Virus record (IMG/VR): IMGVR_UViG_3300028797_000094
Coordinates: 166,524-230,523 of that record
Direction: 5' to 3' (one strand)
DNA from: a virus
Taxonomy: Duplodnaviria; Heunggongvirae; Uroviricota; Caudoviricetes
Length of the DNA: 64,000 nt
Shown here: in pieces, positions 1 through 64,000 of the stretch
Layout: every line of letters begins with the position of its first letter
Position numbering within the stretch: position 1 is the first letter of the stretch
Made by a program: the position numbers and the translations under genes
The notes under the pieces: model-generated
Databases searched by the model: none
Told to the model about the DNA's origin: nothing
The model's input: the letters and a program-made list of their open reading frames with translations, nothing else

Positions 1-2
1 TA

Positions 3-2906
3 TCAATTACACAAAATCCTGAAATTACTCCAATTATTAGTAGAAGTTATACTGTTTCTGGTGCAACGGATTCTACATATGGTGTAACAACTACTCAGCC
101 TTCATCTGGAAATTATGCAACATTTGACCCAGGTGCAACAGTAAATAAAGAAGCAAAAGCAAAAGGCCGTGGTACAGTTAATAGAGCAGCAGTTACAAGG
201 GCTGCATTTAGTCAAGATGTAAATTTATCTGCTTTTAGTCAAACAGTAAATAGAGCTGCTGTTACTGATGCTCATACAGCAGGATATATTCCAGCTAAAT
301 CAGCTACAACAGTAATTGATGCAGGAAGTTCAACAGTATCTTTAGCAGCTGCTTCACAAACAGTTAGTTTAGCAGCAGATTCAACAACTATCGGTGCTAC
401 TTCTGAGACATCTAATTATTCTTCTGAAAGCTCATCAACTACTACAGTAAATGCTGGTACAAATATTTATATTCCAGTAGCAGTTGCAACAGCAGCAGGT
501 GGAACGGCATCAGCAAGTGCTTCAATTGCTAAACAACCAAGTGCAAGTGCTAGTGCTACAGCTGGTACAGCTTCAGCTAGTGCCTCTCAATCAGGTATGA
601 CTGCTGGTGTAAGTAGTACTGCTACAAGTTATTATTTTACATCTTCTGCAAGTGCAACAGGTGGCAATGCCTCAGCAAGTGCTGCTTCTGGTTATTCTAC
701 AGCTAGTGCATCTGCAAATGGTGGCTCTGCCTCAGTTGGAAAAGGTATTACTGCTGGAGCATCTGCAAGTGGACAAGCATCAGGTAATAAGTCTGCTACT
801 TCTACTGAAGTAACAGCATCAGACAGTAAAACAGGTGCTAATGCATCAGATAGTTCAACTATATATTTAAAAGCTGCTACATGTACTGTAGCAGGAGGCG
901 GTTTAAGTAAAGGAACTGCAACTGGTGGTGATCTTTCTGGTGGCGGACTTTCTAAAGGAACTGCTACTGGTGGTGGATTATCAGGTGGCGGTCTTAGCAA
1001 AGGTACAGCCTCTGGTGGTGGATTATCAGGTGGTGGTTTAACTAAAGGTGATGGAGCTGTTAATGTATCATCATCAAATGTATCTTTAACTGAGGTTAGT
1101 AGTGCACCAAGTTCTGGCTATTATATTACTGCTACAGGAAGTGGTACAGTTAATCGTGCTACTATAACAAGAGCAGCATTTAGTCAAGATGTAACTCGTG
1201 CAAAAGTTGATAGGGCAGCATTTAGTCAAGATGTAACTCGTGCAAAAGTTAATAGAGCAGCATTTAGTCAAACAGTTACAAGAGCTAATATAACTGATGC
1301 ACATACAGCTGGATATTTACCTGCTAAATCTGCTGCTACAGTTATTGATTCAACTTCTGAAACTGTTAGTTTAGCTGCTGGTAGCATAGCTGCAGATTCT
1401 ACAACTGTTAGTTTAGCTGCTGGAAGCTTAGATTCAACTTCAACAACTGTTAGTTTAGCTGAAGATTCTATCAGTTCAACTTCTGAAACTTCTAATACAG
1501 CTACAAAATATTATACTATTCCAACTGCTACTTTTACAAATGTTACAGTAGTTGATAGCGGTGGTGTACAAATAGTTAGTGGTGCTGGTTATACACCTAC
1601 TAAAAGAATTTCAGCTTTGACTATTCCAGCAAGTAATACATTAACTACTGTAACTCTAACTAGTGGAACAAGTTCAAGTAGAACATATTTAACTAATTTA
1701 AATGTTAACGGTTATACAACTGTAGCAAATTTAAATTTAAGTGGTATTATTACAACACTTACAAATACAAGTGGTATTATTTCAACACTTAGTAATGCTG
1801 GAACAATTACAACATTAAGCGGTACTGGTGCAATAACTACTTATTCAGACACAGGTACTATTACTAATATGATTGGTAGCAGAACTATTACTACATTAGG
1901 TAGCTCTAGTAGTACAGGTACTATTAATGTTACTACTAATGGTTATAATTCTAGTTATAAAGGTTATATTAATGTAACAACTAATACAAATGGTGTAATT
2001 AGACTTGGTGGAACAACTGATGCTGGATCTAATATATATTTTACTGGTTTAGATGGAGTTATTCCTTCTAGCAAATCACTTAGCTCTTTAACAGTTACAG
2101 GAACATTAACATCATTATCTGGTGGTGGAACTGTTAATATTGCTTCTGGAAAAACTTTAACTACACTTGCAAATGCAGGTACTATTACAACATTAAATGG
2201 AGCTGGTTCAATAACTACTTTAGGTGGAAGTGGAACTATCGGAACATTCTCTAGAACTGGTAATATTACAACATATTCTGGAACTGGTACAATTTCTAAT
2301 ATGACAGGAAGTAGAACTATTACAACATTAGGCTCTTCTAGTACTGCCGGTACTGTTAATATTACTAATAATGGATATTCTGGCTCTTATAAAGGTACTG
2401 TAAACATAACAACAAATACAAACGGTACTGTTAGAATCGGTGGTACTACAGATGCAGGATCTAATATATATTTCACTGCTTTAAATGGAACTGTACCTTC
2501 AGGAAAAACTCTAACATCACTTACAAATAGTGGAACAATTACAACATATTATGGTAGTGGTACAATCACTAATTTAGGCTCATCTAGTTCAGCAGCAACT
2601 ATGAATATTACAACAAATACTTATGGTACAGTTAAAGTTGCTGGTGGTGCTGGTACAACAACAGGTGGTAGTTCTATTATTAATAAGACTGTTAAAGTAT
2701 CATTAGGTAATTCATCTAGTGCAGTAGCAACAACAGTTACTGATGCTGATGGCTTCTATATTTCTTCAGTTAGTAATGGTACTACATTAGCAAGCTTATT
2801 AACAGATGGTAATCATAAAGGAATTTATTATAAATTTACTGGTACTACAGGAACTTATAGTACTTTATATTTTAGAAATGGAAATGTTTATAGTCAAGAA
2901 AATTAG
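3..2906 (+). CDS. 5'-truncated Gly/Ser/Thr/Ala-rich repeat protein, probable virion fibre or beta-solenoid structural protein (at least 967 aa)
   Basis: The frame of track ORF 597..2906 is open back to position 3. It carries GTITTL-type repeats, 13-aa and 15-aa tandem repeats and a duplicated domain of about 85 aa. It ends in TAG and has no Trp codon of either kind. Confidence 0.6.
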   Translation, partial: SITQNPEITPIISRSYTVSGATDSTYGVTTTQPSSGNYATFDPGATVNKEAKAKGRGTVNRAAVTRAAFSQDVNLSAFSQTVNRAAVTDAHTAGYIPAKSATTVIDAGSSTVSLAAASQTVSLAADSTTIGATSETSNYSSESSSTTTVNAGTNIYIPVAVATAAGGTASASASIAKQPSASASATAGTASASASQSGMTAGVSSTATSYYFTSSASATGGNASASAASGYSTASASANGGSASVGKGITAGASASGQASGNKSATSTEVTASDSKTGANASDSSTIYLKAATCTVAGGGLSKGTATGGDLSGGGLSKGTATGGGLSGGGLSKGTASGGGLSGGGLTKGDGAVNVSSSNVSLTEVSSAPSSGYYITATGSGTVNRATITRAAFSQDVTRAKVDRAAFSQDVTRAKVNRAAFSQTVTRANITDAHTAGYLPAKSAATVIDSTSETVSLAAGSIAADSTTVSLAAGSLDSTSTTVSLAEDSISSTSETSNTATKYYTIPTATFTNVTVVDSGGVQIVSGAGYTPTKRISALTIPASNTLTTVTLTSGTSSSRTYLTNLNVNGYTTVANLNLSGIITTLTNTSGIISTLSNAGTITTLSGTGAITTYSDTGTITNMIGSRTITTLGSSSSTGTINVTTNGYNSSYKGYINVTTNTNGVIRLGGTTDAGSNIYFTGLDGVIPSSKSLSSLTVTGTLTSLSGGGTVNIASGKTLTTLANAGTITTLNGAGSITTLGGSGTIGTFSRTGNITTYSGTGTISNMTGSRTITTLGSSSTAGTVNITNNGYSGSYKGTVNITTNTNGTVRIGGTTDAGSNIYFTALNGTVPSGKTLTSLTNSGTITTYYGSGTITNLGSSSSAATMNITTNTYGTVKVAGGAGTTTGGSSIINKTVKVSLGNSSSAVATTVTDADGFYISSVSNGTTLASLLTDGNHKGIYYKFTGTTGTYSTLYFRNGNVYSQEN
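894..1049 (+). repeat. About 3.5 tandem copies of a 45-nt unit (GGGLSKGTATGGxLS)
   Basis: Visible directly in the translation and in the DNA. Confidence 0.85.
1170..1290 (+). repeat. Tandem 39-nt coding repeat (RAAFSQDVTRAKV)
   Basis: GCAGCATTTAGTCAAGATGTAACTCGTGCAAAAGTT occurs twice, followed by a diverged third copy. A related block lies at about 175-420. Confidence 0.85.
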
Positions 2907-2920
2907 AAAGGATAATATTT

Positions 2921-5578
2921 ATGGCACTTATTGAACATATAAGAAATAGTTTAGTAGACAGTACTGGTAAAATTCGTGAATATTATCTAGCTGAAAATGT
3001 AGATGATGCTTGATTTCAACAAGTAGTTTGTCTTTTAAGTGAATTAAAAACTGTACGAATTTCTATAAATAATGGAAGTTCTTGAACTACTGTAACTAGC
3101 CGTGGTAATGTAAATTTATGTGAATTATTTTATGGCTCTGGTACTAGCAGAGTTTTGCCAGCAAATGCAAATGTAATAATAGAAATAAGTGAATATGTAG
3201 CCCCAGTTGATTATTCTGGTAATGGCTATTATAATAGTGCGAGTATAACTACTGGTGGAACTACTTATACTCCAGTTAGCAATCGTATAACTGTTCCAGT
3301 AAATAAGATAACTAAGACAATAGCAGATGTAAAAGGAACACCAGAAACTTCAACAATTACTATTGATTTTCCTTTACATGTTGAATCTGTTTCTATTGTA
3401 TATAAAGATAAAAATGGTCAAGAACAAACACTTAATATGACTAGAGCTCAATATGATGCTTATATTCAAACTTATGGAACGCATCCAACTTTAGAGTGTT
3501 GATCAGGAACAAGTGCTAGTGTAACTAAAACATATGAAGCTGGTTATGAATCAGGTGGAAGCAGTACAACTGAAACTGATTGAGCTATTGGTAGACCTAG
3601 TGGTGGAACACAAGGTGGAAGTGGTAATGTTTATTATATAGATGATGAAGGTCAAGTTTCAGATGATCCAGCAGATTTAGGTGATCTTGGTGATGATGAA
3701 AGCCCAGCAGTAGAATCATTTACATTTACTTTGACAAAGAACTCGCATATTGATACTATTAAAATTTGAAGAACAAGTTCTCCTTATCAAGGAGCTGCAA
3801 CTTCAACAGAAAGTAGTCCATTAATTAATGGTACTGGAACTGCAACTATTTATTATGGTGATGTTTTAGCTGGTAAAGCTTATGCTGCTACTGGATATCA
3901 TTTTGGTTCATTGAACTCTAATACAACATCTACTTTTTCAAATGCTAGTGTTACAGCAAATGACTCTTGGAGTCCAACTGTTAACTTAAATAGCTACAGT
4001 ATTAAATTCTTAGGCCCAACATCAGGATATGGTAGTTGGAATGTAGATGAAATAGATGCTTATCATGGTGATGCTATCTCAAGAAGCTCTAATACAGTAA
4101 CAATTACAGGAAGAGGCAGCTCTACATTTACACCACCTTCTAATACTGCTCAATATTACTATACTGTAACTTATCCAACTATTTCATCACCTGTTACTGC
4201 TGCAGCAAGTATTAGACCAACAGTTACTCGAAATACTCAAACATATACTATTACTTTAACAAATGAAAACGGCTACTGGGAACAAGGTGCTACTACTATA
4301 ACACAAATTACTAATGTGCCTTATGGTACAGCAATTAGTAAATCAGGAACTACTTTAACAGTAGGCTCTACTAATTATAGTTTTAATGCTAATAGTGCTA
4401 CGGCACAATATACTTATTCTAATCCTCAGATAGTTGCTTTTGCTGGCTCAACTGTAACAGGTAATATGACAATACATGGAAAAGCAACTGCTAATTTAAG
4501 ATCTTATACTGTAACATTAAGTAGTACTAATGGTTATTGAAAAAATTCTGGTGGCACTACAGTAACAACAGCTGGTAGTCGTAGTTATGGAACTACTATG
4601 AGCAAATCAGGAACTACTTTAACTGTTGGGTCTGATACTTATACATTTAATGCTAATGCTAATACAGCTCAGTATAATTATACTAATCCAACAATTGGAA
4701 CAGTACCTTCAACAGTAACTGGTGCACATACAATTTCTGGCTCAGCTACTAGAACACTAAGATCATATACAGTAACAATCTATTATCATTTTGAAGGAAC
4801 TCCTCTATGGTCAGATAATCGTGTCTTTAATTATGGCACACAAGTAAATCCAGATATATATTTTGAAAATTATTCTGATAGTAATTATACATATAGTACT
4901 GCAACTTATGATAATCCACAACAAGATAGTGACTTTGAAGTAACTGGTGATAGAACAGTTTCTGTACATTATATTAATAGAACATTTACTGGTACGGCTA
5001 CTATAACATTTACAAATCCAAATTATGGATACTGAGATTATAATAGTAAAACTGCAACAGCTAATGATTATTTATATATAAGTGGAAATACTGTTACTTG
5101 TAGAATTGGTAGCTCTAGTGGTTCAACTAGATGAACTAATACACTACATCCAGATCCTCAAGATGATGAATTTACTTATACAGCTAGTATAACAAGTTCT
5201 TCTCGTACTGTTAATACTGCTAGTATAAGTATTTCAAGCTCTTCAAGCTATGACTATAGATATTACTATATTCCAGTTACAATATATTTCTATGTTGATG
5301 GTACATATCATCATCAAGCTACAGCTGCTCAATTTGGTCCTGTAACTTACTGAGAGACTTTAAACTCAGAAACAGCTGAGGATATTGGTGGTGTTCCAAG
5401 TTCATTCCAGGTAGAAGGACCAGGAGAAGGTGATCTTAGAGAAGCCACTCTTAGCTATGCACGTATTTCAACATCATCTGATGGAAAGTATAGCTCTACT
5501 TGAAGTGGTCGACCAGTTGAAGTAAGTAGATTTTATGTAAAAGCTTATTATATTACAAATGGTGGAGATGGAGACTAG
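2921..5578 (+). CDS. 885-aa virion-type protein with repeated beta-rich domains (TGA read as Trp)
   Basis: ATG follows an AAAGGA RBS. Track ORFs 3155, 3911 and 4598 share one frame, broken only by about 10 TGA; the gene ends in TAG. Internal repeats align NGY-TGG (4277) with NGY-TGA (4538). Confidence 0.8.
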
Positions 5579-5592
5579 AAAGGAAATTATTT

Positions 5593-7230
5593 ATGAATAG
5601 AGAAGACTTATTTAATATTATAAAAAATTCAAGTTCAGAATATAATACTATTTCAAAGATAGAGAATTTAACGGAAAAATTACCAACACTAAATTCTACA
5701 GATTTTAAAGTATTAACTGAAAATCCTATACTACTTAAAATTATTAGAAATTATTTAGCAAACGCAGAAGATTTAGAAGATGATTTTAAAGATTTATTAG
5801 AAAGAATTATTAAAGAAGTTCCAAGCAATCCGATTATTATTGGCGTTGCTGGAACTTGAGGTAAAACCACAACTTGTAATTTATTATATAAATACTTAAG
5901 AGCTATCGGAAAGCATGCTTGTTTAATAAGTAGTTCTAAAATTGAATGTCCATTTTTTAAGTATGATAGTAATAATTCTCATATTAATACTATTTCAGAT
6001 AATAACTATATTAAAGAATTTGTAAAAAAAGCATTAATGTCTAATCCTGATTATATTATTATTGAAGTACATGAATTAGAAATTTGCAAACGTCAAGCTA
6101 ATTATAATGGTACTATGGCTACTCAAGCCTTTAGAAATTTAGCACCAGGACAAACTATTTTGGATGATATTCCTTTTGATTATAAAATTTTAACTAGTTT
6201 TGAGGAAGCTGTTGTTATGTCAGCATTTCCAAATGAAGATATAGTAATAGCAATAAAAGATTTTATTATTCCACAAGAAAATCAAGTTAGTTTTATTAAT
6301 CTTAATGGTTGCAGTAATGCAGAAGCTATTTATAATTCTTGCAAGTCTGGTAATCTTAAATGGCAAGCATCTACAATTTTAGCGAGACATCAAAATTTAT
6401 ATAATATATTAAAAAATGAAAATAAAATATATAGTGAGATTACAAACTTTTTTACTAATATTGATGGATGTGATGTTTCTTTTGACCTTAATGGTACTAC
6501 TTATATAAGTACAATTTCTAATAAATTTGAAATTGCAGTAGATGCTGTATCAGTTGCAAGTATTTTAGAATATTTAAATTTATTTGATAAAACAGTTTTT
6601 GATAATTGTCTTGCAACACTTAAACAAGCTGATCAAATTATAAAACTTACAAACAATAGAAAAATTATTATTACTCAAAATAATTATATTGATTATACTA
6701 ATGTGTATAAACTTCATGAAATAAATCCAGATGCATTTGCGGGAAAACCACAAAATAGTAAAGTTATTGTAATACAAAGTTCTCCATCAAGATATGGTTA
6801 TGGTATTGGTACATATGAAGAGTATATTAGTAGTAAAGCTGCCGTAGAACCAATTAGAAAGCATGATTGAATTGATAGTAATTGTTGACAGTATGTAGAT
6901 AAGCTAATTATTACTCCTGATAGCCCTGGTGAAGTAACACCAGAACAAGCTTGTGCAGATGTTAAAGAAATTTATGATAAATATTTACCAAAAGAAAATA
7001 CTTTAGAAATAGTAGAAGAAACTGATAGAAAATTAGCAATTAGTCAGGCTGTAGCAAATTTAGAAACAAATGATATTTTAATTATTAGTGGACGTGGTAC
7101 ACGTACTCAGTATTTTTGTAAAGCAGATAAAAAAATACATAATGGTCATGAAGTTATATTATTTTCAGATTTATCAATAGTATTACAAACTATTAATGAT
7201 ATATTTGGAATGGACACTATAATTGGATAG
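5593..7230 (+). CDS. Mur-ligase-like (MurE-type) ATP-dependent amide ligase 1, 545 aa (TGA read as Trp)
   Basis: P-loop GVAGT[TGA]GKTT, IIIE motif, and C-terminal DRKLAISQAV..NDILIISGRG. Three TGA, one inside the P-loop; ends in TAG. Confidence 0.75.
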
Positions 7231-7244
7231 GAGATTTTCAATAT

Positions 7245-8498
7245 ATGATACTATATGAATATATTAATGATAAAACATTAGATGAGAATAAGGTAAATAA
7301 TATAAAAATTATTGGTGTTACTGGATCTGCTGGCAAATCTTCTGTAATTACATTATTACATAAATTTTTTATAGCAAATAATATAAATGTTGCAAGTTTT
7401 TCTACTATAGGTACCTATATAAATAATGATAATATTCAAAAAAATAATACTTATTCTTCTATAGCAACTAAAAATGCTCTAATTAAATTTATATATCAAG
7501 CATACTTAAATAATTGTGAGTATATTATTATAGAATTGACGGCTGAAAATTCTTCTCAGACTTTTTGAGAAAATTTACCTTTTGAAATAATTGCAATTAC
7601 AAATTTAATCGGAGATCATTACTGACATTTTGACTCGGTTGAAAATTATATTAAAGCAAAAGCAAATTATTTTAATAATAATGTTAAATATAAAATAATA
7701 AATAATTTTGGTGAACTTGCTGATGAATATTCAGAGTGTGTTCCAGAAGCTCAAGATGAAATTCCTCAATTGCTGCAATATATTAAAAATAAACAAAATA
7801 TTTATTATTTTGGAAATCATCAAACAGATAATTTAGTGTTAGAACAATATAGCTTAATGCAGGATACTTTTAAAGCGTGTCTAAAAATTAATAAATATAA
7901 AGATACTATTTATACAAATTTATTTGGTAAAAGTAATATTGAAAATGTTTTATGTTATCTAGCAATATTAGATAATCTGGCATTACTAGATTTTGATAAC
8001 TATAATATTATAAACTTTTTACAAGAAGTTACAATAGATGGTAGAAGTGAATTGATAACTATTAATGAAAGATTTATATTTATAGATACATTTTATGAAG
8101 ATTTAGCTGGGGCTCGAACTGCACTAGATTATATTCAAAATAAAAATCCTATTGTAGTATTAGCTACTGGTTGTTTAGGAGAAATTGAACCGCTGTTAAA
8201 AACTTATTGATTAAATTGCAAAAATTTAATTTTAACTAGAACTTTTCGCTATTCTTTATTATTAGAAAAATGTCATATTAAAGCATTAGCGCATTATTAC
8301 AGAAATTTAGGTGATAAGGTTATTATTGAGTATGACAGATATGAAGCTGTTAAAAAAGCTTGTGAATTATCACAACCAGGTGATTATATTATTTTATTAG
8401 GTAAAGGCACAGAAAGATATCATAAAGAAAGCCAAGATGAGACAAATATAGTATGAGAAACTGATAAAGAAGTTGCTCAGCATTATTTAGGAGAGTAA
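7245..8498 (+). CDS. Mur-ligase-like protein 2, 417 aa (TGA read as Trp)
   Basis: GVTGSAGKSS, TNLIGDHY[TGA]H (compare MurE TNLxxDHLDYH), DGRSE and DRYEAVKKA..PGDYIILLGKGTE. Four TGA; ends in TAA. Confidence 0.85.
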
Positions 8499-8499
8499 T

Positions 8500-9297
8500 A
8501 TGATATATGTAAAAATAAATACTTCTACTATGTGTTCACCAGATGAACAAGACTCTATAGCTATATCAAAATTTGATTATTTTAAACTAAACTGTGGCGC
8601 ATTGATATGAGAAAATAATATATTAGTACAAAATCCTGAATTTATACAAAATTTTTTTACTGAACAAGTTTATGGAGTAGAAATAGAATTTTCTTGTAAA
8701 GAAATTTATAATTTATATTTAGCTTTAAATAAAGCCGGTATAAAATATGTAATTAGTAATAAAGCTCATGAAGCAGATTATGAAAATATTGTCATTAAGC
8801 CAGAGATTAGTGTAAAGCATGGTTATGAAATTAATTTTCCACCTGCTTATTCTAGAATTTCTGATGTGCTAAGTATTATCAGCCAATATGTAAAAATCAC
8901 AAAAAATTGTGCTTTACATGTACATATAAGCGACCCGAGATTACATATTGATATTCTTCCAACATTTACTGAGAAATATAAGCAATATGAATTGACAAAC
9001 ATAGCTTTACTCAAGGAACATAATTTATATCATATTTATAGTAGCATAGATTTAACAGCTGATGAGCTAAAGTCAATAGAGCAAGAAAGTCTTGTTACTA
9101 ATTATAATAATATTGAATCATTATTTGATAGAAGAAGACTAACTTTAAACGTATTTAAGGCTTTTAAAAGACATAGAACAGTAGAATTTCGTTTATATAA
9201 GTCTACTCTTGATTATACTGAATTAATGTTTTGTGTAAATAATGCAATAGAGATTGTAAATAATTGCTTAGCTGATATAAATAAAGAGACAGAATAA
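8500..9297 (+). CDS. Putative amidoligase (COOH-NH2 ligase family), 265 aa (one TGA)
   Basis: YGVEIEF, NCALHVHIS and TVEFRL motifs. The frame is open from ATG 8500 apart from a single TGA at 8608. Confidence 0.7.
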
Positions 9298-9310
9298 TCT
9301 GTCTCTTTTT
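9285..9310 (+). terminator. Intrinsic terminator
   Basis: AGAGACAGA-ATAA-TCTGTCTCT followed by a T tract; identical 26-mer at 10548. Confidence 0.85.
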
Positions 9311-9322
9311 ATTTATTTATTT

Positions 9323-9338
9323 TTTGCTAAATTATATG
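9323..9338 (+). promoter_or_regulatory. Putative late-type promoter motif TTTGCTAAATTATATG
   Basis: Intergenic, and recurs near 13432 (minus), 26600, 54304 and 55407, with a variant at 48974. Confidence 0.5.
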
Positions 9339-9389
9339 GAATATAAAACTTTAGTTTTATTTTAAGTGTCTAAAGGAGAAAATAAAATT

Positions 9390-10541
9390 ATGACTATTGA
9401 TCAAGTACAAAAATTATTATTAGATGGTTATATTACAGCTGAAGAAAGTGATTCTTTGCTATATGAATATACTATTTGAGATGAAAATACCCATACAGTT
9501 CTTAATAACCCAGCATGACATCAACCAGACCTAAAAACAATTAAAAAGATTGGTATAACTGGCAGCTTTGGAAAAACTTGTACCTGTGAAATACTTTATC
9601 AGTATTTACGAGCTAAAGGAAAAAGTTGTTTATTACTGTGTACAAATGGTATATTTATAAATGATAGAACTGTTCAAAAAGATTTTTTAGCTACATCTTT
9701 CTCAAAAGCAATGCTTTTAAAGTTATTAAATGGTCTATGTGGGGCAAATTCTATAGATTATGTAATTATTGAATTAGCAGCTGAATTAACTACTTATTTT
9801 AATAATAATCTTTTTATTGATTATATACAATTAGATATTACAGGTTTAACTTTCTTTTCACAAAATTTAACTGCTCATTTTAATAATGATACAGCATTTT
9901 ATCAAAGATGTAAGGATAAAGTACTTGGATTAGCTCCAATACGTTTTGTACCTTCAACCTGCACAGAATTTAATTATACAGATATTTTTGAAAATGTAGA
10001 AAGCTTTAGAAATTATAATAAAAGTCAATTAAGAAACTGATCACTCGCAAAAGCAATATTACAAAAATTAGGTGAATATACTATTCCAGAAGAAGAAATT
10101 CCAAATTTCTATATTCGTGGCCGTTATGAAGATTTTTTAAATAATAAAATTATAATTGATACTTGTTGAAGTGGAATACGACATTTATGTGAATGCTATA
10201 AGCCATTAAATAAAAAATTTAGAGTAATATATGTACCTATTTTTTGACCAGACATTAATCAATCTATAATAAATTATAGGCGACGTCAATTACCAACTTT
10301 AGCAAGTTGTGAACATGTTTATATAACTGATCCGAAAGAAATTACTGTAGAAAAAGATTTAGATTTTTATAAAGATTTTTTACCAGAAGATCACAGTAAT
10401 TTTGAATATATTTTTGGCTGGGAAAATTGTGTACGAAAAGCTATAAATGAATTACAAGATGATGAAATTTTATTAATAGCTTGTAGAGAAAACTTTAGAG
10501 CTTTTAGACATATCTTGGTTGATTTATTAGATAAAGAATAA
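9390..10541 (+). CDS. Mur-ligase-like protein 3, 383 aa, divergent (TGA read as Trp)
   Basis: AAAGGAG RBS, GITGSFGKTCT P-loop, VIIE and IRGRYE motifs. Five TGA; ends in TAA. Confidence 0.7.
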
Positions 10542-10573
10542 AAAAATAGAGACAGAATAATCTGTCTCTTTTT
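10541..10573. terminator. Bidirectional intrinsic terminator between convergent genes
   Basis: A tract, then the AGAGACAGA hairpin, then a T tract. Confidence 0.8.
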
Positions 10574-10615
10574 AATTTGCAATTTTAAGCTCAAAATTTG
10601 CTCAATTTCGCATTT

Positions 10616-12625
10616 TTATTTAATTTCTATATAAGTATTAGGTTTTGTCTTAATTGCGACTACACCGCCGGCAGTTCGACCTTTTGTAATAAAATCTTTA
10701 ACATTAATAAGTTTATTTTTCTTATTGTAAACTGCTTTAATACTTGTTTCATCGTCAACATTTTCACAATAGATAATTTCATCTTTATCATTTACTTTCA
10801 TCACAGGTGCACCTGCAAGTTTTGTTAAACCAAATACAATATTTGCTTCAATTTTCTTTGCAAGACCACATTTTGTAATAAAGAATAAATAATCTTTATC
10901 TTCAAGTCCTGTGAAAATATTTATAATCTTTTCGTTCTTTTCTAAACAATTAAATAAAGTTCCTGATAGATTTTGTTTTACATTTGTATTTAATGTTTTT
11001 TCTTCACATTTATACATTGTGCCTTTATTTGAAATTAAAACAAATCTATCTTTTTTATTTATTTCAATAAACTTAATATCAGTATTATTTAATTTATTTC
11101 TATTAAAGATTTGAGAAGAAATTTTTCTAATTTTGCCTTCATTATCAAGAATAATAATAAATTTTTCTTCTTGTTTTTCTTGTTTTAATGTTTGTTTTTC
11201 TTCTTCTAAGTCAACATCAATAACTTCTGTTCTACGTTCCCAGCCAAACTTTTTAGCAAAATCATTTAATCTTTTTAAGAATTCTTTTTGTTGTAATTCT
11301 TCTGAACTTAAAATTAATTTGCAGTTAATAATTAAGTTATTTAAATCTTTTTGTTCATTAACTAATTCTTGTTGCTCAAGATTTGCAAGTTTTCCAAGTC
11401 TCATATCAATAATTGCTTTAGCTTGGTTTTCTGTAAAAGTAAACTTAGAAATTAATTTTTCTTTTGCAAGCTCAGCAGATTTAGAAGATTTAATTACTTT
11501 AATAACATCATCAATAATAGACAAAGCAGTAAGCAAACCATTAACAATTTCAAGTCTGTTTTCAGCTTTTTCTTTATCAAAAGTATATTCACGAACTAAA
11601 CATTTAATATTATGTTCAACATAAACTTTAATATAATCTTGCAAAGTTAACATTTGTGGAACACCATCAACAAGTGCCATTTGATTTGCATTAAAAACTA
11701 CTTGTAAATCAGTTAATTTGTATAATTTACTTAAAACTAATTTAGGTTCAACTGAACATTCTATCTCAATAAATAAACCATTATCATCAGATTTATTGCA
11801 AATATCTTCAATACCTGTTAAAGTTCCAGCATTAACTAAATCTTTAATTTTTTGAATAAAAGGTTCGGCATAAACTTGATAAGGAAGCTCATAAATGTTA
11901 ATATATTTGCCTAAAATTTCAGTTTTTCCTCTTAAAATTACTTTACCACGACCTGTTTTATAGATTTCAGACAGGTCTTTTTTATTTATAATGATACCAC
12001 CAGTTGGAAAATCAGGATAAATATCAGTGAAAGTAATTTTCTTTTTAGAAATATATTGTTTAACTTTACTTACAAACTCATTTAAGTTGCCAGGTTCCCA
12101 TTCTTGTGCAATAGTATAACCAATTCCTTGACTACCATTAACAAATAATCTTGGAAAAATAGCAGGAAATACTGACGGCCATTCGTCATCTTCTGAAAAA
12201 TTAGGAATCATATCAATTACATTTTTCTTTATGTTTTTAAATAAGCCATCTTCTGCAGCTTTTGATAGACGACATTCAGTATATCTCGAACTTGCTGCTT
12301 CTGGCCCACCTAAAAGTGAACCATTTGCGCCGTGAAAGTCAACTTCAGGAATATTATTTAGCCATTCTTGTGACATACGAACAAGTGCTTCATATGCAGA
12401 ACTATCACCATGTGGCCATAATTCACCAATAACAGCACCTGTAATTTTTGCAGACTTTACATGTGGCTTATCAGCGGTAAATCCTTTTCTAAACATTGTA
12501 TATAGAGCAGCTCTTTGTGCCGGCTTTAATCCATCACGAGCATCTGGAAAGGCACGATTATTATTAACTTCTTGAGCATAAACAAGAAAATCTGTTTTTA
12601 ATTCGTCTAAAATGTTAATTGACAT
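10616..12625 (-). CDS. Type IIA DNA topoisomerase subunit A (GyrA/ParC family)
   Basis: RAFPDARDGLKP, WPHGDSSAY, catalytic AASSRYTE and PDFPTGG motifs; short C-terminal domain. All Trp are TGG. Confidence 0.95.
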   Translation of the reverse strand: MSINILDELKTDFLVYAQEVNNNRAFPDARDGLKPAQRAALYTMFRKGFTADKPHVKSAKITGAVIGELWPHGDSSAYEALVRMSQEWLNNIPEVDFHGANGSLLGGPEAASSRYTECRLSKAAEDGLFKNIKKNVIDMIPNFSEDDEWPSVFPAIFPRLFVNGSQGIGYTIAQEWEPGNLNEFVSKVKQYISKKKITFTDIYPDFPTGGIIINKKDLSEIYKTGRGKVILRGKTEILGKYINIYELPYQVYAEPFIQKIKDLVNAGTLTGIEDICNKSDDNGLFIEIECSVEPKLVLSKLYKLTDLQVVFNANQMALVDGVPQMLTLQDYIKVYVEHNIKCLVREYTFDKEKAENRLEIVNGLLTALSIIDDVIKVIKSSKSAELAKEKLISKFTFTENQAKAIIDMRLGKLANLEQQELVNEQKDLNNLIINCKLILSSEELQQKEFLKRLNDFAKKFGWERRTEVIDVDLEEEKQTLKQEKQEEKFIIILDNEGKIRKISSQIFNRNKLNNTDIKFIEINKKDRFVLISNKGTMYKCEEKTLNTNVKQNLSGTLFNCLEKNEKIINIFTGLEDKDYLFFITKCGLAKKIEANIVFGLTKLAGAPVMKVNDKDEIIYCENVDDETSIKAVYNKKNKLINVKDFITKGRTAGGVVAIKTKPNTYIEIK

Positions 12626-12640
12626 TATTTCCTCCTGTAA

Positions 12641-13396
12641 TTATACTTGTATATTAGGTCATTCATGGCCTAATCAAACATTTCTAAAAGTACTTTTTTT
12701 CAGTCCTATTTGTCTATAAAAAGTCTCATAAACTGTTTGTCAGTTTTCGCCATTTTTTCGTCTCAATCTTATATCTTTTACCATACTTTCATCTAAAATG
12801 GCTCTACCATTCTTAGAACCTTTACAGCCAGTATTATTTTTATGAAAGTTTTTATTTTCTTCTGTATAAACTTCTGGCATTATGTCGCTTCAAGTATGAC
12901 CTTGTCAAATTTTTTTAAAGCCAGATGGACCTATTTTATCTTTATATAGTTCTTCTACCTCATAACGACGCTCATGATTAGCATATCTTGTTCTAATATC
13001 AATAATATCTTCTATAGTTAATTTATGATTTGGATGTTTATCATCTCCGCTAAAACCATCATTATCACCACCATCAGTAATATTATAACCGATATCTCTG
13101 TTTTGGGTATTAAGTTTAGTAATTCAATATTTTTCAAATAAGCCTAAATCTTTTTTATCACATATTTCTATGATAGTAAATTCAAAATTTTCAACACCAT
13201 ATAATTGAAATGCTTTGTATAACGGCTTATTTGGTTCTTTCTTTCAAGAAGACTCTGAACAATGTTGTGCTCATCTTTTTTTAATATTAGTAGATCTGCC
13301 AATATAAAGTTTATTATTTACTAAATTTTTAATTTGGTAAATACCGCAAATTGCTTCTTCTCTAGCATAAGCTTCATGTAATTCTTTGAATGTCAT
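12641..13396 (-). CDS. Free-standing GIY-YIG homing endonuclease, 251 aa (TGA read as Trp; absent from the ORF track)
   Basis: GIYQIKNLVNNKLYIGRS, KR[TGA]AQH, EKY[TGA]I and GYNITDGG, plus two C-terminal repeats ending I[TGA]xGxT[TGA]-like. AAGGAG RBS; about 8 TGA and no TGG; ends in TAA. Confidence 0.9.
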
Positions 13397-13417
13397 TTTA
13401 AAAATCTCCTTAATAAC

Positions 13418-13435
13418 TACATTTAATTTAGCAGA
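13418..13435 (-). promoter_or_regulatory. Putative late-type promoter motif (TCTGCTAAATTAAATG) ahead of the endonuclease
   Basis: Matches the recurrent GCTAAATT motif about 30 nt upstream of the ATG. Confidence 0.5.
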
Positions 13436-13482
13436 TTTTCGGCTGACCCTTTTAAAAACAGTGTCTAGCTGAACTGACAGTA

Positions 13483-15402
13483 TTATTCAATATTAATAGG
13501 TATACTATTAGCATTTGCTAATAGATAGTCGCGTCTTGAATCTATTTTAGTTCCCATAAATATTTCTAATAAATTATCAGTTTCTTCAATATCATTAATT
13601 AGTAATTGGTGCACAGTACGTGTATCAGGTCTTAATAAATATTGAGCTAATTCTTCACTAGAACTTTCGCCTAAACCTTTGTTTCTATTAATTATAAACT
13701 GTTCTTTATGTGTTTTTTTATAATTATTTAAAGCTTTCTGGTCTACTAAATATATATATTCATTCTTTTTTGTTGTAATTCTAAATAGAGGTGGAATTGC
13801 TACATAAATATGACCGTTAATTATTAATTCTGGGCATAGCCACCAAAACATATTTATTAATAATAGTCTAATATCATAGCCATCAGCATCAGCATCAGCT
13901 GCTAAAATAATTTTACCATATCTTAATTTCTTTTCATCATAAATAAGCTTACCTGTTGTTTTATCAATGTCTAACCCAATAGCTTTTACAATATTAGAAA
14001 TTTCTTGATTACCATAAATTTTTTCTACTGCAGCTTTTCTGCAAGACAATACTTTACCTCTAATTGGAAATACCGCTTGAGTTTTACCATCACGCTTAGC
14101 AATAAGACCATTAGCAGCACTATCTCCTTCTGTAATAAATAATTCACATTCATTACGATTTTTAGAATAAGCATCAACTAATTTTGTTGGAAGTGATATA
14201 AATTTTTTATTTTTAGCACCAGTATTTCTGATATTATCTTTGGCTTTTTGTGCGGCTTCACGAGCTTTTCTTGCAGTTAAAGCTTTATTAACAATAGTTT
14301 TAACATCTTTTGGATTATTGTTTAGCCAATCAACAAATTCATTATTAATAACATCATTAATTAAAGTTTTATCTAAGTCAACAATTCTAACTTTTGTTTG
14401 TGAATCATACTTAACATTCTTAGCTTTAACATTAAATGCAAGTACTAAGCCTTCAGAAAGCTCAACTTGAGTTAATGGATCATCATTTTTCTTTAATAGA
14501 CCATTTGCAGAAGCATATCTATTAATTTGACGAGTTAGACCATACTTAACTGCTGCAATATGAGCTCCGGCTTCAGTTAAACCATAATTAACATATGGAA
14601 TAATTGTTTCAGAATAGTCTGAAGTATAAGTCATTGCAATATCAATAAGTTCATTTTCTGTAGATTTCTTAGCAGTAAATCTTTTATTTAAAATTTCTTT
14701 CTTAGAAACTTTCTTATCAAATAAATCTGCAAGTCCATTTTTAGAATGATAAACAAACGTATCATAATTTACAATAAAATTAATAGTTAACTCAGGGCAA
14801 AGAGCAGCAATATCTTCAAAAAGTTTCTTTAATTCATTGATATTTACTCTATAATTTTGAAAGAATTGAGGGTCTGGTTCCCAAATAACTAAAGTTCCTG
14901 AGCCTTCATTATAAGTATCTTTGCCTGTTTCACGAGATTTAAAAATACCATCTTCAAATATTAATTCTTCAAAATTTTTACCGTCAGATGAACGAACTAA
15001 TAATTTTGTAGAAAGGAAATTTGTAAGCTTAGCTCCAATACCATTTAGACCAAGGCTTGCACCGCCATAAACTCCGTCATCATCATACTTACCAGAAGTA
15101 TTAAAACGGTCAAATGCAGCTTGCAAAATAGTTTCGCCATCTTTATCTACATTGATAGGAAAACCTTGTCCATGATCTTGAACAGAACAGTTGCAAACTC
15201 CGTTTTCTTCACAGATACTTACATCTATTTCTTTACCATGACCAATTATATGCTCATCTAAAGCATTAGCAAAAACTTCTTTAACTAATTGAGTAGAATA
15301 CTCATTAGAGCCAAGATAAGTTGCTGGACGAAGCCTAGTAAAGTCTCTTGGACTTAAAGTTTTTATACTATCTTCGGTATATAAAGTTTTGTCTTTCTTC
15401 AT
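13483..15402 (-). CDS. Type IIA DNA topoisomerase subunit B (GyrB/ParE family)
   Basis: RLRPATYLGS, EVFANALDE, GLNGIGAK, EGDSA, PIRGK and ADADADG motifs. Start placed at MKKDK after a GGAGG RBS. Confidence 0.95.
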   Translation of the reverse strand: MKKDKTLYTEDSIKTLSPRDFTRLRPATYLGSNEYSTQLVKEVFANALDEHIIGHGKEIDVSICEENGVCNCSVQDHGQGFPINVDKDGETILQAAFDRFNTSGKYDDDGVYGGASLGLNGIGAKLTNFLSTKLLVRSSDGKNFEELIFEDGIFKSRETGKDTYNEGSGTLVIWEPDPQFFQNYRVNINELKKLFEDIAALCPELTINFIVNYDTFVYHSKNGLADLFDKKVSKKEILNKRFTAKKSTENELIDIAMTYTSDYSETIIPYVNYGLTEAGAHIAAVKYGLTRQINRYASANGLLKKNDDPLTQVELSEGLVLAFNVKAKNVKYDSQTKVRIVDLDKTLINDVINNEFVDWLNNNPKDVKTIVNKALTARKAREAAQKAKDNIRNTGAKNKKFISLPTKLVDAYSKNRNECELFITEGDSAANGLIAKRDGKTQAVFPIRGKVLSCRKAAVEKIYGNQEISNIVKAIGLDIDKTTGKLIYDEKKLRYGKIILAADADADGYDIRLLLINMFWWLCPELIINGHIYVAIPPLFRITTKKNEYIYLVDQKALNNYKKTHKEQFIINRNKGLGESSSEELAQYLLRPDTRTVHQLLINDIEETDNLLEIFMGTKIDSRRDYLLANANSIPINIE

Positions 15403-15425
15403 AGATACCTCCATCTATTCATATT

Positions 15426-15577
15426 ATTATACAATAAATTTAAATATTTTTTCAGAAAAATTTTTTAAACAAAAATATTGTATAATATATTAGTATAATA
15501 ATAAATATATAATATAAATCTATAATTATAAATATTTTAATTTATTTAGTATTTTTTAGTATTTATTATTGTATAAT
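15426..15577. promoter_or_regulatory. Divergent promoter region with three TTGTATAAT copies (15426-15434 minus; 15478 and 15569 plus)
   Basis: Perfect TATAAT boxes in an extremely AT-rich intergenic gap between divergent operons. Confidence 0.75.
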
Positions 15578-15607
15578 AATTTAGAAACAATTTTAGAGGA
15601 GATATTT

Positions 15608-15838
15608 ATGGAAAGAATTTTAACTGTTCAATTTAAACAAGAAGATGTTGAAACTTTAAAGGCTGCTGCAAATCTTTTATTAGATTTAGAAGATGCTAAT
15701 CAAAGTAAAGGAAATGCTAAGTTAAAAGTTGATGGAATTGATTTAGAATTATTAGTAAAATTATTAGAAAGCTTTAAAGCAACTGCTGATAGTGTTGAAA
15801 AAGGTTTAGATATATCTACATTTAGTGAGGCACAATAA
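15608..15838 (+). CDS. Hypothetical protein
   Basis: GAGGAG RBS. The TTG start in the track is part of the promoter motif. Confidence 0.6.
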   Translation: MERILTVQFKQEDVETLKAAANLLLDLEDANQSKGNAKLKVDGIDLELLVKLLESFKATADSVEKGLDISTFSEAQ

Positions 15839-16155
15839 TGAGTGAAGATACAAGAACTAAAACAGAACAAGATATTGAAATGGAAAAGAATTCTACTGCT
15901 ACAACAAATGAATTAAGTTCTAATGAGCCAGTAGAAGCAGTTCCAAAGCCTGTTAAAAAATATAGAAAGCAAAGAACTAAGTTAACTACAAGTAATGTCA
16001 GTGAAGAAGCTGTTGGCCAAGCATATGTTGATGGCAAAATAACTTCTAAAGAATGGTCTTTGATGTCGCCTGCTTTAAGAAAAGTATGCGAACGTTATGC
16101 TAAGAAACATAAAAGAGCAAAGAAGGCAGAAGTAGTTAAAGTAGCTGAAGACTAG
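15838..16155 (+). CDS. Hypothetical protein with a basic C-terminus
   Basis: Translationally coupled ORF (TAATG overlap). Confidence 0.6.
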   Translation: MSEDTRTKTEQDIEMEKNSTATTNELSSNEPVEAVPKPVKKYRKQRTKLTTSNVSEEAVGQAYVDGKITSKEWSLMSPALRKVCERYAKKHKRAKKAEVVKVAED

Positions 16156-16159
16156 AGCT

Positions 16160-17110
16160 ATGAAAAAATATTTTATTTCAAGCGATATTCATAGTTTCTT
16201 TTCTATATATAATGATGCATTAGAAGAAAACGGCTGAGATATAAATAATCCAGATCATATTCTAATTATTCTTGGCGATATTTTTGACCGTGGTGATGAT
16301 ACTTTAAAAATGTATGAATTTTTAAGATCACTTCCAAAAGAAAGAAGAATTTTAATTAGAGGCAATCATGAATATTTATTAAGGTCTTTAGTAAAAAGAA
16401 AAGATTTTTATGATCATGATATTTCTAATGGAACACTTGTTTCTTTATTACAGTTAAATAACTTTTGGTATGATAACTTTTCTTTAAAATACTTTTTATA
16501 TGCTGAACCAAATGGCTGAGACGATATTAAGAAACGTTTAAAAATAAGTTATGACAGTAAAATAACAAAAGAATGTTTAGATTGGATGTTTGGAGATGAA
16601 TGGGTAGATTATTATGAACTTGGTAATTATATTCTTACTCATGCTTTTATTCCTGTCAATTTAGGAGCAAATCCAGATTTATTTAGACCAATTTATGCAG
16701 ACTTATCTTATTTACCAGACTGGAGACATGCTGATAAAAAAGCTTTTGAAGAAGCAACTTGGGGCTGTCCTTGGAAATTATTTGATGCTGGTTTATTTGA
16801 TGAAGAAATCAAAAATAATAAAATTTTAGTTTGTGGTCATTGACATGCAAGTGATTTTCATTTGCACTATGAAACTAAAGAACATCTTATAGATACAGGT
16901 ATGGGTTGAAAAGAAATTCCAAATTATACACCTTATATTGGAAAAAATTTAATTGCAATTGATGCTTGTACAGTAGTTTCAGGAAAAGTTAATATTATTA
17001 TATTAGAAGAACAAGAAAATAATAATTTTAAACTTATTAATAATAATGTTCAAGAACCAATTATTTATACATCAACAATTAAGGAGAATAAAAATGAGCA
17101 AAGTAATTAA
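16160..17110 (+). CDS. Calcineurin-like metallophosphoesterase, 316 aa (4 TGA read as Trp)
   Basis: SDIHS, GDIFDRG, RGNHE, THAF, VCGH[TGA]H and IAIDAC..SGKVN motifs, all in one frame. Confidence 0.85.
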
Positions 17111-17564
17111 ATGTGATAGTTGCAAACATAATGAAGTTTGTAAATTTAAAGATGAATTTGAAGCTTTAAATAAAAAAATTCAAGAGATGTTTTATGAAAA
17201 ATCTGAACCAAGTCCTTTTGACGTAGAGGCAGCATGTAAATATTTTTCTAAACCAGAATCATATTGGCCAGAAGGTGCTAAAAGATCAAAAGGATTAAGA
17301 GAACCAACAAATGTTCCAAAAGATTTTGATGATTTTAAATGGCCAAATACTATTAAAATAAATGAAGGTTGGGCAGATCTTGACTGTGAAACTTGTCCAA
17401 GTAATCCAAAATTTAATCCACTTGGAATTCAAGTTGGTGACTCACCTTGTACTTGGTGCCCAAAAATGCAACCTAAATGCATAAGTGATTCAACTTTAAC
17501 TACTGCAACTTGTCCAAAAGATATTAAAACAAAATTGACAAGCACAACTACAACAGGAGAATAA
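17094..17564 (+). CDS. Cys-rich hypothetical protein, possibly zinc-binding
   Basis: CDSC..C, CETCP and CTWCP motifs; AAGGAG RBS. Confidence 0.6.
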   Translation: MSKVIKCDSCKHNEVCKFKDEFEALNKKIQEMFYEKSEPSPFDVEAACKYFSKPESYWPEGAKRSKGLREPTNVPKDFDDFKWPNTIKINEGWADLDCETCPSNPKFNPLGIQVGDSPCTWCPKMQPKCISDSTLTTATCPKDIKTKLTSTTTTGE

Positions 17565-17566
17565 TT

Positions 17567-17839
17567 ATGACAGTAATTGGATTTTCAGGACAAATAATTT
17601 TTGCAGATAAACTTTTATATGTAAGCAAAAGATATGTTAAGTTTAAAAATCATCAAAGAAAACCTGTTGATGCTGATGGTAAACCAATGGCAAGAGAATC
17701 ATATACTATTGCTTTTCATTATGATAATGGTGAAACAAGTCAAATCTTTTATGATACTGAAGAAGCAAGAGATGAAGATTATAAAGAGCTTTTATCTAAA
17801 CTTGGTGTAAAGTTAGATACTTATAAAATTACAATTTAG
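17567..17839 (+). CDS. Hypothetical protein
   Basis: AGGAG RBS; continues the operon. Confidence 0.6.
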   Translation: MTVIGFSGQIIFADKLLYVSKRYVKFKNHQRKPVDADGKPMARESYTIAFHYDNGETSQIFYDTEEARDEDYKELLSKLGVKLDTYKITI

Positions 17840-17848
17840 GTAAATTAT

Positions 17849-18157
17849 ATGGAAAGACAAGAATTAATCGATAGAATACAAAAAGTACTTGATAAGACAG
17901 TGCCAAACAGCTGTTATAAAAAAAGAGCTTTTGAAGAATTAGAAGATATTGATAAATATCCAAATACTAAATTTATATTAGATCAATATCCAAATTTTGA
18001 TCATTTAAAAATTTCTTTATCAAGTAATGAAGATGATTTTATTATAGAATTTAGACTTAATTTAGCACTTCTTAAAAATGATACAAGTGCTGTTGAACAA
18101 GTTGCAGATTGGTTATTGCCAATATTAGAACAATATGATTATAAAATTATAGATTAG
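17849..18157 (+). CDS. Hypothetical protein
   Basis: ORF within the operon. Confidence 0.55.
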   Translation: MERQELIDRIQKVLDKTVPNSCYKKRAFEELEDIDKYPNTKFILDQYPNFDHLKISLSSNEDDFIIEFRLNLALLKNDTSAVEQVADWLLPILEQYDYKIID

Positions 18158-18166
18158 AGGGAAATA

Positions 18167-18307
18167 ATGTTAACTGAAGAAGAAAAGAAAGCTATTAAGT
18201 ATTTGTTAGATGTTGCTGAAGAAGAAGCTATTAGAATTGGTGAATATACAAAATATAAAGAAGTCAAAGAAATTTTAAAAAAATTATTATCAAAAAAAGA
18301 AAATTAA
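18167..18307 (+). CDS. Small hypothetical protein (46 aa)
   Basis: GAGGG RBS, ATG to TAA, fills the gap in the operon. Confidence 0.45.
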   Translation: MLTEEEKKAIKYLLDVAEEEAIRIGEYTKYKEVKEILKKLLSKKEN

Positions 18308-18341
18308 TTGTATAATATAATAAGAAAGGATGTGAACCAAA

Positions 18342-19058
18342 ATGTCAAAAGTTTTATATGATATTTTTGAAAAAACTTGGAAAAGAACAGACAGTTCAAG
18401 CATCTGGTTATACTCTGATCCACATTTTGGTGAACCAGACTTATTCGAAATTCGTGGAGATATGACACCAGATGAACAAGTAAGAAGAATTAATAGTAAA
18501 GTTGGAAAATATGATACTATTATTTTCTTAGGTGATATTGGTGATATCGAATATATTAAAAAAATTCGTGGTTATAAAGTTTTAATTTTAGGAAACCACG
18601 ATAAAGGTAAATCTAACTATGAACGTGTTAGAGAAGAAATAAAATGCTTTGATAGTTCAAAATTAACACTTGCTAATGTTGTTTTTGGTGATTTACAAAA
18701 AGGTTTTTCAACTAGAATTGAAGATAACAAGTTATTTGATGAAGTTTATGACGGTGAATTAACTATTTCTAACAAAATAAGATTAACTCATATTCCAGAA
18801 ATTTCACCATATGTTTTAAATATTCATGGTCATTGTCATCCATATGAAAAATTAGATTTTACTGGTTTATCTTATGATGCAATTATAAAAAGACATTTAG
18901 AAAGAACAATTGCTGCTGGAATTCCAGAATTAAACTTATGTTGTGAATATACAAATTTTTATCCAATTAACTTAAATGCTATTGTTAAATCTGGTATTTT
19001 AAAATTAGTAAAAGACCCAGTAAGAGATTTAATTGATAGTAAAGATTTAAAAAAATAA
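18342..19058 (+). CDS. Calcineurin-like phosphoesterase (phage type)
   Basis: SDPHFG, LGDIG, LGNHD, THIP and IHGHCH motifs; TTGTATAAT at 18308. Confidence 0.85.
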   Translation: MSKVLYDIFEKTWKRTDSSSIWLYSDPHFGEPDLFEIRGDMTPDEQVRRINSKVGKYDTIIFLGDIGDIEYIKKIRGYKVLILGNHDKGKSNYERVREEIKCFDSSKLTLANVVFGDLQKGFSTRIEDNKLFDEVYDGELTISNKIRLTHIPEISPYVLNIHGHCHPYEKLDFTGLSYDAIIKRHLERTIAAGIPELNLCCEYTNFYPINLNAIVKSGILKLVKDPVRDLIDSKDLKK

Positions 19059-19129
19059 AGCTGATAATTTAAAATTATCGGCTTTTTTATTGTATAATAA
19101 TATGTATGAAATATAAAAAGGAGTCAAAA

Positions 19130-19549
19130 ATGAAATTAACTCTTAATGATTTAAAACGAGATTATGATGACAGATTAGATTATGTTAAACGAATGATTAA
19201 GTCTGATCCAAGTAGAAAAGGTTATTGGAAAGCATTTTTACATGGTGTTTATGCTGCAATTGATAGTACAATGCAAACTTATTTAGCTTATGAAGATTTT
19301 CCAAAAATGAAGCAAGTTAAATCAAAACATGTAAAAGGTAATAAATATTTTTCTAAAGTTGGTGAGATAGAAATATTTGGTAAAACATATGATGTTTATT
19401 TAGATGACTATGGCCAATGTTATAGTTTAGAATTAGAAAAAGATAAATTTATTGGTCTTGGAACTTATAATATTTTAGTTGAACCAGACATTGTTTATTT
19501 AGTTTTTCAAAAAATACATGATAAAAATTTAGATGAATTAGGTGATTAA
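19130..19549 (+). CDS. Hypothetical protein
   Basis: AAGGAG RBS; terminator at about 19059-19088 and TTGTATAAT at 19090 lie upstream. Confidence 0.6.
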   Translation: MKLTLNDLKRDYDDRLDYVKRMIKSDPSRKGYWKAFLHGVYAAIDSTMQTYLAYEDFPKMKQVKSKHVKGNKYFSKVGEIEIFGKTYDVYLDDYGQCYSLELEKDKFIGLGTYNILVEPDIVYLVFQKIHDKNLDELGD

Positions 19550-19551
19550 TA

Positions 19552-19875
19552 ATGAAAACAACAGATTTTAATAAAATAGTTGATGAAACTTTAGAATTGT
19601 GTAAAAAAACTCTGACAGTTAAGCAAAATGAATATAATCTTGATGCAGACAGATTATCATTCTTTAAAGAAGGCAATGAGTTAACAAAATTAACTCCAGA
19701 AAGAACTTTATATATGTTTATGTTCAAGCATATTAAGAGTTTAGCTGATATGGTTGCAAGTGAAAAGAAATATTCTAAAGAACTTTGGGAAGAAAAGATT
19801 AAAGATAATATTAATTACTTATTATTATTGCGTGCATTATTAGAAGATGATAATATGTTTGAGGAGAAAAAATAA
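19552..19875 (+). CDS. Small helical protein resembling nucleotide-modification-associated (DUF1599/MazG-like) domains
   Basis: KQNEY..D.L..F, KHIKSL and EKIKDNINYLLLL pattern. Confidence 0.45.
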   Translation: MKTTDFNKIVDETLELCKKTLTVKQNEYNLDADRLSFFKEGNELTKLTPERTLYMFMFKHIKSLADMVASEKKYSKELWEEKIKDNINYLLLLRALLEDDNMFEEKK

Positions 19876-20360
19876 TGAGTAAAGCTTATACAGAATATAT
19901 TACAGAACACAGAGAAAACGTTAGAAAAGCTTATGAATGGCTAAAGAAACATAAAATTATTAAAGGCAATTTTGAAAAACAAATTATGCAACATGATGCA
20001 TCAAAGTATTCAGATGAAGAATATGATGCCTATGATAAATATTTTTATGGTAAAGAAAAGACTGAAAAAGTTGAATCAGATTTTAATTATGCTTGGCTTC
20101 ATCATATACATGAAAATCCACATCATTGGCAATATTGGGTTTTAAAACATGATGATGAACCAGAAGAAGCATTGGAAATGCCTTATGAATATGTGGTTGA
20201 AATGATTTGTGATTGGTGGTCATTTAGTCATAAAATAAATAAATTAGATGAAATCTTTAGTTGGTATAATCAACATAAAGATATGGTTTTACACGCAAAT
20301 ACAAGAAAATTAGTTGAAGATATACTAGAAGATATTAGAAAGGAACTTGATAATGAGTAG
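19875..20360 (+). CDS. DUF5662-like HD-type protein (paralogue 1)
   Basis: HDASK, HHIHENPHHWQYW and MPYEYVVEMICDW motifs. Confidence 0.65.
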   Translation: MSKAYTEYITEHRENVRKAYEWLKKHKIIKGNFEKQIMQHDASKYSDEEYDAYDKYFYGKEKTEKVESDFNYAWLHHIHENPHHWQYWVLKHDDEPEEALEMPYEYVVEMICDWWSFSHKINKLDEIFSWYNQHKDMVLHANTRKLVEDILEDIRKELDNE

Positions 20361-21225
20361 AGCTGACCAATATTTTAAAGAAGAAATTAATAAACTTTTA
20401 ACAGAAGGTTTTAATGATAAAGATTATAAAGTAAGACCTGTTTGGATAGATACAGATGAAAATGGTAATGAAGTAAGAACTCCTGCGCACACAATTAAAA
20501 TTTTTGGTGCAATGAGAAGTTATGATTTATCAAAAGAATTTCCAATTTTAACTCTAAGAACTCAACCATTTAAAACTGCAGTTAAAGAAGTTATTTGGAT
20601 GTGGTGTAAAAAGTCAAATGTTACTGCTGAATTAGGCGCAAAAATTTGGGATGCATGGACATTAGAAGATGGAACTATTGGAAAAACTTATGGATATCAA
20701 CTTGCTCAAAAATATGATTTACCAGAAGGTGATAATATGGATCAAGTTGAAGCTTTAATATATAATTTAAAGAATAATCCTATGAATAGACGTATGATAG
20801 TTACAATGTGGAACCCAAGAGACTTAAAAGAAATGAATAAAACTTTAATGCCATGTGTATATGAAACACTATGGGACGTAGAAAATGGGCGATTAAATTG
20901 TACATTAATTCAACGTTCAGGCGATACACTTGCAGCAGCTGCTTCTGGTGGTTTTGATACTATTGAATATGCTTTATTGGTTCATATGATTGCACAAGTT
21001 TGTGGCTTAAAGCCAGGAATTTTAAATCATTATGTTAATAATTTACATATTTATGATAGACATATTGAAGCTTGTAAAAAGCTATTAGAAAATCCAGAAT
21101 ATGATGCTCCAACTCTATGGATTAATCCTGAAGTTAAAAATTTAGAAGATTTTACCATTGATGATTTTAGACTTGATAATTATCAATCAACTAAATTAGA
21201 AGAAAAAATTCCTGTTGCGGTGTAA
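20353..21225 (+). CDS. thyA: Thymidylate synthase family enzyme with Asp at the Asn177-equivalent site
   Basis: YDLSKEFPILTLR, IWDAW, GKTYGYQL, catalytic PC, QRSGD, YALLVHMIAQ and LHIYDRH motifs. All 8 Trp are TGG. Confidence 0.9.
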   Translation: MSRADQYFKEEINKLLTEGFNDKDYKVRPVWIDTDENGNEVRTPAHTIKIFGAMRSYDLSKEFPILTLRTQPFKTAVKEVIWMWCKKSNVTAELGAKIWDAWTLEDGTIGKTYGYQLAQKYDLPEGDNMDQVEALIYNLKNNPMNRRMIVTMWNPRDLKEMNKTLMPCVYETLWDVENGRLNCTLIQRSGDTLAAAASGGFDTIEYALLVHMIAQVCGLKPGILNHYVNNLHIYDRHIEACKKLLENPEYDAPTLWINPEVKNLEDFTIDDFRLDNYQSTKLEEKIPVAV

Positions 21226-21234
21226 GGAGAAATT

Positions 21235-21741
21235 ATGTTTAAAGTAATTAACCCAGCAGACGAAAAAACTAGAAAAGTTGGCGACCCAGCTTTTGATTTG
21301 TTTATAGAAAAGCCTAATACAGTTATATTTTTAGCTGGGCCATGTCCAAGAAAAAACTATGATGAAGACTGGCGAAATGAAGCTATTGAATATTTAGAAA
21401 AAGCGGGTTTTGATGGAGTTGTATTTAATCCAACAAATCCTTATTATAATACTTCAGACCCACTTTATTTAGAAAAACAAACTGAGTGGGAACAAAAAGC
21501 AATTCACATGTCAGATAAAGTTATATTTTGGATTCCTAGAACTGAAGAACATCCAGCATTAACGACAAATATAGAACTTGGTGAATTCCTAACAAAAGAA
21601 AATATTAACAAAATTTTAATAGGTATGCCTGACTTTGCAATAAAAAATAATTATATAAAAATCAGGCTAAAAATGTTAAATAAATATTATGATACAGATT
21701 TAAAAACATTAATGTATAGAGTTGTAGAGGAACTTAAATAA
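21235..21741 (+). CDS. Nucleoside 2-deoxyribosyltransferase-like (nucleotide N-glycosidase) protein
   Basis: IFLAGP, QTEWE, IFWIPR and TNIELG motifs. Confidence 0.7.
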   Translation: MFKVINPADEKTRKVGDPAFDLFIEKPNTVIFLAGPCPRKNYDEDWRNEAIEYLEKAGFDGVVFNPTNPYYNTSDPLYLEKQTEWEQKAIHMSDKVIFWIPRTEEHPALTTNIELGEFLTKENINKILIGMPDFAIKNNYIKIRLKMLNKYYDTDLKTLMYRVVEELK

Positions 21742-21742
21742 A

Positions 21743-22321
21743 ATGACAGATAAAGAAAAAAGAGACTTACATGTAGAAACTATTTTAGATCATATTACAG
21801 TTGTTAAAGATTTATGCTATCAAATGGGAATTTCTGAGCTTGGTGATGCACATGATTTAAGTAAGTTTACACCAGAAGAATTTGAAATCTATAAATATGC
21901 AGATGGTAAAAGAAGTCCACATGATAATGCAAGAGATGAATTAGGCTATTCTCCATCTTGGATTTATCATAAAGCTAGAAATCAGCATCATTGGGAGTAC
22001 TGGACTGATTTTAATGAAGCAAAACCTAATGGAGATGGAACCTTTACTATTGTTTGTAGATGTGTTAAAATGCCATATGATAGAGTTATTGAAATGCTTT
22101 GTGATTTTGTAGGGGCAGGAAAAGCCTACTCTAAAGAAGCTTGGACAGTTCATACACCTCTTGATTATTGGAAGAAAAACTGTGAAGGCAAAAGAGCTAT
22201 GCATAAAGATTCGGAAAAACTTTTAGTTACTCTTCTTACTCAATTAGATAAATCAGATAGTTTAGATGCGTTTGTTTCTTGGTATAATAAAAATAAAGAA
22301 AGATTAGAAAAAAATTATTAA
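21743..22321 (+). CDS. DUF5662-like HD-type protein (paralogue 2)
   Basis: HDLSKF, HKARNQHHWEYW and MPYDRVIEMLCDFVGAGKAY motifs. Confidence 0.65.
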   Translation: MTDKEKRDLHVETILDHITVVKDLCYQMGISELGDAHDLSKFTPEEFEIYKYADGKRSPHDNARDELGYSPSWIYHKARNQHHWEYWTDFNEAKPNGDGTFTIVCRCVKMPYDRVIEMLCDFVGAGKAYSKEAWTVHTPLDYWKKNCEGKRAMHKDSEKLLVTLLTQLDKSDSLDAFVSWYNKNKERLEKNY

Positions 22322-22348
22322 TAAAGAAAAGTTTGAGGTGGCTGAATA

Positions 22349-22999
22349 GTGAGTACTATTTTTACTCAAGAAGATCGTAATGCTATTTTTAATTATTATA
22401 GACAAAAATATGGTAATGCAGTAAAATGGCAAACAATTTTAGCAAATGTATGTGATTTTAAGCAACATGAGCAAGAAATAAAAAATGATCCACAATTATT
22501 TTTAGAGTGGTATGGATTTTTATATTATTTAGCACATATTGAAGGAACTATTGGTTTATTTGGTTATACATCAAAAGGTATTTTTCATCGAATTTTTACA
22601 ATGTTTGGGAGAGCTTTTTTAGAAGAAGCTGAAGTTAAAGATTCTCCTGAAGGAAAAGAGCTTGGTATGAAATGGTATAAAGATAATTCAGCTTATTTTC
22701 ATACTGGTAATGGTGACCCCGATGATGTAGATATAGTTGATAAAAATGGCATTCTTTATGATGTTAAAAATAATAATCCAATTTTTAATAAAGCGCATAT
22801 TGCACAAAATCTTTTAGCTTATAATTATTATTCAGGCCAAGTAGGCAAATTTGATGTTAAAACTCAAAAATTTATAGATATATTTGCTACTTTGGCTTCA
22901 GTAAAAGATATTGCTAAAAGGTATGGCTTAGATGAATTATTATTTAATTATGACTCATCTGAAGAAGATATTGAAAGATATTTAGGTTTGATTGATTAA
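22349..22999 (+). CDS. Hypothetical protein with a weak PD-(D/E)XK-like motif
   Basis: GAGG RBS and GTG start; PDDVD...YDVK. Confidence 0.5.
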   Translation: MSTIFTQEDRNAIFNYYRQKYGNAVKWQTILANVCDFKQHEQEIKNDPQLFLEWYGFLYYLAHIEGTIGLFGYTSKGIFHRIFTMFGRAFLEEAEVKDSPEGKELGMKWYKDNSAYFHTGNGDPDDVDIVDKNGILYDVKNNNPIFNKAHIAQNLLAYNYYSGQVGKFDVKTQKFIDIFATLASVKDIAKRYGLDELLFNYDSSEEDIERYLGLID

Positions 23000-23013
23000 T
23001 ATAGAGGTAATTA

Positions 23014-24633
23014 ATGAAAAATATATTAGAATTAGCAAAAGAGCTTAATATTCCAGAAGAATATGTTATTCCTTATGGCTGGGATAAAGCTAAGATAGAT
23101 TTAAAATATAAAGACGTTTTAAAAGATAGACCAGATGGTAAGCTTGTTTTAGTTACTGCTATTACACCAACAAAAGCTGGTGAAGGAAAAACAACAACTA
23201 CTATTGGTTTACATGATGGCTTACGTAGAATTGGTGTCAATTCACTTGCTTGTTTACGTGAGCCAAGCTTAGGCCCAGTTTGGGGAATTAAAGGTGGTGC
23301 AGTTGGTGCTTTAAAATCTACAATTGTTCCAAGTGATGATATTAATCTTCATTTTACTGGCGACTTTCATGCACTAACTTCTACAATTAATTTAATGGCA
23401 GCAATTATTGATAATCATATTTATCAAGGAAATGAATTAAATATTGACCCAAATAGAATTGTTTGGACACGAGCTTTAGATATTAATGATAGAGCTTTAA
23501 GAAGTGTTACAGTAGCACAAGATGATAAAAAAGCTACTCCGCATCATAATGAATTTGTTATTACAGTTGCAAGTGAATTAATGACTATTTTAACAATTTC
23601 ACAATCTGAAGAAGAATTTATTGATAGAGTTAACAAAATTATAGTTGCTTATACTTATAATGATGAGCCTGTTTATTTTGGTCAATTTAATTGTGGTAAA
23701 GCTATTCTTAAAATGATGAAAAATACAATGAATCCTAATATTGTTCAAACACTTGAAGAAAACCCAGTATTAGTTCATTGTGGCCCATTTGCTAATATTT
23801 CAATTGGAGTTAACTCAATTAATGCTACCAAGATGGCTTTAAAAATGGCTGATGTAGTTGTTACTGAAGCAGGCTTTGGTGGTGATTTAGGCGCTGAAAA
23901 ATTCTTAGATATTAAGTGTCAACTTGGTAATTTATCACCAGATGCTATTGTTTTAGTTGCAACAATTAGAGCACTTAAACTTCATGGTGGTGTTAAATTT
24001 GAGGACTTAGATAAAGAAAATATTGAGGCATTAAAAGCTGGTTATTGTAATCTAAAAAAACATTATGAAAATATGTGTACATATGGTGTTCCAGTAATTG
24101 TAGCTATTAATAGATTTCCAAATGATACAGGTAAAGAACAAGAAACTTTGTGTGAATTATTATTAAATGATAAGATTTGGTATGCTTTAAATAGAGCTGC
24201 CTTAGATGGCAGTGAAGGTGCTGTTGATTTAGCCAATCAAGTAATGACTGCAATTAATTTAGATACTAAACACATAGCTTGCTTTGGTGGTTTTGAACCG
24301 CTTTATAGCTTTGATACACCAATTTTAACTAAGATAGATAAAATCTGTAAAGAAATTTATGGTGCTTCTGGTGTAGAATATACAGATTTAGCTCTTAAAC
24401 AAATTAAACAATATGAAGATATGGGCTATGGCGGTTTACCTGTTTGCATTTCTAAGACTCCAAATTCATTAACAGATGACCCAAAAATTTTAGGAGCTCC
24501 AACAGATTTTACTATTCATATTAGAGAAGTAAGATTATATGCGGGTGCTGGCTTAATTGTTCCACTTTCTGGTGCTTTATTATTGATGCCTGGTTTGCCA
24601 AAAGAGCCACGTTGTTTAGATAAATTTAATTAA
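23014..24633 (+). CDS. fhs: Formate--tetrahydrofolate ligase
   Basis: AITPTKAGEGKTT, REPSLGP, INLHFTGD, HCGPFANI and TEAGFG motifs. Confidence 0.95.
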   Translation: MKNILELAKELNIPEEYVIPYGWDKAKIDLKYKDVLKDRPDGKLVLVTAITPTKAGEGKTTTTIGLHDGLRRIGVNSLACLREPSLGPVWGIKGGAVGALKSTIVPSDDINLHFTGDFHALTSTINLMAAIIDNHIYQGNELNIDPNRIVWTRALDINDRALRSVTVAQDDKKATPHHNEFVITVASELMTILTISQSEEEFIDRVNKIIVAYTYNDEPVYFGQFNCGKAILKMMKNTMNPNIVQTLEENPVLVHCGPFANISIGVNSINATKMALKMADVVVTEAGFGGDLGAEKFLDIKCQLGNLSPDAIVLVATIRALKLHGGVKFEDLDKENIEALKAGYCNLKKHYENMCTYGVPVIVAINRFPNDTGKEQETLCELLLNDKIWYALNRAALDGSEGAVDLANQVMTAINLDTKHIACFGGFEPLYSFDTPILTKIDKICKEIYGASGVEYTDLALKQIKQYEDMGYGGLPVCISKTPNSLTDDPKILGAPTDFTIHIREVRLYAGAGLIVPLSGALLLMPGLPKEPRCLDKFN

Positions 24634-24643
24634 GAGGTGTTAT

Positions 24644-25519
24644 ATGATTTCAATTAAAGAATATGTAGCTAAAAGAAAAGAAGAAATTAAAGAAGAAGTT
24701 AAAGCTTTTTCTAATTTAAAGCTTGTAATTATACAAATTGGTGATAACCCTGCAAGTAATGCTTATATTAAAGGTAAGTTAAAAGACTGCGATGAAGTGG
24801 GTATTAAGGTAGAGCTAATTAAATTAGCTGAAGATGTTGATGAGCATTATTTATTAAATTTAATTGACTGTCTAAATGCAGATAAAGAAGTTACAGGTTT
24901 AATTGTTCAACTTCCACTTCCAAAACATATTTCTGAGCAAAAAGTAATTGAAGCTATTAGCCCAGAAAAAGATGTTGATGGTTTTTCAAAATTAGCTTAT
25001 GTTAATCCAGGAACTCCACAAGGAATTATTGATTATTTAGAATACAATAATTATAATTTTGTTGATAAAAATGCAGTAGTTATTGGTCGTTCAAATATTG
25101 TTGGTAGACCAATTGCAAGATTATTATTAGATAGAAGCTGTAATGTTTCTGTTATTCACAGTAAAACTTCAGTTGAGCATAAACAAGAGCTTTTAAAGAA
25201 AGCTGACTTAGTTGTTGTAGCTACTGGTCATAGAAATACTATTGTAAATGAAGACCTAGAACTTGATAGACAAATAACAACTATCTTTTTTGAAACTTCA
25301 AATGGTGGTGGAGGTGCTTATCAAGGTCCAGATAAAATTATTTATGCAACTCCATTTATAGTAGATGTTGGTATGAATAGAAATGATGAAGGCAAGCTTT
25401 GTGGTGATTGTGAAGCTGTTACAGTTTGCGAAAAAACTCCAGTTCCTGGCGGTGTTGGACTATTAACAAGACTTGCTTTAATTACAAATTTAATGAAATT
25501 AGCTAAGAGAGGAAATTAA
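24644..25519 (+). CDS. folD: Bifunctional methylene-THF dehydrogenase/cyclohydrolase
   Basis: VQLPLP, PEKDVDGF, VIGRSNIVGRP, VDVGMNR and TPVPGGVG motifs. Confidence 0.95.
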   Translation: MISIKEYVAKRKEEIKEEVKAFSNLKLVIIQIGDNPASNAYIKGKLKDCDEVGIKVELIKLAEDVDEHYLLNLIDCLNADKEVTGLIVQLPLPKHISEQKVIEAISPEKDVDGFSKLAYVNPGTPQGIIDYLEYNNYNFVDKNAVVIGRSNIVGRPIARLLLDRSCNVSVIHSKTSVEHKQELLKKADLVVVATGHRNTIVNEDLELDRQITTIFFETSNGGGGAYQGPDKIIYATPFIVDVGMNRNDEGKLCGDCEAVTVCEKTPVPGGVGLLTRLALITNLMKLAKRGN

Positions 25520-25520
25520 T

Positions 25521-25976
25521 ATGGATATTTATGAAATTAAAAAACTTTTAGATGCTCCAGATAGAAGTGTTAAAGATAATCTTATTATATTTGCTTATAT
25601 TTTAGATGAAATGTTTGATTTATATGAAAAGAAAAATGCTAATTATGGAGACAGCTTTGGTGAAACTTGGGCAAAGTTAGGTCCAATTTCAGGGCTTACA
25701 AGACTATCAGACAAGCTAAATAGAGCTATAAATTTAGTAACTGGTGGTAAAAATGACTTTGAATCTATTGAAGATACATTTATTGACTTAGCTAATTACT
25801 CAGTTATGTGTTTAGTTGAGCTACAAAAAGAAAAGTTAGCTGATATTAAGGCTGATACTAAGGCAAGAAATAAGTATATTCAACAATATTTTGATGATCA
25901 AAAAGCTATTGAAGATAAAATAGTTGATAAAAAGTCTAAAAAGACTGGCAAAACTATATTAAATGAGGAGAAATAA
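25521..25976 (+). CDS. DUF1599 (nucleotide modification associated domain 1)-like protein
   Basis: KKNANYGDSF, RLSDKLNR and EDTFIDLANY motifs. Confidence 0.7.
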   Translation: MDIYEIKKLLDAPDRSVKDNLIIFAYILDEMFDLYEKKNANYGDSFGETWAKLGPISGLTRLSDKLNRAINLVTGGKNDFESIEDTFIDLANYSVMCLVELQKEKLADIKADTKARNKYIQQYFDDQKAIEDKIVDKKSKKTGKTILNEEK

Positions 25977-26582
25977 ATGATTACTGGTATTGTTTGTTGT
26001 GCAAGAGACTGGGGAATTGGTAAGAAAAACGGACTTTTATTTAATATAGAAGATGATATGAAGTATTTTAAAGAACATACTACAGGTTGTATCTGTGTAT
26101 TTGGTTATAATACTTATATGTCATTACCAAAAAGACCTTTACCAAATAGAATTAACGTAGTTTTATGGGATCAAGCAACTTCACCAAATTGTTTAGAAGG
26201 TGCAATTACTTTTAAAGAGTTTGATGCTTTATTAAATTTTGTTCAAATAATGTCAACACAATATATAGTTTATATTTGTGGTGGTGCAACTATCTATAAA
26301 TTATTTTTACCTTATTATGACGAAATTTGTTTAACAAAAGTTTATGCAACTGACCCAGAAGCAACAGCATTTTTTGATTTATCAGAGGCTGATTTTGTTT
26401 CAGATTATGCTTCACCAATTTTAGAAGATAAAAAAACAGGACTATGTTATAGATTTATTCATTTGTTATGTAAAGCTGATGCAAAAATTTTCTTACAAGA
26501 TTTTCCAGATGTTGATTTAAAAAAGCCTAAATTAACTGATGCAGATATTTACGATGAAGAAGGAAAATTAAAGACTGTATAA
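25977..26582 (+). CDS. folA: Dihydrofolate reductase
   Basis: GIGKKNGL, DDMKYFKEHT, RPLPNRINVVL and ICGGATIY motifs. Confidence 0.9.
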   Translation: MITGIVCCARDWGIGKKNGLLFNIEDDMKYFKEHTTGCICVFGYNTYMSLPKRPLPNRINVVLWDQATSPNCLEGAITFKEFDALLNFVQIMSTQYIVYICGGATIYKLFLPYYDEICLTKVYATDPEATAFFDLSEADFVSDYASPILEDKKTGLCYRFIHLLCKADAKIFLQDFPDVDLKKPKLTDADIYDEEGKLKTV

Positions 26583-26596
26583 TACAGTCTTTTTTA
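26571..26596 (+). terminator. Intrinsic terminator overlapping the DHFR stop
   Basis: AAGACTGTA/TACAGTCTT stem followed by a T tract. Confidence 0.75.
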
Positions 26597-26612
26597 TTTG
26601 CTAAATTATATG
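26597..26612 (+). promoter_or_regulatory. Putative late-type promoter motif TTTGCTAAATTATATG
   Basis: Identical to the 9323 copy and sits at the head of a TGA-rich operon. Confidence 0.55.
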
Positions 26613-26647
26613 ACAAATTAAACTTCTATGATAAAGGAGATAGAACT

Positions 26648-27568
26648 ATGCCAGAAGAAAAAGAATGACAAGACTTTAATAGAACTAACAATAGAATTGA
26701 AAATAAGGATGTTGTAGCTATTGAAAAAAATGTTGAATATTTAAAAGAAACAAAATCAACAGTTTCTGTTCCAGAAGAAATTTCTGGAAGTGCTCCAGAA
26801 ATTGAAGGCTTAATCATTGATGGAACAACATATAAAATTCAAACATTAACAGAAGAACAAATTAATGCTATTAATTGGGCTTTTCAAAAATGACAAAAAG
26901 AAGAGGCAGAAGCAAACAAGCCAGAAATTACCAGTTTTATAGTAAGTCCAACTTCAGTAGTTCCTGGAGAAACAGTTAATATTAATTTTTCTTTTACAGT
27001 TAATAGAATAGCTAATGTAAAAAAAGATGAAAATGATAAATATATAATAAAAATAAAATTAAAAAATACTGGTGCTTATCTTGTTGATCAAAATGCTATT
27101 GATTGAAGTGCATCCCCATATACAGCTAGTTTAGAAATGTCTACTATTGAAGATCAATTCTATGCATTAGAAGTAACACCAGCAAGTCAATATTTAGTAG
27201 ATAAAATAACAAAAGATGTAGAAATTTTAGTTGGCTATCCTTGTTATTATGGTAATTTGGCAGCAACTACATTTACCGCTGCTGATGTTTTAGATAATAC
27301 AAAGTTTACTCGTGTTCAAAGCTGACCAGCAGAAGGCATTCAAATGACTACTCCAACTAATAAATATACATTCTGAGTAGTTCCAGAAAGTTATTCTACA
27401 TATACTCCAGAAAGCAATATGCCTGAAGATTTAGAAGTAATTCCTGGAATTTCAATTACTTTAGATGGCCATAGTTATTATGTTTACAGCCCAAATTGAA
27501 CTATTGCTACTCAAACACTTGATTTATTTCAAATAGAAGTAACTGATACATATAAGCTTAATAGGTAA
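26648..27568 (+). CDS. 306-aa probable virion protein (6 TGA read as Trp)
   Basis: AAAGGAG RBS; single frame to TAA; first TGA at codon 7. Confidence 0.7.
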
Positions 27569-27579
27569 GGAGACTAACA

Positions 27580-30500
27580 ATGCCAAAAATTTATAGTAAA
27601 TTAGTAAATCCAAAAGGTAGCAAAGTTGCTGATTTAAAAGATATTGATTTAGGTAATGCTGAGGAAATTAAAGGTAAGGTATTATTTATTAATAATAGTG
27701 GAGAAGCTGAATGAAAAACCCCTGGTTCTGTTCCTGAATTAAAGGGTGATAAGGGTGATAAAGGCGATCCAGGTGAAAAAGGTGCTGATGGTGCTCCTGG
27801 AGCTGACGGTGCTCCTGGTGCTGATGGTGCTCCTGGTGCCATAGGTCCACAAGGTCCTGCTGGTGCTGATGGTGAAAGCATTTATACCATTACTTTAGAT
27901 AATGATTTTGATTCAATTCCATGTGCAGCTGATGGCACTCCAAGTTATACCCCACAACAATGAATTGATCAAACAAGTCATAATATTAAAGTTTTTTGTG
28001 GAACAAGTCAAGAAGAATTTTTAATGTCTGACACAGTTCCAGTAGTAAATGATAATATTTTAACAGTAGTATATGAATATGATAGTACTAAACTTACTGT
28101 ATATAATTCATGGCCAGTTGTAGCAGTTAATAATTTTACACAATATATTACAGCATTAAATTCTGATAAAGAAGTTATCACTTATAAATTGTATAAAGGT
28201 AGTACATGACTTGCTCAAGCTAAATTTGAAATTTCAAAGCTTCGTGCTGGACAAGCAGGTGCAACAGAAACTATTTCAGGTTTTCATGAATATTATTTTG
28301 CCTGCAATAAATCAGACTATAGTGAGTTTCCTGCAGCAGATAAATTCATAATTAATGAGCAAGTTAATACTAAATGAAAAGAAGATATTTCTCAAATTAC
28401 TTTTGATGAAACTCATCAATATTTGTGAAATGGTGAAGAAACTGTTCTATATGATAGTGTTACTGGTACATCAAGAAGTTTATTTACAGCACCAGCATTG
28501 CTTGGTCATTTTGCTGTTGATGGTAAAGGTATTCAAAGTATTGAAAATTGATATTTAGCTACACCAACAGATGAAACTCCAGAGTTTACACCAGCTTCGC
28601 CATGAAGTCAAACATATATTGTGCCAGACGGTAATAATTTATATGTTTGAAATGTTGAAAGAATTATTTTTTCAGATCTTTCACAAACTGTAACCAATCC
28701 TACAATTGTTACATCATTAGGTGTTCCTGGTATACCTGGAAAAGGCATTGATGGATTAGTTGAATATTATTATACATCAAATACTGATAATTATGAAAAT
28801 ATTCCATCATCTCAAAAATTTATCTATAATGGTGAAATTAATACTGCTTATTGAAAAACTTCAACTACTGAAGTAATTTTTGATGAAGAACACCCATACT
28901 TATGAAATGGTGAATCAATTGAATATGATGATAATACTCATCAAGAAACTTCACCAGTTGTAATTGCTAATTGGTCTGCAGACGGCCGTGGAATTGATGA
29001 AATTAGAAATTATTATGCAAGAACTACTACAAATAGTAGACCACCATTCGTATTCGCAGATTTAGATGATCCTGAATCTGCAACATATTTAGCTGGATGA
29101 TCTATTACTTATGTGGCTCCAGATGCAGAAAATAGATATTGTTGAAATGTTGAAGTTATTTTTTATAATGATGATACAATTGAAACAACACCAGTAGCTT
29201 TGTGCTCATATTTAAGTGAAGATGCGGTTGATACTACAATTCATTTAAGTACAAATATTATTAGAAAAGCAAGTGATGATGTTACTTTTAATCCAACTGT
29301 AATTACTGCACAAGCTTTTGCAACTACTGGTTCTGGTGAACCTTCTGAAGTTACTAATAATGTTTATTGAAAATATTGATATAATAGTGATACTGCAAAT
29401 GCTCAATATGCGAGTGACATTATAGCACCATTAAGTATTAATGTTATAGCTAATACTGAAATAATTACAATTGAAGCTTATTCAGATGAAAATTATCTTA
29501 ACTTATTAGATAGACAGACTGCAAATGTAATTCATGATGGTCAAGATAATGAAGCAATTTATAGAGTAGTATTAGATAATAACTTTGATTCTGTACCTTG
29601 TGATGCAGATGGTATTATTTCATATACAAGTTCAGACTGACATAATCAAACTGCTCATACTTTTAAAGTTTATTTTGGTAATGAACAACAAAACTTTAAA
29701 ATTGCCAAAAAAACAGACCCAGTGGTAAGTACACCAGATTTAACTATTTTATATTCACTTGAAGCAGTAACATTTGAAAGTAGTATTGATTCTAATATAG
29801 CTATTTCTAGTCAAACTGCTTATTTAAATTCACTTACTGCAGATAAAGGTAAAGTTCATTATGAATTATATAAAAATGGTGAACAATTAGCTTGGGCTGA
29901 TTTTGACATTGTAAAAATTAAAACAGGTAAAGATGTTGTAGATTATTATATTTTAACAGACTATTCTGCAATAGGTAGAGCTGGTGATGGACAAACAATT
30001 ACTCCAGCACAATTAGAAATAAAAGCTTATAAGAAAGTTGGTAAAGATCTTCCAACACTTATTACACTTGCACAATTAGCACAACAAGATCGTGAAGTAG
30101 ATTTAGTTATTAAAAAAGATAATACTACTGTAACATTAGATTCTAATTATAAAGTTAGTACAAGTGGATTAACAGATAAATTTGAAATTGAATTAAAGAA
30201 CCATACAGATAATACAATTTTATATGATAAAGAAACAGTGTTACTAGTAAAAGATGCTGTTCAAACTTATGGACATACTGTTTTCTGTGCTGACCCAGAA
30301 GGTTTAACTCCAGAAGCTATAGATTATTCACCAAGTGTATCAAAAAAATACACAACTATATATTGAGATGGCAATGTAAATGCTGCAGCAAATTGAGCTA
30401 GTTTACCAGCAAATTTAAATTGATCTTTATATCAACCAGCTACTATTGTTAGTGTAATAAAACAATATGCACAACAAGATAAAGCTATTTCAACAGCTCC

Positions 30501-33500
30501 TGCAGAAAGTTCTGAGCTATGGGTTAATGTTCCAGGAGCTTATGATCAAACTAAATATTATTGGGAAAGAACAAAAACAACTTTTGATGATGGAACAATT
30601 TCATATTCAGTTGGTGTTAAAAATGAAGAACTAAATGAATGCTTTGTATTAGCACAAGGTAGAACTAAGTCTATTAGAGGCACCCGTAATGTTATGTGAA
30701 GTTTGCGTGATCAATTAAAAGTTGATGATATTTGATTCTGTACAGAAGATTATTATCAAAATTCACATAGTAGTACTCCACAAGATGCTAATGATGAGCT
30801 TATTTTTGAAGCTAATAATTTATATGTAATTAATGAAATTACTAAAGAAGCTGGTGCTGTTACAAATATTAGTTTTGATCAAGTTGTTAGTGAAGAAATT
30901 GTTAATAAGTTAACAGCAAATTATATTGACGCTCATGAAATTACTGCCGATCTTATTAATATTATAAAAACTAGTGGTGGTCAAAGCAGTACTATATTTA
31001 AAGCTGATGGTAGAAGAAGTACACAAGAACACCCAATTTCAGATGATGATAGAGTTCAAATTGGTGGATTTAAAGTAACTGATAGTTCTTTACACACTGA
31101 GGGTCTTACAAGCATGTCACAAACTTATCCAATAGATCCTAACACTGGTGAACGTGCAATAGATCCTGAAACAGGTGAACCAATTTATTTAAATGGTGTT
31201 TATGTTGGTACTGATGGTATTAGACTTGGTGAAAAATTTAAAGTTGAACCAGATGGTACAGTTACTGCATCTGATTTCCAAAAATGAATTAGAAATGATG
31301 TTGATTATCAAGTAAGTAATTCAGGCTCACAAATTCCAAGTACTTGGGATACTTGAGCTAATGTTATAAATAATTATGTTGATGGTACTTATTTATGAAC
31401 TAGAACAACACCAGTTTACCAACAAGTTGGAAGTAACCAATATAGTAGAGGTGAAGCAACTTATACAGTTTCTAGTAAAGGTATTGAAGGTACTGCACCT
31501 CATATAGATGCTACAACAGGAAATTGATTTATTGGAAATACTGATACAGAAGTTCATGCAGAAGGTCCACAAGGTATTCCAGGTGTTTCTTATACAATTA
31601 ATATTGAAAATGAATATGTAACAATTCCTTGTGATGATACAGGTGCTCCAATTGATCCAATTGATCCAAATTGAGCAACAACTACTAAGCATACTTTAAC
31701 ATTTTTAGAAAATCTTAGTAGAATTGCTGTAGATGATATTACTATTTCTAGCACTATACCAAGCTCTGGTACAGGCTATACATTATATTATAATATAACA
31801 GGCTTTACTACAATTCGTGGCCCAAGAAAAATTGGAACTTATACTATTTCTGCAGATGTTACAGCAATGCCTAATGCAACAGCAACTGGATGCATTGACT
31901 ATAGCTTATATAAAGGAACTATTTTAGTTGCACAAGCTAAATTTGAATTAGTTAAACAATTAAATGGTGCTGATGGTGTAAGTCCAGTAATTTATAATAT
32001 TAAAAAAGATATTAGTTATATTGCTAAGACAACTGATACAAATAATCCATATAAACAATTAGGTTTTAGTTTTGGTTTAGACAAAATTGAAGGTAGTACT
32101 ACAAGCCCAATAAAAGCTTTTTACTATGAAATTATTGTAGACAATACTGCTACTCCTATTCAAGGTTCTATAGATGAAACTTCAACTGGTGATGGTCTTA
32201 TTGATGTTGATCTTTCTGCAACACATGTTGCTGGTGATTATAATATAACTCCAAATACACAAGTTGAACTTAAAATTTATAGTGATAATTCTTATTCAGC
32301 TGCTAAATTATTAGATAAAGAAACCATTATGGTTGTTTCTGATGGTGATGATGGTGATACTCCAGAAATTATTAATGATTATTGATATATTAATGGCACT
32401 TCAACTGGCGTAAAAGCATTAGGACAAGATGGAACTTCACCATATACTATAAGTATTACTAATGATTTTGATTCAGTATCAGCAGACAATAGTTTAGAGT
32501 ATGATGATAGTTATGCTTTTGCAACTCAAACTTTACATACTGTTAGTGTATATTATGGAAAAGATTTAGTTAATTTTATAGTAGTAAATTCTGCACCAAG
32601 TGCTTCAGATACTGGTGTAAAAGTTTATTGTCATGTAGATAGCGTAACTGCAAAATATACAACACATAGCTCTGCAGATCATTTTGATAATTATCTTGAT
32701 AATAGTAGTAGTTTAGCATTTAACCCTAGATTATCTGCAAAAGGTAAAATTATTTATGATTTATATGTAGATGGTCATTTACAAGATTCTACAGAATTTG
32801 TAGTAGTAAAGAATAAATCTGGTGCTGATGCAATTGACTACTATATGATATTAGATGCTAATACAATTAGTATTGATGTAAATAATAATAATGCTATTTC
32901 ACCTTCACATATTATGCCAGCTGGTCGTAAACAAATTGGTAGCGGCAGTGCTTCTGCTTTTCCAAATGCTGGTTCTAGTACTCCTAACTATTATAAAGTA
33001 TATTGGGATAATGATTCAGAACATCCAATTGATTGGACTGCCCTTTATGATACGGGTATTCCTACAACAGGAGCTGCAAGTCATACTAGATTAAATATTG
33101 AATTATATAAAACTACAGATAAAGCAGCTGCTGATTTATTAGATAGAGAAACTGTAGCTGTTGTTAAAAATGGTAAAACTCCAGTTAAGGGCACTGATTA
33201 TGATGATGGTAAATCTATTACAATGCAAGCTAATGAAGCTGCTTGTCAAGCTATTGGTGATGGTTATATTAATTCAAGTGATGGTCATTTATATGTAGTA
33301 AATGCTACTAGTCCATCTATAACTTTTACAGATTGTGGTAAAGTTAAACCAATTAAAGGTACTGATTATGATGATGGTACTCCTGCTCCATATATTACAA
33401 GTACTGTACCTCAATATATAAGTTGAAGTATAGAAGCTCAAACAGATCCAACAGGATCAGAAGATGAGGTTGATGCTGCACATAATACATATGGAAAATG

Positions 33501-35814
33501 ATGTGAAGTACCATATAATTATGATGCTTCATATAAATATTGAACAAGAACTGTAACTACTTATAGTGATAGCACTCAAGCTAATCCACATATAGATAAA
33601 AGTACTCCAGTTTTATGTCAAGAATTAAATGAAGCATTTAGTGTTACACAAGGTAAATCTACGACTTATTATAGCTCAACTATCCCTGAGAATCCAAATA
33701 AAGGTGATGCTTGATTCTGTACTGGATATATAGATGTGGAAGGTGATCCAGTAAATAATGTTCATAAATATGACACAGATACACGATATGGCGCACATAA
33801 ATGAGTAATTGGGCCAGATGACAAATTTTGATTTACTTTATATGATACTTTTACAACAACTACAAGTTGAGAAGACTTTAAATCAGCTGCCCAACCAATA
33901 GAATGAAGTACTATTAATAGTAGTTCTGAATGATTTAGATATAAAATTGCATATTTTAAAAATACTTTATATCAATGAGATGGCGCAGCTAGTTATCCAA
34001 TATGACATCCAATTAGTGATGAAATAATTGCAAATAAAGTTACTGCAACTTATATTAATTCATTAGGAATTACTACTGCAGGTATTGAAGTTAAAAATGG
34101 CAATAATACAGTTTTATCTGCTTATGCTGATCAACCAAACAATGTTATCGTTGGTGGTTTTACTGTTGGAATAGATAGTTTAACTAAAGCTACTAATAAT
34201 AGCTATGTTAAACTTGGCACAGATGAAATTATTTTAGGTAAAGCTATTAATAATAATTTATATCCATTTAAAGTTACAAATTCTGGTAATGCAACAATTA
34301 ATTCTGCTAATATTGGATTGCCTTTAGCTTTTGCTTCGGGTGTATATTGAAAAACTTTACCAACAGATTTTGATCATGGCTGACCACTATATAATCCACA
34401 GACTGGTGGACAACATACGCTTACTTTTACTTTTCCATCTGAATCAAAAGTTGATGATAATGATGATACAAGTTATGTACTTGACAGTATTGCAGTAGAA
34501 GCTAATGATAGTAGTACTGTAATATCAGAAACAATAGTTGGAAAACAAATTAGTAAATTATCAGCAACTGTAAATAGAGAAGTTATAACTAGAAATAGCG
34601 GCGAGCCATTTGGTGAAATAAGATATGAAGTAATTATTTTTGCAGATGCTGCAAAATTTAGTAGCAGCACTCCAGTAGTTAATATACAAATAACTGCTAT
34701 AAAAACTAATTTTTTAACTAGTAGATCTTATACATCAACTAAAAGTAGCTTTTTAGAAGCTAGTACTTGCTTAGGTCATAATGAAAATGTTGCTGGCTAT
34801 ACTAATTATGCAAGTGCTGATTGTATTACTATTAGTAACGGTGCTTTGCAATTTAATAATGCAAAATTAAGTAAATATGGTATTACTATTACTGATTTAA
34901 ATGATCAAGAACAGTTTACTCCTTGAACAAGCGTACCTGGTAGTTTTGGTCATTTTGTATATAATGAATTAACTAATTGAACACCAGTTAATTTAACTTT
35001 AGCTGATTCAGCTGTTAAATTAGGTGATTATGTAACTATGCAGTTTGCAGCAGATAGTACAGCAAATCCATTTAAAAAATTTAATTATCCACAACCTACT
35101 ACTCTTAATTTACCATTAGATAAAGCTTTACCAGAAGGTTTATTATATAATAGTGTAAAGGGTCAAGTATTTGGTTTATTTCCTAATACAGTTAATTTAT
35201 GAATAACTGGTACAAATAGTAATACAGTTTTAAATATTTCTGGAAAAGTATATAATAATTTTGGTATTGATACAATGCCGATTTTACCAACTGCACCATT
35301 AATTATACCTTTGTGCTATTCAGAAGGTTATGGTGGTTATGTAGCAACAGGTGTCATGATTAATAATTCAACATTAAAAGCTTATAATATATTAGGATAT
35401 GAAGATCAAACTGATAATAAACTTTATTTTCTTTTTGCTGTCGCTCGTCCATATATTTATACATATGATATAAGTTATAACGTTCACTTTACAAATGTTA
35501 GAGTTGGTGGTACTTTAATACCAGATAGTAATTATTCTTTTAAACAGGTTGGCGGAAGAACAGACTTTATTAGACCAGAAGAGGTTGTATTTGGTAATGG
35601 TATAAATAGATTTTTACAAATAGATTTATATGGTATGTATTATACAGGATTTGATAAGAATAGTTCTACTACGCACCATATTACTTTTGATAGCTGTGTT
35701 GAATATTCATATTTAGGTAAAGATAGTCATGATCGAGACGAGTGAAAAGCATCTACTGCTAATGGTACAAGTCTTGATGTATCTGTAATAATGAAAGGAG
35801 CAATAATAGACTAA
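27580..35814 (+). CDS. 2,744-aa tail or receptor-binding-type virion protein with a collagen segment and repeated domains (TGA read as Trp)
   Basis: Read codon by codon: no TAA or TAG from ATG 27580 (AAGGAG RBS) to TAA 35812. About 43 TGA against about 8 TGG; recurring YL[TGA]N.E and ND(F)DSxPC repeats. Confidence 0.85.
27745..27879 (+). repeat. Collagen-like Gly-X-Y tract (15 triplets)
   Basis: GDK GDK GDP GEK GAD GAP ... GES. Confidence 0.9.
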
Positions 35815-35957
35815 TGAACAACAAAGATAAATTACAAAAAATAGAAAGTTTATTTAACAAATATGATGGACAACTTGCACCAGTAAAAAATAATGAAGAA
35901 ATTAAAGTAGTAGAGACTGAAGAACAAACAGACTCTACTACTGAAAGTGAGGAATAA
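35814..35957 (+). CDS. Small acidic hypothetical protein (47 aa)
   Basis: TAATG coupling; AAAGGAG upstream. Confidence 0.45.
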   Translation: MNNKDKLQKIESLFNKYDGQLAPVKNNEEIKVVETEEQTDSTTESEE

Positions 35958-35959
35958 TT

Positions 35960-37300
35960 ATGTATACTTTAAATGATGCAGTTATTATTGGAATTACTGG
36001 TCGTAGTGGTAAATCTTCTACTGCTTATCTTGTTCATGAGTATTTAAAAAGTATTGGTAAAAAGTCAATTATTTATAGTTCATGCTTAGTAGAATCACCA
36101 GCAAGTTTTGCAGAAGACGGCGTATCTTATGATTTTGCTTTTAGTTCTGAAAGAGCCATTGTTAATATTTTAAATGAAGCTATTGCTTATGAAGCAGAAT
36201 ATATTATTTTAGAGTGCTGAGAAGCTTCTATTGCAAAAGGTGTGTTTGATAATATTCCATTTGATATTAAATGTTTAACTAAGTTTTATTACACAGGAAA
36301 TGGTCATATTTCAGCTGAACAAGTATATCAAAATAAATTAAGATTTTTTAAAGATGATGAAGATGCTATTTGTTTATTTAATATTGTGGGTGATGAAAAG
36401 TATACTCCAGATTATTCAACTTCAAGAATGATTTCAGAAGCTAATTGTTCTAATGTAGTATTATATGATTCAATTGGACTTAAAGACTGATTTATGGCAG
36501 ATTCAAGCTTGGCACCATATGATGTTATTTTTAGATGTCGTGGTCAAATTGCAAATAATTTTACAGCTAATGATGTAAAATATTATGCAAATGGTAGAAC
36601 TTTTGGATTAGAACAACAAAGTGCAAATTTATATTGTAATGGAACAAATTTTAATATAAATACAACACTTGCAGGTAGTGCTCATTTAGAAAATATTGTT
36701 AGTGCAATGGCAATATTAAATGAAGCCGGTGCATTTGATATAGATGCTTTTCAATCTTTTATTTCTAACCCAGATTTACAAATTCCAGGTCGTATGGAAG
36801 ATATTGAGTATCAAGATAAAACTATTATTATAGATACTGATGCAGATAGTGCTTTACCTATAATTAAAAGATTATCTGGTAATCGTAGAATTGTTGTAGT
36901 TGATTCTTATCGTTTAACAAAAATTGATAGTAATGAGCAATATAGAAAAGATAATCCTGATATTTCTTATGAATATAATTTTGATTATGAACCATCAATT
37001 TTAAATCAATATGCAGATTTTGTTTATGTTACAACTGATGATATATGTGATTTACATGAAGGAATAATTATTAGTAATTTTGCTAGTAGACTTACTGTTC
37101 CATATGAAATTATAAGTGATCGTAAACAAGCAATTAGAACTGCTATTGTTGAAAATGGTGATAATCATAATGATATTATTTGTATTTTAGGTAGAGGTAA
37201 TAGAGATATTAGATTTACTGGTTACCACTCAATTGAGTTATTTAACGATAGAAAAGTTGTTCAAGAAATATTAGAAGAATTAGAAAATGAAAGGAAATAA
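35960..37300 (+). CDS. Mur-ligase-like protein 4, 446 aa (2 TGA read as Trp)
   Basis: GITGRSGKSS, IILE, NIVSAMA, IPGRME and DRKQAIRTAI..DIICILGRG motifs. Three track ORFs lie in one frame. Confidence 0.85.
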
Positions 37301-37303
37301 AAC

Positions 37304-37468
37304 ATGAGAAAATTTAAAGTAACATTAATTAGAGAGGATCCTTCTTTAGAGCCTTATGTATTTATTGTTGAGGCAGAAGATGAAGCTGCAGCTGTTTTAT
37401 TAGTTTGTAATGAACATGCAGATTTGCCTGATGTTGAAGCAATTCAATGTGAAGAAATTTTTTATTAA
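37304..37468 (+). CDS. Small hypothetical protein (54 aa)
   Basis: AAGGA RBS; ATG to TAA; terminator at about 37479-37507. Confidence 0.5.
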   Translation: MRKFKVTLIREDPSLEPYVFIVEAEDEAAAVLLVCNEHADLPDVEAIQCEEIFY

Positions 37469-37547
37469 ATAAAAATTAGACAATATTTCAAAATATTGTC
37501 TTTTTTTATTGTATAATAATATGATAGATAAAAGGAGTTTAAAAATT

Positions 37548-38105
37548 ATGCAATTTATTAAAACAAGAGATGTTAAAGACCCTGTTAGAAATGTGGGTGA
37601 AAATGCTGGTATTGATGTCTATATTCCAGAAAATAATGGACAATTTAGATTAGATTTACTTTTGAAAAATCCAGCTGTACATTTTGCAGATAGTAATGAT
37701 TCAATTATGGAAGCTTTAAAAGTTGGTGCAAGTTATCTAACTCCAGAAGGTATAATTAATATTGCACCACACAAAGATATTATTATTCCAAGCGGTATCA
37801 GAAGTAAATTTGGTCCAGAACTTGCATTAATTGCAAATAATAAATCAGGAATTGCAACAAAAAAGAAATTAGTTTTTGGTGCATCAGTAATTGATTCAAG
37901 TTATCAAGGTGAATGGCATTTACATTTAATTAATACTTCTGATGAGTATCAAGTATTAGAATGTGGTCAAAAAGCAATTCAATTTATTCCACATTTAATT
38001 TCAACAGAACCAGTTGAAGTTTTAGATTTATCACCAGAAGAATTTTATAAAGATTCAACATCAACTCGTGGTGAGGGTTGGCAAGGAAGTACAGGTTTAA
38101 AATAA
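37548..38105 (+). CDS. dut: Trimeric dUTPase
   Basis: AGIDV, KSGIA, VIDSSYQGE and RGEGWQGSTG motifs; TTGTATAAT at 37509. Confidence 0.9.
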   Translation: MQFIKTRDVKDPVRNVGENAGIDVYIPENNGQFRLDLLLKNPAVHFADSNDSIMEALKVGASYLTPEGIINIAPHKDIIIPSGIRSKFGPELALIANNKSGIATKKKLVFGASVIDSSYQGEWHLHLINTSDEYQVLECGQKAIQFIPHLISTEPVEVLDLSPEEFYKDSTSTRGEGWQGSTGLK

Positions 38106-38117
38106 GGAGCATAATCA

Positions 38118-38846
38118 ATGCAAAAATGTTTTTGGGAAGCAAAATGCAATAAAAAAGATTGTGATAAAGATTTTTGCTTACGAAAATATAAATTAGAAGA
38201 TCTATTTTCTAAATCTTTATTAACACCAAGTCAATATAGTCGAAAAGATTTATATGTTGATAGTGATAATACAGATTTAGTTGAATTTCAACAATTATCT
38301 TTAATAGAAAAAAATATTGATAAGTTTGTTGAAGAAGGTCGAAATTTATATATTCATTCACATATTTGTGGAAATGGCAAAAGTTCTTGGGCAATTAGAA
38401 TGATTCAAGCATATTTCAACAAAATTTGGCCTGAGTCATCTTTAAAATGTCGTGCCTTATTCATTTCAGTTCCAAGATTTTTACTTGCTATAAAAGATTT
38501 TAAGAATACAAAAAATGATTATTTAGATTTTATTCAAGAAAATATTTTAAAAGCAGATTTGGTAGTTTGGGACGATATTGCAGCAAAAGTTGGAACAGAA
38601 TTTGAAATTTCTCATTTATTAAGTTATATAGATAATAGAATTTCTTTAAATAAAGCAAATATTTATACTTCAAACTTAAATAAAGATGAAATCACAGATG
38701 CTTTAGGTGAAAGACTTGCAAGTAGAGTCTGCAATTTTTCTATGGAAATTGAGTTAAAAGGTGCAGATAAACGTGGTCATGAAGTATCAGAATTAGATAA
38801 ATTTTTACAAAGTGTACAAAATAATAATGGAGGTAATCAATGTTAA
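38118..38846 (+). CDS. DnaC/IstB-like AAA+ helicase loader
   Basis: GNGKSS Walker A, VWDDI Walker B, IYTSN and RLASR motifs. Confidence 0.75.
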   Translation: MQKCFWEAKCNKKDCDKDFCLRKYKLEDLFSKSLLTPSQYSRKDLYVDSDNTDLVEFQQLSLIEKNIDKFVEEGRNLYIHSHICGNGKSSWAIRMIQAYFNKIWPESSLKCRALFISVPRFLLAIKDFKNTKNDYLDFIQENILKADLVVWDDIAAKVGTEFEISHLLSYIDNRISLNKANIYTSNLNKDEITDALGERLASRVCNFSMEIELKGADKRGHEVSELDKFLQSVQNNNGGNQC

Positions 38847-40177
38847 GTCAATCTCAATTTTTAAGTAAGATTATAAGTTCACATGATTATTCTCTTGTTG
38901 TTAAAAATAATTTAAGTGATGATTATTTCTTTAATTATAAAAATGAATTTAATTTTATTAAAAATCATTATAATGCTTATCATGATGTACCAGATGAAGC
39001 TACATTTTTAGCACATTATCCAGATTTTGACTATATAAAAGATGTTAAAGAATCAGAAAAATATTTAGTTGAACAACTTTTAAATGACTATAAGCAAGCA
39101 AAGTTTGCAGAAATCTTTAATAATGCTAAAGAAAAGTTTGAAAGCGGCAAAGCAGATATTTCAGAATTAATGCATAATACTGCAGAAGCTTTAACAGAAG
39201 TTTCAGATAGAAATACTAAAATGTCTTGTACAGATATTACTGCTGACACTGATGAACGTTTTAAGCGTTATTTAGATAGAGTTAATCATAGATCTGAGTT
39301 TTATTTTCGTACAGGTTTTAAAGAATTAGATGATAAAATTGGTGGAATTGATACTAAGAATGAAAATATGGTTATTGCTGCTCGTACTGGTATTGGTAAA
39401 ACTTGGATGCTTGTTATAATGGCAGCAAATGCAGCTTTACAACAAAAGACTGTTGGTTTCTATTCAGGTGAAATGACGGTTGATAAAGTTGCAAGTCGTA
39501 TTGATACAATTCTTGGTAATGCTAAATGGCCAAGTTTCACAAATACTGCTATTACAAAAGGTGATGGCAATGCAAGTGATAACTATAAAAAGTATTTAGA
39601 TGAGCTAAAAGAAAAGCGTAAGAATAATGCAATTGGTCAAATTAAGATTTTAACACCAAAAGATATTAATGGTCCAGCAACAGTTGATGCATTAAGTGCA
39701 TTTGTTGAGCAAGAACATATTGATATTTTATTTGTCGACCAATATTCTTTACTTGAAGATACAAGTCATGCAAAAGTAGAGCATGAAAGAGTTGCAAATA
39801 TTTCAAAAGCTATTAAGAATTTACAAGTAATGAAAGAAATTCCAATTATTTCTGTTACTCAAAATAATAGAACTGGTGAAAAAGATAAAGATACTGGTAA
39901 ATTTATTCAAGATACAACTCAAATTGCTTTATCAGATAGAATTGGTCAAGATGCAACTGTTATTTTAATGCTAAGTCGTAAGCAAGAAAAAGTAAATGAC
40001 CACGATCAATTTGTTATTAATATCTTAAAATCACGTGATGGTGGTGATGGTCAAGAACTTGTTTATGAAGCAGACTTTGATAATGGTAAAATGACTTTTA
40101 TTCCTGAAGCAAAGAATAAAGAAGATGCTAAAAAAATGGCAAGTGCTTATGATGAAGATACAGGTGAAATGATTTAA
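38840..40177 (+). CDS. dnaB: DnaB-like replicative helicase
   Basis: AARTGIGKT, FYSGEM, FVDQYSLL, VTQNNR, SDRIGQDA and KSRDG motifs. Confidence 0.9.
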   Translation: MLSQSQFLSKIISSHDYSLVVKNNLSDDYFFNYKNEFNFIKNHYNAYHDVPDEATFLAHYPDFDYIKDVKESEKYLVEQLLNDYKQAKFAEIFNNAKEKFESGKADISELMHNTAEALTEVSDRNTKMSCTDITADTDERFKRYLDRVNHRSEFYFRTGFKELDDKIGGIDTKNENMVIAARTGIGKTWMLVIMAANAALQQKTVGFYSGEMTVDKVASRIDTILGNAKWPSFTNTAITKGDGNASDNYKKYLDELKEKRKNNAIGQIKILTPKDINGPATVDALSAFVEQEHIDILFVDQYSLLEDTSHAKVEHERVANISKAIKNLQVMKEIPIISVTQNNRTGEKDKDTGKFIQDTTQIALSDRIGQDATVILMLSRKQEKVNDHDQFVINILKSRDGGDGQELVYEADFDNGKMTFIPEAKNKEDAKKMASAYDEDTGEMI

Positions 40178-41133
40178 TGAGACAATTAATTATTGATAAT
40201 TATTTAATAGATAAACCTATCTTAGATATTCTTTATGATATTCAATTTATCTTAACAAATGGTAAACTTAGAGATATAAAACCAGGAACTGATGACATTG
40301 TAGTTACATGTCCATTCCATGCCGGTGGTGCTGAAAATCGCCCAGATATGAATATTTATATTGGTGATGATAAAAAGTTGCCTTATGGTTATTGTAGATG
40401 TTTTGCATGTGATGCAAAAGGCCCATTTTATAAATTAGTTGCTGCTTGTTTTGATAAATCTGAAGAATATGCTAAGAAATGGTTAATTGATCATTATGGT
40501 GTTAGACAAAAAGAAACAATTTCACTTGGTGATCCAATTGTGCCTAAACAACAAGCAGTAAAAACATATTTAGATGAAAAAGAATTAGATAAATATCAAA
40601 ATTATTGTTATTATTTGCAAAAACGTAAGATAACTCGTAATGTTTGTGAGTATTTTAATGTTAGATTTGACCCAGTAAAGCGTGAAGTTTTGTTTCCATG
40701 CTATAATGAATCAGGCAAATTAGTCATGATTCCGACAAGAAAGATTGATTATAAACAATTTTACTTGCCAAAAGATGTTGAAAAGCCAGTTTATGGGCTT
40801 GATAAAATAATAAAAAAGAATATAAATGAGTGTATTTTAACAGAAGGACCGTTTGACTGCTTAACTGCTTGGTCTTATGGTTTTCCTGCAATAGCATCAC
40901 TTGGTAATATAAGTGATGAACAAATAGAAATACTTGGAAAATCAACAATTACTCATCTATTATTAATGTTTGATAATGATGTTTATGGTCAAAAATTCGC
41001 AAAAAGAGTAAAAGAAAAGTTAAATAAACGAATTTTGGTTGATATTATTCATATTCCAAGCCCATATAAAGATATAAATGACTTAAATTATGAAACTTTT
41101 TGGAATTTATTATCTAAATATGTTAAAAAATAG
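40177..41133 (+). CDS. DnaG-type primase (zinc finger plus TOPRIM)
   Basis: CPFH..C.CF.C zinc finger; EGPFD and FDND motifs. Confidence 0.85.
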   Translation: MRQLIIDNYLIDKPILDILYDIQFILTNGKLRDIKPGTDDIVVTCPFHAGGAENRPDMNIYIGDDKKLPYGYCRCFACDAKGPFYKLVAACFDKSEEYAKKWLIDHYGVRQKETISLGDPIVPKQQAVKTYLDEKELDKYQNYCYYLQKRKITRNVCEYFNVRFDPVKREVLFPCYNESGKLVMIPTRKIDYKQFYLPKDVEKPVYGLDKIIKKNINECILTEGPFDCLTAWSYGFPAIASLGNISDEQIEILGKSTITHLLLMFDNDVYGQKFAKRVKEKLNKRILVDIIHIPSPYKDINDLNYETFWNLLSKYVKK

Positions 41134-41214
41134 AAAATTATATTGTATAATAATATGTGAAAAATAAAATTCACGAAAAGATAAAAACTTAAAAGATACA
41201 AGGAGAAAAAAATT

Positions 41215-42153
41215 ATGTCAGTTTTTACTTATGATGCTTATGTAAAAGAAAGCGAAAATCGCAAACAAAATGGTGGTAATTTTCCAAAGATTGGTTTTTT
41301 CAAATTAGCTAAAGATGGTGATGCTTGTTTAGTTAGATTTAATGTTCACTCACAAGCTGATTTAAAGTTAGTTAAGGTTCATAAACCAGTATTCGGAAAG
41401 AAATTTGAAGGATTATCAAATCCTTATGCAGGTATTAGTTGCTTCAATGATGTTACTCAACATTCAGCAGAAACTTGTCCATTATGTCAAGCTGCTGCAA
41501 ATGGTCATCCAGTAATTAATAAAGCAGAAAATGTTATCTTTGTTCAAATGATTGTTTCATACAAAGATCCAACAACTGGTGCATTTTCAGAACCAGTTCC
41601 AGTAGTATGGGAAAGAAAAGCAGCTTATGCTCGTGAATTAGCAGCTAAGTTAACAACTTATGGTGATTTAACTAACCAATTATTCCTTATGACACGTATT
41701 GGTTCAGGAAAAGAAACAAAGTATAACTTAGATTATGCTGTTCCAACTATTTTCAAGCCAGAAATGGTCCCAGCTGATTTTAGTGCATTTGAAAACTTCC
41801 AAGTTAATAGACATTCTTATTGGGAAAAATCACCTGAAGAAATTAATACTTATTTAATGACTGGTACATTCCCAGAAGTTGCTAAAGAAGAAGGTACTTC
41901 ACAAACAGCAACTGCTCAACCTGCTTATGCAGCTCCAGTTCAACCAACTGTACAACCAAGTTATGCTGGCGGATATGTAGCTCCAACTGCAACTCCAGCT
42001 CAACCAGCTTATCAAGCTCCAGTAAGCCCTGCCTATCAAGCACCTGCTACTCCAGTTTATAATACACCAGCAACTCCAGCTCAACCAGCTCAACCTGCTG
42101 GACAAGCACCAGCTGAAGAAAGACCTGCAAGACAATTTGGTGGCAGATTCTAA
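41215..42153 (+). CDS. Probable phage single-stranded DNA-binding protein with a Pro/Ala/Gln-rich tail
   Basis: C..CPLC metal site, position between primase and polymerase, and a low-complexity tail ending in F; TTGTATAAT at 41143. Confidence 0.6.
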   Translation: MSVFTYDAYVKESENRKQNGGNFPKIGFFKLAKDGDACLVRFNVHSQADLKLVKVHKPVFGKKFEGLSNPYAGISCFNDVTQHSAETCPLCQAAANGHPVINKAENVIFVQMIVSYKDPTTGAFSEPVPVVWERKAAYARELAAKLTTYGDLTNQLFLMTRIGSGKETKYNLDYAVPTIFKPEMVPADFSAFENFQVNRHSYWEKSPEEINTYLMTGTFPEVAKEEGTSQTATAQPAYAAPVQPTVQPSYAGGYVAPTATPAQPAYQAPVSPAYQAPATPVYNTPATPAQPAQPAGQAPAEERPARQFGGRF

Positions 42154-42224
42154 TTAAAAATATTTTTCAAAAAGGCCTTAAAAAAGGTCTTTTTTTATTG
42201 TATAATATATAGAGGTGCTATACA

Positions 42225-45224
42225 ATGAATGGCTTATTTGATAATTTAATTATACCAACGCAAGTTGATGTCAAAAAAACTTTAAGTAAAGCAAAAAATA
42301 AAAAGACAGATGATTTAGATATTGAAAAAGTAATTAAATCAAAATCTATTTCACTTGCAGAGAAACTTTCTGTAATTAACGAAAGAGTTTTAAGAGTTTT
42401 AGGCAAGCAAAAAGATAATGTTTTAGTTATTAAAGACCAACAAACTTTTGAAGATTATGTAACTAAAGCAATTAATTTTGGTCGTGTTGCAATAGATACT
42501 GAAACTAATAACTCAACAGATCCATGTGGTGCAGAAACTAAATTAATGGGTCTATGTTTATATTATGAAGGTGGCAAGCAAGCATATATTCCAGTTAATC
42601 ATACAGATTTTAACAAAAATAGATTAACTTGGCAATTAACAGAAGAAGACTGTCGCAAGCAATTACAAAGAATTCTTGATGCAAATATTATTAAAGTTAT
42701 GCACAATGGTAAGTTCGATTATGAAGTTATTTGTCAAACTTGTAATATTAGAGTTGCGCCAGATTGGGACACTTTAGTTGCAGCAAGATTAATTGATGAG
42801 AATAAATATTCTGAAAAAAGAACAAGTTTAAAATGGATTTATATTAATGAAATAGATCCAAGTCAAGAAAAATATTCTATTGATAAATTATTTGAAAATA
42901 TTCCTTATCAATATGTAGACCCAGATATTTTTGCTTTATATGCTGCCACAGACTCAATGATGACAGATAAAGTTTATGTTTGGGAATTGCCACAAATTGA
43001 AGCACAGGTTCCACATATTGAAAAAATTGGTGAAAATTATACACGTGAAGTTAAAGGTGGCGCTTGGTTATTTCATAATATTGAAATGCCTCTTGTTCAA
43101 GTTACTGCTGAAATGGAAATGGTTGGTGTTGAAATTGATGAAGAACTTGGTGCAAGATTAAAAGATAAATATAATAAGAAATTAGAATATCTTGATAGTG
43201 AAATTGATAAATTATTACAATCTTTAGACAAATTAATTGCAATTTGGAAGACAAAGAAAGTTGCAACAGTACAAAGTAAAGTTTATGCTCCAAAGAAAAC
43301 TAAAACTTCACCTGCAAAACTTGCTTTACAATATCCATGCACAGATAAAGATGGTAATAGATATAAAGTTGGTAAATCTAAAGCTTTACAATTAGAAACT
43401 CCAATTAATTTATCATCACCAGTTCAATTAGCAATTCTATTTTATGATATTTTATTAAAAGATGGCAGCACTTCACCTGATACAAAAGAAGAATTAGATA
43501 CTCCAGTTGAACAAATATTAGATGCAATTACAGCAGATGAAAATAGAAAAACTGGTAAAGATGATTTAAAAGCAATAAAAGAAAAGTTAGCTTTCTATAT
43601 TAATAAAGAAGATGACTTTGAAGAAGAGGAAGATGCTTTTAGTTTATTAGATGATGCTATTGAAAGAAATGATAGTAATAAAATTGAAACATTTAAGCGA
43701 ACAGTTGCAGCAGATCTTTGTAGTTTGCTATTAGAACGTCGTGGTTATGCAAAATTAATTACTACATATCTTGATACAATTCCAACTTTAGCTAAGCATT
43801 GGCCTGATAATAGAATTAGATTTAGATTAAATTCAACAGGAACTGATACAGGTCGTTATTCATCTGGCGGTAAATGGCACTGGCTTGATGAAAATGATAA
43901 TGATATTACAACTTCAGGAATTAATATTCAAAATATTCCTTCAAGAGGTGATGGTAAGATTACCAGAATGCTATTTAAAGCTAAAGATGGCTATAAGATT
44001 ATTGGATCAGACTATTCAGCACAAGAACCAAGATTATCAGCTTATATGTCGCGAGATGATAATATGATTAATGCATATTTAAATGGTCAAGACTTATATG
44101 CAGTTATTGCACAATCAATGTATGATAATAATTATGAAGATAATCTTGAATTTTATCCAGCAGGAACAGAATTAGATATTGATGGTCATAAAGTTATTGC
44201 TGGTAATAAAACTCATTTAAATAAAGCTGGTAAAGAACGTCGTGCAGCTGGTAAGACAATGCAACTTGCAACTTGTTATGGTATGTCAGGTGCAACAGCT
44301 GGCCAAAGAATGGGCAAATCTAAAGAAGAAGGCCAAGCTCTAATGGACAAGTTCTTTAGTAAATTCTCAAAATTAAAAACTGTTATTAATGATTCAAAAG
44401 AAAATTTACAAAAGATGGCTAAAGAATATAAAGACGCTAAGGTTAATCATTTAGAACATGAAGCTCCTTACGTTGAAGACTGGGTTGGTCGTCGTAGACA
44501 TTTACCAGATTATGTATTAGACCCATATGAAGTTCATTTAGAAAATGAATCTCCAGAATTTAATCCATTCTTAGTCTGTGAAGATAAACAAAATCCTGCT
44601 GACCTTGTATTAAAAGCTAAATGGGAGCAAGCAGTTAAAGATAAAGTTGCAGCTTCACAAGAATGGCAAAAGAAAAATAGACCTGGTTTTAAAGGAAATA
44701 ATGAAATGTCTAATACTGCACATAAAAAATTAGCCCAAGAAGCTTTACAAGAACATGTAATTATTAGAGCAAATACAGGAAGAATTGCACAAGCTGAACG
44801 TCAATGCTTTAATGCAAGAATTCAAGGTGGTGCTGCTTCTTTAACTAAATTAGCAATGGTCAATATCTTTAAAGATGAAAGATTAAGATCAATGGGTGCT
44901 TATTTAATTATTACAGTTCATGATGAAGTTCTAGTTGAATGCCCAGAACAATATGCTGATGAGGTTGAAAAGATTTTACCAGAAATTATGGTTAATACTG
45001 CTAAAGAAGTTGGTATTGATGTTCCAATGAAATGCGACCCATATAATGTTACAAGATGGTATTGTGATGAATATGCAGTAGCAATTCAAGATGAATATAA
45101 GAAACTTGAAAAATCTGGTTTATCTAAAGAAGAAGCATTAGATAAATTATATAATACACATACTGAATTGCCGCCAGCAGCAATTTTAAAGACAGTTGAA
45201 ACTGGTTGTGACTTAGATTTTTAA
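42225..45224 (+). CDS. polA: Family A DNA polymerase with 3'-5' exonuclease
   Basis: DTET, HNGKFD, YAATD, GRYSS, NIQNIP, DYSAQEPR, K..QLATCYG, NARIQG and VHDE motifs. All 13 Trp are TGG. Confidence 0.95.
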   Translation: MNGLFDNLIIPTQVDVKKTLSKAKNKKTDDLDIEKVIKSKSISLAEKLSVINERVLRVLGKQKDNVLVIKDQQTFEDYVTKAINFGRVAIDTETNNSTDPCGAETKLMGLCLYYEGGKQAYIPVNHTDFNKNRLTWQLTEEDCRKQLQRILDANIIKVMHNGKFDYEVICQTCNIRVAPDWDTLVAARLIDENKYSEKRTSLKWIYINEIDPSQEKYSIDKLFENIPYQYVDPDIFALYAATDSMMTDKVYVWELPQIEAQVPHIEKIGENYTREVKGGAWLFHNIEMPLVQVTAEMEMVGVEIDEELGARLKDKYNKKLEYLDSEIDKLLQSLDKLIAIWKTKKVATVQSKVYAPKKTKTSPAKLALQYPCTDKDGNRYKVGKSKALQLETPINLSSPVQLAILFYDILLKDGSTSPDTKEELDTPVEQILDAITADENRKTGKDDLKAIKEKLAFYINKEDDFEEEEDAFSLLDDAIERNDSNKIETFKRTVAADLCSLLLERRGYAKLITTYLDTIPTLAKHWPDNRIRFRLNSTGTDTGRYSSGGKWHWLDENDNDITTSGINIQNIPSRGDGKITRMLFKAKDGYKIIGSDYSAQEPRLSAYMSRDDNMINAYLNGQDLYAVIAQSMYDNNYEDNLEFYPAGTELDIDGHKVIAGNKTHLNKAGKERRAAGKTMQLATCYGMSGATAGQRMGKSKEEGQALMDKFFSKFSKLKTVINDSKENLQKMAKEYKDAKVNHLEHEAPYVEDWVGRRRHLPDYVLDPYEVHLENESPEFNPFLVCEDKQNPADLVLKAKWEQAVKDKVAASQEWQKKNRPGFKGNNEMSNTAHKKLAQEALQEHVIIRANTGRIAQAERQCFNARIQGGAASLTKLAMVNIFKDERLRSMGAYLIITVHDEVLVECPEQYADEVEKILPEIMVNTAKEVGIDVPMKCDPYNVTRWYCDEYAVAIQDEYKKLEKSGLSKEEALDKLYNTHTELPPAAILKTVETGCDLDF

Positions 45225-45233
45225 GGAGACGCC

Positions 45234-45560
45234 ATGAGAAAAGCAAAATTTAAAAAATATTGGATAGATGAATGGCCAGAACCAGTAGCTTCTAATGAAT
45301 ATGATAAAGAAGTAGAGCAAGAAAAGACATCAGATAAAATACATTATGAATTATTATTAGCTTTTAATGGAAATTGTGAAATTAATAATAAAGTATATTC
45401 TAATGATGAATTAAAAAAATATGCTAATGAATGTTATACTATTGGTCAAAAAATAAAAGTTAATAATGTTTATGATGGCTTTGAAAGTGCATATATAGGT
45501 GTTTTATTAGAGCTTGTTGAAAGACCAGCAGGCATCTATGGTAAAATACTTGAAGATTAG
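45234..45560 (+). CDS. Hypothetical protein
   Basis: AAGGAG RBS. Confidence 0.55.
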   Translation: MRKAKFKKYWIDEWPEPVASNEYDKEVEQEKTSDKIHYELLLAFNGNCEINNKVYSNDELKKYANECYTIGQKIKVNNVYDGFESAYIGVLLELVERPAGIYGKILED

Positions 45561-45615
45561 ATTTCTAACAAAAATATTGTATAATAATATATAATCGGAA
45601 GGAAAAAAATACAAA

Positions 45616-46752
45616 ATGATTTTAAATTTAAAAGATTTTCAAAATGTTGCAAAAGTTATTTTACCTGCAGTCGATAACAAAGATGCTAAGGCTGCAAATC
45701 TTGAATTAGTTGCAAAAGATAATGTATTATCTTTAAATGTAACAAATTTAGAGTATTATGTTTCAGTTAAATTTGCATTAACTTCAAGTGAAAGTTTCAG
45801 AGCAGTAGTTAAAGCTCAACAATTCTTAGATTTAATTGCATCACTTTCTGTTGATGAAATTGAATTAACTATTGAAGCTACAGCTGTTAAGATTACTGCT
45901 GGTAAATCTAATTATAAATTAGCCATGATTTATGAAAATGGTGATTTAATGGATTTACCTGTTATTAGCGTTGATAATAAAACTGTTGAAATGTCAATTA
46001 GTAATGATATTCTTCAAAGTATTTTAACAGTTAATAGTAAAGAACTATTAAAAGCTAAAACTTTAGACAAAGATAAATTAAATGAACTTCAAAAATCTTA
46101 TTATGTAACTGAAGAAGGCTGTTTTACATTTGTAACTGGTTCATGTTTAAATGCTTTTACATTAGAAAAGCCAATTAAAATGTTATTAAATGATAGAGTT
46201 GTTAAGTTATTTAAGTTATTCAGCACAGATGTTAACTTTAGTTTTGGTTATGATGCTTTACCAAATGGTGTTGTTCAAACAAAAGTTGTTTTTGAAGCAG
46301 AAAATATCTATTTAGCAGCAATTATTGTTAATAATGATATCTTATTAAATCAAATTTTAGGTCCATATAATGCAACTAAAAATTATTTAAATGAAAATTA
46401 TGCAAATAAATTAGTTGTTTCAGTTAATGGTTTAAATTCAGCCATCACAAGAATTATGTCATTTGGTAAAGATGATGGTGCTGGCACATCTAAAATGTTT
46501 GCAGCAGTATTTACAATTGATAATAATGATTTAATTATTACTGATAATCTTGGTAACAATGAAGCAGTTAAAATTGAAAATAATACTATTGCAGATGCTA
46601 AGTATAAGATGACTTTGAACTTAAATGATATTAAATTATTATTAGATGCTTGTTCATCAGACTTTATTACTTTAAATTTTGGTAACCATAAGTCAGTAGT
46701 ATTTAATAGAACAAATATTTCTAACTTAGTGCCAGAATTGGCCTTAGCTTAA
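45616..46752 (+). CDS. dnaN: Probable beta sliding clamp (DnaN-like)
   Basis: 378 aa with a three-domain beta-rich pattern (TNLE, LNLNDIKLLL), in a replication module that also holds a clamp loader. Confidence 0.65.
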   Translation: MILNLKDFQNVAKVILPAVDNKDAKAANLELVAKDNVLSLNVTNLEYYVSVKFALTSSESFRAVVKAQQFLDLIASLSVDEIELTIEATAVKITAGKSNYKLAMIYENGDLMDLPVISVDNKTVEMSISNDILQSILTVNSKELLKAKTLDKDKLNELQKSYYVTEEGCFTFVTGSCLNAFTLEKPIKMLLNDRVVKLFKLFSTDVNFSFGYDALPNGVVQTKVVFEAENIYLAAIIVNNDILLNQILGPYNATKNYLNENYANKLVVSVNGLNSAITRIMSFGKDDGAGTSKMFAAVFTIDNNDLIITDNLGNNEAVKIENNTIADAKYKMTLNLNDIKLLLDACSSDFITLNFGNHKSVVFNRTNISNLVPELALA

Positions 46753-46753
46753 T

Positions 46754-47251
46754 ATGTCAAAGACTGATTTAGGAAAACAATTTGAAGCTGTATTTAGATT
46801 ACAGTGGAAAAAATGCTTTCCAAACACTTTAGTTTTTAGACTAAAAGATTTGATGAACGGATATAAAGATACCAGTCAGAATCCATGCGATTTTTTATGC
46901 TTTCCAGGTCATAATAGATTATTTATGGTTGAATGCAAAGAGCATAAAGGCGCATCAATTCCATTTTCTACAATACCACAATATGAAAGATTATTAGAAT
47001 ATAAAGATTATTTTGATGTTTATCCTGGTATTTTAGTTTGGTTATCTGAAAAAGATACTGTTTTTTGGGTGCCAATATCAGAAATGGAAAAAATGGTTAA
47101 TGATGGTCTGAAATCAGTTGGAATAAGTGCTATAAATGAAAAGAAATATAATATAGTAGTTATTCCTTCTGAAAAAAAGCGTGTTTATATGGATACAGAT
47201 TATACTTATTTATTAAAAGTTAACCAAAATGGTGAGGTGTGTGATGAATAA
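46754..47251 (+). CDS. recU: RecU-like Holliday junction resolvase
   Basis: GKQFE, PCDF, ECKE and HQ-equivalent PQYERL motifs. Confidence 0.65.
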   Translation: MSKTDLGKQFEAVFRLQWKKCFPNTLVFRLKDLMNGYKDTSQNPCDFLCFPGHNRLFMVECKEHKGASIPFSTIPQYERLLEYKDYFDVYPGILVWLSEKDTVFWVPISEMEKMVNDGLKSVGISAINEKKYNIVVIPSEKKRVYMDTDYTYLLKVNQNGEVCDE

Positions 47252-47768
47252 AAAACTTCAAGATGCTTTAGAAGTAGTTGATACTACTTATTTTGACATT
47301 GTTGACATTGCAAATGGTGCAGTTAAACCAATTACTCAAGAAGTAGATGATTTAGTTAAAACAATTAATTTAACTGTTAATAGTTTATCTATTGATCAAA
47401 TTCGAGATTATATCCTAAGACTTCAATTAAAAGCATTTGAACTAAGTGAAATTAAAGAAAAGTCTGCATTAAAAGCAGAACTTGCAGAAGCTTTACAAAA
47501 AGAAAAATATGCAGTTCGTTTTAATGCATTAGAAGGTTCAGCAGCAGTTAAAGATAAATTAGCTATTGTTGAAACTGCTCCAGAAGTTGTTTCAGAAGCT
47601 TTTTATAACTTAATTGCTAACTTATTTAAGACAAAACTTGATCAAATTCATCGACTTGTTGATGCACTTAAATCAATTTTAATGAGTAGAATGCAAGAAA
47701 CTAAATTTATGAATATTGGAATTGACAATAGTATTCCTGCCACAACTAATGGCAAGGTTAATTTATAA
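47244..47768 (+). CDS. Helical hypothetical protein, possible recombination accessory factor
   Basis: GAGG RBS; coiled-coil character; directly upstream of recA. Confidence 0.5.
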   Translation: MNKKLQDALEVVDTTYFDIVDIANGAVKPITQEVDDLVKTINLTVNSLSIDQIRDYILRLQLKAFELSEIKEKSALKAELAEALQKEKYAVRFNALEGSAAVKDKLAIVETAPEVVSEAFYNLIANLFKTKLDQIHRLVDALKSILMSRMQETKFMNIGIDNSIPATTNGKVNL

Positions 47769-47778
47769 GGAGATTTAA

Positions 47779-48933
47779 ATGGCAAGTATTACTGAAATTG
47801 TAAAAAAATTAAATAAAGAATATAAAACTGATAATTTAATTATTAAAAGTAGCATTTTACCTAAGTATGAGCGTTTAGCAACATCTGCATTAGGCATGGA
47901 CTACCCACTTTTTGGTGGCCTTCCATTAGGTCGTATTTGTGTTTATTCTGGATTACAACATTCTGGAAAGACAACAGCTGCATGCGCTGAATTAGCTGCT
48001 TATCAAAGAAAATTTCCTGATAAGCAATGTGTTTATGTTGATGCAGAACACTCGCTAGATTTAAAGTTTCAAGCAGCAATGAATGGAATTGACTTAGATA
48101 AACTTTTATATGTTAATGTCCCAGCAGGTATGTCTGGTGAGCAAGTGTGTGATTTAATTGTTGAACTACAAAAATCTGATGAAATTGGAATGATTATTTT
48201 AGATAGTATGCCTGCACTGCTACCTGCAGCTGTGCTAGAAAACGATTTAACTAAAGATAATGGTATGCGTGGAACTCTTGCAAAAAAACTATATCCATTT
48301 TTAAATGAAATGCAAGCAATGTTAGCAGAAAAAAATAATATTTTAATTTTAATTAATCAAGTTCGTGATGATGGTAAGACTTTTACAGGTATTCAAAAAT
48401 GGAAAGAACCAATGGGTGGTGCACCTCAATTTTTATCTTCAGTATCTGTAAGATTTGGAACTCGTAAGTTTACACAAGGTGATAATATGGATGCTTGTGG
48501 TGCAACTAATGGTGAAGGTGCTGATGGTTTTAGACTTCAATTTAAGATTATGAAGAATAAAACAGCTCCATGCAACAGAGGTGGCGGTTTTATTACTTAT
48601 CGTTATGCAACTGGCTTAGACTGGATGAATGATTTACTTGAAATTGCAATTGGCTTTGATTTTATTCATCGTGTTAATAATGTTACATATGAACTTATTA
48701 ATTTAGAAACTGGTGAAGTATATCAAGATGAAAATGGTAATGATCTACGTGGCAAAAAAGCTGATTTAATTGAATATATTAAAACAAATATAAAATTCCA
48801 AGTAGAGTATTTAGCTATGTTAAACAGATATATTAGTGCTAATGATGCTTCATATGGCTCATTATTAGATGAAAGAGCAGCTGCAGAAATTGATGCTCAA
48901 GAGGCAGCTGTTGAACAAACTGAAAGTTTTTAA
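47779..48933 (+). CDS. recA: RecA-family recombinase
   Basis: GGLPLGRI, GLQHSGKTT, YVDAEH, IILDS, INQVR and KNKTAP motifs. Confidence 0.95.
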   Translation: MASITEIVKKLNKEYKTDNLIIKSSILPKYERLATSALGMDYPLFGGLPLGRICVYSGLQHSGKTTAACAELAAYQRKFPDKQCVYVDAEHSLDLKFQAAMNGIDLDKLLYVNVPAGMSGEQVCDLIVELQKSDEIGMIILDSMPALLPAAVLENDLTKDNGMRGTLAKKLYPFLNEMQAMLAEKNNILILINQVRDDGKTFTGIQKWKEPMGGAPQFLSSVSVRFGTRKFTQGDNMDACGATNGEGADGFRLQFKIMKNKTAPCNRGGGFITYRYATGLDWMNDLLEIAIGFDFIHRVNNVTYELINLETGEVYQDENGNDLRGKKADLIEYIKTNIKFQVEYLAMLNRYISANDASYGSLLDERAAAEIDAQEAAVEQTESF

Positions 48934-49011
48934 TAAGAGCCTTGTGAAATTACAAAGTTCCTGATAAATATTTGCTAATTTTATTAAAATAAATAAATAT
49001 AAGGATTAATT

Positions 49012-49380
49012 ATGGCAATAGAGTTGATACGTAGAGAAAAAGAAGGTAAAAAAATACCAACAAGAACTTTTTCGAAAAAGCAAGAAACTAAAATCGCTAA
49101 TGAGACTGGTGGTAGCAGAACTCCAAATAGTGGTGCTACTGCCTGGTCAAAAGGTGATGTTTTAACAGAACAATTTTTATTAGAAGCAAAAACAAAAACT
49201 ACTCATTCTGAATCAATTACAATTAAGAAAGAATGGTTTACAAAAAATATACAAGAAGCTGTTTTTATGGGCAAACCATATTCAGCATTAGTATTTAATT
49301 TTGGTCCTGATGAAGAAAATTATTATGTTATTGATGAATATCTTTTTCAGGAACTATTAGAATATTTAAATAATAAATAA
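49012..49380 (+). CDS. Small PD-(D/E)XK nuclease, Hjc-like resolvase
   Basis: SGA..KGDV....LLEAKT motif. Confidence 0.65.
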   Translation: MAIELIRREKEGKKIPTRTFSKKQETKIANETGGSRTPNSGATAWSKGDVLTEQFLLEAKTKTTHSESITIKKEWFTKNIQEAVFMGKPYSALVFNFGPDEENYYVIDEYLFQELLEYLNNK

Positions 49381-49390
49381 AGGTGGTTAC

Positions 49391-50041
49391 ATGAATAAAA
49401 AACAAAATAGTCTTCCAGAAGAACTTTTAGAAGGAATTTTAGCAGGTTTACCAGAAGGTGTTGCTAATATGCAATTACCAGATAATAATTTACGTGATTA
49501 TTATCGAGATGAGGCTGAGAGAATTGTTTGAATTGATGATCAAGTTGAAGGCGATTCACTTAAAGTAGTTGAAAAAATCTTAAAATATAATCGTGAAGAT
49601 TTTAATATTCCTGTTGAAGAAAGAAAACCAATTAAGATTTTTGTAGATACTCCAGGTGGTTCTGTAATTGTTATGTGGTCAATTGTTAATGCAATTAAAA
49701 TGAGCAAAACTCCAGTTTGGACAATAAATTGGTGTACAGCTTATTCAGCAGGTGCAATTATTTTAGCTGCAGGACATAAACGTTTTGCAATGCCAGGCTC
49801 AACTGCATTAGTTCATTCAGGAAGCTGTTATTATAGTGGTAATCAAGAACAAGTTGATAATGCTAAGAAGTTCTTTGATAAAATCGGTAAAGAAGCAGAC
49901 GATTTCTTACTATCAAGAACTAAGATTGACAAGAAAACATTTAATAAGAAAAAAGCTGGCGACTGGTATTTTAATACTCAAGAAAGTCTTGATAATGGTC
50001 TTGTCGATAAAATCATTGAATCTTTTGATGAAATATTATAA
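49391..50041 (+). CDS. clpP: ClpP-like protease, 216 aa (one TGA at codon 47)
   Basis: RIV[TGA]IDD, DTPGGS, AYSAG (Ser), LVH (His) and DWYF (Asp). The track ORF begins mid-protein. Confidence 0.85.
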
Positions 50042-50095
50042 AAATTAGACCATTTTTGGTCTTTTTTTATTGTATAATATATATGAGGTATTGTT

Positions 50096-50458
50096 ATGTC
50101 TGATTATATTAAAAAACAATTACAAAAATGTGCTTGGGCTAATTTAAATAATTATGATCCAAATACAAATACATATCATATTCCAAAATATTCAAAACCT
50201 GTATTTAAGGTTGGTGGAACTTATATTGTAAAACTGCCAATAGATGTTGTTAATAATAAAGATAGTATTTTAGCAACAAACTGGAATAATGGTTTAGCTC
50301 CAAAATATCAATATTTAAAGATATATATTTCAAAAATGCTTGGAGCAAATATTTATGTAGATTCAATTGGTTTTGATATTAATACTAATCAAGATATAAA
50401 TGATATATTTAGTGGTTGGTTAGATGCAACTACTTTAGAACAAATAGCAATTTTATAA
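50096..50458 (+). CDS. Hypothetical protein
   Basis: GAGG RBS; TTGTATAAT at 50070. Confidence 0.6.
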   Translation: MSDYIKKQLQKCAWANLNNYDPNTNTYHIPKYSKPVFKVGGTYIVKLPIDVVNNKDSILATNWNNGLAPKYQYLKIYISKMLGANIYVDSIGFDINTNQDINDIFSGWLDATTLEQIAIL

Positions 50459-50469
50459 GAGGTGATAAA

Positions 50470-51498
50470 ATGTCATTAGCTGTTAAATATAGACCACAAA
50501 CTTTTGCTGAAGTAACTGAACAAAGTGTTACTGTTAAAATCTTAGAAAAAGTTATTGAGCAAAAAAGCTTTAAAAATGTATATTTATTCTCAGGCAAAAC
50601 TGGTGCTGGTAAAACAACAATTGCACGTATTTTTGCAAAAGCAATAAATGGTGGAATTGGTGATCCTATTGAATTAGACTGTGCATCAAATAATGGTGTA
50701 GATGATGTTCGTTCAATTATGGAAAAAGCAAGCCAAAGAGCATTAGTTGGTGAATATAAAATATTTATCTTAGATGAATGTCATGCATTTACAACTCAAG
50801 GTTGGCAAGCATTTTTAAAGGGAATTGAAGAAACTCCAAAATATACAATTTTTATCTTTTGCACAACTGAGCCAAATAAGATTCCAGCAACAGTTTTAAA
50901 TAGAATGCAAAGATATAATTTTGCTAATATTTCAGTAGCTGGTATTCGTGAAAGATTAGAATATATTTGTAAGCAAGAAGGCTTCACAAATTATGAAGAT
51001 ACTTGTGATATTATTGCAAAAATTAGCCAAGGCTCAATGCGTGATGCAATTACAAGTTTAGAGCAATGTGCAGATTTATCAACTGATTTAAGTCTTGAAA
51101 ATACTAAAGATTTACTTGGTGATTTCTCATATGAAATTATGATGAAATTTACTAATTATTTAATTGATAAAAATGAAGCTGAAATAATTAAGTTTATTGA
51201 AAAGATGTATAATTCTGGTCGTGATTTAAAAGTATTTGTAAATTCATATTTAGATTTTCTTTTAGACTTAGTTAAATATATCTTATTTAGAGATATTAAT
51301 TTAACTACAATTCCAAGTTATTTAGAATATACCCAAGATAATTCAATTAATATAAATTATACAGTTGGTAATGGAACTGAAGGTCTTAGTTTCTTTAATA
51401 ACTTAGCAGATTTATTTTTAGATATTAAAACAACTATTAAAAATGATCCTTCTTATAAATCAACTATTATTACAAAATTACTTAAAGTGGTGAGATAA
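50470..51498 (+). CDS. dnaX: Clamp loader gamma/tau-like subunit
   Basis: KYRPQTF, GKTGAGKTTIARI, ELDCASNNGVDDVR, ILDECH and GSMRDA motifs. Confidence 0.9.
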   Translation: MSLAVKYRPQTFAEVTEQSVTVKILEKVIEQKSFKNVYLFSGKTGAGKTTIARIFAKAINGGIGDPIELDCASNNGVDDVRSIMEKASQRALVGEYKIFILDECHAFTTQGWQAFLKGIEETPKYTIFIFCTTEPNKIPATVLNRMQRYNFANISVAGIRERLEYICKQEGFTNYEDTCDIIAKISQGSMRDAITSLEQCADLSTDLSLENTKDLLGDFSYEIMMKFTNYLIDKNEAEIIKFIEKMYNSGRDLKVFVNSYLDFLLDLVKYILFRDINLTTIPSYLEYTQDNSININYTVGNGTEGLSFFNNLADLFLDIKTTIKNDPSYKSTIITKLLKVVR

Positions 51499-52310
51499 TG
51501 ATTGTCGGACAAAAAAAGCTATTACAAAAATTAGATAGCTATACAATTAAAAATGTCCCAAAAACAATATTATTCTTGGGAGAAGAAGGTTGTGGTAAAA
51601 GAACATTGGCTAAGTATTTGGCAAATAGACTTGATTTAAAGTTTGTAGAACTTGATACTGCACCAACTCCTGAAGAAATAAGTGGTTATCAATATGCAGT
51701 TTTAGGAACATTATATTTAATTGATTTAAGAAAATTCTTAACAAAAGAAGGCAAAGCTCAAAATGCATTTTTAAAGTTTATTGAAGAGCCAGGTGAAAAT
51801 GCTTTTATTGTTTTAACAGCAAATTCAGAAATTGGTGTTTTACCAACTATTTTAAATAGATGTACAAAAATGTATTTTGAAAGCTATACAGCAGAAGAAT
51901 TAAAGCAAACTCAATGGCTTGAAACTTCTACAGATGATGTTATTTATAAAATATGTAGAACACCTGGACAAGTATTAAATACAAGTGTTGAAGATGTTAA
52001 AAAAGCATATGATTTAAGTCAAGTAGTTTTAAATCATATAGCAGAATTAACATATCCAAGAATACTATCAGTTGCTTTACATATTAATGATAAATGGCAT
52101 GAAGATAGACTTACATTTGAGTTATTTTTAAATACTTTAATTTATGCTTCTTTTGATAGCTTTTTAAAAACTTCAAGAAGAACAGATTTAATTATCTATA
52201 ACTGTGCTGCAAAAGCTTTACAAACACAAGTTATTATTGGTGGTTTGGAAGAACATTTATTAGTTAATTTACTAACTAATATTTACGATGAGGTGCACGC
52301 ATGCAATTAA
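51498..52310 (+). CDS. holB: Clamp loader delta-prime-like subunit
   Basis: GEEGCGKR, NAFLKFIEEP and LPTILNRC motifs. Confidence 0.75.
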   Translation: MIVGQKKLLQKLDSYTIKNVPKTILFLGEEGCGKRTLAKYLANRLDLKFVELDTAPTPEEISGYQYAVLGTLYLIDLRKFLTKEGKAQNAFLKFIEEPGENAFIVLTANSEIGVLPTILNRCTKMYFESYTAEELKQTQWLETSTDDVIYKICRTPGQVLNTSVEDVKKAYDLSQVVLNHIAELTYPRILSVALHINDKWHEDRLTFELFLNTLIYASFDSFLKTSRRTDLIIYNCAAKALQTQVIIGGLEEHLLVNLLTNIYDEVHACN

Positions 52311-53230
52311 TCGATTTAAAAAGAAGTATTAAAGACCAAGATCTTACTGATGATTTCTTAATTTTTGTTTGTCCAGAAACTGATTTTTTGGCAAAGCAAT
52401 ATATTGAAGAAATTAGTAGAATTAAGAATATTACAATAAATAAAATTAATTCATTGCAAGAAACTTTAACTTCTGCAATTTCATTAGTATTTAATTATGA
52501 ATCATATTTAAATCTTTTAGCAGTAGATAATTTTGATGAGAAATTTACTGATTATTCACAATTTACAAATACTATTGTTTTGTGCAAAAAAGTTGATAAA
52601 TCAATAACTGCAAGAGTTAATGATTATTGTGTTAATTTTAATATGCCAGAACCTTGGCAAATAGTTGAATATATAAAAACTACTTGTAAAGGTCTTGATC
52701 AAAATCATGCAGAAAGATTATACAATTGCTGTGCACGATTAGATAAAGATAATAAGTTAAAAGTAGATTTATATAGAATTGAAAATGAATTAGATAAAAT
52801 TAAATTATTTGATGAAAAAGAAAGAAACAGTTTAGTTGAAGCTTTATTATTAGCTGAAAATACTGATTTAGTTCAACAAGTAAAGACTTATGATTTAATT
52901 GATGCTATTATTAAAAATGATAAAAAGTTTATACATGATGCTTGGCGAGTTCGTGATTACTGTGATTTTCAAGCAACTTATTTAACTGCTCTATTGGTAC
53001 CAAAACTTAGAGATGCTTGTTTAGTTTTGGCACCAACTGCAAAGCCAGAGGTTATGAAGATTTCACCAAAAGCATTTTATTATTTAAGAAATAACCCAGT
53101 CAATGTTGACCGTGCAAGAAAGATTTTAAAATTCGTTTCTGATATAGATCGAAAGATAAAAGAAGGTCAATTAGATTTAGAAGAATATCAAAAAGAAGAT
53201 TACATTTTATGCCAAATTTTAGGCCTTTAA
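52301..53230 (+). CDS. holA: Clamp loader delta-like subunit
   Basis: Follows dnaX and holB; NELDKIKLF and D..IK.G motifs. Confidence 0.55.
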   Translation: MQLIDLKRSIKDQDLTDDFLIFVCPETDFLAKQYIEEISRIKNITINKINSLQETLTSAISLVFNYESYLNLLAVDNFDEKFTDYSQFTNTIVLCKKVDKSITARVNDYCVNFNMPEPWQIVEYIKTTCKGLDQNHAERLYNCCARLDKDNKLKVDLYRIENELDKIKLFDEKERNSLVEALLLAENTDLVQQVKTYDLIDAIIKNDKKFIHDAWRVRDYCDFQATYLTALLVPKLRDACLVLAPTAKPEVMKISPKAFYYLRNNPVNVDRARKILKFVSDIDRKIKEGQLDLEEYQKEDYILCQILGL

Positions 53231-53317
53231 AGCCAGGCTATAAAGTGCTAACAAAAATATCAAAAATGCGATATAGGCCAAATTTTGGGCTTTATTTCAA
53301 GATTAAAAGGTAAGTAT

Positions 53318-54304
53318 ATGAAGAATGCAAGTTATTCTAAAATAGATAAATATAAACAATGCCCATTTATGTATAATTTATTATATAATGAGCATATTAA
53401 TCCTTATTCACAAAGCATTGCAACAGTATTTGGAAAGGCAGTTCATGCAGCCGAAGAAGCTATTGCAAATGATATTAAGGATGGAAAATTAATTAATTAT
53501 ACTAAGTATAAAAATGATTTTATTTTAAAAATGTATAAAGCTCAATATGAGTATAAAACTGAATATTTTACTTCTGATAAACAATATGCTGAACATGCAA
53601 CAAATTATTTAGATGAAGGTATTTATCGTTTAGATACTTTTATGAAGCTTCATCCAGCATATCAAATTGTTGGTACAGAAATAAATTTTAAAGATGTTGA
53701 TATTGAAGGTGTTACTTTTCAAGGTGCAATAGACCGATTATTATATGATACTGAAAGTGATGCTTATATTATTCATGATATTAAATCTTGGGACAAACCT
53801 GCAAAAGAAGAAGAAACAAAAACTCCACTTCAATTTGTAGTTTATGCTGAAGCTATTAAAAAATTATATAATGCAGATTTAAGTAAAGTTACTTGTTTTT
53901 ATGATTTACCTTGTTGTAATATGTATCAACCAGTTGCAACTAAAGGTTGGTTACAACGTGGTCATGAACAATTAAAGCATATCTTTGAAAAAATTGAAAA
54001 TCAAGATTATGCTCCAACTCCATCTGCTTTATGTAATTGGTGTATCTATAGTAAGACAAATCCAGAAGCAAGATTTGATACAAAATTCTTATGTCCATAT
54101 CATTCTATTTGGTTAAGAGAAACAAGAGATGGAAAAGATATGACTGCATCTGAATTTTATTATACTGGTGATGCAGGCTATTTAGAGATTTTACAAATGT
54201 CATTAGATAGAAGTTGTGTTAATATGACAGCACAAGATTATGCTGTTTTATATAATAAGCATAAACAAGAAGAGAAAGAAAATAAAAAGGCTGAGAAAAA
54301 TTAG
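53318..54304 (+). CDS. RecB/Cas4-like PD-(D/E)XK nuclease with probable Fe-S cysteines
   Basis: SYSKI..YKQCP, FGKAVH, GAIDRL, IHDIK, QF.VY and CNWC..CP motifs. Confidence 0.75.
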   Translation: MKNASYSKIDKYKQCPFMYNLLYNEHINPYSQSIATVFGKAVHAAEEAIANDIKDGKLINYTKYKNDFILKMYKAQYEYKTEYFTSDKQYAEHATNYLDEGIYRLDTFMKLHPAYQIVGTEINFKDVDIEGVTFQGAIDRLLYDTESDAYIIHDIKSWDKPAKEEETKTPLQFVVYAEAIKKLYNADLSKVTCFYDLPCCNMYQPVATKGWLQRGHEQLKHIFEKIENQDYAPTPSALCNWCIYSKTNPEARFDTKFLCPYHSIWLRETRDGKDMTASEFYYTGDAGYLEILQMSLDRSCVNMTAQDYAVLYNKHKQEEKENKKAEKN

Positions 54305-54341
54305 CTAAATTATTATGTTGATACCAATTTTATGAAAGGAT

Positions 54342-54569
54342 GTGACTCATTCAAGAATGGCAAAAGTTGTACTATATCGCGATAAAGAAACTGGACAACC
54401 AGAAGATATAACTTCAGCACTTCGTCGTTTCAAAAGAAAAGTACTGGATGACCAAATACTTTATGAGTGTAAACGTCGTGAGTATTTTCTTCCGAAATCA
54501 CTTAGACGTAAAATGAAATCGATCGAAGCTAAGAAACGTCAAAAGAAAAATTATAAACCAAAATATTAA
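54342..54569 (+). CDS. rpsU: Ribosomal protein bS21 (alternative start ATG 54357)
   Basis: EDITSALRRFKRKV, RREYFLPKS and RRKMKS pattern; GCTAAATT motif at 54304. Confidence 0.85.
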   Translation: MTHSRMAKVVLYRDKETGQPEDITSALRRFKRKVLDDQILYECKRREYFLPKSLRRKMKSIEAKKRQKKNYKPKY

Positions 54570-54637
54570 TATATACTTCATATTTGTTTCCTTGACCGAA
54601 AAGTCATTAAACTAAAATATATGGAAGGAGACAAATT

Positions 54638-54862
54638 ATGTTTGAATCACAATTTTCTAGTTGGACACGCTATTATTTATTTAGCACTGGCACAAAATTT
54701 AAAGCAAGATTTTTTGACTCTAAACAAGATGCTCTAAATGCAATGTATAAATACTGTGATAAGTATGGTATTCATTTAGAAGTTTCAGAAGATGATGTTT
54801 TTGGTGTTAAATACACAAATCATGCGGGTTGTAGATTTTATCTTAATAAAGTAATCTACTAA
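54638..54862 (+). CDS. Small hypothetical protein
   Basis: AAGGAG RBS. Confidence 0.55.
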   Translation: MFESQFSSWTRYYLFSTGTKFKARFFDSKQDALNAMYKYCDKYGIHLEVSEDDVFGVKYTNHAGCRFYLNKVIY

Positions 54863-54977
54863 GAGCTAGCAAGGTACCAACTACCTTGTTAAAAACAGTT
54901 GGCACAATTTGATTTTAAATTTTTAAAAAATATATTGTATAATAATATGTAAAGAAAAACGAAAGGAAAAAATTACA

Positions 54978-55181
54978 ATGGCAAAAGTAAATCAAGAATT
55001 TGACATTAAACGAGTTTTCACAGAAACTAAAGAAGCTTTAAATAAGAACATTACAAAGAGTGAAGGTCGTATCGAAATGATAACTGAAATTGAACAATTT
55101 TTTGAAGCTAATAATTTAAAGGTTGTTCAAGAAGTTGAAGTTCCAGATGCACCAGTTGAAGAAAAAGAAAATAAGAAGTAA
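54978..55181 (+). CDS. Small hypothetical protein
   Basis: AAAGGA RBS; TTGTATAAT at 54935. Confidence 0.55.
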   Translation: MAKVNQEFDIKRVFTETKEALNKNITKSEGRIEMITEIEQFFEANNLKVVQEVEVPDAPVEEKENKK

Positions 55182-55185
55182 TTAA

Positions 55186-55380
55186 ATGCTTAATTTTTTG
55201 ACAACCTACATGGACCAACAAGATGCTTGGGTCTGTGCCGTTTGTATTGGAATTATTTTAGTTTGTTTAGTTTTAATCGGAATTCATTTAATAAGATTTT
55301 TTGCACAAGAGAATGAATTTAATAGACAAATTAATCGTCGAGAAAAAATAGAAAGAATGCGAAGAAGAAGTAAGAGATAA
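55186..55380 (+). CDS. Small single-pass membrane protein
   Basis: Hydrophobic stretch followed by a basic tail. Confidence 0.5.
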   Translation: MLNFLTTYMDQQDAWVCAVCIGIILVCLVLIGIHLIRFFAQENEFNRQINRREKIERMRRRSKR

Positions 55381-55439
55381 CTTTAAAAATTTATCTTAAA
55401 AAATTCGCTAAATTTAGTGTAAGAAAATTTAATATTTAA

Positions 55440-55510
55440 ATTCTTGTGGGCAAACTATTGGAAACGATAGGACGCAAAGCTATAGGGCCTTAAATGGTAG
55501 CCAGTTGCTT
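55440..55510 (+). ncRNA. c-di-GMP-I (GEMM) riboswitch aptamer 1
   Basis: GGCAAA-CTATTG-GAAA-CGATAG-GACGCAAAGCTAT-AGGGCCT..GGTAGC-CAGTTGC: P2 with a GAAA loop, the GACGCAAAG junction and P3. Confidence 0.9.
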
Positions 55511-55530
55511 AATTAGGTAGCTGGTTTTTT
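55500..55530 (+). terminator. Riboswitch 1 expression-platform terminator
   Basis: GCCAGTTGCTTA/TAGGTAGCTGGT stem plus T tract; overlaps the 3' end of the aptamer. Confidence 0.8.
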
Positions 55531-55547
55531 ATTTTGCTCCTAATTAA

Positions 55548-55624
55548 AATCCATAAGGCAAAACACAGGAAACTGTGTGACGCAAAGCTATAGGACCTGA
55601 GATAAATATGGTAGCCAGTTGCAT
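55548..55624 (+). ncRNA. c-di-GMP-I (GEMM) riboswitch aptamer 2
   Basis: GGCAAA-ACACAG-GAAA-CTGTGT-GACGCAAAGCTAT-AGGACCT..GGTAGC-CAGTTGC; P2 covaries with aptamer 1. Confidence 0.9.
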
Positions 55625-55653
55625 TATAGAGATATTTTGCAATTGGCTTTTTT
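55614..55653 (+). terminator. Riboswitch 2 expression-platform terminator
   Basis: GCCAGTTGCA/TGCAATTGGC stem plus T tract; overlaps the 3' end of the aptamer. Confidence 0.8.
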
Positions 55654-55675
55654 ATTATGTTTATCGGAGGTAGCT

Positions 55676-56386
55676 ATGAGAAAAAGGAATGATTATTTAT
55701 ATCATCAAACAGCGTATTACAAAACAAGAGCATTTTTAAGATTAGGTATTTTAATATTAATACTCATCTTAGCACTCTTAGGATTTTTTGCTTACTTTTC
55801 ACAGTATAGTGGAACATTTGTTATTAGCTTAGACAAATATTCCCAAGCTGGTTTAAGCCTATGTGAAAAGCCAGATTTTTTAGAACCAACAAGTATGCTT
55901 CATGCAAGTACGATAAAAAAGATTAATCCTATTGAATATAAGACAGTTCCAATAGAAAGTGTTTTAGAAACTGATGGATTATCTAAAGAACCTAATTGTT
56001 TTGGATATACTTATTATTTAAAAAATGTTGGTGAGACAATTGTTGACGTTGATGTAAATGTTATTCAAGAAGGTGCTAGACAAAACTTAGATAAGTGTTC
56101 AAGAATTTTAGTTTTAAAAGATGACGAACCTATCGGAGTTTTCAAGGTGACTGACGGTTACATTGATCCACAAGATCAGACACCACCAGACTTGTATAGA
56201 CAATACTCAGGAAAAGATGTTTATACATTTAGTATTTATCACTTGAACCCAAATGATATTGTAAAATTTACAGTTATTATTTGGTTAGAGGGTTGGGATA
56301 TTGATTGTACCGATGACAAGATTGGTGGTGCAGTTCAATACGGTATGACAATAGGTATTGTAAATTATTACAAAGAAGAAGATTAA
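55676..56386 (+). CDS. Membrane-anchored or secreted protein with an AYF motif after the hydrophobic segment
   Basis: GGAGG RBS; ...LALLGFFAYFS; YYLKNVG; C-terminal IWLEGWDIDC. Confidence 0.7.
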   Translation: MRKRNDYLYHQTAYYKTRAFLRLGILILILILALLGFFAYFSQYSGTFVISLDKYSQAGLSLCEKPDFLEPTSMLHASTIKKINPIEYKTVPIESVLETDGLSKEPNCFGYTYYLKNVGETIVDVDVNVIQEGARQNLDKCSRILVLKDDEPIGVFKVTDGYIDPQDQTPPDLYRQYSGKDVYTFSIYHLNPNDIVKFTVIIWLEGWDIDCTDDKIGGAVQYGMTIGIVNYYKEED

Positions 56387-56421
56387 AAAAATAAAATAAA
56401 ATTTAACAAGGAGAAATTAAA

Positions 56422-57525
56422 ATGAAAAAATTAAGAAGAATGTTATTTTCATCAATTATTGCTTGTTTACTATGCTTCATTACATTAGGAACAAGTACAT
56501 ATGCATGGTTCTCAATGAACCAAAAAGTTTCTGTTACAGGTATGGCTGTTACTACAGCTGTAAATGATAACTTATTTATTGCTCAATCAACTGCTAGCAA
56601 TAATAAATTAGCAGATGCTGATTTTAGAAATGCTTTACATTATACTGCTGAAGCTGCTAAATTACAACCTGTTTCTACAGTAGATGCTAATAATTTCTAT
56701 TATACAAATGAAGCTGCTGCTGATGGACATAAAGTTAGTGGCAATTACACTGCTTTAGCTAATAATGATATACTTGTTAATAGCACTCATTATCAAGGAT
56801 ATGCTGATTATGTATTCGAATTAAAAGCTATTAATGCTAATGATACAAATGAATATGTTAACTTAACTAAGTTAAATATTTTATATGAAGGTGATGTTAC
56901 AAAAGTTACTCATGCATTCCGTGTTGCTATTTTTGTTCAAGCTAATACTAGTGCATTCGATGATCTAACTGATGAACAAAAAGCTACTGCTTATACAGGT
57001 GCTTATGATGCTATTGGTGCTGTTAATTCTATTTTTGCTAAATCTGACTATGCTTACTTTACAACTGGTAAAGCTGTTAGTGCTACTGATGCATTAGCTG
57101 CTGTTTCTAATATTAATACTGCTGTTTCATTGCTAGTACCTGCAAATACAACAAAATACTTTAAAGTTACAGTTCGTATTTGGTTAGAAGGTGAAGATAC
57201 AGACTGTTATAATACTAAGTTTGTAAACTTAACTAGTCAATGGGCTTTAGATTTAGCATTTGAATTACAAGCTAATAATACTGCTGCTGTTGCAGTTTTA
57301 AGTGCTGCTGCCAATGCTACAATTGCAAGTGATGGTACAACATTAACTGCTACATTAGTTAACACTCTTGGTGAAACTGCATCAACTTATGCATGGTATA
57401 AAGTTGGTCAAGCTGCTGCTGTTGCAACAACAGAAACATATGCACCAGCTGATACTGACAAATATTATTGTGTAATTACAACTGTTAAAGGCAACGAATA
57501 TAGAACACCTGCAATTACTAAATAA
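56422..57525 (+). CDS. Secreted protein with a SipW-class signal peptide (TasA/CalY-like export signal)
   Basis: MKK-hydrophobic-GTSTYAWFS; C-terminal IWLEGEDTDC shared with the preceding gene. Confidence 0.75.
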   Translation: MKKLRRMLFSSIIACLLCFITLGTSTYAWFSMNQKVSVTGMAVTTAVNDNLFIAQSTASNNKLADADFRNALHYTAEAAKLQPVSTVDANNFYYTNEAAADGHKVSGNYTALANNDILVNSTHYQGYADYVFELKAINANDTNEYVNLTKLNILYEGDVTKVTHAFRVAIFVQANTSAFDDLTDEQKATAYTGAYDAIGAVNSIFAKSDYAYFTTGKAVSATDALAAVSNINTAVSLLVPANTTKYFKVTVRIWLEGEDTDCYNTKFVNLTSQWALDLAFELQANNTAAVAVLSAAANATIASDGTTLTATLVNTLGETASTYAWYKVGQAAAVATTETYAPADTDKYYCVITTVKGNEYRTPAITK

Positions 57526-57597
57526 TTATTGTAGAATAAATTAAAAAGAGTCAGTAATTATTTACTGGCTCTTTAATTTTCAAGAAAGGAGAAAATC

Positions 57598-58299
57598 ATG
57601 AGCAAAAGATTTAGAAAAGCTATTATAAGCTCAATTATATCAATTATTTTAATAATTCTTTGTTTGACTACATGTGCTTTTGCATGGTTTTCTTTAAGTA
57701 CTGCAAAAAATATTGATGGTCCAGCAATTGAAATAAATGCCTCTGGTATGGCTGTAAATTATGAAGTTTATAAATATGAGAATGATGAATTTATAGAAGC
57801 AACTAATTCAAGTGGAGCTTTTAATTTAAGAGCTTATGATTCTATTATTCAATCAAGAAATAATAATATTTCGATTATTTTAAAATTATTTATAACTGGG
57901 CAACCAATATTAGACCATCAAGATATTACTATTATAATTACTTATAATAATACTCCAATGAGTGGTATGTATTTATCAAATGTAGTTTATTTTAAGTTTG
58001 CTACATTAAATATAAATTCGAATGACCCAGAAACAATTTATACTTGTGCTATAAATAGTTTTGATCAAAACAATAATAAATATACTTTTATAAATAACAA
58101 TGATAAAAATAGTATAAGTTATATAATTTCTAATTATGAAAATTACATAGTTAATAATGCTTTAGAAGTTTATGTTCAGATAAACTATGATCAAGATTTA
58201 GTTGAATCATCTGGAACAATTAGTTTAGAAGATTTTAATTCAGAGATTACATATACTTCTGACATTACTACTTTAAGTATTTTTGCAGGAGATAATTAA
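57598..58299 (+). CDS. Secreted protein with a SipW-class signal peptide
   Basis: MSKR-hydrophobic-TCAFAWFS; terminator-like hairpin at about 57547-57574 upstream. Confidence 0.7.
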   Translation: MSKRFRKAIISSIISIILIILCLTTCAFAWFSLSTAKNIDGPAIEINASGMAVNYEVYKYENDEFIEATNSSGAFNLRAYDSIIQSRNNNISIILKLFITGQPILDHQDITIIITYNNTPMSGMYLSNVVYFKFATLNINSNDPETIYTCAINSFDQNNNKYTFINNNDKNSISYIISNYENYIVNNALEVYVQINYDQDLVESSGTISLEDFNSEITYTSDITTLSIFAGDN

Positions 58300-58300
58300 T

Positions 58301-60511
58301 ATGAAGAAAATTTTTACTTTAATTATTTCAGTTTTATTAGTATTTTTCAGTTTAATTAGTATAACTTATGCTTGGCTAACTCTACAAACAAGCATTGATT
58401 TACCACTTTCAGGAAGTGTATTTACTGCATATTTTCATTGTGGAACTGGTACTGAACAAGACCCATATGTAATTACAAAACCACAACATTTATATAACTT
58501 AACAATGCTTTATCAACATTTAAATGGTTTTGATGAAGACCAAGTTTATATTGAAATTGGTTGTGATGGAAATTGTGGTCATACTCATAATAATGATTTA
58601 TTAATTGGTGGCCAAGCTACTACTTTAGATATGTCAGATTATGATGATTTTGTGCCAATTGGAACATATGCACATCCATTTAAAGGTATATTAAATGGTA
58701 ACAATTTTATTGTTGATAGCCTATCTATTGTCGGTCAAAGTGAACAAGGTGTCGGTATTTTTGGTTATGTAACTAATGAAGCTAATATTAGTGATATTTA
58801 TTTTGATAATTTAATTATAGATATTTCTAATTGTTCAAATAATAGTTATGTTGGTTATATTGCAGGTTATATTGAAGATGCAACTTGTTTTGAAAACGTT
58901 TACATAAATAATTGTGAACTTTGTGGAACTGCAAGTAATTTCCAAAGTGAATGGGGATATTTTGGTAAATGTGATAATGCTGCAACTTTAGAACAATTTA
59001 TTAAGAAAGCAAATGGTGAAGGCCAAGGTAATGACTGGGGTGGATCTATTGATATGCTTTCATTAAATCAACGTATTAGATATTTTCTAAATAATGTTAG
59101 CAAAACAGGTTTAAATGCCGGCACTTATAATTATGCAACAGCTGTAACATATAATAAGTCTATCTATACAAAATCTAGTAGTAATGTATTTAGATATTAT
59201 GTTGATGATTATCAATCTTATTCAACATATTCTGGTTCTACTTATAATAATGACCCAGCATCAAATCAAATTATTTATCGTTTTGTTGGTGGTGCAAATA
59301 ATGCTCGTGCAACAACAAGTAATCCAACTTCAACTTCTGGTACATATTTCTATGATATTCCAGCTTCTTATGTTCCATTATTAACAAAAGGTGAATCAGA
59401 AGGTTATGCAGTTGAAGAGGGAAATACAGGATATTTTGCTGGTGATTTAATGCACGGTAGTAATACTTTAAGAACTGCATCTTATGCAAATAGCTATATT
59501 GGAAATTCTTATGCAAATGGTGAATTAGAAGTATTATCAAATTCTACAGTTTCTTATAATGCAAATAATTATAAGAAAATTAATAATGGTCATACTAATA
59601 ATTTATTATCTGGTTATTCTGCAGATATTGCTGCTGACAAATATCCAGGTTATGCAAATGCATATCAAAAAATGTGTGGTGTTTTAAGTTCTTCAACTTT
59701 TGTTCAAGGACTTCACTTTACAGGAAGCACAATTAGTTCATCAAGTACAACTACTGTTCCAAAAGCTTATATTAATGGTCAGTTAATAAATAATTATAAA
59801 ACATTAAGAAGCTCAGTAGATTTTTATGCTAAAGAAAATGGTTCAATTAAATTCTTTGCAGGTAGTTATTATAATACTGTTGGAACAAATTCAGATTCAT
59901 TCTTCTCATTGCATACTGTAACAAGAAGTGGAAATAATATAACTACAAATCAAATTTTTTATATTTATGCTAATACAAATGAAGCAACAAAGAAAACTTA
60001 TCCACATTTGTATTATGATGAAAATAATAATTTAATTGCTGCAGGTTATGGAAATAATGTAACTAAAGGTGATTTAGAATTTGATATGAGATGGCTTCAT
60101 AATGCTCCACCTGTTGCAAATGCAGTTTATTATTTTGAAATTCCCGTAAATGCTGGTGAATTTGCTCTTGGCTCTGTTGCAGCTAATAAAACAAAAGGTA
60201 CATATTTAATGTATCTTGATATTGGTTCAAATGGTGCAAGTGATGATAATGATAAGATTGATGATTTTGGCTCAGTTGAATATAGAACAAATCCAAACAC
60301 AATAGATCACAGTATTTTAATTTTAAGATATGACCAAAATTCTGAAATTGATTTTAGTATTAAAGTAGAGTTTACAAATAATACTTATACTATTACAACA
60401 AGTGAAAATATTACAGTCATAATTGCAATTTTAGATGACGATTATACTTATATATTTGATGATGAAACACTGTCCTCAACCACAGGACAATATATAAGAC
60501 CACAGACGTAA
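58301..60511 (+). CDS. Large secreted protein with a SipW-class signal peptide and a GLUG-type domain
   Basis: MKK-hydrophobic-SITYAWL; GTGTEQDPYVI, PIG...PFKG.LNGN, GIFGY and VGYIAGY motifs. Confidence 0.7.
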   Translation: MKKIFTLIISVLLVFFSLISITYAWLTLQTSIDLPLSGSVFTAYFHCGTGTEQDPYVITKPQHLYNLTMLYQHLNGFDEDQVYIEIGCDGNCGHTHNNDLLIGGQATTLDMSDYDDFVPIGTYAHPFKGILNGNNFIVDSLSIVGQSEQGVGIFGYVTNEANISDIYFDNLIIDISNCSNNSYVGYIAGYIEDATCFENVYINNCELCGTASNFQSEWGYFGKCDNAATLEQFIKKANGEGQGNDWGGSIDMLSLNQRIRYFLNNVSKTGLNAGTYNYATAVTYNKSIYTKSSSNVFRYYVDDYQSYSTYSGSTYNNDPASNQIIYRFVGGANNARATTSNPTSTSGTYFYDIPASYVPLLTKGESEGYAVEEGNTGYFAGDLMHGSNTLRTASYANSYIGNSYANGELEVLSNSTVSYNANNYKKINNGHTNNLLSGYSADIAADKYPGYANAYQKMCGVLSSSTFVQGLHFTGSTISSSSTTTVPKAYINGQLINNYKTLRSSVDFYAKENGSIKFFAGSYYNTVGTNSDSFFSLHTVTRSGNNITTNQIFYIYANTNEATKKTYPHLYYDENNNLIAAGYGNNVTKGDLEFDMRWLHNAPPVANAVYYFEIPVNAGEFALGSVAANKTKGTYLMYLDIGSNGASDDNDKIDDFGSVEYRTNPNTIDHSILILRYDQNSEIDFSIKVEFTNNTYTITTSENITVIIAILDDDYTYIFDDETLSSTTGQYIRPQT

Positions 60512-60587
60512 TTAAGTTTACGTCTTTTTTAAATTTTAGATCTTTTTATTGTATAATATATGTAAAGATATAAAAGGAGAAAAAATT

Positions 60588-61106
60588 ATGCATTTTACTA
60601 GTGCTAGTGCAAACAAGTATTTGAATCAATTAAATGCTGAAAAAGATTTAATTGTTAGTCGTGAACGTGATGTTGCAACATTTACTGCTGCTACAGTTGA
60701 AAAACTTGAAGAAGTTGCTCCAAAGTATGATTTTCATGAAACTCAAGCAAAGTTATTTGAAATTGAAGATAAGATTATTAGATTAAAACATGCATTAAAT
60801 GTATTTAATACTACTACAGTTTTAGAAAGTTTTATCACATCAAATGGTGAAGCATTGACTGTTGATAGTGCATTAGTTTATATGGCTATTTTAAGTCAAA
60901 GAATTTCAAAGTATGAGCGTATGGCAAAAACTGAAGCTAAGAAATCTTATAGCTATAGCAATGGTTTAATTGTTTATAGATATGCAAATTACTCAGTACC
61001 ACAAGCTAAATTTGCTTATGAAAATGCTCAAAAAGAATTACATGAATTACAGTTAGCTTTAGATAAAGTTAATAATACTGTTGAATTTGAAGTTAATTTA
61101 GATTAA
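60588..61106 (+). CDS. Coiled-coil protein resembling the DIP1984 family
   Basis: KHALNVFNTTT, TVDSALVY, YRYANY and LQLALDKVNNTVEFEV pattern; TTGTATAAT at 60549. Confidence 0.5.
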   Translation: MHFTSASANKYLNQLNAEKDLIVSRERDVATFTAATVEKLEEVAPKYDFHETQAKLFEIEDKIIRLKHALNVFNTTTVLESFITSNGEALTVDSALVYMAILSQRISKYERMAKTEAKKSYSYSNGLIVYRYANYSVPQAKFAYENAQKELHELQLALDKVNNTVEFEVNLD

Positions 61107-61112
61107 TTAAAA

Positions 61113-61340
61113 TTTCCGGATATTACTAGATAGCAAAGCCCGCCAACTAGGACTTATTCACTTGATGACAAGATTGTAAATGTATGGGTTTAATGTTTTG
61201 AGGTTTTTAGTTATAAGTTATTTCTTTTAAGGAAGTTATTGATAGATGTAAAAGTTAAAACCTTAAACAAAAAGTTAAATTTTTCAAATTTGTATTACAC
61301 AAATTATTTACAAAAATATACTTTTCTGGTAATATGAAAA
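61113..61340 (+). ncRNA. Candidate structured RNA of about 220 nt, unassigned
   Basis: Nested helices 61120-61130/61325-61335, 61174-61181/61306-61313 and 61199-61207/61257-61265, plus a hairpin at 61287-61305. Confidence 0.45.
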
Positions 61341-61470
61341 CTTTTGGTTGTGGAAGTTCCCGGTTTCAAACAATCTTCTTAAAAATATTGTATAATATAA
61401 TAGAATATAAAAATATTCGAGTAGTCTCAAAAGGACAATTTTATAACCCAAAAGGTAAAGGAGAATAATA

Positions 61471-62340
61471 ATGAGTATTTACAGTGGAAAATGTGATCTT
61501 TATGACCATATAGCAGGCTTAGGTGGCTGGTATAATAGAGACGGTAAACCTGTTAGTTTTAATGATCCAGATGTTCATGTATTTTATTCAGATGAATATC
61601 GAGATTTCTTAGAATTTAAAAAACGTACAAATGGTACAATGTATCAACACAAGAAAGTTAAAGTAACTGAATGGAATCAAGATGAAGTTACTAAAAAGAC
61701 TGATCATTTTAAAGTTATCGAACATAAGGAAATTGTTGCTGATAAACGTTTAAAAGAAGGCCAAAGAGAAAAAGTTACTTATACTTATGAATATTTTGGC
61801 AGAGAATATAATTCTCTTAAAGAATTAAATAAGCATGGTGTTTATGTAACTATGGAAATTCATTTTGAAACTTTATTAGATTTAATTCCATATTATCCAT
61901 ATTTAGTTTCAATGAGTATGAGTGATAAAGGTAAAGAAATTGTTTACCTTTCACAAGAAAGTTTTGTTGATTCAGAACGTGATGATAACTATGAACACGG
62001 CTTCTTTTCAGAATTTTGGGAACATTATAAGAGAGATTTACAAGATCATTATCGTGATATTGTATTAACTTATTTTAATCCAGAAGGCAGAGAAAATCGA
62101 GAAATAGTTGTATTTGATGAAAATAGACGTGGTTGCGTATCAAAACCAATTGATTCTAATTTTAATGTAATATGGGATTTTGGTGATGGCCCAATTAAGA
62201 GTCATTGGACTTCGCCTAAAGTAATCAATGCAGAAACTGGTGAAATTGAAATAAGTAAAGAAGATTATGAAAGTTATTTAGGTCATACTGTTTCAGTTTA
62301 TTATGTTGAAGCTAAAGAATATCCTATTAAAATTAGCTAA
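61471..62340 (+). CDS. Hypothetical phage protein
   Basis: AAGGAG RBS; TTGTATAAT at 61388; all Trp are TGG. Confidence 0.7.
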   Translation: MSIYSGKCDLYDHIAGLGGWYNRDGKPVSFNDPDVHVFYSDEYRDFLEFKKRTNGTMYQHKKVKVTEWNQDEVTKKTDHFKVIEHKEIVADKRLKEGQREKVTYTYEYFGREYNSLKELNKHGVYVTMEIHFETLLDLIPYYPYLVSMSMSDKGKEIVYLSQESFVDSERDDNYEHGFFSEFWEHYKRDLQDHYRDIVLTYFNPEGRENREIVVFDENRRGCVSKPIDSNFNVIWDFGDGPIKSHWTSPKVINAETGEIEISKEDYESYLGHTVSVYYVEAKEYPIKIS

Positions 62341-62960
62341 TGGTGATAATTATGGAAAATAAAACAATAGCTGTAGATTTAAAAGATTTTTATCAATTGT
62401 TAATTGCAGAATGTCGTTATGGCTATACTCGTAATAATCATTTAATGCCAAGTGGTGCCTATGATAAAGTTAAATATTATTTTCCAAAAATGTTTGAAAT
62501 TGATAATGATTATGCAATTTATACATTAAAACAACTTTGCGATGAATGTATTAGTCAACAATTAATTATGAATTTTTATGATGGCGAAGATGACGAATAC
62601 AATAGTCATAAAGAAGCAATAGAATTTATTTCTTGGTGCTTAAATGAAATTCATAAAGTAGATACTTATTGGTTTCCATATAATATGGATCAATATTTAG
62701 AAAATCTTAAAAAAGATGATGAGCCAAGATATAATGTTTATATTATGGAAGGTAAGACAAAATTATTATTAACTAAAAAACCAGTAAGTGTTAATGATTA
62801 TTTTAAAGTTATTGTTGATACGATAAATTCTGACAGTGCTATTTTTAGAAAAGAAACTATTAGAGCTTTAGATAAAGAAGAACCAAAAAGTAAATATGAT
62901 GATTATATTTATCATATTTTAGAACCTGTTCAAAAAGATTTTTATGTAGAACATATTTAA
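62340..62960 (+). CDS. Hypothetical phage protein
   Basis: Coupled ORF; alternative start at 62352. Confidence 0.65.
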   Translation: MVIIMENKTIAVDLKDFYQLLIAECRYGYTRNNHLMPSGAYDKVKYYFPKMFEIDNDYAIYTLKQLCDECISQQLIMNFYDGEDDEYNSHKEAIEFISWCLNEIHKVDTYWFPYNMDQYLENLKKDDEPRYNVYIMEGKTKLLLTKKPVSVNDYFKVIVDTINSDSAIFRKETIRALDKEEPKSKYDDYIYHILEPVQKDFYVEHI

Positions 62961-62968
62961 AATATATA

Positions 62969-63112
62969 CACGGGCAGTCTCACGTGTGGCAAGGATGCTC
63001 TTCCTGCCGGATAGACCAGACCTCTTTGTAGTGTTGACGCGTAAGGTAAATGCTACCGCCATGTCGGTGAAAGATGACAAGGGGATTTAGTTAATTTCTA
63101 CCCAAAGCCGTG
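62969..63112. other. GC-rich non-coding structured island
   Basis: Much richer in GC than its surroundings; stems ACACG/CGTGT, GGCA(A)GGA/TCCTGCC and ACCG/CGGT. Confidence 0.4.
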
Positions 63113-63290
63113 AAATTAATAAAGAGTATTATTTTTGAAACAAATTGTCGTTGAATGAATGACAAATAAACAAAACATTCAATAATTCCTCCTAAATGCT
63201 AATATTTCATATTTAATTCCTCCTGTTTGAAATATAAGTGACGGCAGTTTCTTCAAAAAAAATTTGCAAAATTTATTGTATAATATATAT

Positions 63291-63365
63291 AGGGGTTTCG
63301 GTAAGTGGTTATGCCAGGAGTCTTCAAAACTTCTATCGTGGGTTCGAATCCTACAACCCCTGCCA
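63291..63365 (+). tRNA. tRNA-Trp with UCA anticodon (opal-decoding), CCA encoded
   Basis: Acceptor stem AGGGGTT/AACCCCT, discriminator G, CCA end. Anticodon stem GGAGT/ACTTC with loop CT-TCA-AA (63324-63326). T arm GTGGG-TTCGAAT-CCTAC; short variable loop. Confidence 0.92.
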
Positions 63366-63376
63366 TTTAATAAATT

Positions 63377-63409
63377 GCCAGTTTAATTTTTTATTAAATT
63401 GGCTTTTTT
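63377..63409 (+). terminator. Intrinsic terminator after the tRNA
   Basis: GCCAGTTTAAT/ATTAAATTGGC stem plus T tract. Confidence 0.8.
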
Positions 63410-63465
63410 AATTTTAAAATATTATAAAAAATATTGTATAATATATAGTAGATGAGGTATTTAAT

Positions 63466-64000
63466 ATGAGTTATATTGAAACAAAAACTATTCCTGTCCT
63501 AGTATTTGATGAGAAGCCAGTTTTACCAGGTAGTAGAATACACTTAGTAACTTCAAGTCAATTTTTCAAGGACTGTTATACAGTTTCACAAGAGCAATAT
63601 AATTGCGAAGTTGGTTTATTGTTTAGAACACCAATGACAAGTGAAATTAAATCAGCAGGAGTATTTGGCTATTTTAGAAATGTTACTTTTGTTGATGATG
63701 AAAATATAACATTTGATCTTGAAATAGAAAAGAGATTGGAATTAGTTGAATTTGGAAGTGCTGCTTCCGCAGATAATCCAAATGTTAATTGCCAAACTGC
63801 AAATGTTAATATCTATAATGATGATAGTGAAAATCTTAGTCCAGAAGATGATGCAGTATTTATGTATATCAGAAAGAAAGCTAAGAAATTTCAAAATCAT
63901 ATTTTTAAAGACCCTCTTGCAGTTCAACAATATATAAATATTGATAATAGAAAATCGTTACTATGTGATTTAATTGCAGCTAATTTAACAACTATTCAAG
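63466..64000 (+). CDS. 3'-truncated protein resembling the Lon protease N-terminal domain
   Basis: GAGG RBS; IPVLVFDEKPVLPGSRIHL resembles the Lon start LPxLPLRxxVxFPG; open to the window edge; TTGTATAAT at 63434. Confidence 0.45.
   Translation, partial: MSYIETKTIPVLVFDEKPVLPGSRIHLVTSSQFFKDCYTVSQEQYNCEVGLLFRTPMTSEIKSAGVFGYFRNVTFVDDENITFDLEIEKRLELVEFGSAASADNPNVNCQTANVNIYNDDSENLSPEDDAVFMYIRKKAKKFQNHIFKDPLAVQQYINIDNRKSLLCDLIAANLTTIQ

Follow-up and report, generated by a model that had tools for sequence, protein, structure and literature searches.

Two riboswitch-like elements precede an operon for exported proteins on a jumbo-class phage genome from the rumen. This arrangement raises the question of whether a phage can read a second messenger of its host, cyclic di-GMP (c-di-GMP), and express its own genes accordingly. 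The window, that is, the whole stretch of DNA that we analyzed, comprises 64,000 nucleotides of IMG/VR record IMGVR_UViG_3300028797_000094; positions below refer to the window and all features are on the + strand. The initial annotation placed the tandem locus at 55407-55676, and these coordinates are accurate. We consider it likely that two complete, independently acting c-di-GMP-I riboswitches in series gate a four-gene phage operon with ON logic.

Two aptamers and their terminators

The Rfam model RF01051 (c-di-GMP-I, GEMM-I; gathering score, 35) matched at 55439-55512 (aptamer 1; 60.8 bits, E 2e-9) and at 55547-55626 (aptamer 2; 65.1 bits, E 1.7e-10), in both cases over model positions 1-87, and the search was repeated genome-wide. 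Thus, this Infernal-type check confirmed that two complete aptamers are present. Their P2 stems differ with compensation, as had been claimed: P2 is CTATTG/CGATAG in aptamer 1 and ACACAG/CTGTGT in aptamer 2, all 6 of 6 pairs are formed in each copy, and both stems carry a GAAA loop. For the ligand contacts G20, A47 and C92 we use the Vc2 numbering. At model position 11, the G20 equivalent that directly precedes GCAAA, both copies have G (G55449 and G55557). In the RF01051 alignment, the A47 equivalent (the first A of GCAAAG after P2) lies in ACGCAAAGC in both copies. The C92 equivalent, the C of GUUGC after the P3 3′ strand, is also present in both (C55508 and C55622). An A at position 20, the signature of GEMM-Ib (c-AMP-GMP, 3′,3′-cGAMP), is found in neither window copy; the role of this position in ligand choice has been described (PMC9481103). 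The G20 type proposed for both copies is therefore correct, and both aptamers are predicted to be sensors of c-di-GMP.

The two copies differ in P3. The P3 of aptamer 2 (CCUGAG...UAUGG) is close to the 11-nt tetraloop receptor. The P3 of aptamer 1 lacks 13 model positions and is reduced to CCUUAAAUGG; because of this truncation, the GAAA tetraloop of aptamer 1 may be without a proper receptor. The P1 of aptamer 2 is weak (about 4 pairs, AUAA/UUAU, in the fold), and neither sequence reading nor folding gave a convincing P1 helix for aptamer 1. Thermodynamic folding of the aptamers alone gave structures other than the Rfam fold, as would be anticipated for an RNA that is stabilized by its ligand and by tertiary contacts.

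Each aptamer is followed by an intrinsic terminator. Terminator 1 (55499-55535), detected by the terminator scan and by minimum free energy (MFE) folding, consists of a 12-pair hairpin at 55499-55526 (-14.2 kcal/mol) and a T-run. Terminator 2 (55613-55657), detected by MFE folding, consists of an 11-pair hairpin at 55613-55648 (-18.1 kcal/mol) and a T-run; the 14-nt loop of this hairpin kept it from being found by the terminator scan. At the start of each terminator 5′ strand is AGCCAGTTGC, which is the P3 3′ strand plus the C92 position. A separate anti-terminator is absent, and the terminator 5′ strand itself is the aptamer 3′ strand. Thus, the claim that each aptamer overlaps the 5′ strand of its own terminator was verified. 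In MFE folding, the terminator is the default fold in both units: the terminator state is more stable than the ligand-free aptamer state by 10.4 kcal/mol in unit 1 and by 13.9 kcal/mol in unit 2. We found neither an ORF nor a consensus promoter between the two units. Each aptamer owns one expression platform, and the units stand in series in one leader. This overlap geometry suggests that both switches are ON switches. In experiments on Bc3-5, overlap of a terminator with C92, P1 and part of P3 gave ON control, which was tighter in tandem (PMC4759541).

The switches might work with another logic or ligand. Most of the characterized c-di-GMP-I switches of Clostridioides difficile are OFF switches (PMC7699646), and another cyclic dinucleotide such as 3′,3′-cGAMP, or both ligands, might be bound. 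The A20 signature, which has been linked to c-AMP-GMP recognition (PMC9481103), is present in the orthologous upstream aptamer of a related phage (L011, positions 4960-5033 of that contig), in the upstream aptamer of a bacterial locus (L341) and in 21 of 87 metagenomic aptamers of the same subclass. However, both window copies have G20, the terminator is the default fold, and the layout is the one that was validated as ON in Bc3-5. We therefore regard an OFF logic or a different ligand as very unlikely.

In a rumen RNA library, a 269-nt contig spans 55436-55702, through both terminators and into gene 1, and the 1.2 kb upstream of the switches have zero depth in the same library. The contig hints weakly at transcription and read-through; it may stem from contaminating DNA, and such contigs are unable to define the 5′ end of a transcript. 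Short riboswitch fragments from other organisms raise the apparent depth of the RNA run over the aptamers, and we drew no expression level from it.

A phage-borne locus behind a phage promoter-like motif

The 237-kb record contains virion genes and is 100% complete according to CheckV. No integrase or resolvase was found in this genome, which fits a lytic lifestyle without being proof of one; a jumbo phage without an integrase is an unusual carrier for such switches. Likewise, no GGDEF or EAL domain was found in the phage, which thus encodes no c-di-GMP enzymes of these types. A megablast search with 54300-58300 against deposited phage genomes gave zero matches.

A phage-specific promoter-like motif lies directly upstream of aptamer 1 (55404-55420, with the core GCTAAATT at 55407-55414). 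The + strand contains 42 copies of this core, where 9.5 would be expected, and about 30 of them are intergenic, 20-50 nt ahead of an RBS and ATG. The initial annotation called the element at 55407 a late-type motif. The motif is real, but the late timing holds only in part: the genes behind it include those for the head maturation protease and the tail sheath, yet also nrdD and a homing endonuclease.

The related 223-kb phage L011, an independent IMG/VR contig, carries the same tandem pair with a terminator for each aptamer. The promoter motif is kept at the same place, and the synteny is shared both upstream (clamp loader, an ORF and exonuclease) and downstream (two conserved ORFs and tRNA(UCA)). 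The cargo proteins of this relative are 34-44% identical to those in the window; therefore, the switches survived a long divergence. A third related phage contig (L003) has the cassette without any riboswitch, and the cargo is therefore usable without such control.

It might be argued that mis-assembly placed host DNA in the phage sequence, or that the supposed phage is a bacterial island. The closest cargo homologues are indeed bacterial. Codon usage also sets the cassette apart from most genes behind the GCTAAATT motif, in that it uses only TGG for Trp and they use mostly TGA. However, the adjoining replication genes are also TGG-only, and we rejected this feature as a sign of foreign origin; it is a weak oddity at most. 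The GC content of the cassette (0.23-0.32) is in line with that of the phage genome (0.292), and the promoter motif directly upstream is that of the phage. Moreover, an independently assembled 1046-nt contig from another study, at about 94% identity, spans 55174-56217 and thus joins a phage gene to the switches and gene 1, and further contigs cover 53472-55148. Together with the synteny in the 223-kb phage, this contig across the junctions shows that the locus is phage-borne and not chimeric. Mis-assembly or a bacterial island is thus largely refuted and extremely improbable.

The exported-protein operon and its bacterial relatives

By sequence reading, the switches stand before four genes (55676-60511) for exported proteins with candidate SipW-type signal motifs. 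Gene 1 (55666-56386 including the RBS GGAGG at 55666-55670; ATG at 55676) encodes 236 amino acids with an N-terminal membrane anchor and an IWLEGWDIDC motif at the C-terminus. Its homologues lie 3′ of the riboswitch in the bacterial operons and are present in both related phages. Gene 2 (56422-57525; 367 amino acids) encodes a signal anchor, the conserved motif TYAWFSMN, a beta-sandwich core and a C-terminal Ig-like domain; its 411 homologues, all unnamed, are in Clostridia. Gene 3 (57598-58299; 233 amino acids) encodes a signal anchor and an AFAWFS motif, and its homologues were found in the two related phages only. Gene 4 (58301-60511; 736 amino acids from the ATG at 58301) encodes a large exported protein with a signal anchor and TYAWL, which is 77% identical to its counterpart in L003. 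A GLUG-type domain had been proposed in gene 4; Pfam did not support it, and the Atlas search gave only weak leads below 0.85. A terminator-like hairpin with a T-run, detected by the terminator scan at 60504-60531, closes the operon.

Signals of the SipW-cognate class have a hydrophobic N-terminus and, behind it, an A-(Y/F/W)-(F/W) motif. In the products of genes 1-4, the hydrophobic N-terminus is followed by FAYF, YAWF, FAWF and YAWL, respectively, and AWF is invariant across 46 homologues. Searches of the four proteins against Pfam (including Peptidase_M73), PHROGs and NCBIfam gave nothing above threshold; the sub-threshold matches were GldM_2nd and Hoc-like only, and no NCBIfam signal model scored E <= 1. 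The gene 2 product was modeled with AF2 (pLDDT 86; residues 25-48 disordered). Its Ig domain matches Hoc (Z 8.6). The core matches TasA and archaeal thread, cannula and bundling-pilus subunits weakly (Z 4.4-5.0), with a best overall Z of 6.3, and the alignment with the TasA fibre 8aur by VIA-align is also weak (Z 4.6, 137 residues, 17% identity). Whole-protein Foldseek gave only low-TM adhesin or Ig matches, and we claim no fold assignment for gene 2. A profile search of PDB sequences with gene 2 found the Ig domain only, and sequence similarity to TasA or BsaA was not found.

These features resemble those of known SipW-dependent fibre operons, namely sipW-bsaABC of Clostridium perfringens (PMC7395162) and tapA-sipW-tasA of Bacillus subtilis. 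In the cargo proteins, a hydrophobic N-terminus is followed by A-(Y/W)-(F/L), and several such proteins are encoded per operon. A beta-sandwich core and a disordered, conserved mature N-terminus, which could act as a donor strand, may be further points of likeness. In contrast, the cargo sequences do not resemble those of TasA or BsaA, the structural match is weak (Z 4.6), the phage operon lacks sipW, and BsaA is controlled by a two-component system instead of a riboswitch. No match to TIGR02228 (SipW) was found in the 237-kb phage, which would rely on the host SipW for processing. The cargo proteins may serve as surface fibres or adhesins.

The gene family has 248 species-level matches, including Ruminococcus, Christensenellaceae and Oscillospiraceae. 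Homologous fibre- or adhesin-like operons occur in rumen and gut Clostridia, and an aptamer core lies upstream in 19 of 67 loci, most of them among the closest relatives. Thus, the link between riboswitch and cargo is a property of close relatives and not of the whole family. Bacterial loci fetched by identity had a c-di-GMP-I aptamer with an overlapping terminator in six of six cases (five distinct). Unlike the phage, bacterial homologue operons can encode the peptidase: SipW is encoded by four of the operons fetched, and in L004, L008 and L010 the TIGR02228 score is 60.7-78.5 bits (cut-off, 51.85). Doubles and a triple of the switch occur in the bacterial loci L318, L283 and L341, and the P2 sequences of L341 are those of the phage arrays. 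Across 18 related aptamers there are twelve distinct P2 sequences, with 5-6 of 6 pairs kept in all. The array and cargo are host-derived and were captured together from low-GC Bacillota hosts, since these switches are also present in the bacterial homologues, with doubles and a triple among them that share P2 sequences with the phage arrays. A tblastx comparison of L318 and L341 with the phage genome gave short AT-rich noise only. We also considered that the candidate hosts behind L318 and L341 read TGA as Trp (code 4) and rejected this, since the in-frame TGAs at the ORF ends are ordinary stops.

A host origin leaves room for another explanation, in which the aptamers are baggage inherited with the horizontally acquired cassette, have lost any useful regulatory role in the phage, and the leader always terminates or always reads through, for example because a modified or phage polymerase ignores intrinsic terminators. 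The array and cargo clearly derive from a host, L003 retains the cassette without a switch, and the promoter class is phage-specific, so that the kinetic switch may be transcribed by a polymerase other than the host holoenzyme for which it evolved. However, in two phages with cargo proteins that are now 34-44% identical, both aptamers and their terminators remain intact, P2 differs between the copies with full compensation, and every ligand-contact base is kept. Under neutral decay, one or more of the four units would have been destroyed over such a divergence. We therefore consider such baggage quite unlikely and favor working switches.

Proposed circuit and known systems

Transcription most likely starts at the phage GCTAAATT promoter class directly upstream of aptamer 1. 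Each nascent aptamer would then bind host c-di-GMP or stay empty. In the bound state, the aptamer would hold the P3 3′ strand and C92 and keep the overlapping terminator from forming. In the unbound state, the terminator hairpin, which is 10-14 kcal/mol more stable, would form and RNA polymerase would halt at the T-run. The RBS and ATG at 55666-55678 would be reached only by transcripts that pass both checkpoints. Because both checkpoints are needed, the output should approximate the product of the two occupancies, with low leak and a steeper response; by this reasoning, the pair may give a tighter, digital dose response. Most likely, the phage makes the surface proteins only in host cells with high c-di-GMP, that is, in sessile cells. 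Since the phage encodes neither SipW nor c-di-GMP enzymes, the switch would tie expression to the host state that induces the processing machinery and matching fibres.

A bolder scenario is that a jumbo phage lineage took over host dinucleotide arrays as a circuit for cell-surface remodeling. The G20+G20 array in the window would read c-di-GMP alone, and the A20+G20 arrays in the relative and in the candidate host lineage could need two ligands, for example 3′,3′-cGAMP and c-di-GMP, before export of fibres processed by host SipW. We regard this scenario as unlikely. If it is true, a virulent phage reads the lifestyle, and possibly the defence signaling, of its host to time the building of extracellular fibres, which might serve aggregation, biofilm retention or superinfection exclusion.

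Among the closest known designs is Bc3-5, a triple-tandem c-di-GMP-I riboswitch upstream of cspABCDE in Bacillus thuringiensis CT-43 (Zhou et al. 2016, PMC4759541). As in Bc3-5, complete units are arranged in series, each with its own terminator overlapping C92, P1 and part of P3, probably with ON logic, and a surface-protein operon is controlled, there in a Bacillota. Unlike Bc3-5, the phage array has two units instead of three, is carried by a phage and lies behind a phage-specific promoter motif. Moreover, its cargo has putative SipW-type signals instead of cell-wall anchor motifs, and our case is built from sequence. The doublets and triplets described by Sherlock et al. 2022 (PMC9481103) belong to the same class and likewise have multiple aptamers, each with its own platform, with a predicted pseudo-cooperative, more digital response. 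That survey drew on databases of bacterial genomes, and the word "phage" appears nowhere in its text; the present pair and that of the related phage lie on genomes of jumbo phages. Phage-borne c-di-GMP-I switches that read the host messenger are also known from C. difficile, namely Cdi1_4 and Cdi1_5 of the prophages phiCD630-1/-2 and the lysis module of PhiCD119 (PMC3649979, PMC7699646). These are single copies in temperate phages of ~50 kb, where they are OFF switches for the antitoxin RNA of a type I toxin-antitoxin pair. In contrast, no integrase was found in the present 237-kb phage, and its two copies have ON geometry and stand ahead of genes for putative exported structural proteins.

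If our reading is correct, the locus provides a specific example, open to experiment, in which a large phage that is apparently virulent reads a host second messenger through RNA alone. The signal would gate a host-derived module of exported surface proteins and not a lysis-lysogeny choice. Capture of a regulator together with its regulon, in a single block, from rumen Bacillota of low GC content would also point to the host lineage of this uncultivated jumbo phage, and a large unannotated protein family would be linked to c-di-GMP control and SipW processing. Because the riboswitch design is well known, the value of the locus lies in its context and not in a new mechanism. The rarity suggested by the initial annotation does not extend to the design: no other tandem riboswitch arrangement is known to be as frequent as tandem c-di-GMP-I, with 347 doublets and 12 triplets (PMC9481103), C. 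difficile prophages carry such switches (PMC3649979, PMC7699646), and the array itself is host-derived. A strict aptamer core pattern matched in at least 118 IMG/VR contigs. Among the 118 IMG/VR loci listed, a second copy within 400 nt was present in the related jumbo phage only.

Tandem aptamers and their terminators

The Rfam scan of the window found exactly two riboswitches. Both are c-di-GMP-I aptamers (RF01051) on the + strand and both match the full model: aptamer 1 at 55439-55512 (60.8 bits, E 2e-9) and aptamer 2 at 55547-55626 (65.1 bits, E 1.7e-10). These scores are far above the gathering score of 35, and the same scan of the complete 237,392-bp virus record gave the same two RF01051 matches and no others. 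Copy 1 has the P2 stem CTATTG-GAAA-CGATAG, and copy 2 has ACACAG-GAAA-CTGTGT: five of the six positions are different, and pairing is full in each. Thus, the Infernal-type search proposed in the initial annotation confirmed, at the coordinates given there, its claim of two complete aptamers with different but fully paired P2 stems. The annotation had also read a G at the position equivalent to the ligand-contact residue G20, and the model alignment places G there in both copies (model position 11, directly before the GC of GCAAA). Furthermore, the ACGCAAAGC core occurs in both copies, and so does the C of GUUGC, which is equivalent to the second contact residue, C92. P1 is weak in both aptamers, above all in aptamer 1, and P3 of aptamer 1 does not possess the distal part.

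Intrinsic terminators lie behind both aptamers on the + strand: terminator 1 (hairpin at 55499-55526 and T-run, -14.2 kcal/mol) and terminator 2 (hairpin at 55613-55648 and T-run, -18.1 kcal/mol). As had been proposed, each aptamer overlaps the 5′ strand of its own terminator: both hairpins start with AGCCAGTTGC, which is the 3′ strand of P3 together with the C92 position. Because AGCCAGTTGC is common to the two structures, aptamer and terminator are mutually exclusive. In the ligand-free state, the terminator fold is favoured over the aptamer by 10.4 kcal/mol in unit 1 and 13.9 kcal/mol in unit 2, and the fold of the entire leader is much more stable than those of shuffled controls (z = -6.3). 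The same layout is found in Bc3-5, a triple-tandem c-di-GMP-I riboswitch of Bacillus thuringiensis, in which the terminator is built from C92, the 3′ strand of P1 and part of P3, and the ligand turns transcription on (PMC4759541). Control by Bc3-5 becomes tighter and more digital with more units (PMC4759541). This layout has been validated in Bc3-5. By analogy, each phage unit would act as a kinetic checkpoint, and expression of the four-gene cassette behind the pair would require passage of both. We consider that the pair probably comprises functional c-di-GMP ON switches that gate the cassette.

Phage location and putative promoter motif

A chimeric host insertion in the assembly had been named as an alternative explanation for the locus. 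The 237-kb virus record is rated complete by CheckV, has a GC content of 0.292 throughout, including the cassette, and encodes virion genes such as the head maturation protease and tail sheath genes. Genes for tyrosine or serine recombinases were searched for in the phage and none was found. Moreover, the layout recurs in an independent 223-kb contig, IMGVR_UViG_3300021400_000048. In this relative, a clamp loader gene, an ORF and an exonuclease gene (76-80% identity) are followed by bS21, small ORFs and GCTAAATT, after which come two matches to RF01051 (55.2 and 64.6 bits); a terminator overlaps each of these aptamers. A four-gene cassette, two conserved ORFs and a tRNA(UCA) gene complete the order. 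This tRNA, with the anticodon loop CUUCAAA (anticodon UCA, which reads UGA), is encoded downstream of the cassette at 63291-63362 in the window and at 12011-12082 of L011, the locus from the 223-kb relative. In public runs, a 1046-nt contig of another study covers 55174-56217 with approximately 94% identity and so links the upstream small ORF, via GCTAAATT and the two switches, with gene 1. Further contigs cover 53472-55148. The runs holding the locus sequence are bovine gut metagenomes. The synteny in the 223-kb relative and the independent contig across the junctions argue against a chimeric insertion, and the locus is phage-borne.

The GCTAAATT sequence at 55407 is a member of a genome-wide motif, which occurs 42 times on the + strand versus 9.5 expected. 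Approximately 30 copies are intergenic; an RBS and ATG follow these at a distance of 20-50 nt, and their extended consensus is tttatttGCTAAATTawwtGa. The initial annotation called it a late-type motif. The motif is real and precedes virion genes (head maturation protease and tail sheath), but it also precedes nrdD and genes for a NUDIX protein and a homing endonuclease. Because virion genes are among those behind it, the motif seems to mark a class of promoters that is specific to the phage and serves virion genes among others; late timing of this class is plausible. In L011, the switches are likewise preceded by the motif, with a deletion of 15 nt between it and the aptamer. If these promoters are served by a phage-modified polymerase, terminator kinetics may be unlike those of the host enzyme.

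In a rumen metatranscriptome library, one 269-nt contig matches 55436-55702 with 99% identity. It begins 3 nt before aptamer 1, crosses both terminators and ends in gene 1, and the 1.2 kb upstream has zero depth in the same library. Transcription of the leader and occasional read-through are weakly suggested by this contig; such contigs neither prove a 5′ end nor exclude contaminating DNA.

TGA-Trp codons are abundant in most genes downstream of the motif. In the cassette (55676-60511), all 11 Trp codons are TGG, and most other genes behind GCTAAATT use TGA for 70-90% of Trp. The replication genes neighbouring the cassette are likewise TGG-only.

The four-gene cargo operon

An RBS (GGAGG, 55666-55670) follows terminator 2 and precedes the ATG of gene 1 (55676-56386). 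Gene 2 (56422-57525), gene 3 (57598-58299) and gene 4 (58301-60511) follow, all on the + strand, and the operon ends with a terminator-like hairpin (60504-60525). All four proteins have an N-terminal hydrophobic segment followed by FAYF, YAWF, FAWF or YAWL, and the products of genes 1 and 2 have an IWLEGxDxDC motif in common. No Pfam, PHROG or NCBIfam model matched the four proteins above threshold. Gene 2 has 411 homologues in Clostridia, all unnamed, and its relatives are distributed over 248 GTDB species, including Ruminococcus flavefaciens, R. albus, Christensenellaceae, Oscillospiraceae, Lachnospiraceae and many rumen MAGs. In an alignment of 46 homologues, A28, W29, F30, N33, V36, G40 and the R-W-EG-D-C motif are invariant.

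The AlphaFold2 model of the gene 2 protein (pLDDT 86) comprises an N-terminal helix, a disordered region (25-48), a core with a beta-sandwich fold and, at the C-terminus, an Ig-like domain, which resembles phage Hoc (Z 8.6). The core alone gave weak structural matches (best Z 6.3); among them, donor-strand fibre subunits (Pyrodictium cannulae, Sulfolobus thread, TasA fibre and Pyrobaculum bundling pili) scored Z 4.4-5.0. We regard a fibre function of the cargo as a lead rather than a result. The exported proteins might benefit the phage by aggregation or biofilm retention, receptor masking or superinfection exclusion.

The four-gene cassette (36-77% identity) is also present in a third related phage (L003, a 65-kb Logan contig), but in another neighbourhood, after a xanthine/uracil permease gene. 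The 78-nt gap upstream of this cassette (L003 7196-7274) contains neither a riboswitch nor the GCTAAATT motif. Switch control is therefore dispensable in some lineages.

The gene after the operon terminator (60549-61106) has a weak DIP1984/DUF6847-family match below the cut-off, and a promoter-like site, TTTAAA-18-TATAAT at 60528-60557, belongs to it.

Bacterial counterparts and variation of the array

Six bacterial loci encoding close gene 2 homologues were fetched (L004, L006, L007, L008, L009 and L010; the L009 protein is the same as that of L008). All six have a c-di-GMP-I aptamer on the same strand, directly upstream of the operon in five; in L006, the aptamer comes after the gene 2 homologue and before further paralogues. 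A terminator overlaps the 3′ strand of every aptamer. These operons often have EAL phosphodiesterase genes at the start or end, and encode signal peptidases of the type that processes TasA-type fibre proteins (SipW, TIGR02228; 60.7-78.5 bits versus a cut-off of 51.85). SipW, GGDEF and EAL genes were searched for in the phage and none was found. Homologous host operons, SipW included, tend to follow the same switch class. Dependence of the phage on host SipW would therefore offer a simple rationale for keeping the switch: phage substrates would be made only while the host processing and assembly environment is induced.

An aptamer core lies upstream in 19 of the 67 species-level loci whose upstream sequence was long enough; most of the 19 are among the closest relatives, and six are tandem. 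Rfam confirmed double arrays in L318 and L283 and a triple array in L341; the first copy of L283 matches the variant model c-di-GMP-I-GGC (RF03167). In L318 (from a Bacilli MAG, GC 0.286), two aptamers 112 nt apart lie directly upstream of gene 1 and gene 2 homologues. L341 is from a rumen Bacillota MAG (GC 0.292). The flanks of both are bacterial (GH18 hydrolase, Wzy_C, AbiEii, HEPN and DUF2357). From these comparisons we conclude that array and cargo were captured together from low-GC rumen Bacillota, which are also the best host candidates.

Window aptamer 1 resembles the L318 type, and window aptamer 2 has the ACACAG P2 with G20. The upstream copies in the phage locus L011 (4960-5033, P2 ACACAG/CTGTGT) and in L341 (2663-2736, P2 ACACGG/CTGTGT) match each other and possess A20, a signature associated with c-AMP-GMP recognition. 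The downstream copies have G20, and the second and third aptamers of L341 have the P2 GCAAGA/TCTTGT, identical to that of the second L011 aptamer. This order, A20 first and G20 next, and the P2 sequences are thus common to one phage and one bacterium, which suggests a conserved two-specificity array, possibly with cGAMP or promiscuous binding followed by c-di-GMP. Because A20 occurs in 21 of 87 distinct aptamers of the GACGCAAAGCTATAGG...AGCCAGTTGC subclass (metagenome loci L135-L254), A20 variants are common in gut and rumen Bacillota, beyond Geobacter-type bacteria.

The initial annotation judged the element, its probable mode of action and its phage location correctly and overstated its novelty. 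Tandem c-di-GMP-I is the commonest tandem riboswitch arrangement (347 doublets and 12 triplets; PMC9481103), and c-di-GMP-I on phage DNA has been known since the first descriptions, in the PhiCD119 lysis module and in phiCD630-1/-2, which carry Cdi1_4 and Cdi1_5 (PMC3649979, PMC7699646). Cdi1_4 and Cdi1_5 are single OFF switches that control antitoxin RNA (PMC3649979, PMC7699646). A strict aptamer-core pattern occurs in at least 118 IMG/VR contigs; among the matches listed (118 loci), tandem copies are found only in the related jumbo phage. Distinctive features here are that the carrier is a jumbo phage without an integrase, that the promoter is of the phage type, that a regulon of SipW substrates was captured with the switches, and that orthologous arrays vary between A20 and G20.

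Several bacterial homologue operons also contain a gene for an McrB-like AAA protein, and some a DUF2357 (McrC-like) gene (L004 10054-14321, L008 10057-14412, L010 11808-15004 and L341 5889-8180). In L004, L008 and L010, where the peptidases were identified, they are flanked on both sides by a gene for a SipW-type signal peptidase. Restriction-like genes are associated here with an exported-fibre operon. Finally, a 54-kb viral contig (L133, IMGVR_UViG_3300031992_000131) encodes a ROOL RNA (1401-2021, 284.7 bits) with three flanking tRNA genes, approximately 2 kb upstream of a distant gene 2 homologue.

Follow-up and report, generated by a model that had tools for sequence, protein, structure and literature searches.

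A tRNA(UCA) gene with its own promoter and terminator heads a lon-trpS cluster in a 237-kb phage with TGA-recoded genes

Phages with TGA-recoded genes, their suppressor tRNAs and the idea that such recoding regulates late genes have already been published, and the code-change module of the Jade phages consists of a suppressor tRNA, a tryptophanyl-tRNA synthetase (TrpRS) and RF1 (Borges et al., bioRxiv 10.1101/2021.08.26.457843). For the phages AP1 and HF2, the pairs of phage TrpRS and tRNA-Trp(UCA) were found experimentally to insert tryptophan at UGA (PMC12636597). With regard to tRNA synthesis, the archaeon Nanoarchaeum equitans, which lacks RNase P, transcribes its tRNAs without a leader throughout the genome (PMC10941002).

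The locus described here resembles the Jade module in that a tRNA(UCA) lies beside a phage TrpRS gene, and that the genes of the module keep to the standard code whereas TGA stands for tryptophan in other genes; a low GC content, an association with the animal gut and mosaic recoding are common to both as well. It differs in that a full-length LonA is encoded between the tRNA and trpS, that no release-factor domain was found, that the tRNA is provided with a promoter and a terminator of its own, and that downstream of the module a tRNA array near the genome end takes the place of a lysis cassette. Co-location of a phage TrpRS with a tRNA(UCA) is also a trait of the AP1 and HF2 pairs, and G73 and A73 types occur in both sets; unlike those pairs, the present one is a pair predicted from its genes. 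Agate and other code-4 gut phages likewise have TGA-recoded structural genes and a tRNA with the UCA anticodon and an anticodon arm of the Trp type (GUCUUCAAAAC), whereas those among them without a TrpRS of their own lack the dedicated synthetase that is present here, next to a tRNA with a plain 4-nt variable loop. A code-change kit of this kind has thus already been described, and the phage is a well-documented further example of it that introduces no new principle. What is new is the tight unit of promoter, tRNA and terminator with a predicted start at base 1 of the tRNA, the presence of lon in a code-change module, and the clear-cut division of two promoter motifs between two codon usages.

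The DNA that was analysed, in the following called the window, is a stretch of 64 kb (record positions 166524-230523) of a phage record of 237,392 bp, which has a GC content of 29% and is complete according to CheckV. Sequencing runs containing DNA of this phage are labelled bovine gut metagenome, and the two best of them may represent the source sample; among the runs listed for the locus, none was of RNA. ARAGORN lists a single tRNA in the window, which is located on the plus strand and has tca at position 34 (Table 1). The Rfam tRNA model RF00005 matches it with 54.5 bits (gathering score 29) at an E value of 5.6e-9 for the 64 kb, and the cloverleaf is the minimum free energy (MFE) fold of the 75 nt. 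The acceptor stem AGGGGUU/AACCCCU comprises 7 bp, including A1-U72 and G2-G5, and is followed by the discriminator G73; U8, G18G19, the anticodon loop CUUCAAA, a variable loop of 4 nt and the T-loop UUCGAAU complete the picture. By these features it is recognised as a canonical class-I tRNA with anticodon UCA, which is related to the bacterial-type tRNA-Trp.

Table 1 The tRNA(UCA) locus and the cluster that follows it. Positions refer to the window unless marked as genome positions.
Feature	Position	Strand	Details and basis
Promoter motif ATTGTATAATA (standard-code class)	63275-63285	+	-10 hexamer TATAAT at 63279-63284; read from the sequence
tRNA(UCA), Trp type, 75 nt	63291-63365	+	ARAGORN, Rfam, MFE cloverleaf, covariation
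Landmarks of tRNA(UCA)	Anticodon 63324-63326; G73 63362; encoded CCA 63363-63365		
Intrinsic terminator	63377-63409	+	11-bp stem, 5-nt loop, T-run; terminator scan and fold
Second ATTGTATAATA copy, promoter of the lon-trpS operon	63433-63443	+	Kept in L019
Phage lon, 5' part	63466-64000, runs past the window end	+	789 aa, full-length LonA; TIGR00763 809 bits
trpS	Genome 232345-233430		TIGR00233 317.5 bits vs cut-off 176.75; PF00579 match
18-tRNA array	Genome 234260-237093		Includes, and ends in, tRNA-Trp(CCA)

These results agree with the first-pass annotation, which had proposed an opal-decoding tRNA of the Trp type with anticodon UCA and had named ARAGORN as a means to check it; Rfam and the fold point the same way. 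The TATAAT that it had reported can be read directly, and a spacer of 6 nt (atatat) separates the last base of the hexamer (63284) from the first base of the tRNA (A63291). Likewise, it had noted an encoded CCA with a terminator following within about 12 nt, and the stem of the hairpin indeed begins 11 nt 3' of the CCA. According to the terminator scan, this stem of 11 bp extends to 63403 and is followed by TTTTTT; the hairpin folds with -12.8 kcal/mol (z -3.8), and a terminator downstream of the tRNA is also kept in the closest relative that we found (L019, whose 223-kb genome has terminal repeats). The transcript predicted from these elements has a length of about 119-122 nt, in which cloverleaf and terminator fold without mutual interference. 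Judged by this arrangement, the tRNA(UCA) is an autonomous mini-gene with a promoter and a terminator of its own. The earlier description of the gene as stand-alone is therefore right with respect to its transcription unit, but not with respect to its surroundings, since it stands first in a translation cluster whose last part is the array of 18 tRNAs.

Within this cluster, trpS follows directly after lon in one operon, 2.5 kb downstream of the tRNA(UCA) and just beyond the window, and another copy of ATTGTATAATA is located between trpS and the array. Neither lon nor trpS contains a TGA codon. The tRNA(UCA) thus stands at the head of a conserved TGA-free cluster composed of the tRNA, lon-trpS and the 18-tRNA array, and the same order is kept in L019, L024 and L027, which include a 127-kb contig. 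In two further lineages, L028 and L031, the tRNA(UCA) is located 0.8-3 kb upstream of a trpS whose product is 63-64% identical, and lon is missing. As lon stands beside the tRNA(UCA) in one closely related group only, and since the lon of another lineage (L020, 33% identity) has neither a tRNA nearby nor local recoding, the link to lon should not be generalised.

Several observations concern the genomic setting of these genes. The code-change cluster and the array (window 63275 to the record end, genome 229.8-237.4 kb) lie within 8 kb of the right end, and in a relative with direct terminal repeats they are found 2.6-17 kb from an end; such a location could mean first entry into the cell or first transcription. 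The tRNA(UCA) genes of L028 (2922-2995) and L031 (743-819) both have A73 and are close to their own trpS; genes for an RNA ligase, a kinase-like protein and a SAM synthetase lie in between in L028, and the unit in L031 has its own terminator. Upstream of the tRNA in the window, the intergenic positions 62963-63142 form an element whose GC content is about 50%, compared with 28% for the genome, and which is identical to L019 at 175 of 180 positions, compared with about 75% identity for the adjacent tRNA and 60-90% for the flanking genes. It had no Rfam match and no significant fold, was found in no phages or plasmids nor elsewhere in the genome, and is single-copy; it could be a non-coding RNA or belong to a recombination tract into which the gene at 62340-62960 falls as well. 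Two mini-ORFs on the minus strand (63116-63256), each after AGGAGG, are kept in L019, the second being MFCLFVIHSTTICFKNNTLY at 63178-63116, and the pattern CCTCCT..TTGA..AAAT..TGACGGC is present by these mini-ORFs as well as upstream of the tRNA(UCA) of the unrelated L028. Further away, tandem c-di-GMP-I riboswitch aptamers (55439-55512 and 55547-55626; 60.8 and 65.1 bits compared with a gathering score of 35) stand ahead of the gene at 55619-56386.

Comparison of the tRNA with those of other phages was confined to few relatives, which is what pattern scans of IMG/VR and of metagenomes yielded. Six tRNA(UCA) genes from phages were compared; 17 of the 21 pairs have compensatory changes, and G30-U31-CUUCAAA-A39-C40 is invariant. 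The GUCUNCAAAAC arm is also found in the phage's own tRNA-Trp(CCA), and the best outside matches of positions 25-63 include tRNA-Trp genes of Bacillus phages. L019 has exactly the same D-arm UCGGUAAGUGGUUAUGCC, and L031 almost the same. Otherwise, the window tRNA and its syntenic counterpart in L019, whose acceptor stem has G1-C72 and A3-U70, have only G73 and the anticodon arm in common. G73 is present in the window, L019, L001 and L008, and A73 in L028 and L031. The first-pass annotation had pointed to AGGGG and G73 as a Trp-like acceptor end; both are present in the window tRNA, but A1-U72 and AGGGG are not kept in the closest relative, and since the acceptor stem is not conserved, this argument is valid for the present genome only.

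The question of what TGA means in this phage was addressed by means of codon usage and orthologues. Translation with table 4 fuses many fragmented frames into long ORFs, one of which comprises 2,744 aa with 43 TGA. In the whole genome, 82 genes contain at least two in-frame TGA, and in these TGA accounts for 1.14% and TGG for 0.32% of the codons; in the 141 TGA-free genes, TGG accounts for 1.07% (321 TGG in total). TGG is hence depleted 3.3-fold exactly where TGA occurs, which suggests that TGA stands in for TGG. The PhoH-like gene illustrates this at the level of single columns, since it has six TGA and no TGG, and at all six columns TGG is found in at least one of three orthologues. W is almost invariant at these columns in 23 homologues with 58-91% identity; however, the homologues are from recoded phages themselves, and every close one that was checked translates only with TGA read as W, which is why we compared the codons, i.e. 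the alternation of TGG and TGA, and not the translated W. The TGA-free genes all stop with TAA or TAG, and about three genes genome-wide could stop with TGA. As they use TGA neither as sense nor as stop codon, the TGA-free genes are readable in either code and would be unharmed by a suppressor. From these comparisons TGA is assigned to tryptophan in the recoded genes, and the genome is a mosaic of two codes, in which recoded genes and standard-code genes stand side by side.

Two further sources were discarded for the decoding of TGA. Paralogues within the genome, i.e. pairs of fibre-like proteins, are only 20-25% identical, and the residues opposite TGA (T, A, S, G and others) were uninformative; a PDB homologue with A, L and V at these columns was too distant and is overridden by orthologues with 60-90% identity. 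The mosaic reaches down to single genes: a GIY-YIG homing endonuclease gene on the minus strand (12641-13396) with eight TGA and no TGG represents a recoded mobile gene, and it is located between the TGA-free minus-strand genes 10616-12625 and 13483-15414 of a standard-code block. At 2921-10541 and 35960-37300, large fibre-like genes are succeeded by several recoded Mur-ligase-like paralogues and by an amidoligase-like gene. In the 237-kb genome, the RF-1 and PCRF domains (PF00472 and PF03462) had no match, whereas the controls matched; the Pfam search of the phage genome was also negative for RNA polymerase beta, beta' and sigma region 2. Divergent proteins could have escaped these searches.

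The two groups of genes also differ in the motifs that precede them. The 11-mer ATTGTATAATA, which includes TATAAT, occurs in 38 copies on the plus strand and four on the minus strand of the 237 kb, where about one would be expected, and the copies are mostly located 20-40 nt before the start codons of TGA-free genes, typically after a terminator-like hairpin. Its core TGTATAAT is found within 120 nt upstream of 19 of the 135 TGA-free and two of the 69 recoded genes (p 0.014), and the reverse applies to GCTAAATT (20 of the 69 recoded and six of the 135 TGA-free genes, p 1.8e-6), which has 42 copies on the plus strand and nine on the minus strand, e.g. at window 26600 (genome 193123), and is a candidate late promoter element. 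The promoter of the tRNA(UCA) belongs to the class ahead of the TGA-free genes, and that this class is early is supported, though as an inference. What had been called an early-type promoter is consequently well placed as to its motif class, while the word early carries this reservation. A sigma-70 scan did not list the promoter because it has no -35 match; in the ATTGTATAATA class as a whole, a -35 element is missing, and all that precedes the motif is a patch rich in A, about 24-26 nt before the 3' end of the hexamer. The TG of the motif directly adjoins the hexamer, in contrast to the canonical extended -10, in which it is one base away. One copy of ATTGTATAATA, with its core at genome 109809, lies about 230 nt upstream of a tRNA-like gene of 89 nt (L014:10045-10133, genome 110045-110133), for which ARAGORN gives an undetermined two-base 'anticodon' (at) and which could be an intron-containing or a degenerate tRNA.

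Where transcription of the tRNA(UCA) would begin can be estimated from the other copies of the motif. The consensus after the hexamer is A-W-W-A-T-R, with a purine at +6 in 34 of the 38 ATTGTATAATA copies. In addition, the first base of the Shine-Dalgarno sequence is often found at +6 to +8 after the hexamer, so that the starts cannot lie much further downstream. In the window, T is at -1 and A1 of the tRNA at +7 after the hexamer; sigma-70-type starts preferentially have such a T-1/A+1 step 7 nt downstream of the hexamer. In L019, the spacer is shortened to 5 nt (attat), which places G1 of its tRNA at +6, the position of the consensus purine. The best predicted start therewith coincides with the mature 5' end of the tRNA or lies at most 2 nt upstream, and base 1 of the tRNA would fall on the predicted start in two diverged genomes. 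Such a primary transcript is predicted to need 3' trimming only. This recalls N. equitans, where the promoter is likewise placed for a start at base 1 and RNase P is not needed; unlike there, a single tRNA of a bacterial virus is concerned, which is predicted from spacing only, and the other tRNAs of the phage are located in arrays that need processing.

With regard to function, the following course of events may be envisaged. The tRNA(UCA) and the lon-trpS mRNA would be made together and early from the same class of promoter, and the phage TrpRS, whose gene is readable in the standard code, would charge the suppressor tRNA. The charged suppressor would then build up and outcompete RF2, upon which the TGA-rich genes, which may be transcribed from the GCTAAATT motif and have most of their Trp codons as TGA, would become translatable. 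Any role of Lon is speculation; it might clear read-through products or remove RF2.

The explanation that accounts best for the data as a whole is that the tRNA(UCA) reads UGA as tryptophan for about one third of the phage genes, namely those with in-frame TGA, which the codon equivalence makes quite probable. An insertion of another residue at UGA, i.e. selenocysteine, glycine or cysteine, has hardly any probability. The SeC label that ARAGORN assigns, which derives from the anticodon alone, an identity of 82% between positions 7-61 and a phage tRNA-Gly, and the residues of the distant PDB homologue could be read in this way, but one and the same conserved W column holds TGA in some orthologues and TGG in others. 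Moreover, the 75 nt, the 7/5 stems and the 4-nt variable loop contrast with the long variable arm and the about 90-95 nt of a selenocysteine tRNA (Sec-like tRNAs of 93-94 nt are present in the unrelated loci L005 and L007), and the tRNA has A1-U72, G2-C71, G73 and A36 and not the G1-C72, C2-G71, U73 and C36 of a tRNA-Gly. Very improbable, too, is a host that uses code 4 like Mycoplasma, for which the tRNA(UCA) would be an ordinary phage tRNA-Trp without any code switch. A GC content of 29% would suit such a host, as would the best named bacterial match of the TrpRS, which is from an Anaeroplasma sp. MAG (62% identity); a TrpRS search of genome contigs gave matches in Clostridia MAGs at 41-46% identity only. 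However, 141 genes with TGG throughout and no TGA would not be maintainable under AT pressure if UGA were always readable, each of the two codon usages goes with a promoter motif of its own, and the phage has a tRNA-Trp(CCA) in addition. As to the enzyme that charges the tRNA(UCA), the first-pass annotation had assumed the host TrpRS. With a phage trpS 2.5 kb downstream in the same cluster, charging need not depend on the host enzyme, and we infer that the phage TrpRS is the more likely charger. Such a dependence on the host, with the phage enzyme serving another purpose, e.g. the supply of Trp-tRNA, is the less probable though by no means negligible case: the acceptor stem (A1-U72, G2-G5) and G73 match bacterial tRNA-Trp, Borges et al. 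cite the tryptophanylation of UGA suppressors by E. coli TrpRS (10.1101/2021.08.26.457843), and the HF2 TrpRS and E. coli tRNA-Trp cross-react in vitro (PMC12636597). Against this stand the trpS gene in the same cluster in every relative found, the loss of A1-U72 and G3-C70 in the closest relative, and the tRNA-UCA of AP1, which also has G73 and was not charged in E. coli without the AP1 TrpRS (PMC12636597); that a tRNA of the G73 type needed its own synthetase there makes the phage enzyme the likelier charger here.

Preferring tryptophan at UGA and charging by the phage enzyme leaves the leader and the timing to be weighed. A leader of truly zero length has about an even chance, and a tRNA(UCA) with a leader, which arises from a start few bases upstream or from read-through and whose 5' end is made by RNase P, falls somewhat short of that. 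A start at A5 of the spacer would leave a leader of 2 nt, no terminator was called between the gene at 62340-62960 and the tRNA promoter, so that read-through precursors with long leaders are possible, and L031, a more distant relative, has its nearest -10-like element 18 nt before the tRNA, which points to a leader of about 12 nt; a zero-length leader is hence no family trait. The preferred spacing of T-1/A+1, the position of the tRNA base in L019 and the early mRNAs of the phage, with their Shine-Dalgarno sequences from +6 to +8, argue against a leader. Concerning timing, the tRNA(UCA) had been regarded as the obvious timer of the code switch, a claim that is not supported in this form: with GCTAAATT, the recoded genes possess a promoter-like motif of their own, so that the timing may be set by late transcription and the tRNA might only license translation. 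The corresponding possibility that the tRNA is constitutive from the start of infection, that the recoded genes are timed by their own promoter class, and that recoding is not a clock but a lock, which keeps out competitors or prevents translation that is leaky or too early, comes close to an even chance. It is in line with the enrichment of GCTAAATT upstream of recoded genes and with the TGA-free genes, which avoid TGA as sense and as stop codon and would be indifferent to the suppressor. On the other hand, TGA is missing from all 141 standard-class genes in spite of 29% GC, which suggests that their translation precedes the time at which UGA can be read, and thus a lag. In its furthest-reaching form, the proposal would be a 5'-triphosphate, RNase P-independent tRNA(UCA), the first in a bacterial virus, within a self-contained code-switch cassette together with lon-trpS, in which Lon clears host UGA read-through products or removes RF2 so that 43 TGA in one gene become readable; this combination of claims we regard as rather doubtful.

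The TrpRS and its tRNA represent a further candidate for an orthogonal TrpRS:tRNA-UCA pair, and, if the predicted start site is true, the gene would exemplify a tRNA that can do without 5' processing. Above all, the locus offers a compact and delimited natural kit for the reading of UGA as tryptophan, consisting of promoter, tRNA, terminator and lon-trpS in a complete phage of 237 kb, with which the hypothesis that a code switch regulates late genes would be testable on about 3.5 kb of DNA.
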